From Octopus vulgaris (taxonomy: Eukaryota), in the NCBI GenBank assembly GCA_951406725.2, contig OX597818.1, positions 126,108,001-126,172,000 of the forward strand: DNA of 64,000 nt, in the 5' to 3' direction. Below are positions 1 through 64,000 of the stretch, in pieces (positions within the stretch are counted from its first letter, which is position 1; every line of letters begins with the position of its first letter). The translations under genes and the position numbers were made by a program. The notes under the pieces were generated by a model, which did no database searches, was not told the DNA's origin, and was given only the letters and a program-made list of their open reading frames with translations.

Positions 1-295
1 TGCTACTGCTGCAGAATATAAACAACAACCGTGTTATTTTATGAATGAACTGTCATGTTTTTAAGTAACAGAACCATGGCTACGTTTATAAATAGTGCAT
101 TGTAATGATATTATATGACATGTGAAAAACATTATTAAGTAACTTCATAGACATAGCAATGTTTATAAATAGTGCAGTGTAGCGATGATAAATGTGAAAT
201 AAATTGAAATAACCCGAGGATATGAATATAAGTATGCTTCATGCCAAGCTCCTGTAACGTTTTGTTCTCATTTACTGTGTTAAAAACAGAATATA

Positions 296-700
296 CGGGG
301 TGGTGTGAAAAAGTTCCCGGACTAGTTATGTTTAATAACCTAAGTTTTAAAATCATCTCCTTCGAAATAATCACCTTGCGCAGCAATACACCGGCCCCAG
401 CGTTCTTCCATCTTTTGGAATCTAGCCTGGAAGTCGTTTTCCATAAGCGAGTCGAGGGCCCTTTACGATTCACTCTGGATCTCGACAACGGCGTTAAAAC
501 GGTGACCTTTCTTTTTTTCCATCTTGAGGAAGTGATGGAAATTCGCAGGGGCTAAATCTGATTTGTAGGGCGCGTGCGGTAGCGATACCATGTTACTTTT
601 GGCGAGAAACTCACGAGTGAGGAGAACTTGGTAACAGGGTGCACTGTCGTCATGAAGAATCGAATTCTTTGCACTCACTAAGCACAATCCAAAATAGAAT
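296..700 (-). mobile_element. mariner transposase C-terminal fragment with 3' TIR
   Basis: ORF 463..687 has ILHDDSAP...LPHAPYKSDLAP..F..F.KM...KGHRF, matching the mariner HDNAP / HPPYSPDLAP motifs. A TA-preceded end cggggtggtgtgaaaaagttcccggac starts at 296. Confidence 0.8.
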
Positions 701-704
701 ATTC

Positions 705-1030
705 ACCAAAAAAAAAAAAAGCTGATGGTATCTGTTTGGAGGTCGAGCACTGGTGTCATCCAATAAACCTTCATGAGACCTAGTAAATCAATTACAGCAG
801 ATATATACATCAACCAATTCGATAAAATGAGGAGTAAATTTGCAATTAAACAACCGAGATTGGTCAGTACAGACAGGCCAATTCTCTTGCAAGACAATGC
901 TCGACTACATGTTGCACAAAGAACGCTTCTCAAGTTACAGGAACTGAACTTGGAAGTACTTTGTCATCCACCATATTCACCAGATCTTGCACTACCAGTC
1001 TATCATGTTTTCTAAGTATTAGACATTTTG
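705..1030 (+). mobile_element. second mariner transposase fragment (DD34D catalytic region)
   Basis: ORF 773..1015 has ILLQDNARLHVA...LEVLCHPPYSPDLA. Confidence 0.85.
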
Positions 1031-1143
1031 CCACCATTGTTATTATGGTTGTTGTCATGGTAGCCCAGTGGCAGAATCGTTAGAGCGTCGAGCAAAATGC
1101 TTAGCGGCATTTCTTCCGTCGCTTTATTATTATTATTATTATT

Positions 1144-1176
<33 letters not shown>

Positions 1177-1217
1177 ATTATAAATATCTTCTTCTTCTTC
1201 TTCTTCTTCTTCTTCTT

Positions 1218-1245
<28 letters not shown>

Positions 1246-1248
<3 letters not shown>

Positions 1249-1741
1249 TATTTGCACAAGTTGGCTCCAAGTCTCACCCAGAGACCTCAAGAGACAACAA
1301 GTTAGAAGTTCATGTTGGTGTTATGCCTAGGGTGTCATATATTTGGTTTTGCACATAGTATTGTTCCAGAGAATGTTTAAGAAAACATAAGAAAGTTATG
1401 AGTTTGTTTTAAAATTTGAGATTACATAGACAGTATTTTACGTAGGATATGGCCAATTCCCATGAGCACTATCTTTTGAATTTTTGCCATTTTGGGATTT
1501 CCTGGTATCTGAGTTGTGAAGAAACCAGCACCTTTTGCTATCATTCCTAGGGCACCTATGTTTTAGTCTTGAGATACTACATATTGCCACTTGCTATTTC
1601 AAGATCTTTATACTTGGTCAGTTTTTGGCACGTCTTGACACATACATTTATGTCGATTGGGACAGCCATATCAATAAGAAGGCACGATTTTTGCCTTAAG
1701 TCTTTCAATATAATGTCAGGCCTATTCGCATCTATCTTTCT
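1246..1741 (-). mobile_element. 3' end of R4/Dong-like non-LTR retrotransposon (restriction-like endonuclease domain plus 3' UTR)
   Basis: RKIDANRPDIILKDLRQKSCLLIDMAVPIDINV..K..KL.KYKDLEI fits the RLE PD..D..K..KY motif. Bounded by (TTA)n and (CTT)n. Confidence 0.8.
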
Positions 1742-1759
1742 ATTATTATTATTATTATA

Positions 1760-1833
<74 letters not shown>

Positions 1834-2512
1834 GCAAGCTGGCAGAATCGTTAGTACCCCGGGCAAAAGGTTTAGAGGCATTTTGTCCATCTTTATGTTC
1901 TGAGTTCACATCTCGTTGAGGTTAACTTTGCCTTTCATCACATCGAGTTGTCGATAAATGAAATACCAGTCAATGACAAACTTCTTGCCCTTGTGCCAAA
2001 CTTTGAAACAGTTGTTATTGTTGTTGTTTAGGAAGTCCTTTAAAGGATTCCTAAGAAATATTTGTGTCACACCGATGCGGGAAGTGAACTGAAATCCTTT
2101 GAAACGTTTAACTGAGGGTAGATGAAACGAAACTTTCGCCTCGTGGAGCACAGCCAGTGCAGCTTTTATCAACCCTTGACATCATCACATATGGCAGTGT
2201 ATTTGCGCGAAAACTCCCAAGAATAAGTCACAAAAACATAACTGGGTCCAATTAAACAATTATTTTTGTTCCGCCGTTTCATAAAAGAAATGGTTAATCG
2301 AAAGATTAAACTAAGGTATTTTATCTCTCCTTTCTTTATATTATCTCCTTGCTACATGTCAAAGAAGATATTTCGCATGTTTACATAACCTTTGACCGAT
2401 TTCAGATGTAAAAGATCAACAAGGAGATATACGTTTAGACAAATACACAGTAATATATACATAGCATGAACACGTGTTTCGCTCTAGCTTCTACCGCTAA
2501 CAAAACAATTTC

Positions 2513-2553
<41 letters not shown>

Positions 2554-2715
2554 GTGAGAGAGAGACAGAGAGACAGAGAGACAGAGAGACAGAGAGACAG
2601 ACAGACAGACAGAAATATGTATCAATATGCAATTGCGTACAACTGAAATAAACATCCAACTATGCATCCATCATCCATCTAGCCAGCCATCCGTACATAC
2701 ATACATGTCTGTCTG

Positions 2716-2790
<75 letters not shown>

Positions 2791-2813
2791 CTCTCTATGT
2801 ATATATGTATATA

Positions 2814-3140
2814 TATATTATATTAAATTAGAGACAAAACCTCGCCAAGAAAAATATTTAAACCACCTGATGAATGACTGCGACTCAAAAATTTGAAGAT
2901 GTTAGCAAGCATGAAACGATCGTAGTGTGATATTAATTATATTTTTTTTAATAATTTTGTTATATATTTAAATAATATAAATTAATCATATGTATTGGCT
3001 TAAGTTTTTCATTGTTTGATTTGCCTAATAGTGGTTTTGTCTCTAATTTAATATAATATAATATTTTACTATAAAATTGGATTCAATCCTAAATCTGATT
3101 TTCCCCTGTAAGTTTGGATTTATTCCCTAATATTTATAAT
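2814..3140 (+). mobile_element. PLE pLTR-like non-coding element in (TA)n with HHR and 28-bp inverted repeat
   Basis: Perfect IR 2814-2841/3033-3060, an HHR inside, and TA-rich microsatellite on both sides. Confidence 0.65.
2864..2927 (+). ncRNA. type I hammerhead ribozyme motif
   Basis: cac-CTGATGA-atg..(extended stem II)..cat-GAAAC-gatc-GTA-gtg. Stem III is the palindrome acgatcgt; stem I is short or decayed. Confidence 0.7.
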
Positions 3141-3590
3141 GTATATATATATATATACATACATACATATATATATACACACACACATATGTATATGTAT
3201 GAATATGTGCGCGTGAGCATGCACGTCATATTACATATGTGTGTGTGTGAGTGTGTGTGTATGCGTGCGTGCATGTGTACACACAAACATATTTATACAT
3301 ACACTCACGCATGTATAATCGAATAAGAAGTTCGTCCAGTAATAATGAATGGTTAAGCTCCTCCAGTTTCGAATCGTCTTTATTCATTCATTTTATCTCT
3401 ATTTATATTGTTTAGATAAAAATCCGAGATACTTACTTATCATATATGCATAGACAGTAAAAATAAACATGAACAGAGCCACAGGCAGACAGACAGACAG
3501 ACAGACAGACACACACTCACATACTCATACACACGCATTCCCTCATTTGCACACAAACGTGTATATGTTTGTACGTGTATGTATGTGTGA

Positions 3591-4047
3591 AGGCGGAAAG
3601 CTGGCAGAATTGTTAGCGCTTTGCTCAAAAATGCTAAGCCAGTATTTCTTCCGGCTTTTTACGTCCTGAGTTCAAATTCCGTGCGGGTCGACTTTGCTTT
3701 TCCAATTTTCGGTGTTGATAAAACAAGTACCTATTTCTTTACTACCCACAAGGGGCTAAACACAGAGGGGACAAACAAGGACAGACATAGGTATTAAGTC
3801 GACTACATCAACCCCAGAGCGTAACTGGTACTTAATTTATCGACCCCGAAAGGATGAAAGGCAAAGTCGACCTCGGCGGAATTTGAACTCACAGCGTAAC
3901 GAAATACGGCTACGCATTTCGCCCGGCGTGCTAACGTTTCTGCCAGCTCGCCGCCCTGACAAGATAAGTACCGTCTGAGCACTGGGGTGGAGATAATCGA
4001 CTAATCCCTCCCTTAAAATTGCTGGCCTTGCTCCTACATTTGAAACC
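3591..4047. mobile_element. tRNA-derived SINE family B (Nin/Deu-like core), + copy interrupted by an inverted copy (3733-3955)
   Basis: Consensus ggcggcgagctggcagaatcgttagc...gtcgactttgcctttcatcctttcggggtcgataaa..agtaccag. Degenerate duplication tgataaaacaagtacc/tgacaagataagtacc around the inner copy. Confidence 0.8.
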
Positions 4048-4089
4048 ATACGTATGTGTGTGTGCGTGTGTATGTATGTATATATATAT

Positions 4090-4470
4090 ATATATGTATA
4101 TATGTTTGTGTGTCTGTGTTTATCTCCCAACATTGCTTGACAGCCGATGCTGGTGTGTTTACGCCCCCGTAATTTAGCGGTTCGACAAAAGAGATTGATA
4201 GAATAAGTACTAGGCTTACAAAGAATAAGTCCTGGGGTCGACTTGTTCGACTAAAGGCGGTGTTCCAGCATGGCCGAAGTCAAATGATTGAAACCAATAA
4301 AAGATAGAAGAATACAGTCGCAGGAGTGGTTGCGTGGTAAGAAACTTGCTCCCCAACCACATGGTTCCGGGTTCAGTTCCATTGCGTGGCACCTTGGGTA
4401 AGTGTCTTCTACTATAGCCTCGGGCCGACCAAAGCCTTGTGAGTAGACGGAAACTGAAAGAAACTCGTCG
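4090..4470 (+). mobile_element. SINE family A pieces (3' half followed by 5' half)
   Basis: Matches both halves of the full-length copies at 11491-11900 and 63550-63961. Confidence 0.75.
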
Positions 4471-4525
4471 TGTGTGTGAGTGTGTGTATATATATATATA
4501 TTTTTCTTCTTTCTTCTTTATGCCT

Positions 4526-5150
4526 TTAACCCTCCAACGCAGAGTATAGGCCACTTATAGTTGAATTCCATGCCGCATAATGTTTGGCTTCTGTACTAAT
4601 ACTCTGCCATGAATGTCCCCCTTTCTCTAGTTTCTTTTGTGTTGATCTCCGCCACGAGCTCTTAGGCCTACCTCTCCTTCTATATCCAACCGGTTTCCAC
4701 TTTAAAGCACTTTTCGCTACATTTGGTGTGTCTTTTCTAATCGTGCTACCAATCCACTTCCACTTTTTCTTAAATATTTGCTCCCTAATCGAAACTGGAT
4801 TTGTTCTTTGCCATAGCTCCATACTGCTTATGTGTTCGGGCCATCTAATTTTAAGTATACTACGCAAGCATCTGTTGATGAATGATTGTATTTGCTTATT
4901 TGACTTAACTGTTGTTCGCCATGTCTCAGCTTTTACGTTAGTGTTAAAAATTCTTATTTTGTTCTTTATTGAAATTACACTTGCGCTCCATACTTTTTTT
5001 TTAACAGGTGAAAAGCGGTCCTTGCCTTACTTATTCTCGTCTTAATATCTTCGTCGGTGCCGCCTGAAAACGTTATCTTACTACCTAAATACGTAAACTC
5101 GGCTACATCTCCTAGTTCACCGGTTTCTAGTTTAATACGTTCGCTGTTTT
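4526..5150 (-). mobile_element. RTE-clade LINE, RT C-terminal fragment
   Basis: VAEFTYLGSKITFSGGTDEDIKTRISKARTAF (5010-5140) and LRSILKIRWPEHIS...WKWIG...ALKWKP.G.RRRGRPK.SWRR (ORF 4526..4867). Confidence 0.88.
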
Positions 5151-5625
5151 CTTATATATATCTGGTGTGTACAAATGAAACCGTATGATATTAAAATAGC
5201 CATCTGTGTATCATACCTAAGGTATATACACTATTGACAGGGAAGATACGGCGGTTTTCGTCCGACAAAACCTCTTATAGAGATGCACAATACATATCGG
5301 ACAGAAAAAAAATCGTCGCGGCTTGCGAAAAGTTCAGATACATTTTGGCCTTTTTAGACCTAGTTAATGGCATGCACTAGCATCCACATGCCTAAAAGAA
5401 AAAATTGTTGTCTCTGATATATAGGAAACAGTGAGTAATGCATTCACTGATATTGCGAATAGTCGCCAGGTTGAATAAAAATCATGTGCACGCAATTTAA
5501 TTAGCATTAAAAAAAAACCTGTTATAAACTTGGTTTGTTTTGGCAGCTTGTAGCTGAATGTATTGTCCACTGTACGAGACATAGATGACTATTCTATATT
5601 ACGCGCGCGCGCTCACACACACACA

Positions 5626-5657
<32 letters not shown>

Positions 5658-5663
5658 AATATT

Positions 5664-5695
<32 letters not shown>

Positions 5696-5698
<3 letters not shown>

Positions 5699-5832
5699 CG
5701 CAGGAGTGGCTGTGTGGTAAGTAGCTTGTTTACCAACCACATGGTTGCGGGTTCAGTCCTACTGCGTGGCACCTTGGGCAAGTGTCTTGTGAGTGGATTT
5801 GGTAGACGGAAACTGAAAAGAAGCCCGTCGTA

Positions 5833-5900
<68 letters not shown>

Positions 5901-6120
5901 TGTGTGTGTTTGTGTGTATGTGTTTGTCCCTCTAGCATTGCTTGACAACCGATGTTGGTGTGTTTATGTCCCCGTTACCTAGCGGTTCGGCAAAATAGAC
6001 TGATAGAATAAGTACTGGGCTTACAAAAAGAATAAGTTCCGGGGTCGAGTTGCACGATTAAAGGTGGTACTCCAGCATGGCCGCAGTCAAATGACTGAAA
6101 CAAGTAAAAAGAGTAAAAAG
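5696..6120 (+). mobile_element. SINE family A (tRNA-like head, internal (TA)n/(TG)n, aaaagagt tail)
   Basis: A box tggctgtgtgg, B-box-like ggttcagtcc and core ccttgggcaagtgtct. More than 12 related copies occur in the window. Confidence 0.85.
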
Positions 6121-7232
6121 ATATATATATATATATATATGGAGTACCAAAATTATTGGAGTGTCTGACAAGATGCCTTGTCATAAATTTTCAGATATTT
6201 TGCGTTTTGAGTGGCAGAAACTTTAAGCACGCTGGACGGTATTTCGCCGTCGCTACGTTCTGAGCTCAAATTTTGTCGAGGTCGACTTTGACTTTCATCC
6301 TTTCAGGGTCGATAAATTAAGTACCAGTTGAGTACTGGGGGTCAATGTAATCGACTATCCGCCTCCCCCCCAAATTTCGTGCCTTGTGTCTATAATAGAA
6401 AAGATTATTATTATTATTGTTGAACTTTTTATTATGTATTTGTCTTTTAAGTGGCATTTGCATAAGTGAGTCAGTTCTTGAACGATAGTCATGACACGCA
6501 CCATTGACCAGGGCTAGTATGTTACTGCTTTGTTTTACTTAGTAGTGTGAGTCAGGTACTACGGTGCCGCAAGAAAAATGACAACAACAGTATTAATAAC
6601 GATGATGATAGAATCAACCTGTTACATGCTAAATGTTTTATTTCTTTACTTTTATTAAACTAAGATGACAAGCTTTATCTAGTTTTTTTTTGGACTGCGC
6701 CGCTTTGGCAATAGTGAAGCCACTGATCATGTGGTGTTGGCAGTGGTGGTGGTGGTGGTGGTGGTGGTGGTTGTGGTGCTGCTGGTGGTGGTGGTGGTGG
6801 TTGTGGTGGTGGTGGTAGTGGTGGTGATGCTAGTGTTGATGATGATGCTGGTGGTGTTGATGCTGTGAGTCAGCGGTTGCACAACTTTGGCGATGTAACA
6901 TTTGTTCGACAATAGTTTACTTGTTACAGCGTATCGTGTACATTCACACACCTAAGAAACCATTCACCCACACACATATAAATAAAATTTTGATGTTCGT
7001 TCTTTATGTCAAGTTATACATGAAAACAATTTAACATTAAACTGAAAAATTTTCACAATACTTTTTAGCAGAGTACAGTGTTTATGAAACTTTTAAACGA
7101 AGAAGGGTGATACTGATTTCTGCCTGCTAGCCAGATAATATGTATATACGAAAATAAACAAAAGACGAAGGCAGGTGGAGTACAAACAAACAAATGTATT
7201 AGTATAGCGATCAGGAATAGAAATAGAAAAAG

Positions 7233-7270
7233 TCTTTTACGTTTCGAGCCTACGCTCTTAGACAGAAAGA
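7233..7270 (-). ncRNA. minimal type I HHR-like motif with variant core, in TA-flanked element 7148-7345
   Basis: Minus strand: tcttt-CTGTCTAA-gagc gtag gctc-GAAAC-GTA-aaaga. Stems I and II are perfect; the core deviates from CUGANGA. Confidence 0.55.
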
Positions 7271-8231
7271 TACACAGAAAAAAAACAAGGAGAGAAACAA
7301 GGAGAGAAAAAAATGCGTGTAGGAGCTAACGATCTATCATGGCGTAATATATATTCTTTTACTCTTTTACTTCTTTCAGTCATTTCACTGCGGCCATACT
7401 GGTGCATCGCCTTTAATCGAGCAAATTATTCTTTGTAAGCCAAGTACTTATTCTATCGGTCTCTTTTACCGAACCGCTAAGTTACGGGGACGGAAACACA
7501 CCAGCATCAGTTGTCAAGCATACGCTCCTCCTGATCTGTCAAAGACCGAATTGTGGGTTTGTTGGTACGTTACGTCACTATCATAGAATAGCTTTCGTTC
7601 CTTCGTGTCTTAGAGCAAGTGTCTTTTCTCCGGAAACGCATCTGTCGGGCTTCGCATTGAAGAATTTGTCAAAAGCAATCTCGCCACCGACACTCGCTGC
7701 ACTGTATCCTCTTTTACATAAAAGATAAGGGATAAGAAAGTAAAGAAGGTTGAAATGGGATAAAAGTATACATAATATGCAAAATATTTGAACACATCTA
7801 TCATACAGTGTTTCTGATACAAAAGAGCCTCCAACTATGGCCAATCAAAGAACTTCACAGATCCAGGATCACCCTGACCACCAAGGTCACGAGCCCTCGT
7901 CTAACTGTTATTCTCCAATCTACAGGCACATGTTCAGAGTAGGTGCGCTCTCCCTAACCATTTTTCGCCACAGTCATCTATCTTTTTACTGGTCGATGAG
8001 GGATTGACCGAAGTGGTGCAAATCTGTCCTCAGTGCTTTCAATCTCGTCCACACACACTATATTTCGTCATAGCCATGAGACAAAGGAACACTGCTCACC
8101 CTGCTTTGTTAATGGTGGACGGGAGACAATCTTACGTTAGACTCAACGGATAGTCAAATTCCTCCTACGCGCAAGAATGGCTGTTCGACATAACTCCAGA
8201 AGCCAGCAATGCTTGGAAGCGGCATGAGTAT

Positions 8232-8765
8232 ACTCTTTACTCTCTTTTACTCTTTCACTTGTTTCAGTCACTTGAGTGCGGCCATGCTGGAGCACCACCT
8301 TTAGTCGAGCAACTAGACCCCGGGACTTATTCTTTGTAAGACCAGTACTTATTCTATCGGTCTCTTTTGCAGAACCGCTAAGTGACGGGGACGTAAACAC
8401 ACCAGCATCAGTTGTCAAGCAATGCTAGGGGGACAAACACAGACACACAAACATATACACACACATACATACATATATATATATATATTAATATATATAT
8501 ATATATATACATTTATATTATATTGAGGGTACTACTATTCATAGATACCAACACGCTAAGAGGGACCAATGCGGTCAAAACTACTAAAAATAAACAAAAT
8601 TTTACCGAATGCAAAAAAATATATATATATACATATATATACGACAGGCTTCTTTCAGTTTCCGTCTACCAAATCCACTCACAAGGCATTGGTCGGCCCG
8701 AGGCTATAGCAGAAGACACTTGCCCAAGATGCCACGCAGTGGGACTGAACCCGGAACCATGTGGA
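8232..8765 (-). mobile_element. SINE family A with a ~110-bp insert (8510-8619) in its internal (TA)n
   Basis: Both SINE halves are present; the insert is unrelated to the SINE consensus. Confidence 0.8.
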
Positions 8766-8879
8766 ACCATTTGGTTCCGGGTTCAACTTTCGTAGCTCTG
8801 CTTGGATCTCGAGCAATCCTTTTTAACGGCACCTCAGTGCCTGAAAAGATTTTCTTGGACCGGGGGTATCTAATAGCTA

Positions 8880-9208
8880 TTTCAAATTTTGGTACAAGGA
8901 CGGTAATATTTTATGGGGGTGGAGCTTAATCAAAGACATCGACGCTAGTACTTGACCTCGGCTGAATTTGAACTCAGAACGTAAGGAACCCGAAGAAATG
9001 CCTATAAGCATTTTGTCCGGCGTGCGAATGATTCTACCTACTCGCTGCCTTAATAATAATGGTTTCAAGAATTAGCACAAGACCAGCAATTTCGAAGGGA
9101 TGAAAGGCAAAGTCGACCTCGCCTGAATTTGAAATCAGAACGTAGCGACGGGCGAAATACCGCTAAGCATTTCGTCCAGCGTGCTAACGATTATGCCAGC
9201 TCGCCGCC

Positions 9209-9210
<2 letters not shown>
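8880..9210 (-). mobile_element. two SINE family B fragments
   Basis: Match the family B consensus (gccagctcgccgcc ends). Confidence 0.75.
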
Positions 9211-9264
<54 letters not shown>

Positions 9265-9277
9265 CTTTTTAATCTTT

Positions 9278-9484
9278 CTATCTTTTACTTGTTTCAGTCA
9301 TTTGACTGCGGCCATGCTGGAGCACCGCCTTAAATCAAGCAACTCGACTGCGGGACTTATTCTTTGTAAGTACTTATTCTATCGATTTCTTTTGCCGAAC
9401 CGCTAGTTGACGGGGACATAGACACACCAGCATCGGTTGTCAAGCAATGCTAGGGGGAGAAACACAGACACACAAACATACACG

Positions 9485-9576
<92 letters not shown>

Positions 9577-9747
9577 CATATATACGACGGGCTTCCTTCA
9601 GAATCCGTCTACCAAATCCACTCACAAGACTTTGGTCGGCCCGAGGCTATAGTAAAAGACAGTAGCCCAAGGTGCCACGCAGTGGGACTGAACCCGGAAC
9701 CATGTGGTTCGTAAGCAAGCTACTTACCACACAGCCAGTCCAGCGCC
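9278..9747 (-). mobile_element. SINE family A, full length, in (AAT)n
   Basis: Both halves plus the internal microsatellite. Confidence 0.85.
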
Positions 9748-9806
<59 letters not shown>

Positions 9807-10758
9807 GAACGCTGATGAGAAGTCAAAATACGAACTTTAGAATGCCGAAATGTTAAATAAAACAGAGAAAATATCCACATACATACACGTGGTGGGTGAT
9901 GGTGGCGGCGGAGTACAGGGTGAGAGAATGGCTCAAAGATGTGTTTCTATGGAAACATAAAATTTCCTATCTTTGGTACGTTTCCTCTCATAGTTTCTCA
10001 CTTTATTATTGGGTATAAATACACACACACACACAAGCACATACGCACGCACACATACTTATAAGTATGCATGCATGCCTGTATGTGTGTGTGTATGTAT
10101 ATATGTATCCAAGGTCGACTTTACCTTTCATCTTTTCGGGGTCGATAAATTAAGTACTAGTTACGCACTGGGGTCGATGTAATCGACTTAATACCTATGT
10201 CTGTCCTTGTTTGTCCCCTCTGTGTTTAGCCCCTTGTGGGTAGTAAAGAAATATATACGTATGCACGTATGCTGGAATGTATGCGAGCCAAGACGTTCTT
10301 TCATGATGGAGGTATGAATGATATTGATAGATGAACCCTTTCTGAGAGACGGATACATACGCGCCACACACACACACATTTATGTGTGCCCACGCGTTTG
10401 CGCGTGTCTATGCATATAAGTAACATATCCAATGAAATGTGTATGTAAAGGTGAGAAAGATAGATGTAGGGAGAAAATAAAAAAAAAAGATGAAGCAGAG
10501 AAACAAAGAGAAAACTGAGAGAGTGAGAGAGAGAAAGAGAGAGAGAGAGAGAAAGCGTGTGTGAGTGAAACATATAGAGAGAAATGTGTACTTGTATGTG
10601 TGTGCGTATACGTGTGTGTGTGAATGTGTGTTTATACGTATACGAGGATGCGCTCAAGGAAAGGAACAGTTAGAATGTCATGCTAGTAGTACCCAATAAC
10701 CAGGCCAGTCAGTGTATATGCGCCAAGTTCGAGATTGTATATACATTCGCACGTACGA

Positions 10759-10833
<75 letters not shown>

Positions 10834-10866
10834 AACATATATGTATGTATACATATATATATATAT

Positions 10867-10915
<49 letters not shown>

Positions 10916-11490
10916 CATATACACACACACATATATATATATACATATATATATATGTGTATATGTGCGTGTGTACATAAACATTCATATTTATGTATTT
11001 AATTCATACTAATATGTAATATGTAAATATATACTATTTGCATATACGTATTGCATATACGTACACACACACACACATAGACACACACACATGCATATGT
11101 GTGTGTGTGTGTGTGTATAAAAATATATATTTATATATATATACACAAACACATATGTATGTGCGTGTGTGTTTATGCATGTACGTACACACACACACAC
11201 ATATGTATACATTCATGCACAAGTGTATAATGCATAGAATATATATATATGTTATTTGTGTGTATTGTTACAAGACAATTCTTTTACTGAGTAAATCTGC
11301 AATTAAAAGTATTTCAGCCATGCCCTTTCTGTTGAAACTTGCTCTTCCTTTATATAACCCCAAAGGATAATTCTCAGATAAGGAAATTATCTGAAATGTC
11401 CAGGGAACATTTCCGACCGAGCTAAAAATCTCCTTGTTAGCTTTATGCCTCATTATTTGCATCTTCGTGCCCCTTGAAAAAAAAAATTCA

Positions 11491-11900
11491 ACGCAGGAGT
11501 GGCTGTGTGGTAAGTAACTTTCTAACCAACCACATGGTTCCGGGTTCAGTCCCACTGCGTGGCATCTTGGGCAAGTGTCTTCTGCTATAGCCCCGGGCCG
11601 ACCAATGCCTTGTGAGTGGATTTGGTAGACGGCAACTGAAAGAAGCCTGTCGTATATACGTATATATATATATGTATGTGTGTGTGTTTGTGTGTCTGTT
11701 TGTCCCCCTAGCATTGCTTGACAACCGATGCTGGTGTGTTTACGTCCCCGTTACTTAGCGGTTCGGCAAAAGAGACCGATAGAATAAGTACTAGGCTTAC
11801 AAAGAATAAGTCCCGGGGTCGATTTGCTCGACTAAAGGCGGTGCTCCAGCATGGCCGCAGTCAAATGACTGAAACAAGTAAAAGAGTAAAAGAGTAAAAG
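11491..11900 (+). mobile_element. SINE family A, full length
   Basis: Near-consensus copy with an (aaaagagt)n tail. Confidence 0.88.
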
Positions 11901-12439
11901 AGACTACCTAAAGGAAGCGTTCAGAATGATATCCGATGCCATTAAACTACACCTGTAAGGCGACGAGTTGCTAAAATCGTTCGCGCGTAAGATAAAATGC
12001 TTGACGGCGTTTCTTCCGGCTTTACGTTTTTAGATCAAATTCCATCAAAGTTTACTTTGCATCTGGTTACCAATAATAAGTGCAACTGCTTCACTCCACA
12101 TCACGAAGATCAACTACATGCAACATTATTGTATCAGAAACACAAATATTGTTGTACTCTTAAACAAATTACAAAAGCGGCACCCACCACCTCAAAATTA
12201 AAATCAACCGGCGTTTTCTATGAATCAACAAAACGTAAACTTCAATATTAAGTAATTCTGGAGAAATATATTTAAGGGTCACACTCACAACGGTGAGGGA
12301 CCTGGTTCTGGTGCTCCGTCGAACCGCTACCCACTGTCTGTCTTCTAACCAGAAGCAAGGTGCCTTACAGAAATAGGTTTAGGTTAAGCCATGCCAAGAA
12401 CAGCGGCTGACCTGCATCAAGCGTGATAGCATGAACTGC

Positions 12440-12705
12440 TAAGCATTTCGTTCGGCGTTTTAACGACTCTGCTAGCTCGCAGCCTTAATAATGATAATGA
12501 TTCTTTCTATTATAGGCACAAGACCTGACAGTTTTCGGCGGGGCTAAGTCGATTACATCAACTCCAGTGCTCAACTGGTACTTATTTTATCGACCCCGAA
12601 GACGAAAGGCAAAGTCAACCACAGTGAAATTTGAATTTGGAACGTAAGGACTGAGGAAATGCCGCTAAGAATTTTGCCCGGCGTGCTAACGATTCTACCA
12701 GCCTC
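12440..12705 (-). mobile_element. SINE family B fragments
   Basis: Consensus match. Confidence 0.7.
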
Positions 12706-12904
12706 AATAATAATAATAATGATAATAATAATATAATAATAATAAACACAACACACACATGTAGTGAATTTTTGTTATCCTGCTTGTCCGAGACCCCACT
12801 CTTTCTTTGTCTACCTTCACACACACACTCTCTCTCTCTGTGTACACACACACACACACACACACAAGTATGCGAGATGTATATGCTATGCTTCCGAGAG
12901 CTTT

Positions 12905-13190
12905 AACTTTAAGTAACCGCTTGGCTTGAATCAAACGGTTCTCCTATGTCTTTGCAGATATGAATTTGCCTCGTTGCAGTTCGCACGATTTGTATCGAAT
13001 GTCCTCGTTTCCCATCGTTCTGATAGTCCACTCCGACACTTGAAATATTTTAGCAATAGCCGTCAGAAATTTCCCGGGATTATCATCGATAACATTTTAA
13101 ACCTATTGGATGAAGTGCAGTGGCCTTATAGTGTCAGAATGTTTGGAATGTTTCTTTTTCTCTTTGGTCATTCCTACCAGAGGCTTCCAT
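12905..13190 (-). mobile_element. decayed Tc1/maT-like transposase N-terminal (HTH) fragment
   Basis: Hand translation SDTIRPLHFIQ*V*NVIDDNPGKFLTAIAKIFQVSEWTIRTMGNEDIRYKSCELQRGKFISAKT*ENRLIQAKRLL, with internal stops. Confidence 0.7.
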
Positions 13191-13495
13191 CCAAACTTTG
13201 TGTACAAAAGATCTCACAAAATTTAGAAATCTCACAAAATTTAGAAAGTTAGCAATTTCTAAATCGTTGTTGTTCCGCACATGTGGCGACAACGACTACA
13301 TATCTTTTCATTTCTTGTGTTTGCATTTTGTCTGTCGTTTCTTGTGTTTGCATTTTTTCTGACCCTTTTAATTGGTCCAAAGATATTAACTATTGATAGT
13401 TGTCTTGAAATACCCAACACGCACACACACACACACATACACGCACACGCACACATACACACACACACACACACACACATGCACGCACGCACAGC

Positions 13496-13535
<40 letters not shown>

Positions 13536-13559
13536 GCTCTAACGGCTCTTGTTTTTTCG

Positions 13560-13780
13560 ATAACATTGATAGCAAAGAGAGCGAGAGATTCGCGGGCTTT
13601 CAACACAACGTCCTGGAACGTCCTCTCCTGTAATCCGAAGAGGAATTTCTAGGATCACCTCACCATTTTCTACCATCTTTGCCTTCCACAATGTCTTCAT
13701 CTCTCTGAATCGGCCTTGATATTTCTTTATTTTTTTTCGGCTACTTTGGTATCCCCTGTATAATGAGATGGTTTTGCAAA
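13560..13780 (-). mobile_element. possible decayed RLE-type LINE C-terminal fragment
   Basis: KKYQGRFREMKTLWKAK.. resembles the K..KY..L..E...LW motif after the RLE domain. Confidence 0.4.
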
Positions 13781-14343
13781 GTCTATGACCTTACACTGCT
13801 TGTTATGTTTTTTCTCTCCTGGTTGATCAAATAATTAACTAACCAGTTGCTGGATTAATCCTTCGGCCGACCAACCAACCAACCAACCAACCAACCAACC
13901 AACCAACCAATTAATCAATCAATCAATCAATCATCTGGCTTGTCAAAGTAGTTTCGTTGCCATTCTTTACCTCGTCTGTGGTGTGCCTTCATAATCTCTA
14001 TCAGGGGAGGGGGGCGTGGCTAGGAGTGGGAGCGAATTGGGCTGTCGCCCCGGCGACACTTTTATCTGGTGGCAGTTTTAGGTCTGTTGGCTTTTATAGG
14101 ATTCAGGAGTGGGGATGGCAACTGAAAAATTTGTCCCAAGTTACACCACTACCTTTATCTTCGTATAAATTCTTCTTTATCTTTTCGTCGCCATTGGGGA
14201 GGACAAATTTAAAAAGTTTAAATCAGTGATTCTTGATCATCTTTTCACTAAGGATCTCTTTGCTTCCCATTTTACTCGACTGGACTTCCGTAGCCATTTG
14301 ATGTGTATTAAAAAAAATCCTGCTATATCTTTATAATTAAATA

Positions 14344-14740
14344 CCTGCAGTATCACCCGGCCTTGCTCGGGTTTGTTTCGACCCTTTAGAATTGGAATTT
14401 TTGAAAAGTAAAAATTTTGTATTATGTAGCTTGTTATTCTCTTTAATTGAACATTTTTCTGGTTGAAATACACCGAAAAATGGTGACACAGCAGTCAAAA
14501 AATCGTAAAAAATAGGGATTTTCATAGAAAAAAAGCACCTTTTTGATGTAAATAATTTTTGGTGTTAACATGGTCCGATTTGAATTTTTTCTTCTACGGA
14601 AGAAAGATCTAGCCTTCTTCTATCATACTCTCAATTTTGGTCAACTTGCGCCGCAGGGTCTCAGAGGAGATAGTGTTAGTTGAAGGCTACCAAACCTGCC
14701 ATACACAGACAACTTCAGCTTTATATATATATAGAGAGAG
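14344..14740 (-). mobile_element. non-autonomous Helitron-like element
   Basis: Minus 5' end tc..tatatatataaagctgaagttgtctg. 3' hairpin cccgagcaaggccggg lies ~10 nt before a degenerate CTAG end. Confidence 0.65.
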
Positions 14741-15522
14741 ATATTAAGAATTGTATAAAAACGTAAAATATTTTGTGCATCGTAGAAGTAAAAACAATTT
14801 ATTGCGCATAAATTTTAACAACAAAATCTTACATAGACCTCCAAGGATCATATGGAACCCTGAAGGGCCATATGGACCCCGGTTGTGAATTACTGGATTA
14901 AACCACATAATTTTCTTAAGCACACAAAATTGTCCACCCTTGTTCCAATCTTCACGCCCTTCTGCTGACGAAGTAACAGTTTTCTACCCTTATTACACTT
15001 GTTATCATTCAGCTCCACACCACTGCATTTCAACCATGATCACCACCACTTTTCTTTCCATCTCAGGTTCAATTTTGCAAACTGTGTTCTTCCCCACCAT
15101 TTCCACCACCATTTCCACCACCACCACCACCACCACCACTACCACCACCACCACCACCACTACCGCCACTACCACCACCACCACCACCACCACCATCACC
15201 ACCACTAACACCACCACCACCACCACCACCACCACCACGATGAGCGTTAGTGAACTACAAACTCACCACAATACAATATGACGCAATATTCTTCTACACA
15301 GCTTTACACATTCTTGCTTTCTTTGCACTTGCAAAGCAGATCGTTGATATAACTTCGCCTTTACTACTGACAATCATGTTGCTTAACCACGCCCATATGA
15401 CACCTGCCCGAAGAACTAATTGCAAACTGTCGTTTTCTCACTCTCAGACACAATCTTCACCCATATTCTTATTTAACCACATTTCTAGATCTGTCTGTCT
15501 GTCTTTCTCTCTCTCTGTTTCT

Positions 15523-15562
<40 letters not shown>

Positions 15563-15571
15563 CTCTCTCTC

Positions 15572-15616
<45 letters not shown>

Positions 15617-15622
<6 letters not shown>

Positions 15623-16003
15623 ATAAGAAGAAAGGGTAACATTGATTAATTAAGAAGTAATCAATAATTTCACCAAGTAGAATTCGGCATGAAAAAGGAC
15701 CATTTCACGGTAAACTTAAGTAATACTTTATAATTAGGGTTCAGCAAAGATTTGCTTTACCACATACCGAAGTTTAGAAATAGCAGCCAAAAAACCTTAG
15801 CTATTTCTTCTACTTTAAAAGGGACTCCCACCAAAATAAAAGTTCTTGAAGTACTCTCTGCCTGTGTAGATTGTTTTCAAGTACTTTGATTTTTCTGGTA
15901 GTCCCTTTTAAAGTAGAAGAAATAGCTAAGGTTTTTTGGCTGCTATTTCTAAACTTCGGTATGTAGTAAAGCAAATCTTTGCTGAACCCTAATTATAAAG
16001 TAT
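15617..16003 (-). repeat. fold-back element in (TA)n, ~105-bp inverted arms
   Basis: Arms 15723-15830/15896-16003 with about 2 mismatches, plus a single-copy tail 15617-15722. Confidence 0.85.
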
Positions 16004-16839
16004 ATATATATATACATATACATACACACACACACACATATATATATGTATATATAGAGATCAAACGCACGCAGACACGCACGCACGCACTCACGCACGC
16101 ACGCAAACACACACGCACACACACGCACACTTCAAAGGCTTTAATCGATCATATGTTGCCCCTGTATTTAATTCCAGTCCATTACTCGATTTCAATATCG
16201 GTCGGTATAAACATAAACGGAGATACCCAACACAATAATTCATTATCATACACACATACGGGTATACATTATATATATACATATATATATATATATACAT
16301 ATAATAACAATTTAATAAATAAAATATATGCATGCATACATACATATATGTACGTACCTACATCTATATGTATATATACATGCATATATATATATATATA
16401 TATATATGAGTAGAGGACACCACAAATAAACGTAGAACACAACGAGAAACGAAAACATAAAAACAAATTAGGAAACGGACTTTTTTTAACAACGAAAAAA
16501 CAAGTACAAGACAAACAATACAAGGAATATTCCCCTTCATCAGCTGTCTCTGGTTCGACTCAATGCATGTTTCTCAACGGGGATTTCAGGGGAGAGTTTC
16601 AGGGAGTCGCTGACGATGTATCGTGTTGATCAAAAATCCGGCCTGCTAAAATCTAATGCTCGTAGCTTAGTTTTTCCTTGGAGCTGGCCGGATCGGAGCG
16701 ATCTCAAGATTAATCAGCAAGAAATTGCGGTTCTTGACTGAAGATTAGAGGCGTCGAATGACCCATCCGTTTTTTTTTTGTGTCGTCTATTTGAATGCTT
16801 TGCGTTCTTGTCCCATTTTGTATTTTTATATATATTTTT

Positions 16840-16890
<51 letters not shown>

Positions 16891-17263
16891 GTATATATAT
16901 ATAATGTATGTATGCATGTATATATATATATATATATATGCATGTATGTATGTGTGTGTATATATATATATATATATCACTTCGGATTATCGATTCGCAT
17001 GACTAATTATGATTGTGATTTGAGTTCCTTATGATTCAGCAACAGGTAGCTGGCAGAGGATGGTACTAACGGTGAAAGTCAATGGTAATGATTGAGGGTA
17101 GTTGCAGTAGCAATAGTCTGAATGGTAATAGTCGTATAATAATAGTATAAAAGAAAGGGACGAGCGTTCTGTTGATGTTATTGTTGTATAACACAGAGAG
17201 GCGGTGCCCGTTCCATTTGCAGGTTTGTCCATCCGAAACTGGTGAATTTGATGCGGTGAATAG

Positions 17264-17340
17264 TCATAGAGGTTTGGGCACTTCTCCGTAAAACTTGTCG
17301 CCCGACATGTAATGGACCAGGAACTGACTCATCCAACTAC
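17264..17340 (-). CDS. candidate terminal coding exon of an unidentified host gene
   Basis: Acceptor tatttacAG then (G)SWMSQFLVHYMSGDKFYGEVPKPL*. Non-repetitive and coding-like; no family recognised. Confidence 0.3.
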
Positions 17341-17537
17341 CTGTAAATACCTTTAACGGATGACGTTATCGTTATAGAATTGTGAATGGTAGCCACCACC
17401 TCCAACTATACTTGTGTGTATGTGCGAGTGAGAGAGAGAGTGTGTGTGTGTATGTGTGTGCAAACATGCAAACACGCGCATACAAATACAAGTATGTACA
17501 TTCACACACATACATATACATATACATATATAATATT

Positions 17538-17916
17538 CTTTTCTTGTATCAGTCATTAGACTGCGGCCATGCTGGGGCACCACCTTGAATTTTTAGTCGA
17601 ATTGAATCGACTTCAGCACTTATTTTTTAAAGCCTGGTACTTATTCTGTCGGTCTCTTTTGCCGAACAGCTAAGCCACGGGGACGTAAACACACCAACAC
17701 CGATGATCAAGTGGTAAGTTGGGAACAAGCACAGACATACATAGATATACATACATATATATACGATGGGTCTCTTTCAGTTTCCATCTACCAAATCCAC
17801 TCACAAGGTTTTGGTCGGCAAGAAGCTATAGTAGAAAATACTTGCCCAAGATGTCACGCAGTGTGACTGAACCCAGAACCATGTGGTTGGGAAGCAAGCT
17901 TCTTACCACACAGCCA
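17538..17916 (-). mobile_element. SINE family A, diverged
   Basis: Both halves match consensus. Confidence 0.8.
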
Positions 17917-17948
17917 CTATATACATATATATATATATACATATATTT

Positions 17949-18047
<99 letters not shown>

Positions 18048-18165
18048 CAGACACACGCACGCACGCGTATTTATACTTATGCATATATAACGTGTATGTA
18101 AGCATACACAAATAAACACATACTTACGGAAAGTCATATATTTGTGTGTATGTGTGTGTGTGTGC

Positions 18166-18196
<31 letters not shown>

Positions 18197-18656
18197 CATG
18201 TGTGTGTTTGTGTGTGTGTGTGTTCGTCCAAGTTGTTAGTTGTCAGAATCGTTAAAAGAAAATGCTAAATGCTATTCAGTTACAATTTCTAACATATTTT
18301 GTTTAGATTCTGCTGCGGTCATCTTTCTCGTTCATATTTGCTCGTGATATACAATTTCAATTTATATTCCAGGTATAGAATGCTTTAGAAGGCGATTTTG
18401 AAATTCGCCTAGCAAATATATGGCGTTACCTGGTCCAAGGGAAATAACTCCACCGAAACCGAATCGCTACCTCTGGCGAATAATGCTTAGCGCTACATAT
18501 GTGATGGTCAGCCTTCGTAAGCAGCAAAACTATTCCGGTTGCGTGACAGGCAACATTATTCAATGTGCACTTTGTATGTAAGGAGGATGAATGAGAGAGA
18601 CTGGGTAGAAATTAGCTGTGAGGTCGACGATTTGCTTATATTGTGTCATATTATAC

Positions 18657-19082
18657 GGCGCAGGCGTGGCTGTGTAGCAAGAAGCTTGCTTCCTAACCAC
18701 ATGGTTCCAAGTTCGGTCCCACTGCGTGTCAATTTGTACGAGCGTCTTACACGATACCCTCAGGCAGACTAAAGCCTTGTAAGTGCATCTGGTAGACGGA
18801 AAGTGAAAGAAACCCGTCGTATATATATATATATATATATATATATACTTATATGAGTATCTGTGTGTCTATGATAGTCCCTCACCCACCATCATCTCAC
18901 AACCGATGCTGGTGTGTTTACGCTCCCGTACATTAGCGGTTTGGCAAAAGAGACCGATACAATAAGTAATAGGCTTTAAAAGAATATGTCCAGGGCTCAG
19001 TTCCTTCGACTAATAAACCCTTTAAGACGGTGCTCTAGCATGGCCACAGTCATTTGACTGAAACAAGTGAAAGAAAAAGAGA
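18657..19082 (+). mobile_element. SINE family A, diverged
   Basis: Both halves match consensus. Confidence 0.8.
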
Positions 19083-19114
19083 ATTACTGTATAGCCATTG
19101 TAAAAATTTGCTGA

Positions 19115-19171
<57 letters not shown>

Positions 19172-19175
<4 letters not shown>

Positions 19176-19459
19176 CGATATTTGCCATTTGAATATGGCT
19201 AACCCCTAAGGGTGGATGCTACTGTAGTTTGTAGCCCCAGGAAGATATCTCCTCCAGCTGGCTATAGACACACTATCTGTGTCCTCTCAGTATCTAGAGG
19301 ACACAAATAGTGTGTCTATAGCCAGCTGGAGGAGATATCTTCCTGGGGCTACAAACTACAGTAGCATCCACCCTTAGGGGTTAGCCATATTCAAATGGCA
19401 AATATGCGTCACGATGTGTTACTGCTACTGTTTATAACTCGCTCTGAGATTTATCATTG

Positions 19460-19461
<2 letters not shown>
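19172..19461 (+). repeat. near-perfect 116-bp fold-back element in (TA)n
   Basis: Arms 19172-19287/19296-19412 with 1 mismatch and 1 indel, an 8-nt loop and a tail to 19461. Homologous to 49441-49555. Confidence 0.92.
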
Positions 19462-19500
<39 letters not shown>

Positions 19501-19504
19501 ATAC

Positions 19505-19779
19505 ACTTTTATTTGTTTCAGTTATTTGACTGCGGCTGTGCTGGAGCATCGCCTTTAGTCGAACAAATCGACCCCAGGACTTATTCTTTTGTAAGCCCAG
19601 TACTTATTCTTTCGGTCTCTTTTGCCGAACTGCTAAGTTACAGGGACATAAACACACCAATATCGGTTGTCAAGCGCTAGTGTGTGTGTGTGCGTGTGTG
19701 AGTGGTGAGGAAACAAACACAGACACACAAACCCGAAACCATGTGTTTGGTAAGCAAGATACTTACACACAGCCACGCC
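19505..19779 (-). mobile_element. SINE family A, internally deleted
   Basis: 3' half plus part of the head. Confidence 0.75.
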
Positions 19780-20053
19780 ATATATTTCGGCTGTTTTCGT
19801 TACGCTTGCGCTTTCCATACGAATACCAACAACTTGACCTCTTTGAAAGTCCGATAGATCTGTCATTTTAATGAATTTTAATTAGTTTTTACTTATGATA
19901 TCTGGAAAGAAACAGCGATTTTAGCAAAACCCATTAAGCAACAGTAATAATAAATCCAAAAAACATAAAAATAAAGAAGCTTTTGACGGTTTTATAGATA
20001 TTTCAAAATTATGATGTTATGATGATAGGTGTTTCCATAATTTTGTCTAACCC

Positions 20054-20056
<3 letters not shown>
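19780..20056 (-). mobile_element. Tc1-like transposon 5' end (TIR plus transposase start)
   Basis: ta-caggggttagacaaaattatggaaacacc TIR and MTDLSDFQRGQVVGIRMESASVTKTAEIYGV (Tc1 paired-like HTH). Confidence 0.85.
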
Positions 20057-20130
<74 letters not shown>

Positions 20131-20218
20131 AGAGAGTGAGTGTGTGTGCATGTGTGTGAGTGTGTGTGTTTGTGTGTGTGTGCGTATATATGTGTCTGTG
20201 TACAGGCAAACACACACA

Positions 20219-20267
<49 letters not shown>

Positions 20268-20593
20268 AGGAGTGCACGCGCGTCGAAAACGAGCAAAAAC
20301 AGAGTGGATCTGATTCTACTGTTGGACATTACCATGCGAGCTGATCGAAGCAGTTCTGGAAAAATACCATTCTGTCCAGAAACTAAAAAAAAACCCCCAT
20401 ATTCTGGGCTTTTACAACAAGTCCAGCAGGTATGTGTCCGACACGAATTTATAGTGGGGATAACCCCACGAGTTCCTTGTGAATCTCATTACGTTGGCAA
20501 TGAATATAGCGCTGAAGCCAAGGAGACAGGAATATGGCAACCACCCTATAAGACTTCATAGACAATGACAACAACGACAGTTCTAGGGTCAAA

Positions 20594-20806
20594 GGTGGCT
20601 AGCTGGTGGAAAAGGTCGCGCGCCGGGCGTAGTTCTTTACGCATTTCGTCTGTCTTTATGTTTTGAGGTCGACTTTGCCTTTTATCCTTTCGGGGTCGAT
20701 TAAATAAGTACCAGTTACGCACTGGGGTCGATATAATCGACTTAATCTGTTTGTCTGTCCTTGTTCGTCTCCTCTGTGTTTAGCCCCCTGTGGGTAGTAA
20801 AGAAAT
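20594..20806 (+). mobile_element. SINE family B
   Basis: Consensus core and tail. tgttctagggtcaaa-like duplication flanks it (20579-20593/20808-20822). Confidence 0.8.
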
Positions 20807-21589
20807 ATGTTCTAGGGTCAAATAGATTCTCTGGCTGTCAGATTAACTTGTAGCTCCCGGTGTGAATGTGTTAAAACCGGCAAAATCGTGTGATCTCTTT
20901 TTCTTTTTATTTTCCCCAACTTACTTCTTTTATTTCTGGTTTTAAACTGTGGGAAACGTTATCAACAAGTTTCACTTAAGTTTGGAAGGTCTCAGATCTC
21001 ATCTGGTGAAACACACACACACGCACACACACGCACGCACGCACAATATAAACAAACGAACACAAACTGTTTTCTAAAGAACACAAACTCCACTAAGGTG
21101 ACCATAGTTGACGTCGCGAGTGGTTAGCAGCTTTGAACAAGCCTAAGCCCCCAAGGAGATTGAAAGTGTGAGTCTATTAGCGTGAAGGTCCTTCTCAAAA
21201 TCTTCTGGTCGCTGCTAATCTATGAATTTCTTATGAAAGTAGTGTAGGTTTTTGAGGGCAAGATGAGCAATCATCGGTGGTCGCTGTATTCGCCTCATAG
21301 CCACGAGTATTGTTTATGTTGATGAAGTATAAGTCACAAAAATCCGTGTTGTTCTGTCAGTGTGGAATACACTGTTACACGCTCACGAGAACAATTGCAG
21401 CCCTAAAGTTCAAAGTACGTCCACGTCTTTAGTACAGGAATCATTTTTAGAGCAGTAGGGAAGTAGAAGGAAGCCGAAGTTAGGCAACTGGCAATGGCAT
21501 GGCTGAAATATAAGTCACTTCTTTCCACCTACATTCCTCAGTAGATTCATGAATAACAGGACGAGAGGCATATCTGTGCGTGCACGTAC

Positions 21590-22136
21590 ACATACATACA
21601 TACATACATACATACATGCATGCATGCATGCATACATGCATGCTTACATACATGCATACATACATACATACATACATACTTACGTACATGCATGCATACA
21701 TACATACATACATACATAGATACATGCATGCATGCATGCATGCATACATGCATACATACATACATACATACATACATACATACATACATACATACATACA
21801 TACATGCATGCATATATACATACATACATACACACATACACATACATACATATATATGCACGCACGTAAATACATACATACATGCATGCATACAAAAATG
21901 CATACATATACACACATACATAATGCATAGATACGTATACACTTACATAGTACGTATATACGTACATAGATACATACATACATAAATACATACATACATA
22001 CATACATACATACATACACACACACATACATACATACATACATACATGCATACATACATACATACATACATACATGCATGCATACATACATACATACATA
22101 CATACATACATACATACATACATACATACATACATA
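21590..22136. repeat. (TACA/TGCA)n microsatellite
   Basis: Direct reading. Confidence 0.95.
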
Positions 22137-22889
22137 GATGATGGATGTCCACTCGTGACGGAGGAAGACCATCACTGACCATTGCGCTTGAGAAGCATCA
22201 GCAATATTATTGCATCCACGATTGGCTTCTCTCGGGCTCGCACTCGCGGTGCCCTACTTCACGACCAGGCATCGGAAAGTCGCCACGCCGGTGATCGTGC
22301 AGCCTACAATCTTAGATGCAACAAGGCTTGCTCAATACATCCCAGATTCTCTCCACCTTATCGTCATGTTCCAGTGATAAGACAGGGCAACATATTCAGT
22401 GCCATTATGGGTCGCAGGCCAGGATTGTGGGAACACCATTCTCTGCATAACGGGTCTTGTATCAGAGTAACCTTTTCCTAGAGGAATGCTTTAACAAAAG
22501 CTGAGGGGTATGTCACTTCCAGTGGGCTTCCAATGAGCTGGACACCAGCCCAGAATTTCTGAATGTCCGTGTTTTTGCTAGATAGGTCGTTGAATCTACA
22601 CAAGGTTCATCCGTCCTTGTGATAGGTCTTGTTTTTAGTCCTGCTGGGTTTTGGGTTTCTAACAACCCTCCTCACCAGGCCAGCTTAGTGGGAGTGCCGG
22701 TTTAATTGCCGCCCCCCCCCCCTATTCGATAGATTATACTGGATTCCACATTATCAAAGCGCACAAGAGAAACCGCACAAACGATATGAGCATACAGATG
22801 CATTCATGCAAACACACATATGAATATCTGTATCGATTTATGTACACCCATCCACCCATCCATCCATCCATCCATCCATCCATCCATCC

Positions 22890-22926
<37 letters not shown>

Positions 22927-22963
22927 CCTACCTACCTACATACCTACCTACCTACCTACCTAC

Positions 22964-23036
<73 letters not shown>

Positions 23037-23734
23037 AATCTATCTTATATACATGTACACACACGCACGCGTACAATCATACAGATACACAGACACACAC
23101 ACTCACACACACACACACAAACACATACACACGCACATACACACACACATACACACACACACACTCACACACACACACTCACACACACTCACACACACAC
23201 ACACACAAACACACACAAACAGGCACGCACACATGCGCATAATTTAGCAAACAAATCTTCATAAAAGCCGACGGCGTATAAATGGTGTGATATCGTGTCC
23301 TCTTTCGATTTTTGTCGTCTTTAATGTTTGGTTAAGCGTAAACACACACACACACGTTATAGATACAAAATAAAGCCAGAGAGAGATAGAAAGACAAGAA
23401 AAAGAAATACAGAAATAGAGAGGGAGAGAGAGGGGGAGAATAGAGAGAGAGAGAGAAAGGAGGAAATAGAGAGAGAGAGGATGTGATTGAGTGAGAGAAA
23501 AGTGATAGAAGAATATAGTGCACAAATAAGACATATAAATAGAAGAAGGCTTGAGGGAAAGAAAAAGTTATTCATTTATAAGAAAAGTGCAAATGTTTAA
23601 ATACAGAACTGTTGTCGCTGCTTAGATCTTTTAATAAGCGAAACAAAATTTATTGCATTGTTTTACAATTAACTACATCACAACGGATTTGAGACCGAAA
23701 TGTTGTAGTCGCAATATTCAGTGAGATGTATTTC

Positions 23735-24460
23735 GCATGCCGGGCAAAATGCTTAGCGGCATTTCGTCTGTCTTTACGTTCTGAGTTCAAATTCTGCCAG
23801 AGTCATCCTTTCGAGGTCGGTAAAATAAGTACCAGTTCAACACTGAGGTCGATTTTATTTAATCTACTTGCACTGTCTCCGGAAATTGCTGGCCTTGTGC
23901 GAAAATTTGAAATCAATGTCGTTAGCACGCCGGCCAAAATGTTTAGTGACATTTCGTTCGTCTTTACGTTCTGAGTTCAAATTCCAGCGAAGTCGACTTT
24001 GCCTTTCACCTTTTCGAGATCGATAAAATAAGTACCAACTGAACACTGGGGTCGATTTAATCGACTTGCATGGTCTCCCGATTTTGCTGGCCTAGTGCCA
24101 AAACATGAAAACAATTTATAGTGAGATGTTCTTAGGAAGCCGGTCAAAATGCTTAGTGACATTTCATCCGTCTCTACATCATGAGTTCAAATTTCGCTGT
24201 GGTCGACTTTTTTCATCCTCCTAGGGGTCAATAAAGTTTGAAACCAATATATAGTGAGATGTTGTTGGCATGCCGGTCAAAAGTTTAATGACATTTCGTC
24301 CGTCTTTACGTTCTGATTTCAAATTCCGCCAGTGTCGACTTTGCCTTTCATCATTTTAGGTCGATAAAATAAGTACCAGTTGAACACTGGGGTCGATTTA
24401 ATAGACTTGCACCGTCCCTCGAAATTGCTGGCCTTGTACCAAAATTTGAAACCATTATGT
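23735..24460 (+). mobile_element. tandem array of four diverged SINE family B units
   Basis: Repeated gccgg.caaaatg.ttag..gacatttcgtc...ttcaaatt units; several are preceded by agtgagatg. Confidence 0.75.
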
Positions 24461-24489
24461 AATGAGATGATGTTTAAATCGTTTAGTGT

Positions 24490-24973
24490 CAACAGTTTGT
24501 ATGTTCCTTCTCTAGCCATGCCTGGCTCATAAGGGCCGGTTTCCCTACCTGAACGGGACGCCGGTCCGTCGCAGGTGAGCTGCAAGATGCAGGAGGAAAG
24601 AGTCAGAGAAGGTTGTGGCGAAAGAGTCAGCAGAAGTTCGCCATTACCTTCTGCCGGAGCCGCGTGGGGCTTAGGTGTTTCGCTCATAAACACACACATC
24701 ACCCGGTCTGAGATTCGAACCCGCGATCCCTCGACCGCGAGTCCGCTGCTCTAACCACTAGGCCATGTGCCTCCACGCACAAATACATACACACACATCG
24801 CCCGGTCTGAGATTCGAACCCGCGATCCCTCGACCGCGAGTCCGCTGCTCTAACCACTAGGCCATGTGTCTCCACGCACAAATACATACACACACATCGC
24901 CCGGTCTGAGATTCGAACCCGCGATCCCTCGACCGCGAGTCTGCTGCTCTAACTACTTGGCCATGTGCCTCCA
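24490..24973 (-). mobile_element. SINE family C with triplicated tRNA-like head
   Basis: Head ggaggcacatggcctagtggttagagcagcggactcgcggtcgagggatcgcgggttcgaatc repeated three times at a 99-bp period. Confidence 0.85.
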
Positions 24974-25458
24974 CAGTGTCTACAGTAGGGATCTCCAATA
25001 ACCGGGCCGCGCACTAGTATCGGCTGTGGATCATTTGGTACCGGGCCGTACAAAAAATATAAGTTTCAAAATTTCATTTATATTTTATTGACTATCGCAG
25101 TCTGCAGAGTGATTTTGCGTTATATATGTATTATGTATATATGTATATATGTATATATGTATTATATATATGTATTATCAAGGTAGCGAGCTGGCAGGAT
25201 CGTTAGCATTCCGAACAAAATGCTAAGTGGTATTTCGTCCGTCTTTATGTTCTGCTTTGAGTCGCTATGTTAATTGTCGATGCACACACGGAAGTATGTG
25301 CATTTATTCACATAGAAATTTCAGATGGAGAATTTTTAAAATGTCTTACAAATCTTTGCTGTGCCACTAATAGATTAGATTTGGAGAATCCGTGTCAGTT
25401 TCTTTTGCTCTCTCTTCGTGAAATCGAGAATTTCTAGGTTTTAGTGCCAACGTTTTGG

Positions 25459-25492
<34 letters not shown>

Positions 25493-26974
25493 TGTATGTA
25501 TGTATGTATGTATGTATGTATGTTTGTATGTATGTATGCATTCATGCATGCATGTGTGTATGTGTGTATGTATGTTTGTATGTATGTAAGTTTGTGCGTG
25601 TTTATGTATTTATGTATTTTTGTGTATGTATGTACATCTATGTATGCTAGTGAATGAATGTATGTTCATGTACATAAATATATTTGTATGTATCTCCGTG
25701 TCTGTGTGTATACATATGTATATGTATATACACACAGACACACATATATATGTACGCAGACACATACATACATACATAGAAACACACACACACACACACA
25801 CATACTAGCAATGCACTCCGGCATTACCCAGGTGTTATTACCTGCAGTCACATTGTATTATTTGTTCCTTTCTTATGGGCAGAATCAGCACACGAGGTGT
25901 ATGAAACAAACAACTTTTCTTTATAAACATGTTTTTTGGTAATTTTCCGATGAAAAACGCTGCAGTTTCCGTCTGCTACATGCAGTAGCAAGTCTGTGCT
26001 TGGCCTAGAGCTATAGTACAAAGCACTCGGCCAAGATGTTATGCAGAGGGACTGAACGTGGAACCATGTGGTTGGGAAGCAAATTTCTCAATCACACAGT
26101 CATTCTTGCACCTAATATGTATGTGCGTTTGTGTCTGTTTACATTTGTTGTTAAATCGAGTATTATTCCTCACTATATCAAGTAGCAGTTCATCAAGCAG
26201 AGATCTATAGAATAAATGCCAGATTGAAATATGTACTGAGGTCAGTATAATCAATTAAATTTTTGAAGGTGATACCCCATAATGGTGACAGTTGAAAGAC
26301 TAAACCCAGTAAAATAACGTTTAAAGATTAAATGGCTTCAAATTTAAGGTAGTAGATTACTAACCACAAGATAAGGAGTTCAAAACTCCTCATTGAACTT
26401 CTACTCTATACGATAATACTGTGTATACATCTCAGTGTACTTGACTTCCAACAATTAACAATTGTAATTTGAAGTTGAATGGTTGGCAGTAAGAAAGATG
26501 TCCTGGTTTCTTAAAAAATTATTGTGCAAAATATTCTGAGAAAAAAGTTTTTTTCACCACAACAAAACACACACACACGTACACGCAAGCGCATGCACAC
26601 ACACACACGCACACACAAACACATACACACAGAAGTGTTCTGAGCCCCTACAAATAGCAGCAAAATCTCTCTTAAAACACACCCTTTCATCAAAAGAAAG
26701 ACACAATTTTGACGGTATTTCAGGATGAAGAAAAACAAACAAACAAAAACTATGCGATGGATCTGCAACATCAGAGGCAACTCTGAACTAAACAGAATAA
26801 ACATACTTCACATTAAATGATTACCTACTAAACAATACTAATAAAGTTGACGGTATATCTTCGTAGTTTCATTCCTTGGTAAAACTCGATGTATTTTAAG
26901 CATTTTCTCATTACGTTCTATCTTAGATATATTGTTCAGGCACAGTTGCCTCCCTTAGCTAAAGACTTCAAAAT

Positions 26975-27165
26975 TGTGCGACCCGACTTCGTTTACGGGG
27001 TTATTATTGTAGTAAAAAAGAGTTGAGCAAAGAAACATACGTCATTTGGTAGCTGAACAATTACTGAATCTTTTGATACCTCATCCGTCAAAATCGGCAA
27101 CTCAGTTTTCGAATCCATAAGGAACATACGCGCACACATACACACAAACTCAGTTTTATATATTA
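26975..27165 (-). mobile_element. possible short Helitron-like element
   Basis: gcgacccgacttcgtttacggg hairpin at one end and cagttttatatat at the other. Confidence 0.35.
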
Positions 27166-27852
27166 AAATTATATTGTATTGATATGGTTAAGATATTTAA
27201 GAAGTCTTACGCATGTAAATTTATAATCAAAAGCAAAAAGAAAATACTGGCGTAATCTAAAATCATGACGCGATCGACAGATTCCTAGTCACAAAATGCC
27301 TCCCCACCACGCTGGATGCCATACTCCAAAATACGCAATGTTGTGATGTATCGTATAGGATATTGTGTGACAGTATTCACACTATACCCTATGATGTAAT
27401 TAAGAGCAAATTTTCTTGGTTAAATTGTCAAAACAGAGAATCGAGAAAATGTGATAGTGTCAAACTAGAATAACCCCTAATTCTTGAAGCAAATACAAAT
27501 TCAGTTATATCTCAAGTCATTTCATGGTTCATTTAATCGTCTTCACTTCAGTAATATGTATTTCATGTCATGCGTATCGTGGTTGAACTATATTTTATTC
27601 GATGTTCAGAACTATGCGATATACAGGTGCTTAGCGCGGAAATGACTGCAAAATATCGTTATCTGTCGCACTCTTTTACGTTCGAGGCGATTTCGTTTCA
27701 CTTACCTATGAGTGATGTTGTATTTTCAAACACAATACGTCTTTAAAGAGTTTTCCCCTATATGATCTACCGCAGCTTCACAACGTTTATTAACACTCAT
27801 GCATTAAGTATGTTATACTAGTAATGCTTACACACACACACACACACATGAA

Positions 27853-28172
27853 GGCGCATGGCTCAGCAGGCTTACACTCCTGAGGTTGTGAGTTCGATTT
27901 CCAGTCCAGGCTATGTGCTGTGCTCTCTTGAGCACATGTATGCGTATGTATATGTTTGTGTGTCTGTGTTTGCCCCCCCCCCCCAACATCGCTTGACAAC
28001 TGATGCTGGTGTGTTTACGTCACCGTCACCAAGCGGTTCGGCAAAAGAGACCGATAGAATAAGTACTAGGCTTACAAAGAATAAGTCCTGCGGTCTATTT
28101 GCTCGACTAAAGGCGGTGCTCCAGCATGGCCACAGTCAAATTACTGAAACAATTAAAAGAGTAGAAAAGAGT
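27853..28172 (+). mobile_element. chimera of a family D-like tRNA head and a family A 3' half
   Basis: ggcgcatggctcag...gagttcgattt joined via a microsatellite to the family A body. Confidence 0.65.
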
Positions 28173-28764
28173 ATACTTCACATGGAAAGTTAAAAAAAGA
28201 AAAAGAATAAAGTCTATAATATAGAAAACCGTTTAATTATTCATATTTTTATATAACAAAATTATAACGTTATTATTTGTATCAGGAATTCACTTGATTT
28301 TCAGATTCGCGAAGGTAAAAAGGATACCGCTCATTACATCTGATTGAAGAGGATATAAGGAGAGAGCGCGCGAAAAGTCCAGTGAGGGCCGAGCAACTAA
28401 ATAAGGAGTAAGCTGTTATTAGCAGTATTATCTCTCGCTTGTTTCAGTCATTAGACTGCGGCCATGCCGGACAACCGCCTTGAAGAATTTTCTAGTCGAA
28501 TGAATCCAATCCAGGAATTTTTTTCTTTAAGCCCGGTACTTATTCTATCGGTTTTTTTAGCCGAACCGCAATTTTACGGAAACATAAACACGCCGGCTCC
28601 GGTTGTCAAGCGATGTAGTGGATGACAAACACACACACACACGCACGCACGCACGCACACACACACACACACGCACGCACGCACGCACACACACACACAC
28701 ACACACACATACATGCATACATACGTAAGTATATACATACATACATACATACATACATACATAC

Positions 28765-28795
<31 letters not shown>

Positions 28796-28836
28796 CACAC
28801 ATATGTCTATATATATATATACATACATACATACGT

Positions 28837-29115
28837 GGAGGCCCAATGGCCCAGTGGTTAGGGCAGCGGACTCGCGGTTGTAGGATCGCAGTTTCGATTC
28901 CCAGACCGGTCGTTGTGAGTGTTTATTGAGCGAAAAGACCTAAAACTCCACAAGTCTCCTGTTGTACTCTTTCGCCACAACTTTCTCTCACTCTTCCTTC
29001 TGTTGGCCTGCTCGCTTAGCCAGCGGGGTGGCTTCATTTGAAGGCTAACACATTGCGAAGCGCATTGTGACCAGCAATGTGTAGCAGCATCTGATATCCT
29101 GGTCGGTCACGGTGA
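28837..29115 (+). mobile_element. SINE family C
   Basis: tRNA-like head tggcccagtggttagggcagcggactcgcgg; tail ggtcacggtga. Homologous to 39001-39293. Confidence 0.8.
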
Positions 29116-29343
29116 CATACATACATACATACGCATGTGTGTGTGCGTGGTGTGTGTATTTGTCCCCCGCTACATCGCTCGACAACTGGAGCCGGTGTGT
29201 TTATGTTTCCGTAATTTAATATTTAGTTCTTTACTTTTCCGCTGCTAGGAAAGAATTGAAGAGTGGGCTCGACGTTTCAAAGGATTGACCTTAGACGGGG
29301 AAGAGAGGAAGAATAAGAGATAAAGCAGTAGTGAGAGAGAGAA

Positions 29344-29381
<38 letters not shown>

Positions 29382-29634
29382 AAGTAATGAGAGAGAGTCC
29401 ACATGTGGTAACTTTAACGCTAGATATAGATGCACGAAGAGAATCTACCACTAATTTCTTTAGTGGTAGATTCTCTTCGTGCATCTATATCTAGCGTTAG
29501 AGTGACCACATGTGGACTCTCTCTCATTACTTGTATTAATAATTTTTACTGTATCCCAGTCTTTATACGCTAGGCCACTTAGTGTTTTAAATTGAGGTTA
29601 TTAATTAATTTTCAATTTTTTCACCCTTATTGTG

Positions 29635-29638
<4 letters not shown>
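29382..29638 (+). repeat. fold-back element in (TA)n, ~73-bp arms with a 4-nt loop
   Basis: Arms 29382-29454/29459-29532. Tail 29533-29638 is homologous to the ends of HHR elements at 51575-51641 and 59422-59500. Confidence 0.88.
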
Positions 29639-29713
<75 letters not shown>

Positions 29714-30224
29714 AGTTGATTTCAAATGCCGTTCACTAAATAGTGACCGTAACCTATTTTTTAGATGCAACTTTGGCTTGGGACTGTTGTTTTTGGCGTT
29801 TTATCTTCCTACACTCATTACAAAGTACAGCGTCACTAAATATGAGACGTTTTAGGATAGCTGTTTGGTGCCGCCTATTTAGCCATCGCTGATTCGACGC
29901 TGACTTACTTGTAATTAGACTTGTTAATGTTTCTATCGATTTAAAGCTTCTCTCTCTTTCTCGATCTCTCTGGCTCCACTGTCTCCCCCCATTTTTTCTA
30001 TCTATATTTCTGTGCGTGTATGCGTGTGTTCACCTCTAGGGCCGAAACGTACTGTCGTTTAAAAAGGTTGAATGTCCAGTCATCCGCGCCAAACCATGTA
30101 TCCAAACATCTGCGCCCGAATTCATCATTTCGACCGACGGTTGATGTATAGAATCCATTTTTTAATCATATAACAATGGGTTGAAGGATTGAAAGGGCAG
30201 AGTAGATTTCGTAAAAGCGAGTAA

Positions 30225-30440
30225 AGGCGACGAGCTGGCAGAGTCGTTAGCACGCTGGGCAAAATGCTTAGCGACACTTCGTCTGTCTGCACGAGCTGAG
30301 TTCAAATTCTGCCGAGGTCGATTTTGCTTTCCATCCTTTCGGGGTTGATAAATTACGCACCAGTGAAACACTGGGGTCGATGTAATCGACTAGTTCCCTC
30401 TCCTAAAATTTCAGGGTCTTGTGCCTTTAGTAGAAGGGAT
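30225..30440 (+). mobile_element. SINE family B
   Basis: Consensus match. Confidence 0.8.
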
Positions 30441-31184
30441 TTCCTCAGAGTGTACAGCACCCTTTATCGAGCTATTAAAAAAAAAAAATTCATTGTTGTG
30501 TAAATGCTGCATAACTGCCGATTACTTAATGTTTAGTTCTCACGCAAACTATTTTGCGTGGGCCCCACTTCAAAAATAGTTCGCAGTTGTTGTTAATCGC
30601 AGACGGTCTTTTGATAACTTGATTATTTTGAAGGTTTTCTTCTCGATTACCAAATTTTGGGAACCAAATTTGAGCTGCATGACGGCCGACAGTCCGCCGG
30701 CCAAGTGTTTGGTAAATATTACGAACGGTTACTACAGCTTAACATTCCATTTTGAACACATACTATGATCTAGTCGGAATTTGCGTTTTTTTTTTTCTGG
30801 TTTTAATTTGACAGCCTAAAATAAACAAAACAAAACTAAAATAAACAATGAAAGCAGAACCATTAACATAAATCAAGAGAAAAATATCTGCACGTATGTG
30901 TGTATGTGTGTGTGTGTGCATGTGTATATGCGTGTATATACACATGTACGCATGTGTGCGTGTATATATATATATATACAAACACACATATATATACATA
31001 CATACATGTATACACACACATGCATATATGCAGATACACAGATACAAAGAGAAATACATTTGTACATACATACTCTCTCACACACACATACACACACACA
31101 CAGACATGCACAGACAAACACATATATGTGTGTTTGTGTGTGTGTGTGCAGGTATATATGTTTGTGTGCATGCATATACAAATA

Positions 31185-31363
31185 CCGTATTTTAACGTGT
31201 ATAAGGAACCCTCGTGTATAAGGAAACCCCTAATTTTGGGGGAATAAAATTTGGAAAAAAGGTTTTGTAAGGGATTATAATACTATCCATGTATAACAAA
31301 CTCACTATTTTTTAAACCTAATTTTACACAAAAAAAGGGTTCCTTATACACGTTAAAATACGG
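31185..31363. mobile_element. MITE with perfect 28-bp TIRs (Tc2/pogo-like CCGTA ends) and TA TSD
   Basis: ccgtattttaacgtgtataaggaaccct at 31185-31212 and its reverse complement at 31336-31363. Confidence 0.9.
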
Positions 31364-31454
31364 TACATACACATTTACACACACACACACATGTATAGCT
31401 ATGTATACATGTATGCATGTGTGGTCAGTATATGTATATATACGCACTCATATA

Positions 31455-32364
31455 CTGGGTGTTCGGGTTAAATTTGACAGTTGGGATACAAAGATAAGAA
31501 AGCATTATGCCATCCAAAAATAGAAGTATTCTAAAAAATCAAAAAATATCTACTTGGAAGACAACAGTTTATTCAAAGAAGCTGTTCTTAGCTTCGGCCA
31601 CGGCCTCAAGACGACTCTGGAACCTGTCTCATGCGTTCCTCACGGTGTCCCGGAGATCTTCGTACACCTCCTTGATCTTTGCCACTAACTCTGCTTTGGT
31701 GTTGCAGGTAGAGCTATTGGTGCCTTTCCCGACCGTGCCCCACACATAGCAACATATTGGATTACAATCGGGGGTGTGGGGGTTATAATGAAGGTAATTA
31801 GGGTGGGGCATATATTGGGGCTGGTGAAATCGTAGAAATTCTTTGACAACCACTTCTGACAGTTTCCGGAGGTATAGTAAGGTGCCGAATCCTGCGACCA
31901 CATATTTCGTCTTCCCGTAGGAACCGTCTCAAACCAAGGTTTGACAACAATGTCCAGCAGCTTCATATAGAACCATGAGTTGAGTCTAGGGCCTTGTTCA
32001 AAGACATATTGATAAATCCCAGTGTACGGACGCAGTCAGAACTCCTGCTGTGTCGCTTCCTACTAGCCACGGCTTCGTAGTTTCCGTTGCAACTGTCCAT
32101 GTCACATCATACACTATTTATAGTGTTCATAGAACACTGGGCAGCAGCCATGATATCGGCATTTTGACAACCAGAGCGAATAATCATGATACGGGTATGG
32201 TTTTGCAATATTCAAATGGCTTCCAGTCTTCCATGTCAGCTAACATTTTCTCAACTATAATTTTAAGATTCATGCTCTCCAACGCCGTTGACTGTTCATC
32301 AATACATCAAGCTGTTACTGAAAAAAAAAGAAAGAGACATAAGAAAAATCGTCCGAACCCTCTG
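31455..32364 (-). mobile_element. internally deleted maT/Tc1-like transposon
   Basis: WSQDSAPYYTSGNCQKWLSKNFYDF..PDCNPICCYVWGTV...CNTKAELVAKIKEV (frameshifted DDD/E core). Degenerate TA-flanked TIRs. Confidence 0.8.
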
Positions 32365-32400
32365 TACATACATACATACATACATACATACATACATAAA

Positions 32401-32432
<32 letters not shown>

Positions 32433-32511
32433 CATATATACATACATGTCAATACGTATGTATGTATACATCTATCTATGTATCTATCTGTCTGTTTGCC
32501 TGCCTGCCTGC

Positions 32512-32597
<86 letters not shown>

Positions 32598-32673
32598 CTC
32601 TATGTGTATGTATGTATGTATGTATGTATGTATGTATGTATGTATGTATGTATGCATGTAGGTATGTATGTAT

Positions 32674-32830
32674 GTCTTTTGCTGGCCTCAAATCTCATCT
32701 GCGAACGCATGGAAAACGAACCTCCACGAACTATTCTGCCTATATGTCTGTGCACAACTTTGAACGCAGTGTATGCCAGAAGGTTTGCAAATCCAACGGA
32801 GGCATCAAAAGACATTTTAATATTCACAAA
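32674..32830 (+). pseudogene. two decayed C2H2 zinc fingers, probably the C-terminus of an RTE-like LINE
   Basis: SFAGLKSHLRTH and (R)SVCQKVCKSNGGIKRHFNIH. The first Cys is lost and the fragment abuts a microsatellite. Confidence 0.5.
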
Positions 32831-33355
32831 GTGCAGAACTTATCAGCAGCTCTTGGTGGTCCAAATCTATTTATGGAAGATCAAATTTGGGAACAAACAC
32901 TGGAGATATACAAGGAAACCAAACGAAATCAAACATAGAGGGTCGCTAGAGCAGGTCGAGAGGAAAATAGGGAACGCTAGGAGAAACATTTTTTTGAAAA
33001 TAGAAAAGGTAGAAGAGGGAGGGAAAAAAGCACGTCCGCTCTTTTGAACGTCCGTACAGGAAAAGTAAGATGGTCACATGAGGGAAAAAAAAAGATGGAT
33101 GATGGTCACGTGTGAACAACGAGAGAAAGAGAGAGAGAATGAAAAAGAGGGGGAAAGAGAGACAGTTAGAAAATGGTGAAGAAGGGAGGGGAGAAAAAGG
33201 GAATTAGAGAAAGATGGGGGAAGAAAACAGTATGGAGTAGAGAGTCGCATCAAAAAGGTGAAGATAAACTTACTTGGAAATGGATGCGTCGCGTTGAATT
33301 AAATGATATGTATGCATATATATATGTGTGTATATGTGTGTGTGACCCACATATG

Positions 33356-33406
<51 letters not shown>

Positions 33407-33804
33407 GCTCACATATACGCTAAGAAATATACCCACACAGCAATATTAGTAATGGTGAGTAGTAAAGATATGTTTATGGCACCCATCTAATCCCATGACA
33501 TAAATGAAGTTCCAAATGTCTTGGTGAAGTATCTTAATGAAGCTTTATTACAATCCCCTCTTCACTTTTATTGCCTTAAAACCTACTTAAACTATTATTT
33601 CTGTCATCGCTCCATTCTCTCTGCCTCCCTCATTCACTCTCATCTCCATCTCACACTTCCTCTCTCTTTCTTTCTCTCTCTCTCTCTCTCTCTCTCTCAC
33701 TCACGCTCTCATTCTCATCCTTTCTCTCTATTGCTATTCTCAGTTTACCGCTGCTGTATATAACAACATTCAGTCTTCCTTTTCTTTACATTTCGATTCC
33801 TTAT

Positions 33805-33824
33805 GATTTCTTTCTTTCTTTCCT

Positions 33825-33876
<52 letters not shown>

Positions 33877-34197
33877 TCCTTCTTTCCTTCTTTCTTTCTT
33901 TCTTTCTTTCCTTCCTTCTTTCCTTCTTTCTTTCTTTCTTTCTTTATTTTTTCCTTCCTTCTTTCCTTCTTTCTTTCTTTCTTTCTTTTTTCCTTCCTTC
34001 TTTCTTTCTTTTTTCCTTCCTTCCCTCTTTCTTTCTTTTTTTTCCTTCCTTCCTTCCTTCCTTCTTTCTTTCTTTTTTCCTTCCTTCCTTCCCTCTTTCT
34101 TTCTTTCTTTCTTTCTTCTTTTCTTCTTTCTTTTTTCCTTCCTTCCCTCTTTCTTTCTTTTTTTTCCTTCCTTCCTTCCTTCCTCCCTTCTTTCTTC

Positions 34198-34230
<33 letters not shown>

Positions 34231-34680
34231 TTCCTTTCTTTCTTTCTTCCTTTCTTTCTCTCTTTCTTTTTCTTCCTTCCTTCCTTCCTTCTTTCTTTCT
34301 TTAATTCTTTCTTTCCTTCCTTTCTTTCCTCTTCCTTTCTTTCTCTCTTTCTTTTTCTTCCTTCCTTCCTTCCTTCTTTCTTTCTTTAATTCTTTCTTTC
34401 CTTCCTTTCTTTCCTCTTTCTTTCTTTCTTTCTTTCTTATTCTTCCTTCCTTCCTTCCTTCCTTCCTTCCTTCCTTCCTTCCTTCTTTCTTTCCTTCTTT
34501 CTTTCCTTTCCTTCCTTTCCGCTTTCTTTCTTTGTTTGTTTGTTTGTTTGTTTGTTTCTTTCTTTCTTTCTTTCTTTCTTTTTTCCGACCTTCCCTCTTT
34601 CTTTCTTTCTTTCTTTCTTTTCTTTATTCTCTCTCTCTTTCCTTCCTTCCTTCCTTCCTTCCTTCCTTCTTATTTTCTGA
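33805..34680. repeat. ~0.9-kb polypyrimidine (CTTT/CCTT)n tract
   Basis: Direct reading. Confidence 0.95.
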
Positions 34681-34990
34681 CCCCCACCTCTTTCCGTCAC
34701 ACACTCTCAGTCATTTTATACAACTCTCAGCCAATCCCTTTGATTTCTTTGCTGTTTTCATTTCGTCGTTTCTTTATTACTCTTGTTAAATTTTCTTTCT
34801 TTTGTCTTTCATTCTCTCTATCTGTTACCATTTCCTCACTCTCTCTCTCTCACTCTCTTTCCCATGCTCCTCTATCCCCTCTCCCCTCTCCCCCTTCGCT
34901 CTCATCCTTCCGTCCTTTTCCCAATTGTCTGTATTCACAGCAACAACAAATGTAGTAAATTTATTGATGCAGCTTCCTAATGGAGTGTGG

Positions 34991-35565
34991 AATGTAGCTA
35001 TCCACTTAACTAAACAGGGATGAAAATAGACAGATTGAGGGAGAGCGAGTGGGCAAGTGAGAGAGAAAGAGAGAGAGAAAAAGAGAGAGAGAGAGAATGG
35101 GTGAGAAAGTAGAAGAGGTGCTGGAAGTAGGTGTGATAATAAAATGTATTTCTTTACTACCCTCAAGGGGCTAAACACAGAGGGGACAAACAAGGACAGA
35201 CAAACGGATCAAGTCGATTACATCGACCCCAGTGCGTAACTGGTACTTAATTTATCGACCCCGAAAGGATGAAAGGCAAAGTCGACCTCGGCGGAATTTG
35301 AACTCAGAGGTCGACTTTTTACTTTCATCCTTTCGGGGTTGAAAAATTAAGTACCAGTTACGCACTGGGGTCGATGTAATCGACTTGATCCGTTTGTCTG
35401 TCCTTGATTGTCCCCTTGTGGGTAGTAAAGAAATACATTTTATTATCACACCTACTTCCAGCACTTCTCCTACTTTCTCACCCATTCTCTCTCTCTCTTT
35501 TTTTCTCTCTCTCTCCCTCAATCTGTCTATTTTTGTCCCTGTTTAGTTAAGTGGATAGCTACATT
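34991..35565. repeat. large inverted duplication of SINE B 3' part plus non-SINE flank
   Basis: Arms 34991-35289/35307-35565 with a 17-nt spacer. Confidence 0.9.
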
Positions 35566-36761
35566 ATAAATCATTCGTGTATTGACGATGCTCCCCCCCC
35601 ACTCAATATGCTCGGTGTGTATGGACACTGGGCAATCAATCACAACGTTCAGGAGAATGTTTTGTGATGTTTCTTCCGGCTCTTACATTCTGAGTTCAAA
35701 TCCCTGCGACATCAACTGGCAAAGAGCAAAGACGGCTTCGATGGCAGAGCCTCAGAACGATCGAGAACATCAGATAGTAGCGTCCACATTTCCAACAAAG
35801 AACTACATGCGCACACACATCCGCCTTGCACACTACCGCCTCATAGCTATTCGCTGAATGGGCTGGTAACGGACATGTTCGCTGCCTCCCGCCAGGTCGT
35901 CTTACCAAGGCCTCGCTCGCATCCGACGGCAGAGGCTCAGTGGCAGGTCCCCGAGGCAGGCCCCGTGGTTAATCTAGCGCTGCATATTATCATCAACGGG
36001 CACAAGGTGGGCTGTTTCGTTAAGAATTACGTGATTCTGGGGTTCTATCGTACTACTATGCAGCACTTTGGCCAGGCAATTGTCTTCCGCCGTAGCCGGA
36101 AGTCAATCAAAGCCTTGAGAAATTTTGTCGACGGTAATTGTACGGAAGCCCGGGAGAAGGATGGTTCTTGCCATTGTGTAGCAGATGTAATCCACTCCCC
36201 GCTTTATTCCTGCTAATTGGCTCTTGGGTACTTTTAGACGTTTAGCACTACTGAACAATAGAGAATTCCGTTACAATACGCGCGGATACACACTCACACA
36301 CACACACACACATGAAAGCTCCCAAAAGTGCATTGGCACCAGCTTTCCTCCTCTGACTAAGCCCTAAAGACCACTCCAATTCAGTTACACCATAACTTTT
36401 CCCTCCACCCTACCCCCAGTTAAATTCCAACGGATCTATCAGTTAGTATATATTTTGCTGCAGACAGCTAGCCAGACAGCCACAAAGACAAACAGAGAAA
36501 GCACGAAACAAAGGAGAGAAAGAAAGAGAGGGGGAGGGAGAGGGAGGGAAAGAGTTGGAGTCAGAGATGAGAGAAAGAAAAGTAGTAAGATGATAAGGAT
36601 TAGAGTAGGTAAAGAATGGGCGGAAGATCAAGCAAAAGCTTCCTACCTTTAACCGTAGGAGACCCACCATAAAGATTATATTTACATATCTATCTCTATA
36701 TATATCTATCTATCTATCTATCTATCTCAGTCTCTCTCCCTCACTCTATCTACCTGTCTGC

Positions 36762-36830
<69 letters not shown>

Positions 36831-36852
36831 AGTCAATCTGTCTCTCTCTCTG

Positions 36853-36895
<43 letters not shown>

Positions 36896-36951
36896 CACAC
36901 ACACACATACACACACACACATACACACACACACACATATATGTGTGTGTG

Positions 36952-36998
<47 letters not shown>

Positions 36999-37325
36999 TA
37001 TGTATGTATGTGTGTTATGAGTGTCTCTAAGCCGCTTCAACAACCCTTTTTTTTTATAGCAAGAAGTGGGGTGGGGGAACTGGTGTTGACGTCTATATAG
37101 CAAAAGCTGGAAACACAATCTTTGGGTGTGCGTAGAAAATATGGTGATACTAAACACATTAAAGCAACATGAGTTGATAAACTTAAAAGAAAAAATGCTC
37201 GTTGATATATAAATTCACAACAGATAACAAACCAGGAGTAGCTGAAGTGCTAAACAGTGTTTGATGAATATTAGGATGAGTATTTTCTGCTATATAAAGT
37301 TGTTTCCGAAGCTTTGGAATTGTCG

Positions 37326-38447
37326 CAGTGGTTCTCAACCTGGTTCCTTAAGACCCTTGGGGGTCTATATAAGATTTTTAGGGATTCATGCAAAGCAAAG
37401 TTGAAAATCTGAGGATCCATAGTAGAAAAAAATTTACTTTACTCTTTTATTTGTTTCAGTCATTTGACTGCGGCCATGCTGGAGCACCGCCTTTAGTCGA
37501 GCAAATCGGCCCCAGGACTTATTCTTTGTAAGCCTAGTACTTATTCTATCGGTCTCTTTTGCCAAACCGCTAAGTGACGGGGACGTAAACACACCAACAT
37601 CGATGGTCAAGCGATGTTGGGGGGCGGGGCAAACACAGACACAAACATATACACACCCACATACATACATATATATACATATATACGACAGGCTTCTTTC
37701 GGTTTCCGTCTACCAAATCCACTCACAAGGCTTTGGTCAGCCCGAGGCTATAGTAGAAGACACTCGCCCAAGGTGCCACGCAGTGGAACTGAACCCGGAA
37801 CCATGTGGTTGGTAAGCAAGTTACTTACCACACAACCACTCCTGCGCCTACAGATATATTTATTCCAAAAGAAAAAAAAACAGCTACGTTTTCTTTCTCG
37901 AATGTTTTATATGCTTCCAACCATTGAAACATGTTCTCTTTGAGAGTTCTGCTGCAAACTTATATAAATGAATGAGTGAAAAACAAAACGGCAATTTTGA
38001 AAGTATCAACAGAACTAATTTTTAAGTAATAAATAGCTGTGGGAGTTCACCAGAATAGCGTGGAACTCACTCCGTCGATAGCAACGACCAAGGTTCTAGT
38101 TGATCCGATCAACGGAATAACCTGCTCGTGAAATTAGCGTGCTAGCGGTTGAGTACTCCACAGGCACGCATATCTTAAAGTAGTTCTCAGAGGAAGATTC
38201 AGCATGACACAGAATGTAACACTGCTGGCGCTTTGGAAAACAGGTACTACTCATTTCTTCCGGCCGAGTGGACTGGTGCAACTGAGAAATAAAGGGTCTT
38301 GTTCAGAGACACAACGCGCCGCCGAGTATCGAACACACGACCTTACGATTATGAGCCGAAAATTCTAACCACTAAGCCACGCACCTTCACAAGAGTAAAA
38401 TAGCAATCAAAGGTCTCCATATATTAAAAAATGGTTGAGAACCACTG
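37326..38447. mobile_element. hAT-like MITE ends with nested SINE A (37434-37849, -) and SINE D (38080-38389, -)
   Basis: 15-bp TIR cagtggttctcaacc/ggttgagaaccactg. No 8-bp TSD is visible. Confidence 0.6.
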
Positions 38448-38457
38448 TGTTAGAGGT

Positions 38458-38556
38458 ATGAAGAGACGAAATTTTCCTTTCGGTGGAGTAACCGTAGTCT
38501 CGGCAACAGATTTTTCGTCGCTCATTTCAGTTGAGCCAAAAGTCCACAAGAGATGA
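38458..38556 (+). mobile_element. decayed PIF1-type helicase fragment (Helitron RepHel-like)
   Basis: FPFGGVTVVSATDFSSLISV resembles the PIF1 motif PFGG..VV..GDF.Q..PV. Confidence 0.5.
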
Positions 38557-39000
38557 TCAAATTCAAAGCTACCCGATATTATCAAAATGAAAGTAGACAC
38601 AGGAGTTGGCTTTAACAAAGCAATATTCAAGGTATAGGTCGGCTAAGGACTATAGTCGAATACATACATCTAAGGTGTCGCGTAGTGGAACTGAATCCGA
38701 AACCACGTTGTTGCCAACCAATCGTCTTACTACATAGCCATTTAATAAACTAAAACAAAAAAACTCTTCCCCTCCATTCAACACAACCCCCAAAGGTTTG
38801 GAGATGATGTACAGGTATTATGTATTAGAAGAAATGAGGTACTCAGAAATCTGGATGGTTTTATATTTACAGATATTTATTAGCATGTTACATGTTTTTA
38901 TAAATCGTATATCCTATATTAGCGCTTTCGTCCACTCTAGTGGACGAAATGACTGAAGACTGAAACAAGTAAAAGAATAAAAGAAAGAATATATATATAT

Positions 39001-39293
39001 CACCACCGTGACCGAACAGGCTATCAGATGTTGCTACACATCGCTGGTCACAATGCGCTTCGCATTGTTTTAGCCTTAAAATGACGCCACCCCGCTGGCT
39101 AAGCGAGCAGGCCAACAGAAGAAAGAGTGAGAGAAAGTTGTGGCGAAAGGGTACAGCAGGAATCGCCACCACCCCCTGCCAGAGCCGCGTGGAGCTTTAG
39201 GTGTTTTTGCCCAAAATAAACACTCACAACGCCCGGTCTGGGAATCGAAACCGCGATCCTATAACTGCGAGTTCGCTGCCCTAACCACTGGCC
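39001..39293 (-). mobile_element. SINE family C
   Basis: Reverse-complement homologue of 28837-29115. Confidence 0.8.
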
Positions 39294-39302
39294 ATATATA
39301 TA

Positions 39303-39520
39303 CAGGGTGGCTCAAAAGTAGGTTTCCAGTTATTCAACAATCTCTTTCGCATTCATATATTGACAATTTAGATATTAATTATGAAAAAAAAGCATGAAAC
39401 CATTAATCTATGCTAATTTAGTTAATTTTATCAAGCTCCCTTTTCAATTTGTAAAATAGAAATTTAAATGTAATAAAATCTTTTAAAAGAAAAATAAAAC
39501 CCTGCTTTTGGGCCACTCTG
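39303..39520. mobile_element. Tc1/mariner-type MITE in (TA)n
   Basis: Imperfect TIRs cagggtggctcaaaagtagg / cctgcttttgggccactctg, TA-flanked. Confidence 0.75.
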
Positions 39521-40327
39521 TATATATATATATACATACACGTTTTTTTCGCGCGTATGTGGAAAGAAAGTGAGGGAGATAAAGAGAGTCTATCATACGC
39601 TTAATGTTGTATACGATAAGATTAATCACTGACCTCACAAATACTTATGATTCATAGAAACAGAATTTTATCTCAATTATTTCTTGTATTTAATTCATCG
39701 GGTGTGGGACCAGAATACCCCATCGCTCGTTCGACCTTCTCTCTATAGTCACCGATCTTCTTTCGAATAAACACTTTACAGTCTTTCAGAAAGGGAATCC
39801 ACTTATGTTTTAAGCTCCGAAAATATCACAAATGGTATGCCGTAGGTCAAATGTCAGATAGTCAGGATTTATGAGACATTCTCCTTTTAAACAGTCTCAA
39901 CCACTTTTCACCATGTTTTTCGTCATGTCGCCCACATCAGACCTACAAACATCTACTTGTTTGTCAAGTAACGAACGCATGACGGCTGTCTAAAGCAACA
40001 GCGACTTTGCCTCATTTTTTTGTGTGTTTGTTTCACAGACGACCGTTTCAAATAAGACAGGAATACTTGAGGCTTCTTTGTGTCATTCAAAGAATTACCA
40101 GACACGAGCCCTCCTGCCCCAGTCTATTTACCAGTCACATCGATCCTGATGGACGTGTTTATATACTTCCAACAATAACAGCTACTAAACAATTCACGTC
40201 TGCTCTTTTTCAAAATGCATTTCGTGGTGAACTGTTACAGCTACGAAGCTTATTTCTCGTGTCCGTCATCAGAAGGGAAAGAGACTTAGAGGAGTTGGAA
40301 GTAGAAAATAAGGAAAACAGAATGCAA

Positions 40328-40620
40328 AGGAGGAAGAGAAGAAGAAGAGGAGGAGGAGGAGGAGGAGGAGGAAGAAAAAGAAGAAGAAGGAGGAGGAGGA
40401 GGAGGAGAAGAAGAAGGAGGAGGAGGAGAAGAAGGAGAAGAAGAAGAAGAAGAAGAAGGAGAAGGAGAAGAAGAAGAAGAAGAAGAAGAAGAAGAAGAAG
40501 AAGAAGAAGAAGAAGAAGAAGGAAAAGAAGAAGAAGAAGAAGAAGAAGGAGGAGGAGGAGGAGGAGGTGGAGAAGAAGAAGAAGAAGAAGAAGAAGAAGA
40601 AGAAGAAGAAGAAGAAGAAG
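40328..40620. repeat. (GAA/GGA)n purine tract
   Basis: Direct reading. Confidence 0.95.
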
Positions 40621-41199
40621 CGTCTTAATGAGAAAAGCAAGATAAGCGGAAGGAGAGAAAAAATAACAAGTTAAAAAGGTAAAGGAATATGAAAAAATAA
40701 GAAAAATGTAAGTTTTGTTGTGTCTAGAGAGGGTTAGTATACCAATAAAAATTAAAATAAACACGCATTGGTTCAATACCACTTTTTTTATTTGACCAAC
40801 CATTCAATAGCTTTTTTTTTATTGTGCTAATTGAACAATCAGCTGTTAGTTTTTTTCTGCCATAGTCCTTTGTCCCTATTCACGGTTTCATCAAGGACAG
40901 GACCGTACTCTTCAAGGTCTGCTTTGATCCTCCGTGTTGTTCAGTCAACACATTAAACAAACAAGTTGAATACCTAGTTGGTAAAACAAAGACTTGGTAT
41001 TGAACTAGTGTGCATATTTGCTTTAATTTTTATTGGCATAAAACTCTTTCCGAGACACAAGATTTATTTCATTCACATCAAGAAGCTTGCAAACGAAATA
41101 CAAGAACGATGTAAGTTTTGTCCATTTGTGTTGAACAACGAAAATATTTAAAACAAAACAAAACAACAAAATAATGAGCAATAAATAAATCATTGAGGC

Positions 41200-42050
41200 T
41201 AATTACTGAAGTTCTTACTGTAAAGTTGAGCAAAGGTGTCAAATGCCTACATTGCCCCCGTCATAATGCAAGGCCCCAGTGATCGCCTTGCATTACCCTA
41301 CCTCTCGTCTGACCGGAATGAAGCGTCTGCTCTTCCACTTCTTGTGGGTGGGACATGGTTCACTGGTCAAGTGCTCCATCTGTTGCCAGCACCTTCTGGA
41401 CGCTGGGTTTGGCATGCCGTGGCCGTTGCACATGTTGAAGCTGCGCCACACTCTGAGTTCTCTGGAAGGTGAGGAGGTATGGTCTCCGACTGCCAAGCAC
41501 ATTTTTCTGCAGCTCATCTTTTCGGCGGAGCAGCAATCCTGAGTCAAGAATAGACCACGACTTGGTGCCTGGCATCCGGAATGCAGTCAGGCGCTCACTG
41601 CCCGCTATCAGCCAAGCAATGAGGTCGGTGGAAGTTCCACTTTATGCAATATATAGAAGGTTAGTGGTAGTTAAGATATATGGCATTCTCGGGAAAACAG
41701 GACGAGATAGCTGGTTTGCTCCGGAGGATTCTCGGCCTGGGAGTTACTATGCACAACATCCAGAAATCTAGGATAAGTCTGGCAGAGCTACCAACAGGCA
41801 CGACCGAGCTAAGACCAAACCAAAAACATGAACCACATTTATGAGTTGGGGGAGGTAGAATTTTCCCCGAATATAATTTTATTTGGCACCTGGAAGAAAT
41901 TAGTCTTTTTGAGTTTTTGTAGGGCCGAATCATATAATCATTTCCGAAGTCTACTGCTAGCAATATTGTTTGAAATAATACACCGTATGAGAGGGTCTCT
42001 TCAATCAAGATAATGCTTTACTTCACACTGCACAAGTCACTAAAAATGTT
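41200..42050 (+). mobile_element. decayed Tx1/L1-like LINE ORF2 fragment
   Basis: RLLFHFLWVGHGSLVKCSICCQHLLDAGFGMPW resembles the post-RT F.FLW.G.......P..GGLG.P motif. Confidence 0.6.
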
Positions 42051-42554
42051 CTGGAAAGACAGATATAAAAAATAAAAAGAAAGAAGAAAATGCGGTAACA
42101 CCTTCCATATTCTCCAGATGTACTTTAAACAAACTTCCATAACTTCCCAAAACCATTTAGACGGGGAAAATATGGTTTGTAGGAAAGATATAGAAAATTA
42201 ATAAAATATGTATTTTAATTAAAAAGAAATTTTCGAATAGGATATTCAAAAACTGACAAACAGATGGAGAGAAATAACAGAAAAGGAAGAAAATTAGAAA
42301 GATAATATAGTTTCAGTATTAAATATCATGTTTGCACTTTTAAATAAATATTGAAAACCGGAGAGAACTTTGTATATAATCGTATGTATGTATGTATGTA
42401 TGTATGTATGTATGTATGTATGTATGTATGTATGTATGCATGCATGTATGTATGTATGTATGTATGTATGTATGTATGTTTGTATGTATGTATGTTTGTA
42501 TGTGTGTATGTATGTATGTAAGTAAGCAAGCAAGCAGGTAAGCAAGCAAGCAAA

Positions 42555-42644
42555 CACCCACCCATCCATCCATCCAACCATTCACCCACCCGCCCACCCA
42601 TCCATTTATCCATCCATCCGTTTGTCCGTCCATCCGTCCGTCCG

Positions 42645-42677
<33 letters not shown>

Positions 42678-43237
42678 CCATCCATTAATCCATCCATCCA
42701 TCCATCCATCCATCAATCCATCCATCCATCCATCCATCTACCCACCCACCCATCTATCCATCCATCCATCCATCCGTCCGGCCGTTCCATCCATCCATCC
42801 ATCCATCCAGCCATCCTTCCTTCCATTCATCCATCCATCCATCCACCCACCCACCCACCCACCCATCTATACGTCCATCCATCCATCCATCCATCCACCC
42901 ACCCACCCATCCGTCCATCCGTCCCTCCATCCATCCATCTATCCATCCATCCACCCATCCATCCGTCAATCCATCCATCCATCCTTCCACCCACCCGTCC
43001 GTCCGTCCGCCCGTCCATCCACCCATCCATCATTCCATCCATCCATCCATCCGTCAATCCATCCATCCATGCATCCGTCAATCCATCCATCCATCCATCC
43101 ATCCATCCATCCATACATCATTCCTTCCATCCATCTACCTACCCACCCATCTATCCATCCACCCATCCATCCATCCATCCATCCGTCAATCCATCATCTA
43201 TCAATCCGTCAATCCATCCATCCATCCATCCATTCAT

Positions 43238-43272
<35 letters not shown>

Positions 43273-43688
43273 CCCACCCACCCATCCATGCATCCATCCG
43301 TGCGGCCATCCATCCATCCATCCATCCATCCATCCATACATCCTTCCTTCCATCCATCCATCCACCCACCCACCCACCCACCCATCCATCCATCCACCCA
43401 CCCACCCATCTATCCATCCATCCATACATACATACATACATCCTTCTTCCCATCTATCCATCCATCCATCCACCCGCCCACCCATTTATCCATCTATCCA
43501 TCCATCCGTCCGGCCATCCATCCATCCATCCATCCATCCTTCCTTCTATCCATCTATCCATCCGTCCATCCACCCACCCATCCATACATCCATCTGTGCG
43601 GCCATCCATCCATCCATCCATCCATCCATCCATCCATCCATACATCCTTCCATCCATCCATCCATCCATCCATCCATCCATCCATCCA

Positions 43689-43690
<2 letters not shown>
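42555..43690. repeat. ~1.1-kb degenerate (CCAT)n satellite
   Basis: Direct reading. Confidence 0.95.
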
Positions 43691-43728
<38 letters not shown>

Positions 43729-43941
43729 GCTACTGCTGCTGCTGCTACTGCTGCTGATGATGCAGCTGCAGCTACTGCTGCTGCAAACCACCAATCGACT
43801 CAACAATGCGGCTGTCTCTTTCTACGCGAAGGATCAAAGGATAAGAGTAATTTTTTTTAAATCGTAAACGGAATGAAGTTTTAAAATATTTGGTGGGTAA
43901 TAAATACATGTAACATGACAGACATATTTTCAGAACCGTCT

Positions 43942-44462
43942 CGCTGGCAGAATCGTTAGGACGCCGGGCGAAATGCTTAGCGGTATTTCCTCTGCGGCTA
44001 CGTTCTGAGTTCAAATTCCGCCGAGGTCGACTTTGCCTTTCTTCCTTTCGGGGTCGATTAAATAAGAACCAGTTAGGCACTGGGGTCGATATAATCGACT
44101 TAGTCCGTGTGTCTATCCTTGTTTGTCCTCACTGTGTTCAGCCCCTTGTGGGTAGTAAAGAAATAGGTATTTCGTCCGCGGCTACGTTCTGTGTTCAAAT
44201 TCCGCCGAGGTCGACTTCGCCTTTCATCCTTTCGGATGATTAAATAAGTACCAGTTACGCACTGGGGATCGATATTTTCGACTTAGTCCGTTTGTCTGTC
44301 ATTGTTTGTCCCTTCTGTGTTTAGCCCCTTGTGGGTAGTAAAAAAATAGGTATTTCGTCTGCCGTTACGTTTTGGTCGCCGAGGTCGACTTTGCCTTTCA
44401 ACCTTTCGGGGTCGATAATTTAAGTATCAGTTACACACTGGGGTCGATGTAATCGACTTAAT
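43942..44462 (+). mobile_element. head-to-tail trimer of SINE family B
   Basis: Tail gtagtaaa.aaata joins the internal ggtatttcgtc twice. Confidence 0.85.
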
Positions 44463-44702
44463 CATGTCTCACAACATCTAATGACAATTGGAAACTCAAA
44501 TCGACAGCTTAGTTACCCAACGTAGATAGAAAAAAACCCAGATGTAAACTGTTCCAAGAAAGTTTAAAGATTCTTTGTTACTTTATTATCTGACTCAATC
44601 ATTATTCGACCACCTATCTTGTTTCAAAAACCAATCACTATACAATTTCTTCTTTACTTTCTTTTCATGTACCCTAATAACAATTTTTAAAGAGATAGTT
44701 GA

Positions 44703-44902
44703 TACAGTTCTATATTTAAGAGATGAGGAATTATGTATATTATTTACATTTGACGGATATTTGTCCTCATCTTGTTTGTTGTTAACACAACATTTCGGCT
44801 GATATATCCTCCAGCCTTCATCAGGTGTCTTGGGGAAATTTTTAACCTCGATTCTCATTCCTAAGGTATTTTTCGATGTTGTTGTTGTTGTTGTTATTAT
44901 TA

Positions 44903-44986
<84 letters not shown>

Positions 44987-45057
44987 TCACGGCCTGGAAT
45001 CGAACGCGGAAACTTAGGGTAAGTAGACCGCGCTCTTAACCACTACGCCATATGCCC
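44703..45057 (-). mobile_element. tRNA-headed SINE with an (AAT)n spacer and an HHR-bearing tail
   Basis: A box tggcgtagtgg (45050-45040), B box gttcgattcc (45005-44996), then (AAT)n, then body 44880-44703 with an HHR. The body recurs at 50828-50970. Confidence 0.75.
44784..44829 (-). ncRNA. minimal type I HHR motif
   Basis: gacac-CTGATGA-a-ggctgg aggatata tcagcc-GAAAt-GTT-gtgtt. Confidence 0.7.
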
Positions 45058-45065
45058 ATGGGCAA

Positions 45066-45102
<37 letters not shown>

Positions 45103-45197
45103 AATAATAATAATAATAAAATTTTTCATTTTTTCGATCTCGTTTTAAAATTAATTTTCCTTTTGTGCTATTTCTTCAGTCACAATACCTTTCATTT

Positions 45198-45557
45198 TTC
45201 TTTTACTTGTTGTAGTCAAATGGATTGCGGCCATGTTGGGGCACAGCATTGAAGAGTTTAGTCGATTAAACCGACCTCACAATGTTTTAAAGCCTGTTTT
45301 TTTGGTCACCCTCTTTTATTCAACCGCTAAGTTATGGGAATGTGAGCAAATCAACATTGATTGTCAAGCGATGGTGGTGGTGGTGGTGGAGGCAGAAACA
45401 CACATATACACACATATAGATGACGGGCTTCCTTTAGTTCCTGCCTATTAAATCCACTCACAAGGCTATGGTCAGCCCGAGGCTATAGTAAAAGACAACT
45501 GACCAAGATGCCACGCAGTGGGGCTGAGACCGCAACCATGTAGTTGGGAAGCAATCT
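45198..45557 (-). mobile_element. SINE family A, diverged
   Basis: Both halves recognisable. Confidence 0.7.
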
Positions 45558-46885
45558 TCTTACCATACTGTCATGCCATTTCAAAAATGCATTTATTTGT
45601 TAATTGATCCAATAATTAGACTTTTTAAGATTACCTTTTGTCAATCATATTACATATTTTAAAAATCACTTCATATGTTTTTATCCATTTTAAAGTCTTG
45701 GATACTTTGAAGTTTGAAGCACTTTGATATCTGGAGTACTTTGAAGTCTAAGATTAATTCAGTACTTTACAAGAACAGATTTTTGGATTATAGCTAAGAA
45801 GAAAAAAATGAAAAAGATCCCGGCCCTTTCTCTGCATCAATTATGGATAAATTGCAGCCGGCGAGATTTTGTTTTTGAACGGAATGCCAACGAAAAATTA
45901 AATTGAATTATTTTAGTAGTCCATTCTTAATGATTAACCACTGCCTGCTTTTCTAAGAAGGTCGCCCCATGCTTGCTCTATATCGTTACTCAAGTGTATA
46001 GAAATAGCAGCTAAATCATAAGCAGATCAGACTTTTATAGTCTTTGACAAAATGTGAAGGACATGTTGGATTATATATTCCAAGATGCACTAGATATGAA
46101 AAGAAGATAGGATGATCGTGTCTAGAACACTTGTAATCTTACTTAGGTCAGGTCGGCCAGAATGAATCAAGAATGGTTTGGGGGTTCCACAACAACAACA
46201 ACAACAACATCTTCAGTACACATCACAACAATCAATGGTTATCACCAACAATACCACCGCAAAATTACAGCAACAATAACGCGAGTCAATTCCTCCTCTA
46301 TGTGGTTACTCAGCATGTTCGAAAAAGAAGCCCAAAACCCTCTCGGTTCACGCTGTACCGTCATAAATAAATAACTAAAGGGACACATTAGGTAAAAAAG
46401 AGCCGGGTGGCCACTACTGGAATAGTTTTTATCAGATGTCTAATCGTTCAGAATTGAATTACAGCTAAATCACTACTAATTTACACAAATAGTCAACGAT
46501 CAGCTAGAAATAGCAGTCAGCTCATTCTAAACACTTACCCTGAAAATTTTTTTATCGCAGAACAAAAACCCAAAAACATCTGACGTCGTATAATAATTTT
46601 GTAGCTAAGAATAGGTGATTTTTGACCGAAATATCAGCTACATAAACAGTTTATTATAGGAAATGGGTAAAATATATTGTAATATAATTCCGTACAGTTT
46701 GGTTTTCTTAAATCCTTTCATTTGTGACAGCAATACTTCTGAACTATATTCCAAACATTTTATTCTAGCTATATAAATATACATACATAGACACACATGA
46801 TTTACACACACACACATACACACACATACGATGTATATATGTATATATATATATATGTATAGAAATAGCAGCTATTGTTGCTGTA

Positions 46886-47155
46886 AGGCGCATGGCTCAG
46901 TGGTTAGAGCGTCGAGCTTACGATCGTGAGGTTGTGAGCTCGAATCCCGGACCGGGCTGCGTGTTGTGTTCTTGAGCAAGGCACTTTATTTCACGTTGCT
47001 CCAGTTCACTCAGCTGTAGAAATGAGTTGCGACGTCACTGGTGCCAAGCTGTATCGACCTTTGTCTTTCCCTTGGATAACACTGGTGTCTAGGAGGGTAA
47101 CTTTCTAGGTGCAATCCCATGGTCATTCATGACCGAAGGGGGTCTTTACCCTTTA
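46886..47155 (+). mobile_element. SINE family D (tRNA-like head, cttgagcaag..actttatttcacgttgctccag core)
   Basis: A box tggctcagtgg and B-box-like gagctcgaatccc. Related to 57911-58215. Confidence 0.8.
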
Positions 47156-47326
47156 TAAATATGTATCTATATGCGTGTCAATATATATATATATATATGT
47201 GTATGTATATATATATATGTATGTATATGTATGTATATATGCGCATTATATACATATACTAAACACACACACACGCACACACACACATACGATGTATATA
47301 TTTATATATATATATATGTATATATT

Positions 47327-47357
<31 letters not shown>

Positions 47358-47895
47358 GTATCTATATGTGTGTGAATATATATATGTATATGTATATATG
47401 TATGTATATGTATGTATATGTATGTATATATGCGAATTATATACATATACTACATGCACACACGCACCCACAGATATGTACATACGTATGCGCGCGCGCA
47501 CACTCACATACATACACACATATATATGTGTTAGTCAACATGTATACAGATACACACACATATACTTAAATATATGTATATCTATACACACATACTCGTA
47601 TACATTTGAAACGAGAGAAGATGTGATAAACCTTTATTTCAATAAGCTTCAACTTTACCAACGAAAGAATAAATAAAACTGACCTGAGGCAAACTGATTA
47701 TTTCTAATGAAAAAGAAAGGAAAAACTAATAAATATACATTTGCACACACATGTATGTATGTATGTATGTATGTATTATGTAAGCATACACATACACATG
47801 TATTCATACATATTCGAACGTGTCTAAATATATATGCATATGTATATCTACGTATATGTATATATATATATATACACACATCTGTATCTGTATAG

Positions 47896-47945
47896 CAAAA
47901 ACTGTCTGATGAACGGCAACGAGAAACTCAGAGTAACAGATTTTG
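47896..47945 (+). ncRNA. type I HHR motif in TA-flanked element 47885-48043
   Basis: caaaaactgt-CTGATGA-acg gcaa cga-GAAAC-tcaga-GTA-acagattttg. AATAAA lies ~20 nt downstream. Confidence 0.75.
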
Positions 47946-48041
47946 TTGAATTTTCTGCTGCTTAAAATAAAGCATATTACTCTACCACTGGTATTTGAGT
48001 ACTCTTTTTTCCACCTTGTTTCACATTTATGTGTTTACTCC

Positions 48042-48111
<70 letters not shown>

Positions 48112-48217
48112 TATATACATACATAATATATATATATATATCCATACATATACTTATATGTGTGCATGTCTATATATATGTGTATAGATATATATATACG
48201 CACATATATACATACAC

Positions 48218-48257
<40 letters not shown>

Positions 48258-48387
48258 TTTGTGGCCAAGCGGCCAAAGATATCAAATGTAATAAACGAAG
48301 ATAATAAAACTTAAAATTAGGGAATGGGTCTGTATTTGTATGTGTATATATATATATGTGTGTATGTGTAGGTATGCATAGGTACAC

Positions 48388-48437
<50 letters not shown>

Positions 48438-49038
48438 ATGTATGTGTGTGTATATATGTGTGTATGTGTATATATGTGTATATAGGGACTAGTGTGCTGT
48501 GTGTGCATGTGTGTGTGTGGATTTGTGTGTGTATGCGTGTATGTGAGTGTATGTGTGTGTATGTGTACATATATTTTTCTGTGTGTATATGTATGTGTGG
48601 TCGTGTGTGTATATATACATGTGTGTATACGTGTATGCATGTGAGTGTGTGTATGTATACATATATGTGTATGTGTAGATATGTATATGTATGTGTAAGT
48701 GTATATATATATATATATGTATATATATATGTGTGTGTATGTATGTGTGTATGTATATGTATATATGTTTGTATGCGTGTGTATATATGTATACATATGT
48801 GCATAGGTATAAGTGAGAATCTCCTTATTTACCTAAAACTCTATTCCCCCTTTTTTTATATATATATATTTTTTTATTTTTTTATTTTTTATTTATTCTT
48901 CTATCTAATTTAACACTGACTCCTTGACCACTCCCCCAAGTATGATATTTTGCGCTATGCCTACCCCCAAAAAGTCCCCCACCAACACCCCTTTAAACCT
49001 GCCTAAATGTATAAATGCCAATACAATTCTTGTTAACT

Positions 49039-49089
49039 AGCTTCCTGAAGATTTCTCTTGAATGAAACAGTTCTAGTCCTGTAGAAGCT
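49039..49089 (+). ncRNA. type I HHR motif in TA-flanked element 48806-49175
   Basis: agcttc-CTGAAGA-tttc tctt gaat-GAAACag ttctagtc ctGTA-gaagct. AATAAA lies just downstream. Confidence 0.75.
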
Positions 49090-49440
49090 CCTTCTATATA
49101 ATAAATTAATTTTACTCTGCTATGTATTGAGTACCTTATTTACTGTGGTTAACCCCGAATCAACCCGGGACCTACATATATATATATATATATATATATG
49201 TATATTGCTATACGAGTGTGGAACAGTGGGTATGATAGGAGCATGCCAAGACATTTAAAACCAAAGGAAAAACATAGATAGGTCGACCATTCATGTCACC
49301 CTTGCAAGAAGCGTTACTGTTGTCACCCCATCACCTGCCACCCGACCACCTGCCAAAGATGGCATCATTATAAAGTAAATGAGCAAATTGCTATGACATC
49401 CACATTTGCATATACGTATGTATAAATATATATATATATA

Positions 49441-49677
49441 TATTTGCCATTTCAATATGGCTACCCCTAAGGGTGGATGCTACTGTAGTTTTTAGCCCCA
49501 GGAGGACACACTCCTCCAGCTGGCCATAGACACACTTTCTGTGTCCTGTCAGTATTTGCAAAGGGAAGTCATCCTTCCCGTCTTCAACTTATGATACACA
49601 CGGACTCGAGTTTCGAGGTATTGACCTCTCGTCAGCGTGTGACAATCACAGTTGTCGCCGAGAATTAGATCTCCTTC

Positions 49678-49681
<4 letters not shown>
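49441..49681 (-). mobile_element. PLE pLTR-like element in (TA)n
   Basis: Carries an HHR; 49441-49555 is homologous to the hairpin arm at 19179-19293. Confidence 0.75.
49597..49641 (-). ncRNA. canonical minimal type I hammerhead ribozyme
   Basis: cacacg-CTGACGA-gaggt caat acctc-GAAAC-tcga-GTC-cgtgtg. All stems are perfect; stem III is the palindrome actcgagt. Confidence 0.9.
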
Positions 49682-49743
<62 letters not shown>

Positions 49744-50079
49744 ATGTCAGTATACATACATATATATATGTATGTGTGTGTATTTGTGTATGTAGTTTAA
49801 ATACATGCTACTGACCAATCTTGATTTATTTCTCTTATATCATTTTTGTTTACATACAGACATGCATATACGCACACATATATGTGTGTGGTTTGTGTGT
49901 ATGTGTGTGTGTGTGTGTATGTGTCAATGTGCGCGTGTCTGATATTACTTGTTATATAAAACCCTTTAGTTAAATCAACATATGTCACGCTAATCCTCGC
50001 AGTCCCCCCCGTCGATGACATCCTAATTATCATCATTGTTATCGCTGTTATAATAATAGTAATTATAATAATAATATTA

Positions 50080-50115
<36 letters not shown>

Positions 50116-50354
50116 ATGGCTTCAAATTTTGCCACAACGGCTGAAATTTGGGGAAAGCAGTCAAGTCGATTACATTGACCCCTGTGAACATACTTACTTA
50201 CTTTATGACCCCGAAATGATGAAAGGCAAAGTTGACTTCGACGGAATTTGAACGCAGAACATAGCGGCAGACAAAATATCGCTAAGCATTTCGCCTATTA
50301 TGCTAACGTTCCTGTCAGCTCGCCGCCTAAATAATAATAATAATAATAATAATG

Positions 50355-50406
<52 letters not shown>

Positions 50407-50410
<4 letters not shown>

Positions 50411-50550
50411 AGTACAACACTAAGTACAAAACCAGATATATGGCACCCTAGGCATAACACCAACATGAACTTCCAACTTATCTCTTGAGGTCTCTGGGTG
50501 AGACTTCGAACCAACTTGTACAAATGTAAAGCAAAAGTCAAAGATAGAAT
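50407..50550 (+). mobile_element. 3' UTR fragment of the R4/Dong-like element in (TAA)n
   Basis: Homologous to the reverse complement of 1250-1360 (caccctaggcataacaccaacatgaacttc...tcttgaggtctctgggtgagactt). Confidence 0.8.
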
Positions 50551-50874
50551 AATAATAATAATTGTATCAAATTTGCCACAAGAGCAGCCATTTCAAGGGA
50601 GAGGCCGAGTTCAGTGTTCAACTGGTATTTTATTGACCTTGAAAGGATGAAAGCAAAGTTGACCCCAGTGCGTAACTGGTCCTTAATTTATCGACCCCGA
50701 AAAGATAAAAGGCGGAATTCCTCTGCGGAATTTGAAATCAGAACGTAGCAGCAGACGAAATACTGCTAAACATTCCGTCCAGCAAGCTAATAATTCTGCC
50801 AACTCTAATAATAATAATAATAATAATACATTATTTACATTCGATGGATATTTGTCCTCATCTTGTTTGTTGTT

Positions 50875-50920
50875 AACACAACGTTTCGGCTGATATACCC
50901 TCCAGCCTTCTTCAAGTATC
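50875..50920 (-). ncRNA. second copy of the SINE-tail HHR (core decayed)
   Basis: gatac-tTGAAGA-a-ggctgg agggtata tcagcc-GAAAC-GTT-gtgtt, within body 50828-50970. Confidence 0.55.
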
Positions 50921-50967
50921 TTGGGGAAATTTCGAACCTCGGTTCTCATTCCTCAGGTATTTTTCGA

Positions 50968-51039
<72 letters not shown>

Positions 51040-51286
51040 CATTATCATCATTATTATTATTATTATTATTATGTCCCTCATTATTTAAATTTAAAAATAA
51101 ATATGTTCTCTAATAGGCAGCATTAACTGCAGTAAATAATTTACTGCAGATTTTGTTTCCGGAATTTAGCTCGCCAGAACTCAGACATTTGAAATTAACC
51201 CCAATGTAATCGGTGGAACTAAGCACGTGTCTGTTTTTATACGGAAAACTGGTGGTTAGTTTTACAAATTATATTGCTTGTGGAAC

Positions 51287-51366
51287 GATCGTACTGACGA
51301 GCCCTACGGACGAAGGATTACGTAAGTGATTTATTCGTTAATAGGCGAAACCCCCGGTCTGCGATT
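51287..51366 (+). ncRNA. type I HHR with extended stem II, in element 51072-51641
   Basis: gatcgta-CTGACGA-gcc..cgaa ggattac GTAA gtgattt a ttcg..ggc-GAAAC-ccccg-GTC-tgcgatt. Confidence 0.8.
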
Positions 51367-51637
51367 AATTCTTGTTTTTTTTTATATAATTTTCATCTGT
51401 TTTGCCCGCATATTGTTCTGGTGTCCACTGAATTTTTCTCTAGAGAACATTCTTTTCTTTGTTGTTTGATCGTAGGTGATCTACTTCTAGCATATGGCTG
51501 ACCACATAGTGGTTTTAGCCCTTTAAATATACACATGTATTAGAATTTTTTCTGATTTTTCAGATTTTTGCATGCTAGGCTACTGGTTTTCAATTGATAT
51601 TAATTAAATTAATATTCAATTTATCTCCCTCATTATT

Positions 51638-51710
<73 letters not shown>

Positions 51711-51716
<6 letters not shown>

Positions 51717-51910
51717 TAGTAAAAAGTGAAAAAACTACAGAAGGCTTGTTTTAAAAGGTTAAAAAATATATATTTGTTTGAGTCATTCTTCAGACATAAT
51801 GAATCAAACAAATATATATTTTTTAACCTTTAAAACAAGCCTTCTGTAGTTTTTTCACTTTTTACTATTTTCTATATATTCAACCACGTGCTTTCACACA
51901 CCAACTTTCT

Positions 51911-51914
<4 letters not shown>
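51711..51914 (+). repeat. fold-back element between (TA)(GA)n and (TA)n, ~76-bp arms
   Basis: Arms 51711-51787/51798-51873, tail to 51914. Confidence 0.88.
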
Positions 51915-51974
<60 letters not shown>

Positions 51975-51977
<3 letters not shown>

Positions 51978-52366
51978 TTTATTCTTTTATTTGTTTCAGT
52001 CATTTGACTGCGGCCATGCTGAAGCACCGCCTTTAGTCGAGCAAATTGACCCCAGGACTTTATATATTCTTTATATGCCTAGTACTTATTCTATCGGTCC
52101 CTCTTGCAGAACCGCTTAGTGACGGGGACTTAAACACACCAGCATCGGTTGTCAAGCGATGTTGGGGGGATAAACACAGGCACACAAACATATACATACA
52201 CACACACACATATATATACGACGGGCTTCTTTCAGTTTCCGTCTACCAAATCTACTCACAAGGCTTTGGTCGGCCCGAGGCTATAGTAGAAGACACTTGC
52301 CCAAGGTGCTACGCAGTGGGACTGAACCCGGAACCATGTGGTTGGGAAGCAAGCTACTTGCCACAC
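51975..52366 (-). mobile_element. SINE family A
   Basis: Near-consensus match. Confidence 0.85.
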
Positions 52367-52964
52367 ATGCTCAGATACTTTAAATTTGAATATAACAATA
52401 TAACACGATTGTAAAGGACCAACAGAAAAATAAGTAATAATGATATCCTCACTTCTACTATCCTCACCACCACCCGTCTACCTCTTCTCCGAAACCATTA
52501 TCAGTATGTTTGACGCATGAAGAAGACAAAACAGTTGTTCGTCCTCATCTGACCGACAACACACGTGCATAGTTCACACCCGATTTATCCCGATAGGTCA
52601 AGCAAGTCCGTTCCCTGAAGTTGAACCCGCAAACCTCGAAAACACCGGAAGAATAACAATGTGTAAAACACTTGTACGGAAATCTTGCGCAAACTTGTAT
52701 CCTCCCCATCCTCTACACCTAACACCACTCCTACCGTCATATTTCTTCCCAGTTAGCATAATATCAGGATTTACACATGTTTTGCCAACCCGCCTCTGCC
52801 GCCTCTATCACTACGGTAACCCATATTCACCATCATAACCATCAACAAACTTCATAACCATCATCACCACCAACGCTACCATTGCTGCCATCAGCGTTGA
52901 CACTGCAACCAAGTATCAGCAGAAACATCACACCGCAACCACCACCGTTACCAGTAACACAACA

Positions 52965-53440
52965 TCAGCACCACCACCAGCACCAGCACCACTGCCACCA
53001 CCACCAGCAGCAGCGCCACCACCAGCAGCGCCACCAGCAGCAGCAGCATCACCACCACCACCACCACCACCATTACCACTACCACCACCACCACCACCAC
53101 TACCACCACCACCACTACTACCACCATTACCACTACCACCACCACCACCACCACCACCACCACCACCACCACCACCACTACCACCACCACCACCACCACC
53201 ACCACCGCCACCACCACTACCACCACTACCACCACCACCACCACCACCACTACCACCACCACCACCACCACCACCACTACCACTACCACCACTACCGCGA
53301 CCACTACCACCACCACCACCACTACCACCACTACCACCACCACTACCACCATCACCACCACCACCACCACCACTACCACCACTACCACCACCACCACCAC
53401 TAACACCACTGCAACAACGACGACCACCACCACCACCAAC
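52965..53440. repeat. (CAC/TAC)n trinucleotide tract
   Basis: Direct reading. Confidence 0.9.
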
Positions 53441-54092
53441 ACGACTTCCGCCGCCGCTCCAGCCGCCGCCGCCGCCGCCGCCGTTTCATTTTTTAAATGA
53501 GTTCTAAGGCAGATGTTGGTATTGTCATTCGGAGGCCAATTCAAACAGATTCAGAAACAAGTGTCTTTGTGCATGTGTATGCATATGTGAGTGTATATAT
53601 GTGTGTGTATGTATGCGTGTGTGTGTGTGTGTGTGTGCAAATAGGATGGGGGTGATGGATGAAAAGTGGGTAGGAGAATATTTGTTTTTGTCGTTCCGTT
53701 TTCTGTATTTGTTTTGTTTTTGTTTTCCTCTATTTTAATCTTCTCCTTTACACCATCATCACCATCATCGTAACGATTATCTTTAACACCACCACCGCCA
53801 CCACAACGAAACAATGCACTCGTTGGCCTTGTTAAAAATTAGCTGTGAAAATCGAGATTAAACAGCCGACTGCATATTTTTTAAAAGATAAAAAAAATGA
53901 TGAGGAGAGCGTCAAATAATGTAGGTTTTGATACCTTTTAAATAAGAGCAAGGTCATGGATGGATTGTCTTTGATCATAGGTATGTTTTGATCAGAATTG
54001 ATGTATTGGTAAAGAGCAAATTTGCACATCAAATCCCTACTTTTCATCCCTTCCAACTCTCCGTCATTGTCATCGTTGTCATCATCACCACC

Positions 54093-54126
<34 letters not shown>

Positions 54127-54336
54127 TTGTCATCGTCAACATCGTCGTCGACATCGTCGTCGTGCGCCTCCTCCTCCTCATCATCATCATCACCGTCGTC
54201 GTCATCATCGTCTTAACCATCGTCGTCGTCGTCGTCATCATCATCATCATCATCATCATTATCATCGTCGTCGTCGTCATCATTGTCTTAATCATCATCG
54301 TTATCATCATCATCATTATCACCGTCGTCGTCGTCG

Positions 54337-54370
<34 letters not shown>

Positions 54371-54959
54371 TATCAACACCATCACCATCCCTCTCTTCAA
54401 CTTCTGCCTCATTCCCTTCAGCGTCGTCGTTGTTTATTTTTGTTATGCTTTGAGTTTTTGTTTTCTCTTCTTCCTACAGCAGCTGGTTGAATTGACTAAA
54501 TACATCCCATCAAATGAGCAACCTTCCGTATCAATATGAGAAAACAATGTCTTGCTCATCATCATCAGTATCATCATCATCTATGCCGTCAACAACTATT
54601 CTCAACAGGTTTCACAGATCATTGACTATTATCTAATTGACCAATTAATTAATTGACGAAGAGCTATTAGTTTAAACCGAAAGAGGACACGCTGTTTTTC
54701 CTCTTAAGTTTGACAATATGTCTATAACATACCCGGAAGAAATGTCTCCCGCACTTGTCGACATGCATATAATGATATTAAGTCATTGAGCAAATATGTT
54801 TTTTTGAACCCTCCAAAATTTTTGGTGTTCACCGCCTTATAAAAAGGCAAACAAATAAAATAATTCCGTTTTGGTATTTGGTTTGCAAAATTCTTTATGT
54901 GAATTCGTGTGTTGAAGCATATTTTATTCTGTCTGGGGACAGTCATTCGTTTTTAGTAC

Positions 54960-55211
54960 TGTTATATCGCAATACTACACAGTGGCTGTGTGAGCTACGA
55001 AATCCTCGTCGCCATAGTTATATCGCAATATTACACAGTGTTTGTGTGAGCTACGAAATCCTCGTCACCACTGTTATGTCGCACGTTCGGATGGCCTCTA
55101 CTAACTCTACTACTCTCTCCGCTACTCTACTACTCCTGACGTCTAGGCTTCTCCCTCTATATCTACGTATTGGGCTAGCCTACTTCATCGTCCGGGCGCG
55201 TCCACACAACA
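54960..55211 (+). mobile_element. solo LTR (TG...CA) with 5-bp TSD AGTAC and internal 56-bp tandem repeat
   Basis: agtac|tgttat...cacaaca|agtac; repeat units start at 54961, 55017 and 55073. Strand is not established. Confidence 0.7.
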
Positions 55212-56597
55212 AGTACTTTATTACTTAACACACTCACCGGTTGAAAGAAAAATAAATTAGCGACAATCGCACCGGTGAGTGTGTTAAGTAATAAGGCACA
55301 GAACAAGAGTGACTCTCCCCAGACACAATAAAATAAAATATTGTTCGGAGTTCTCTCCCATGGTCGCTCGTCGTAACAATTAAGATACCTAATCTATAGG
55401 AATCAACACTGGTCTGTCTTGAAACAGCGTCACCATTTCCCAAGGAATATTTTCCAAAATTTGCACACAAATTCAAAATTCTCTTGAAATAACCCTTTCC
55501 ACTTTAGGCACAAGACCTGAAACTTTGCGAGAGGGGGCGAGTCGATTACATCGATCTCAGTACTTAACTGGTACTTATTTTATCGAATCTGAAAAGATGA
55601 AAGGCATAGTCGACTTCGACGGCATTTGAACTCAGAACATGAGGACAGACCGGACAAAATGCTGCTTAGTATTTTGTCCGGTGCGTTAACGAATCTGCTA
55701 ACTCACTGTTTTAGTGTCCATTGAAACTTAAGTCCACTTCCTTAACCACTGAGCAATCGAGCTGAACACAAAGCCATCGTGCTGATCAGAAACCATCATG
55801 CTGATCAGAAACCATCATGCTGAAGACAAAACAGAATAATGCATAAAAGAAGTTCTTGCACTAAAAATAAAAAGAGAAAAAATTCTTGGGAAGATAACGA
55901 AAAACTGGTAGTGGTAATAGAGCGGTATTTGAGTAAGAGTGCTAGGTACAAAAGCGTTGTCAGTTTACGTTACGCTCTTTATATTTGTCCTTCCCGTTCT
56001 CTTCAGCCTCTTTTTAAAACTCTCTTGTTCTCTCCCTGCCTCATTCTAATTCTTTCTCACTCCCCCATATAAGACTTTCATACAAACAAGACACAAACAT
56101 GTATACGCATTGATCACCCATTTCAGTAAACTGACAGTATATCATCAGTACATACATTATAACTATTACGATTCGTAATAAAAAAAAAAATTATATCGCA
56201 AATAAGCTGTTTCAAATCATACAACGGTGGATTATTTATTTATTTATGTATTTATTTATTTAGTCTTGAATTAATTCACGATTAAGTTTGTAATATCCAC
56301 GTGCTATGCTCTATGAATCGGGCTGTTAACCATTTACATATACATACATACATACATACGTAAATACATAAATACATACATGCATACATACATACATACA
56401 TACATACATACATACGTAAATACATAAATACATACATGCATGCATATATGCATACAAACATGCTGGCATACATACGCATATACGTAAATACATACAAACA
56501 TGCATACGAACATGCAGGCATACATACATAGATACATACATACACAAACATACATACATACATACATACCTACATACATACATACATACATACATAC

Positions 56598-56669
56598 ATA
56601 GAAAAGTTCAATTCCTGCTGAGTCCCGTACGAACCCAGAAGTACAGAGCTCGCAAATCACATTATAGAC
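56598..56669 (-). CDS. candidate 72-nt internal exon
   Basis: tttcttttacAG | VYNVICELCTSGFVRDSAGIELFY | GTatgt. The donor lies in a (GTAT)n repeat, so the boundary is ambiguous. Confidence 0.25.
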
Positions 56670-57587
56670 CTGTAAAAGAAACCCTTTGCATACTATAAAA
56701 CGGTTATGCATAGGTATATCTTCCGTAAAATAGAAAAAGATGACAATATTAAAGGAAGTTGTAAGGCGGCGAGCTGGCAGAATCGTTAGCGGCATTTTGT
56801 CCGTCTTAACGCTCCACCGAGATCGACTTTGCCTTTAATCCTTTCGAGATCGTTAAAATACGTACCAGTTGAGTACTAGGATCGATGTAATTGGCTAGGA
56901 CCTTACCCCAAATTGCTGGCCTTGTGCCAAAATTTGAATCCTATATTTACATGATGCTTACCTGGACTCGCGACCACATTATATCACTTCTTGTCTTGAA
57001 GGAGATAACTACAAAATATCTCATGAACAAATGATACAGCGAAGCCCTTAAAATTTCAAGACGCTACCGCAAATGTCATTTATGCCATTTTTCTGTGGAG
57101 GACATGTAATCAACAGCTGTTCAAAAATGGGAGGTACTACCTCCCATTGTGACATGATGTTGTTGCTAAAACAATATACAATGCCGTCCGCAGAAATGAC
57201 AGCCCTGGGATATATACAAACAACAGCCATGGTAGGGAGTACATACATATCACTGGGAATACTGATTGAACATTTTCATCAAAACTTCTACCAAGTGCAA
57301 ACATATTATAGGTGACATAGTTATTTGTGAAAAAAAAAAAAAAAGAAAATTCATGTACAGTCAAAGATATGTTGCCCTGGAGATGTAGAAGTATCTTCCA
57401 AAATCTGAGAGGAGAATATGTAAGGACAACAATGTCGAAACTTGCAAATCCTCTACCCCTCCCACCATTTTTCCTCTGTGTGTGTGTACAAGTGAATATA
57501 TTCATACATATAAATATATATATATACATATATATATATATGGGAACATATATATACACACACATATATATATGGGGACACATATAT

Positions 57588-57642
<55 letters not shown>

Positions 57643-57669
57643 GGGATACATATATATATACATACATAT

Positions 57670-57900
57670 ATTTTTTCTTCACTACCCACAAGGGGCTAAA
57701 CACAGAGGGGACAAACAAGGAGAGACAAACGGATTAAGTCGATTACATCGACCCCAGTGCGTAACTGGTACTTAATTTATCGACCCCGAAAGGATGAAAG
57801 GCAAAGTCGACCTCCGCGGAATTTGAACTCAGAACGTAACGACAGACAAAATACGGCTACGCATTTCGCCCGGTGCGCTAACGTTTCTGCCAGTTCGCCG
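57670..57900 (-). mobile_element. SINE family B, near full length
   Basis: Consensus match. Confidence 0.85.
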
Positions 57901-57910
57901 TACATGTGGG

Positions 57911-58215
57911 AAGACGCGTGGCTGAGTGGTTAGAGCATTCGGCTCACGATCGTAAGGTCGTGAGTTCAATATCCGGCGACGCGTTGTATCCTTGAGCAAA
58001 ACAGTTTATTTTCACATTGCTCTAGTCCACTCAGCTGGCAAAAATGGGAAGTACCTGTATTTCAAATGGCCAACCTTGTCACACTCTGTGTCACATTGAA
58101 TCTCTCTGAGAACTACGTTAAAGGTACACAGCTACTTGCACGTTTTACGAGCAAGCTATTCCGTTGATCGTATCAGCTGGGACCCTCGTCGTCGTAACCG
58201 ACGGAGTACTCCACC
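57911..58215 (+). mobile_element. SINE family D
   Basis: tRNA-like head gtggctgagtggttagagc..gagttcaat; homologous to 38080-38389. Confidence 0.75.
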
Positions 58216-58261
58216 CCATTATACATACACACACACACACACATTTATATATATATAATTC

Positions 58262-58393
58262 TTTTTCAAAATGAGATAAAAAACCGAGGCTGTGAAGATT
58301 TTAAAACATTTATAAATAGAATGTAACTGTAAGACCTATTGATAAATATTGTAAAATCTTGACAGCCTTGGTTTTTTATCTCACTCTGAAAAA
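58262..58393. repeat. diverged fold-back, ~58-bp arms, after (TA)n
   Basis: Arms 58262-58319/58336-58393 with several mismatches. Confidence 0.75.
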
Positions 58394-58552
58394 AAAGATA
58401 TTTATATACACAGGCTGGTATATGACCTACGTTGGACTCCTTATTCGTGTAATCACCGAACCTGGAGCTTAACTATGGTGTGTCAATAGCACTTACTCAG
58501 CATTACCTGACACCTTTGGGTCTTATTGACACCATTACCTCTCATAACCTTG

Positions 58553-58673
<121 letters not shown>

Positions 58674-59382
58674 TATGTATATGTATGTATCTATGTTTAT
58701 CTCTCTCTATTCTATTCGTGTCTGGTATGCTTAATTTCCCGTCCGATTTGACATCACTACCTGGAAACTTGGATGATTTTAGCGGGATCCACTCTGTATG
58801 CCTTCGGTCCGATGATAACTTTCTATCCAGTCTTTGAAGTAATGACAAGTAACAAGTATTGCCCTTCTTTTCTGACTGTTTATCACTCTCTTTCTTCCCC
58901 ACTCTCTCCCTTCATGTGCAGTTCCTTTCTTATAGGTGTCGGACAACACTTTCCACCATACCAAAATCAGAAAATTCATGTTTTTTTTTTTTTTAGGAAA
59001 GTCACCTGATATCTTCTCCCGGTCTCTTTATGGTATACTCGGCGAGTATCCTACCCTTTCGAGATTACCCTTGTGGCACAATACTTATTTAAGCCTTAGG
59101 CCGAGGGACTGGTTTGCGTGATATAAAGGCATGTCCACACTCTACAAGGCCAGCGTGACCAATGTCTAGGGGGACCAGTACTCCTTCGAGTTTTGTGTGC
59201 CTACGCTGCAGGACCATGTTTTTCTATTTGACCTATGACTAGGTCCCTTGACAGGGACTATCTTTCCAGGCCAGAGCCAGAGTGGACCTAGGAGCAGTGG
59301 TGACTAAGAGGTAACTGCATGCCAACTAGAAATCCGAATTCCCGATCTGGATCCTCACTTGCGGATGTAGTTAAATACTACA

Positions 59383-59427
<45 letters not shown>

Positions 59428-59685
59428 TTAATAAGGGTGAGAGAATTAGATACTAATTTAATAGCATATCTATTCAACACCAAGTGGCCCAGTGCCTCGA
59501 GAAACCTGGATTATTATAATATTTTATACAAAAATAAATATAAGAGAATGGTCACTATGTGGCTCATTCTAGCACTAGAAAATCCAAAAGGTTTCAACCA
59601 CAAAAATACATGTTTCCTATGAAAGTCAGTACGATTGTTAGCTCACACGAACAGGGCAAATAAAAAATAACAAAAATACAGATTA

Positions 59686-59766
59686 TTTTGGGACAATTGT
59701 TTCGCTATTAATGAATTAAATGTAATTTTACTTACAAAAAACCCACTTGTAGCTCCTCAGCCAAAA
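59686..59766 (-). ncRNA. type I HHR with large stem II insertion, in TA-flanked element 59422-59856
   Basis: ttttgg-CTGAGGA-gcta..(tgtaa gtaaaa ttaca)..tagc-GAAAC-aatt-GTC-ccaaaa. Stem III is the palindrome acaattgt. Confidence 0.85.
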
Positions 59767-59855
59767 CTATCTGGATGAAATCCACTCAATCACACGCCAG
59801 ATTTTACCATAACGATAAATACACGTGTGGTTCAATTGATTACATCCGACGTTTA

Positions 59856-59893
<38 letters not shown>

Positions 59894-60050
59894 TGAGAGT
59901 TTTCTCAGTAATTCTTTTTAACACTTCAACATGGCTATTTTTAACCCCAGAAGGACGCCTCCTCCAACCGGTTGTCGATGCCATCTGCATCCGGTATATA
60001 TTGCAAATAGGAGAGCGAACCCATACCATCTTGCAACGACAACGACGGGA

Positions 60051-60099
60051 CCACTAGACCGACCGGTTTCGAACTATTTGTGCTCATCTTCAGTGGTGG
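60051..60099 (-). ncRNA. type I HHR motif in element 59890-60110
   Basis: ccacca-CTGAAGA-t-gagc acaaata gttc-GAAACcg gt cgGTC-tagtgg; one stem I mismatch. Confidence 0.75.
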
Positions 60100-60302
60100 C
60101 CACCCGTCCGCTAGAAATAGCAGTAATTCACTACAAATTCCACCGATAACCAGCTTTTTCTAATTTTATAATTGCTTTTCGCTTTTCTTAACACACTCAT
60201 ACACACACAATCATTCACAGACACATACGCACTTACTGCGCGCGCGCAAATTTGAGTGTATACATGTGTGCTCGTGTGCGTGTGTTTGTATATGTATTTA
60301 TC

Positions 60303-60352
<50 letters not shown>

Positions 60353-60516
60353 TTGTATATACAGATATAAACACATGTATGTACGTATGTGTGTATCAAA
60401 ATGTACATTTATCATACTATACGGGTGGCTTCCACCAACATACACACTTGTGTGCATACATATACACCACGCACACACTCACACACACATGCACATATAT
60501 ATGTACGTATATATGA

Positions 60517-60550
<34 letters not shown>

Positions 60551-60744
60551 ATATCTATCTATCTATCTATCTATCTTTCTATCTATCTAACTATATATAC
60601 CTATGCGTCTGTCTATGCATATATATATGTGTGTTTGTGTACATACACACACTCATACACACACACATGCACACATATGGAAGGACTTTATTGAATATAT
60701 TTTTGCATATGTAAGGTTTCAATATCCAACACGCACACATACAT

Positions 60745-60801
<57 letters not shown>

Positions 60802-61139
60802 CACATATACATATACATATATATATACACATATACACATTCATATATACATACATACCTTTTATTTATTTATCTCTTAGTATCTGTAATCAAGAGGCCC
60901 ATCAATTTTGCCCCAATGACCCTGAATATCTCAGTACCTCATTTAGACCCATAATTGTATTTGGTTGTTGTTTCTTTTATCGGGGTCAATGTTTCAGTGC
61001 AAAATAATCAAATGGGAATCTACCAACGTTTCGTTATTGCTGGTAACTTAGTACACACGTATGACGTGCTTTGGGGGATGCCCTCTTTTTACTATAGTGT
61101 GTTTGTTGTACTGCAAAGCATGATGCGATCGTTGTAAAG

Positions 61140-62560
61140 ATGGCGTCGATGACGGTGGTTAGGATGACGGCGGTGATGGCGTTGGTGGCGTTGATAGTGG
61201 TAATGGTGGTGGTGGTGGTAGTGGTAGTGGTGGTGGTGGTGGTGTTGGCTGTGATGATAGCTGTGGTGATGTTTCCGCTGTTATTGGTGAAGGCGATAAT
61301 TCTGATGATGTCGATGTTGGTGGTAGTGGTGATGGTGATGGTTGTGATGGTTTTGTTTTTGGTAGTGGTGGTTGTGATGGTAGTGGTTGTGGTAGTGTTG
61401 ATGGTGATGGTTGTGGTAGTGGTGGTGTGATGGTGGTGGTTGTGGTGGTTGTGATGGTGATGGTTGTGGTAGTGATCACGATGGTAGTGGTGATGGTGAT
61501 GGTTGTGATGGTGGTGGTTGTGGTAGTGTTGATGGTGGTGGTTGTGATGGTGGTGGTTGTGGTAGTGTTCACGATGGTGGTTGTGATGGTGGTGGCTGTG
61601 ATGGTTGTGGTTGTGATGGTTGTGGTTGTGATGGTGGTGGCTGTGATGGTTGTGGTTGTGATAGAGGTGGTTGTGATGGTGATGGTTGTGGTAGTGTTCA
61701 CGATGGTGGTTGTGATGGTGGTGGTGGTGGTTGTGATGGTGGTGGCTGTGATGGTGGTGGCTGTGATGGTGGTTGTTGTGGTAGTTTTCACGGTGGTGTT
61801 TGTGATGGTGGTGGTTGGTTGAGGTAGTCGTGATGGTGATAGTTGTGATGGTGGTGATGCTAATGGATACGATCGTGATGATGGTTGTGGTGATGGCGAT
61901 ATGATGCTAGTGTTGCTAGTCGTGACAGTGGTAGTGGTAGTGGTGACAGCTGTGGTGATGTTTCTATTGTTGTTGTTATTGTGATGTCGATGGTTGTACT
62001 GTTGGTTATAAGGCTGCCGATGACGGTGTTGGTGGTATTGATGGTGGTGAATGCGTTGTTATTTTAGTTGATGTTTATGTTTGTAGTGGTGGTTTATAGT
62101 GATGGTTAATGTGATGATGGTGATGATGATGATGATGATGACGACGATGATTGCGGTGGCGATGGTGTTGGCTCATTAACAGTGGTTGTGAAGGTGATAC
62201 CAGAGTTATGGTGGTGTTGGTACTGGTAGTGGTGTTGACGGTATAGAGGTACTGCGGTGATGGAGGTGGTGGCGACTGTGATTGCGAAGATGGTGGTGGT
62301 GATGGTTGAGTTGGTAGGGGTGATAGTGGTGAGGATAGTGTTGTTTGTAGTGAGAGTGGTGGTGATGGCGGGGGTAGTGGTGATGGTAACTGAGATGGTT
62401 GCGCGGTGCGAGTATCGGTGGTGGTAATAGTGGTGAAGGTGGTGGTGGTGGTGTTTGAGATGGTTGTGATGAGAGCAGTATTAGTGGTATTGGTGGTAGT
62501 AGTGATAGTGGCGGTAGTGGTGGTGGTAGTGATGGTGATGGTCATATTGATAGTGGGTGA
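61140..62560. repeat. degenerate (GTG/ATG/GTT)n low-complexity tract
   Basis: Direct reading. Confidence 0.9.
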
Positions 62561-62716
62561 TAAATGATAGTAATGGCTTAGGATGTAGTGACGGGTGTCT
62601 GCAATGAATGTATTGCAAGGAGAGAGAATAGATTCAGTCTGTGAAGTGGGTGTCACGGACGGATTATGTGTATGTTTGCCTCTCTGTGCGCGCGCGCGCG
62701 TGTGGTGTGTGTGTAT

Positions 62717-62765
<49 letters not shown>

Positions 62766-63549
62766 TGTGTGTGTGTGCGTGCGTGAATGTGTGCACCTGT
62801 ATTGAAATAGTGCATAAATCATGGTAACTAGTCCATAGTTTGAAAAGGTATGTACATTTTGCGACTGTGTTTGTGTGTTTGTGATTGTGTGTGTATGTGT
62901 GTGTATGTGTGTATTGTGTGTGTATGTGAACGTGTGTTTTCTCCATGTGTATGCATGTGTGCGTGTATGTGTGCGCGTGTGTGCGTGTGTGCCTGTGCGT
63001 CCACGCATGTGTGCCTGTGTGCCGCTGTGTTTGTGTGCCTCTGTGTCTGTGTGTCAGTGCATAATTGTGTTTGTGCAGGCTTTAGAAGTTGATACTGTTT
63101 AAAACCTGAAGAGTCGTGTGAGTGCATATGTGTTTGTTTATGGTGTGTGTGTGTGTGAGTAGTTGTGTGTCCGTGTTCGTGTATGAGTATGCCTGTATGT
63201 GTGTGTGTGTTTGTTTGTTTGTTTGTGTATGTGTGGTGGGGTGTCTAATTGAGTTCGTGCAAGCTTCAAAAGGTAATACAGTTTGATCAAATGGTGTCAT
63301 GTGAGTGCCTATGTATTTGATAATGTGTCTTCATTGTGAGTATCTCCTCTCTCTCTCTCTCTCTCTCTCTCTGTGAGTTTGTGTGTGTAAGTTTGTGTGT
63401 GTGTGTGTGTGTATGTGTGTATTTGTGTGTGTGCGCGCGCATGTTTGTGCGTATTTGTATTTGAAAATGATCATGTGTCAGAGTGTGGCTAAGGGTCTGC
63501 AATACTGTTTCTTTCACTGTCTATCCCTACATACATACGTACATATTCT

Positions 63550-63961
63550 CTTTCTCTTTTCTCTTTTACTTGTTTCAGTCATTTGACTGGGGCCATGCTG
63601 GAGCACCGCCTTTTAGTCGAGCAAATCGACCCCAGGACTTATTCTTTGTAAGCCCAGTACTTATCCTATCGGTCTCTTTTGCCGAACCGCTAAGTAACGG
63701 GGACGTAAACACACCAGCATCAGTTGTCAAGCGATGTTGGGGAGACAAACACAGACACACAAACACACACACATATATATATACATATATATATATACGA
63801 CGGGCTTCTTTCAGTTTCCGTCTACCAAATCCACTCACAAGGCTTTGGTCGGCCCGAGGCTATAGTAGAAGACACTTATCCAAGGTGCCACGCAGTGGGA
63901 CTGAACCCGGAACTGTGTGGTTGGTAAGTAAGCTACTTACCACACAGCCACTCCTGCGCCT
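63550..63961 (-). mobile_element. SINE family A, full length
   Basis: Near-consensus match. Confidence 0.88.
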
Positions 63962-64000
63962 ATGTACACATATAAAGAAACACGTAAATACGCGCGCGCC

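What the first reader, a model, noticed from the sequence alone, without database searches (positions are those of the whole stretch)
19172..19461. 116-bp near-perfect hairpin is the folded-back 3' part of the HHR element at 49441
The arm is homologous to 49441-49555. The fold-back point (gtcct.tcagtat) lies about 45 nt 3' of that element's HHR cleavage site, so this copy has lost the ribozyme. This links the hairpins to the HHR elements. It fits PLE-type 5' truncation with an inverted pLTR piece, or self-primed snap-back cDNA synthesis (inference).
Basis: partly seen in the sequence, partly recalled or inferred. Interest (0 to 1): 0.7.

Follow-up and report, generated by a model that had tools for sequence, protein, structure and literature searches.

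The report
Penelope-style head-to-head retrozyme insertion
The hairpin is two partial copies of a 352-base ribozyme-bearing repeat joined head to head; they were likely pasted in together by a Penelope-like retrotransposon copying from two fixed start points, a known pattern that this family shows very clearly, and the ribozyme does not set the fold point.

Summary
The hairpin is real in the assembly: 116/117-bp arms, 8-nt loop, two differences. It comes from a young subfamily of a 352-nt tandem hammerhead (HHR) repeat (non-LTR retrozyme). The 49441 copy is an older relative (89-91% identical), not its source.

The fold point lies 48-54 nt past the HHR cut site but is not fixed: in 83 such insertions inner ends scatter over ~700 nt, and only 3 fold at 40-60. 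The outer ends are fixed: one arm ends at unit position ~170, the other at ~216-219 (83 of 100 head-to-head insertions; none with two 170 ends). This 46-nt offset is the Penelope 'tail'. Targets are (TA)n, with 9-16-bp duplications where resolvable. Both arms share subfamily alleles (288/310, versus 59% permuted).

Best reading: a Penelope-like enzyme primes both cut target ends, one per start site, on one template, and joins the cDNAs. Snap-back alone cannot supply the tail but may help the join. The architecture is known; the one-of-each pairing and single-template evidence were not found in my searches. Side finds: a Tx1-like element targeting this repeat; two retrozyme-Penelope chimeras joined at ribozyme cut sites.

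The parts
19116..19171 (.). left (TA)n target
   Evidence: sequence
19172..19293 (-). inverted short-end arm: unit positions 170 to 48 (1-nt deletion near the outer end); carries the loop sequence
19294..19295 (.). 2-nt junction insert
   Evidence: overlap -2
19296..19461 (+). long-end arm: unit positions 54 to 219; two private substitutions against the family majority
19413..19461 (+). 46-49-nt Penelope-type tail (unit 171-219), present on one arm only
19462..19497 (.). right (TA)n target; a duplication cannot be resolved in pure TA
49440..49690 (-). single copy of an older subfamily (unit 265 through the HHR to 163; 89% to the young unit), between (TA)n tracts
49597..49641 (-). type I hammerhead ribozyme with palindromic stem III; predicted cut between 49603 and 49602
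   Evidence: motif scan; covariation in relatives read by eye from the alignment; dimer fold

Best explanation
The hairpin is one insertion of a 352-nt hammerhead-bearing repeat, made of two 5'-truncated arms joined head to head, likely written by a Penelope-like (PLE) enzyme that primed both cut ends of a (TA)n target on one RNA template. Shown here: the family, the two fixed outer ends used one each, the scattered inner ends, the TA targets, target duplications of about 13 bp, and shared alleles between arms. Inferred: the endonuclease cuts both strands about 11-14 nt apart; one 3' end starts cDNA at unit position ~170 and the other at ~216-219; both cDNAs stop early and are joined by microhomology or short templated fill-in, sometimes after a brief fold-back. 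The ribozyme was lost because both cDNAs stopped about 50 nt short of it.
For:: 83 of 100 head-to-head insertions (among 170 loci) pair a 163-177 end with a 212-221 end; 0 pair two short ends, 1 pairs two long ends, 16 have one unclassified end. In loci picked by an internal 28-mer (L031-L100), 32 of 37 are one-of-each (counted); non-trivial target duplications of 9-16 nt in 11 of 83 (0.18 in shuffled pairs); most others lie in pure TA; arms agree at 288 of 310 polymorphic comparisons against 59% permuted (0 of 2000), while 234 rare differences are not shared (19 shared), so this is not later homogenisation. Microhomology of 2 nt or more at 44 of 65 non-insert junctions against about 16% expected (null). 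An autonomous RT+GIY-YIG PLE in the same genome shows the same one-of-each ends in 8 of 9 head-to-head pairs, in TA targets. Published: inverted 5'-truncated copy plus 30-40-bp tail is PLE-typical (PMC8557442, PMC3846280); a PLE protein cuts and extends both strands, and the tail is the stretch between two RT start sites (PMC11167929).
Against: The partner enzyme was not identified: the 775-aa PLE shares no sequence with the repeat, and its tail (~31 nt) and that of a second PLE (~34-40 nt) are shorter than 46 nt. 70 of 170 loci have no inverted arm, so the second priming is not obligatory or often leaves no trace. Inner ends are coupled (27 of 83 within 30 nt against 12.6 +/- 3.1 permuted; peak with the short arm 13-26 nt further), which fits fold-back copying as well as two RTs in tandem. 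Loci L001-L030 were chosen for a full long end and L101-L180 for a short end, so one end of each is fixed by selection. L032 and L034 share one junction and are probably one event. Microhomology counts rest on BLAST ends and may be somewhat high.
Confidence: 0.65

Rival explanations
1. Hybrid snap-back: both target ends are primed, but most of the long arm is a fold-back copy of the short-end cDNA, captured by a short cDNA primed at the long-end site.
For: In 62 of 83 the short-end arm reaches more than 10 nt further 5' (51.6 +/- 2.6 permuted). Apices sit at natural palindromes or show templated fold-back inserts in L119, L162, L146 and L326. Both arms of two chimeric insertions share the same chimeric junction. 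This hairpin (offset 6) fits the class.
Against: 15 of 83 have the long arm reaching more than 10 nt further, up to 524 nt, and many offsets are 100-600 nt. Shared private variants are not clearly higher in near-symmetric insertions (2 in 2021 bp against 3 in 6252 bp; low power).
Confidence: 0.22
2. One reading: one cDNA snaps back on itself at a point set by the ribozyme or by RNA structure next to it.
For: Near-perfect arms; loop on one arm; excess of short-arm inner ends in the 20 nt after the cut site.
Against: The arm without the loop has 46 nt absent from the other arm. Only 3 of 83 fold at 40-60, and 38 of 83 run through the HHR.
Confidence: 0.05
3. Assembly artefact (fold-back read) or a later palindromic duplication of an older single copy.
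For: Perfect palindromes are a known long-read artefact (recalled). The window hairpin at 35097 includes non-element flank and may be of that kind.
Against: An artefact would be symmetric and include flank; here the arms stop at two family-specific positions and differ at two sites. Target duplications surround 11 such pairs. Contigs of another run join the two orientations at four other points, and show the 170 end followed by TA.
Confidence: 0.05
4. L1-type twin priming by a LINE, such as the Tx1-like element found inside this repeat.
For: An APE-RT element is closely associated with the repeat. L1 twin priming gives 5' inversions (recalled).
Against: Twin priming gives adjoining, non-overlapping pieces with a variable inverted end; here the arms overlap and the inverted end is fixed. 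The Tx1-like element inserts into the repeat, not into TA. No poly(A) tail.
Confidence: 0.03

Closest known systems
Animal non-LTR retrozymes (PMC7229834; bioRxiv 10.64898/2026.07.22.740005)
   Same: Non-coding tandem unit of 352 nt, 43% GC, one type I HHR per unit with a palindromic short stem III, dispersed monomers to trimers.
   Different: Circular RNA and self-cleavage not tested here. In the passages I saw, those papers do not describe head-to-head arms, tails or target duplications, and leave the mobilising enzyme as a candidate.
Endonuclease-positive Penelope-like elements (PMC8557442, PMC3846280)
   Same: 5' truncation, partial tandems, inverted 5'-truncated copy, optional tail at one end, (TA)n targets, short target duplications.
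   Different: No ORF; tail 46-49 nt rather than 30-40; no sequence match to the one PLE unit tested in full here.
Poseidon PAc in vitro mechanism (PMC11167929)
   Same: Two internal RT start sites delimit the tail; both target strands are cut and extended; the HHR is not needed for insertion.
   Different: That study saw no difference in start site between strands and did not address inverted arms. Here the two ends of one insertion use different sites almost without exception, and there is a modest footprint of HHR-cut templates.
L1 twin priming (recalled)
   Same: Two primers on one RNA, joined by microhomology, giving an inversion.
   Different: Arms overlap in sequence and both outer ends are fixed.

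Membership tests
Non-LTR retrozyme | Tandem unit of about 170-400 nt | tested here: met
   352-nt spacing; arms up to 786 nt
Non-LTR retrozyme | Type I HHR in each unit | tested here: met
   Motif and at both cut sites of L017; stems I-III vary in paired fashion across 71-97% relatives, read by eye. Not among the 150 Rfam rows shown of 326.
Non-LTR retrozyme | No protein-coding capacity or LTR | tested here: met
   352-nt unit only; no ORF of 130 aa or more at either window copy
Non-LTR retrozyme | Self-cleavage and circular RNA in vivo | not testable with these tools
   Indirect only: pile-up of inner ends at 1-20 and two chimeras joined at the cut site
PLE-mobilised insertion | Inverted 5'-truncated copy head to head with the main copy | tested here: met
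   100 of 170 loci
PLE-mobilised insertion | Tail on one end only | tested here: met
   83 of 100 pair a ~170 end with a ~216-219 end
PLE-mobilised insertion | AT-rich target with short duplication | tested here: met
   TA flanks; 9-16-nt duplications in 11 of 83; unresolvable at this locus
PLE-mobilised insertion | Identified autonomous partner with related pLTR | tested here: inconclusive
   No match to one PLE unit; no PLE ORF near 20 motif loci; a second PLE linked only through two chimeras
Autonomous PLE | RT plus GIY-YIG ORF | tested here: not met
   The element is non-coding; such an ORF exists elsewhere in the genome

The most novel reading that the evidence does not exclude
PLE insertion is an obligately asymmetric two-primer reaction: a dimer cuts both strands about 13 nt apart and assigns one target end to each of two fixed start sites on the same RNA, which yields tail, inversion and hairpin in one step. 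Retrozymes ride this reaction, and ribozyme-cut retrozyme and PLE RNAs are spliced or template-jumped end to end in vivo, while a Tx1-like element has evolved to target the retrozyme itself.
Probability: 0.4. Interest if true: 0.72.

Novelty: new member of a known kind. Interest (0 to 1): 0.48.

Why it matters
How PLEs make their inverted copies and tails is described as unresolved (PMC8557442), and PLE mobilisation of retrozymes has been argued from co-occurrence and phylogeny. This short, young family gives a countable record: one of each start site per insertion, one template, a ~13-nt stagger and a 13-26-nt offset between stop points. These are direct predictions for the published in vitro PLE assay. 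Such insertions also scatter long perfect hairpins through the genome. The single hairpin itself is an ordinary product of this process.

Tried and rejected
Raw-read confirmation: all 24 listed runs were contigs and no RNA holder was on record. No listed contig of the 7 runs laid bridged this apex; a hole proves nothing. Rfam: the 150 rows shown of 326 were all microsatellite-driven miRNA matches. The repeat finder was swamped by simple repeats. Partner search: the 775-aa PLE has no match to the repeat; a 16-nt hairpin motif gave 11,720 hits, but of 20 regions fetched none held a PLE or Tx1 ORF and 16 were a Helitron-like family. The reciprocal chimera pattern hit 2 loci, both old retrozyme copies and not chimeras. 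The idea that the Tx1-like element mobilises the repeat was rejected on target and structure. Earlier findings of this scan: none returned. No literature search on the chimeras was completed. Supplements of the papers were not read and may hold relevant insertion data.

Full report
Observation. The stem is 19172-19287 against 19296-19412, with an 8-nt loop, one bulge and one mismatch. Both arms match 49440-49555 at 91%. A type I HHR lies on the minus strand at 49597-49641 with its predicted cut between 49603 and 49602. (TA)n flanks both sides. The genome is a 2.8-Gb assembly of 227 contigs.

Family. A search with 19289-19461 found 2094 candidates; the 40 scored were 98-100% identical and included 19413-19461, so that stretch is element and not flank. 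The unit is a 352-nt tandem repeat with one HHR. I numbered it from the first base after the cut, using a natural monomer from L017. The hairpin is unit 170-to-48 inverted, a 2-nt insert, then unit 54-to-219. It is 98-99% identical to the young subfamily; the 49441 copy is 89% identical and older. An internal 28-mer has 467 exact matches. 104 places end exactly at 170 against TA, 85 at 173, and 284 read through. In relatives 71-97% identical, stem III stays palindromic and stems I and II change in pairs, read by eye.

Fold point. Of 170 unique loci (180 fetched, 10 duplicates dropped), 100 are head to head and 70 are not. In 83 the outer ends are one at 163-177 and one at 212-221; none has two short ends, one has two long ends, 16 have one unclassified end. 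Selection fixed one end in L001-L030 and L101-L180; in L031-L100, chosen by the internal 28-mer, 32 of 37 are one-of-each. Inner ends scatter from -522 to +200. Only 3 of 83 fold at 40-60, and 38 of 83 keep the HHR core. There is a modest excess of short-arm inner ends at 1-20 (13 of 48 at risk against 54 of 633, p=3e-4; long arms 6 of 27 against 69 of 677, p=0.057; single copies 4 of 45). This suggests that some templates were ribozyme-cut (inference). This hairpin is not in that class.

One event, one template. Non-trivial direct repeats of 9-16 nt (median 13) flank 11 of 83 pairs, against 0.18 in shuffled pairs; most others, including this one, sit in pure TA. Arms agree at 288 of 310 polymorphic comparisons against 59% permuted, and successive units in one arm at 95 of 99. 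234 rare differences are unshared and 19 shared (1.2 expected), so arms are not being homogenised. 35 of 100 junctions carry inserts, often templated; 44 of the other 65 have 2 nt or more of microhomology against about 16% by chance.

Snap-back. A single cDNA folding on itself cannot give a second arm that extends 46 nt beyond the first. Yet inner ends are coupled: 27 of 83 lie within 30 nt (12.6 +/- 3.1 permuted), mostly with the short arm 13-26 nt further, and 62 of 83 have the short arm more than 10 nt further (51.6 permuted). Some junctions show fold-back inserts. Two RTs in tandem on one RNA and fold-back copying captured by a second short cDNA both fit; I could not separate them.

Context in the genome. 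A young autonomous PLE (775-aa RT plus GIY-YIG, 4271-bp unit) has the same one-of-each ends in 8 of 9 head-to-head pairs, with a ~31-nt tail, but no sequence match to the repeat. The window hairpin at 51714 is the 3' end of a second PLE family (6 of 19 loci carry ORF pieces; 13 of 19 pair a short inverted end with the long end). The hairpin at 29383 belongs to another tandem family with a ~100-nt offset (about 10 of 19 loci). So the window's hairpins share a mechanism, not this HHR element.

Independent data. In one search, contigs of run X21 join the two orientations at four other points (sides 23-42 nt), and contigs of X21 and X10 show the 170 end followed by TA. This supports the class, not this locus.

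Literature. PMC8557442 (passages): inverted 5'-truncated copy, 30-40-bp tail and (TA)n bias are PLE features, mechanism undefined. PMC3846280 (passages): head-to-head pLTRs with 8-10-bp duplications, self-priming proposed. PMC11167929 (passages and whole main-text section): both strands cut and extended, tail equals the gap between two RT start sites, HHR dispensable in vitro. PMC7229834 (passages) and bioRxiv 10.64898/2026.07.22.740005 (abstract, introduction, part of methods and passages): retrozymes, with PLEs as candidate or likely parents. PMC4494074 (passages): Tx1 families target transposons, small-RNA genes and repeats. Searches listed no paper that appeared to quantify paired ends in retrozyme insertions; searches listed none on a Tx1 targeting a retrozyme. 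The library lacks most subscription journals and Repbase entries. L1 twin priming, Helitron end motifs and the U3-A8 HHR variant are recalled, not from a call.

Verdict. Observation confirmed; interpretation partly supported. It is a PLE-type insertion of a retrozyme-like repeat: a new member of a known kind, with unusually clean population evidence on mechanism. Interest 0.48.

Noticed in passing
L078:1370-6253; L215-L244: A ~4.9-kb Tx1/L1-like element (CCHC ORF1; APE, RT, zf-RVT ORF2) sits inside the repeat at unit 294-313, just 5' of the HHR, with an ~18-20-bp duplication. 27 of 30 loci found by its 3' end abut the repeat (5 were already known), including 71-80% diverged subfamilies and one tandem insertion. 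Likely a target-specific family; clade not tested by tree.
   Followed up: partly
L267:1228-1623; L326:1237-1645: Two independent head-to-head insertions join the repeat's HHR cut site (unit 352) to the second PLE right after its own putative HHR GTC, in both arms, with different repeat variants. Suggests ligation or template jumping between ribozyme-cut RNAs; n=2, 3-nt ambiguity, only this exact junction was searched.
   Followed up: partly
L245:840-3164: Very young autonomous PLE: many of the 150 scored matches tie in score with 775-aa open frames; a second 454-aa open frame lies upstream without a Pfam match.
   Followed up: partly
window 51714-51915: Hairpin plus ~40-nt tail from the 3' end of a second PLE family; its putative HHR has a UUGAAAA core, read by eye.
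   Followed up: partly
window 29383-29640: Hairpin from another tandem family with two preferred ends ~100 nt apart; no HHR found by motif scan.
   Followed up: partly
window 15726-16000, 58259-58396, 34991-35565: Further long hairpins. The first two lie next to TA tracts; the third includes SINE-like and flanking sequence on both arms and looks like a fold-back duplication.
   Followed up: no
window 44784-44824 (-), 50917-50956 (-), 47906-47935 (+), 9812-9855 (+), 40246-40272 (-): Other HHR-like motifs unrelated in sequence to this repeat; 44784 and 50917 lie in two copies of one family.
   Followed up: no
L305-L322: An abundant Helitron-like non-autonomous family (ends recalled as Helitron-type) carries a ~55-nt piece of an older form of the repeat (unit 111-163); 16 of 20 sampled regions.
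   Followed up: partly
window 4526-5026 (-): Open frame resembling a LINE RT C-terminal fragment, by eye.
   Followed up: no

What the first reader, a model, noticed from the sequence alone, without database searches (positions are those of the whole stretch)
49597..49641. Textbook 45-nt minimal type I hammerhead, apparently intact
Perfect 6-bp stem I, CUGACGA, 5-bp stem II with a 4-nt loop, GAAAC-UCGA-GUC. Predicted cleavage is after the C at 49603 (minus strand). The self-complementary ACUCGAGU suggests dimeric cleavage. This is the best candidate for an active ribozyme.
Basis: seen in the sequence. Interest (0 to 1): 0.75.

Follow-up and report, generated by a model that had tools for sequence, protein, structure and literature searches.

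The report
Canonical hammerhead in truncated retrozyme copy
This is a real self-cutting RNA motif of the standard animal type, sitting in one broken-off copy of a young 353-base jumping repeat found hundreds of times in this genome; it is predicted to cut efficiently only as a pair, which this lone copy cannot form by itself, so the locus is ordinary although the family is a tidy test case for how such repeats likely spread.

Summary
Observation confirmed: an intact type I hammerhead at 49597-49641 (minus), predicted cut after C49603. It is not 'minimal' in the field's sense. It has the canonical animal build: 6-bp helix I, 4-bp helix II, 2-bp helix III with a palindromic tetraloop, a conserved outer stem and the conserved tertiary U and A. 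It lies in a solo, 5'-truncated 245-nt copy (49439-49683) of a young 353-bp non-LTR retrozyme; the exact 45-mer occurs 407 times. The dimer idea is supported: the two adjacent middle bases of loop 3 covary (CG/GC), and a natural tandem dimer folds into the double hammerhead (14.5 kcal/mol better than two monomers). This copy has one hammerhead, so it is a poor candidate for activity in cis. Insertions show Penelope footprints: (TA)n targets, two fixed 3' ends 43 nt apart, scattered 5' ends, inverted arms, and arms longer than one unit. This fits Penelope-driven copying of an uncut or circular RNA. Cleavage, circles and the partner element are untested or not found. New member of a known kind; the scan noted analogous families elsewhere in this genome.

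The parts
49597..49641 (-). Hammerhead core with inner stem I, helix II and helix III (the finding)
49590..49650 (-). Full extended hammerhead: outer stem Ib (49650-49645 with 49595-49590; one G-U in this copy, A-U in most young copies) and internal loop 1 (UGU at 49644-49642 opposite U at 49596)
   Evidence: fold, pair probabilities 0.85-0.99 for five of six pairs; conservation and covariation across subfamilies
49596..49596 (-). U1.7, unpaired U seven bases after the cut; inferred tertiary partner of the last A of loop 2
   Evidence: U in 57 of 57 distinct extended motifs (fixed by the search pattern in the 15 loci only); role from PMC11875169 passages
49619..49624 (-). Loop 2, UCAAUA, closing a 4-bp helix II; last A at 49619
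   Evidence: A in 57 of 57 (fixed by the pattern, free); first base U, C or A, so the fifth pair does not covary
49604..49611 (-). Palindrome ACUCGAGU: 2-bp helix III in a monomer, predicted 8-bp inter-unit helix III in a dimer
49602..49603 (-). Predicted cleavage site, after C17 (49603)
   Evidence: hammerhead consensus
49439..49683 (-). Solo 5'-truncated retrozyme copy: about unit positions 273-353 then 1-165 (counted from the cut), about 98% identical to family members
49424..49443 (.). (TA)n run at the element's 3' end
49682..49735 (.). (TA)n run at the element's 5' end
19169..19461 (.). Older (90%) two-armed inverted insertion of the same family without a hammerhead; arms end at unit positions 174 and about 217-220, each running into (TA)n

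Best explanation
The motif is the canonical type I hammerhead of a young 353-bp non-coding repeat family (a non-LTR retrozyme), here in a solo truncated copy; the ribozyme is predicted to cut efficiently only when two units pair, and the family was likely pasted into (TA)n repeats by the enzyme of a Penelope-like element. Shown by sequence: the ribozyme build, the 353-bp unit, arrays up to about 6.5 units, (TA)n targets, two fixed 3' ends, scattered 5' ends, inverted arms, one haplotype per locus. Inferred: read-through transcripts of arrays fold into double hammerheads and cut to unit length; monomers are ligated into circles in which the lone hammerhead is mostly off; a Penelope reverse transcriptase/GIY-YIG protein nicks (TA)n, starts at one of two internal sites (unit positions 174 and 217) and copies across the cut site, giving tandem and back-to-back arms. 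The window copy is a short product of that reaction and is likely a dead end: one hammerhead, no partner in cis.
For: Family: 40 best-scoring candidates almost all 99% identical, 352/353-bp spacing; 407 exact 45-mers; 1610 intact-core motifs of this layout, control 0. Canonical build matches the PMC4209133 definition; covariation in stems I, Ib and II. Dimer: adjacent loop-3 middle bases are complementary in 49 of 57 distinct motifs (CG 30, GC 16; shuffle mean 28.4, 0 of 2000 reach it), and adjacent bases can only pair between two copies. The unconstrained fold of a natural dimer is the double hammerhead, -177.0 against -162.5 kcal/mol for two monomers; monomer helix III probability about 0. 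Insertion footprint in 40 loci: 55 of 61 arms end at unit 172-174 (31) or 215-222 (24), none at the cut site; 39 of 61 arms exceed one unit; 49 of 61 run into (TA)n; 19 of 23 inverted loci use one start site per arm and none uses the same site twice. Units differ by 1.8 (same arm) and 2.6 (opposite arms) against 5.3 bases between loci. Penelope-like RT+GIY-YIG elements with open frames in this genome also end in (TA)n with two ends 38 nt apart. Two internal start sites bounding the 'tail' were shown in vitro for a Penelope-like element (PMC11167929).
Against: No cleavage, circle or transcript was shown. No autonomous element sharing this sequence was found: the only match among 36 Penelope loci was a separate neighbouring insertion. 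Motifs were collected with core-fixing patterns and are related, so the covariation counts reflect few independent events (about three loop-3 changes). Folding energies omit tertiary contacts, and the mussel retrozyme, with a similar short helix III, cleaves from a single cloned repeat at about 0.1 per min (PMC7229834). In PMC11167929 uncut RNA was the main template and cleavage was dispensable in vitro, so arms crossing the cut site do not prove circles. Eight of nine Xenopus retrozyme dimers tested by Li et al. did not cleave. Most older subfamily motifs have a C-A mismatch at the base of helix II (31 of 49).
Confidence: 0.8

Rival explanations
1. Same family and enzyme, but the template is an uncut linear multimer transcribed from tandem arrays. 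No circle is needed and the hammerhead is slow, protein-dependent or incidental to copying.
For: In vitro, the anole Penelope-like element used unprocessed RNA, and hammerhead mutants did not affect insertion. Long arms and shared haplotypes within a locus also follow from homogeneous source arrays.
Against: A dimer is predicted to adopt the cleavage-competent fold, so multimers should be cut. Helix and palindrome covariation across subfamilies 70-90% identical implies selection on the ribozyme. Related animal retrozymes accumulate as circles.
Confidence: 0.25
2. The hammerhead works as a monomer, stabilised by loop 1-loop 2 contacts and the long closing stem, so this solo copy would cut any transcript that reads through it on the minus strand.
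For: Tertiary U and A conserved; G10.1-C11.1 intact in the young subfamily; the motif sits at the tip of a long stable stem (z -4.1); coral and mussel retrozyme monomers cleave at about 0.8 and 0.1 per min.
Against: Monomer helix III probability about 0 and active fold 5.9 kcal/mol above the free fold; covariation of the adjacent loop bases has no monomer explanation; axolotl monomers with short helix III cleave poorly.
Confidence: 0.3
3. The sequence is only the terminal repeat (pseudo-LTR) of an autonomous Penelope-like element, and the copies are its 5'-truncated ends with a minimal PLE hammerhead.
For: Same insertion footprint as Penelope elements; retrozyme-pLTR homology is reported in Xenopus.
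Against: Upstream of the hammerhead the copies continue into more of the same 353-bp unit, never into an ORF: 30 top loci and 40 older loci tested by tblastn, no ORF contiguous with a unit. The motif is canonical, not minimal. True minimal motifs with a different build occur elsewhere in the window.
Confidence: 0.07
4. Satellite DNA spread by DNA-level recombination, with the hammerhead a passenger, or a chance match.
For: Units within an array are alike.
Against: Chance excluded. Copies are dispersed over many contigs with strand-polarised ends, inversions and (TA)n targets.
Confidence: 0.02

Closest known systems
Animal non-LTR retrozymes (Cervera and de la Pena 2020, PMC7229834: parts 2-4 of 6 read, covering results and discussion; supplement not readable. 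Li, Clavereau and Pollet 2026, bioRxiv 10.64898/2026.07.22.740005: parts 1-3 of 5 read)
   Same: Non-coding tandem unit of 150-450 bp with one type I hammerhead, GC under 50% (42%), strongly self-paired (z -5.5), similar size to mussel (350-390 bp) and axolotl (330, 350 bp) units; solo copies are described by Li et al.
   Different: New sequence family in an animal I infer to be a cephalopod; expression and circles untested here. The two-site 3' ends, paired inverted arms and (TA)n targeting were not described for retrozymes in the parts I read, where Penelope mobilisation is a proposal based on co-occurrence and homology.
Canonical animal type I hammerheads, including the newt and axolotl dimer-dependent motifs (PMC4209133 parts 1-2 of 4; PMC6155905 passages; PMC7229834)
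   Same: 6-bp helix I, 4-bp helix II, 2-bp helix III with palindromic tetraloop, conserved loop 1-loop 2 nucleotides; closest to axolotl HHR_Amex2 and invertebrate motifs (2 bp plus tetraloop).
   Different: Sequence differs; older subfamilies mostly carry a C-A mismatch at the base of helix II, whereas the young one has G-C.
Penelope-like elements and their insertion mechanism (PMC8557442 passages; PMC11167929 parts 1-2 of 4)
   Same: 5' truncation, partial tandems, inverted 5' arms, optional tail at one end, microsatellite targets, internal initiation at two sites bounding the tail.
   Different: No RT-endonuclease ORF; tail 43 nt (30-40 reported); hammerhead canonical rather than minimal; no homology found to the ends of the Penelope families sampled.

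Membership tests
Canonical animal type I hammerhead | Conserved core CUGANGA, GAAA, NUH | tested here: met
Canonical animal type I hammerhead | Helix I 6 bp, helix II 4 bp | tested here: met
   sequence; covariation at I.5 and II.2; fifth pair of helix II does not covary
Canonical animal type I hammerhead | Helix III 1-2 bp with small palindromic loop | tested here: met
   2 bp plus UCGA; loops TCGA 18, TGCA 15, TCGG 8, CCGG 4, other 12 of 57
Canonical animal type I hammerhead | Conserved loop 1 and loop 2 nucleotides for the tertiary contact | tested here: met
   U1.7 and last loop-2 A in 57 of 57, outer stem conserved; partly fixed by search patterns; the contact itself is inferred
Canonical animal type I hammerhead | Self-cleavage | not testable with these tools
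   needs in vitro transcription
Rfam RF00163 Hammerhead_1 | Score at or above gathering threshold (34 bits) | tested here: not met
   32.2 bits, E 6.5e-6, full-length match
Minimal PLE hammerhead (min-HHR) | No helix III/loop 3, poorly defined loop 1 | tested here: not met
   helix III and a defined loop 1 with outer stem are present
Minimal PLE hammerhead (min-HHR) | Long helix II with an extra base between positions 9 and 10.1 | tested here: not met
   4-5 bp, no extra base; motifs at 44784-44829 and 50875-50920 do have it
Non-LTR retrozyme | Tandem 150-450-bp units each with a type I hammerhead | tested here: met
   family: 352/353-bp units, arrays up to about 6.5
Non-LTR retrozyme | [quoted passage not shown] | tested here: not met
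   window copy is 245 nt with one hammerhead
Non-LTR retrozyme | No retroelement ORF; GC under 50%; highly self-paired | tested here: met
   no contiguous Penelope ORF; 150 of 353 G+C; circular fold z -5.5, antisense strand similar at -5.6
Non-LTR retrozyme | Expressed as linear and circular monomer RNA | tested here: inconclusive
   only contig-level runs of guessed type were available
Non-LTR retrozyme | Target-site duplication when present | tested here: inconclusive
   cannot be read inside (TA)n
Penelope-mobilised non-autonomous element | 5' truncation, inverted arms, optional tail, microsatellite target | tested here: met
   same pattern in an autonomous family
Penelope-mobilised non-autonomous element | Homology to the terminal repeat of an autonomous partner | tested here: inconclusive
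   none among 36 loci; only 150 of 6136 GIY-YIG candidates were scored

The most novel reading that the evidence does not exclude
The family runs a dimer-gated RNA circle cycle: multimers cut themselves through a double hammerhead selected by its loop-3 palindrome, the monomer circle is safe from its own ribozyme, and a Penelope enzyme dimer copies one circle from both nicked DNA strands, each strand starting at a different one of two fixed sites. That would make the 174/217 pairing of inverted arms a genomic readout of an asymmetric two-strand priming step, with the retrozyme captured through RNA structure rather than sequence homology to its helper.
Probability: 0.4. Interest if true: 0.55.

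Novelty: new member of a known kind. Interest (0 to 1): 0.3.

Why it matters
The locus itself is ordinary: one of hundreds of copies, and a truncated one. The family is useful because it is young and small. It offers a ready 353-nt substrate to test two things that the papers read leave as proposals: that Penelope-like enzymes mobilise animal retrozymes, and that more-than-unit insertions come from circular templates. The covarying loop-3 palindrome gives natural-sequence support for dimer-gated cleavage.

Tried and rejected
Expression: no RNA holder on record was listed; 14 holders were only guessed to be RNA. Contigs of four such runs cover the unit and contain the unit-to-unit junction; one 383-nt contig closes on itself, which tandem DNA explains as well as a circle. 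In a guessed-RNA run the element was covered at a level similar to a neighbouring repeat and the unique flank was not covered. None of this bears for or against expression. Empty-site test: contigs break at the (TA)n runs and no joint skipped the element, so polymorphism is undetermined. Autonomous partner: the apparent link in L064 was a separate older insertion about 600 bases beyond the Penelope end; 3' regions of 20 GIY-YIG loci gave only short matches, E 0.37 or worse; the neighbouring hammerhead repeat had no shared ORF within about 2.7 kb upstream. Host gene: no recognisable long coding frame near the element; intron or intergenic status not determined. Print: searches 'hammerhead ribozyme + octopus', 'retrozyme + cephalopod' and 'octopus + Penelope + ribozyme' listed no paper describing this family. 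The supplement of PMC7229834 and file 1 of PMC4209133 could not be read, bioRxiv supplements are closed, and repeat databases were not available, so prior annotation is not excluded.

Full report
Observation. The minus strand of 49597-49641 reads as described: 6-bp stem I, CUGACGA, stem II, GAAAC, UCGA, GUC, with C17 at 49603. A strict type I descriptor found only this site in the window; 200 shuffles gave 0.015 hits per window at the loosest setting and none at this quality. Rfam RF00163 matches over its whole length at 32.2 bits (gathering score 34). The window is AT-rich and full of microsatellites and comes from a 2.8-Gb genome in 227 contigs. I infer a cephalopod from these traits (recalled knowledge, no call names it).

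Context. The motif lies in a 245-nt stretch (49439-49683) between two (TA)n runs. A genome search gave 2696 candidates, of which 40 were scored, nearly all 99% identical, many spaced 352-353 bases apart. The full unit is 353 bp, 42% GC, in arrays of up to about 6.5 units. The exact 45-mer occurs 407 times, and 1610 motifs fit a looser pattern of the same layout; both controls were 0. Older subfamilies, 70-90% identical, share the unit and its ends. The window copy covers about unit positions 273-353 and 1-165, counted from the cut, so it is less than one unit and has one hammerhead. It differs from its nearest sampled relative at 4 of 248 positions.

Canonical, not minimal. PMC4209133 (parts 1-2 read) defines canonical animal motifs as helix I 6 bp, helix II 4 bp with interacting loops, and helix III 1-2 bp with a small palindromic loop; minimal motifs lack helix III and a defined loop 1. 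Here stem I continues past an internal loop into an outer stem. Among 57 distinct extended motifs from all loci held, stem pairs covary (I.5: AT 30, GC 18; Ib.5: GC 29, AT 14; II.2: GC 29, AT 25), while the fifth pair of stem II does not (TA 52, CA 4, AA 1; shuffles always reach it). The U seven bases after the cut and the last A of loop 2 are invariant; each was fixed by one of the two search patterns but free in the other. These are the bases of the Hoogsteen contact described for full-length hammerheads (PMC11875169 passages). The sequences are related and were picked by core patterns, so these counts are not independent events.

Dimer dependence. The two middle bases of loop 3 are neighbours and cannot pair within one motif, yet they are complementary in 49 of 57 motifs (CG 30, GC 16; shuffle mean 28.4). 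The common loops are TCGA, TGCA, TCGG and CCGG, all self-complementary with predicted duplexes of -8.9 to -14.9 kcal/mol. For a natural two-unit stretch the unconstrained lowest-energy fold is the double hammerhead (-177.0 kcal/mol, against -162.5 for two monomeric folds; inter-unit helix probability about 0.5). In the circular monomer and in the window copy, helix III has probability about 0, and the active fold of the window copy lies 5.9 kcal/mol above its free fold. These models omit tertiary contacts. Published monomers range from poor (axolotl, 6-22% in 1 h) to moderate (mussel, 0.1 per min) and fast (coral, 0.8 per min) (PMC7229834), and eight of nine Xenopus dimers did not cleave (Li et al.). 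So cleavage needs a test, and the solo copy is a weaker candidate than the arrays.

How copies are made. I took 40 loci from the list: clusters on the first two contigs in order, leaving out four already held, plus two multi-copy clusters from the third; L170 and L172 look like one duplicated insertion. Of 61 arms of 60 bases or more, 31 end at unit 172-174 and 24 at 215-222; six end elsewhere and none at the cut site. The 5' ends are scattered from 2 to 304. 49 of 61 arms run into (TA)n and 39 exceed one unit. Of 23 loci with back-to-back arms, 19 use one site per arm (two counted with an arm under 60 bases) and none uses the same site twice; 12 of 16 single-arm loci end at 172-174. An older two-armed copy with the same pair of ends lies at 19169-19461. 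Units within a locus share a haplotype: mean differences 1.8 in one arm (64 pairs), 2.6 between arms (30 pairs), 5.3 between loci (4956 pairs). The window copy ends at about 165, nine bases short of the usual site, at an internal AT-rich run; this is either alternative priming or a small later deletion.

Helper. The genome holds Penelope-like elements with RT and C-terminal GIY-YIG domains, many with an open 781-aa frame. They end in (TA)n at two points 38 nt apart, and L056 has one arm of each. A second young family was also seen. This is the 'tail' of PMC8557442 (passages), which PMC11167929 (parts 1-2 read) traced to two internal start sites on a template RNA, with both DNA strands cut and extended. 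Because arms cross the cut site, the template was either re-ligated (circle) or never cut. PMC4209133 and PMC7229834 propose circles; PMC11167929 found uncut RNA to be the main template in vitro. I put about 0.6 on circles.

Comparison and novelty. It works like, and at family level meets the sequence tests for, an animal non-LTR retrozyme. Circular RNA expression was not testable. It fails the minimal-motif test, and this copy fails the two-unit 'active' criterion. Three library searches listed no description of this family; unread supplements may bear on that. The scan's index holds several notes on other retrozyme families (359-495-bp units) in this genome with the same Penelope reading, which I saw; a look-up with this sequence and near this place returned nothing. 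Those notes are not independent support. An editing signature suggested by one of them was not supported here.

Verdict. Real, canonical hammerhead; ordinary truncated copy; new family of a known kind. Interest 0.3.

Noticed in passing
window 48254-49175 (+); hammerhead-like motif 49039-49089: A second, unrelated young repeat about 270 bases away carries a type I hammerhead-like motif with a 4-bp helix III and a U-U at the base of a 3-bp helix II. 40 of 40 scored copies of its 3' 273 bases are 100% identical (997 candidates). The element is at least 2.5 kb long, microsatellite-rich, without a shared ORF in that span, with inverted arms and (TA)n ends. Much of the 'simple repeat' at 48250-48850 is part of it. 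With its longer helix III it may be the better candidate for monomeric activity.
   Followed up: partly
window 44784-44829 (-) and 50875-50920 (-): Two related true minimal-type hammerheads (6-bp helix II, extra base after the core, no loop 3) in short repeats beside (AAT)n runs; the second has T in place of C3. Rfam did not score the first.
   Followed up: partly
L051-L062 (for example G000:C16:33682000-33687500): Penelope-like family with many open 781-aa frames, a Cys motif before the GIY-YIG domain (Neptune-like by the description in PMC8557442), about 1-kb 3' region with internal repeats, (TA)n targets and a 38-nt optional tail. No hammerhead was found by my pattern in its 3' region.
   Followed up: partly
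L064:1582-3985: Second young Penelope-like family (40 scored copies 99-100% identical over 1.1 kb). Its 3' region holds a hammerhead-like motif with core CCGAAGA and a palindromic helix III near L064:3806-3845, seen by eye.
   Followed up: no
L097-L141: Older subfamilies of the retrozyme mostly have C-A (31 of 49 distinct motifs) or U-U/U-A at the first pair of helix II, where the young subfamily has the canonical G-C. A further subfamily with loop 2 UAAACA occurs in tandem pairs.
   Followed up: no
window 24690-24974 and 43982-44460: Tandem copies of short interspersed-type repeats (99-bp unit with a tRNA-like look; 183-bp unit).
   Followed up: no
window 4526-5026 (-): 166-aa frame that resembles the C-terminal part of a LINE reverse transcriptase protein (resemblance recalled, not searched).
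   Followed up: no
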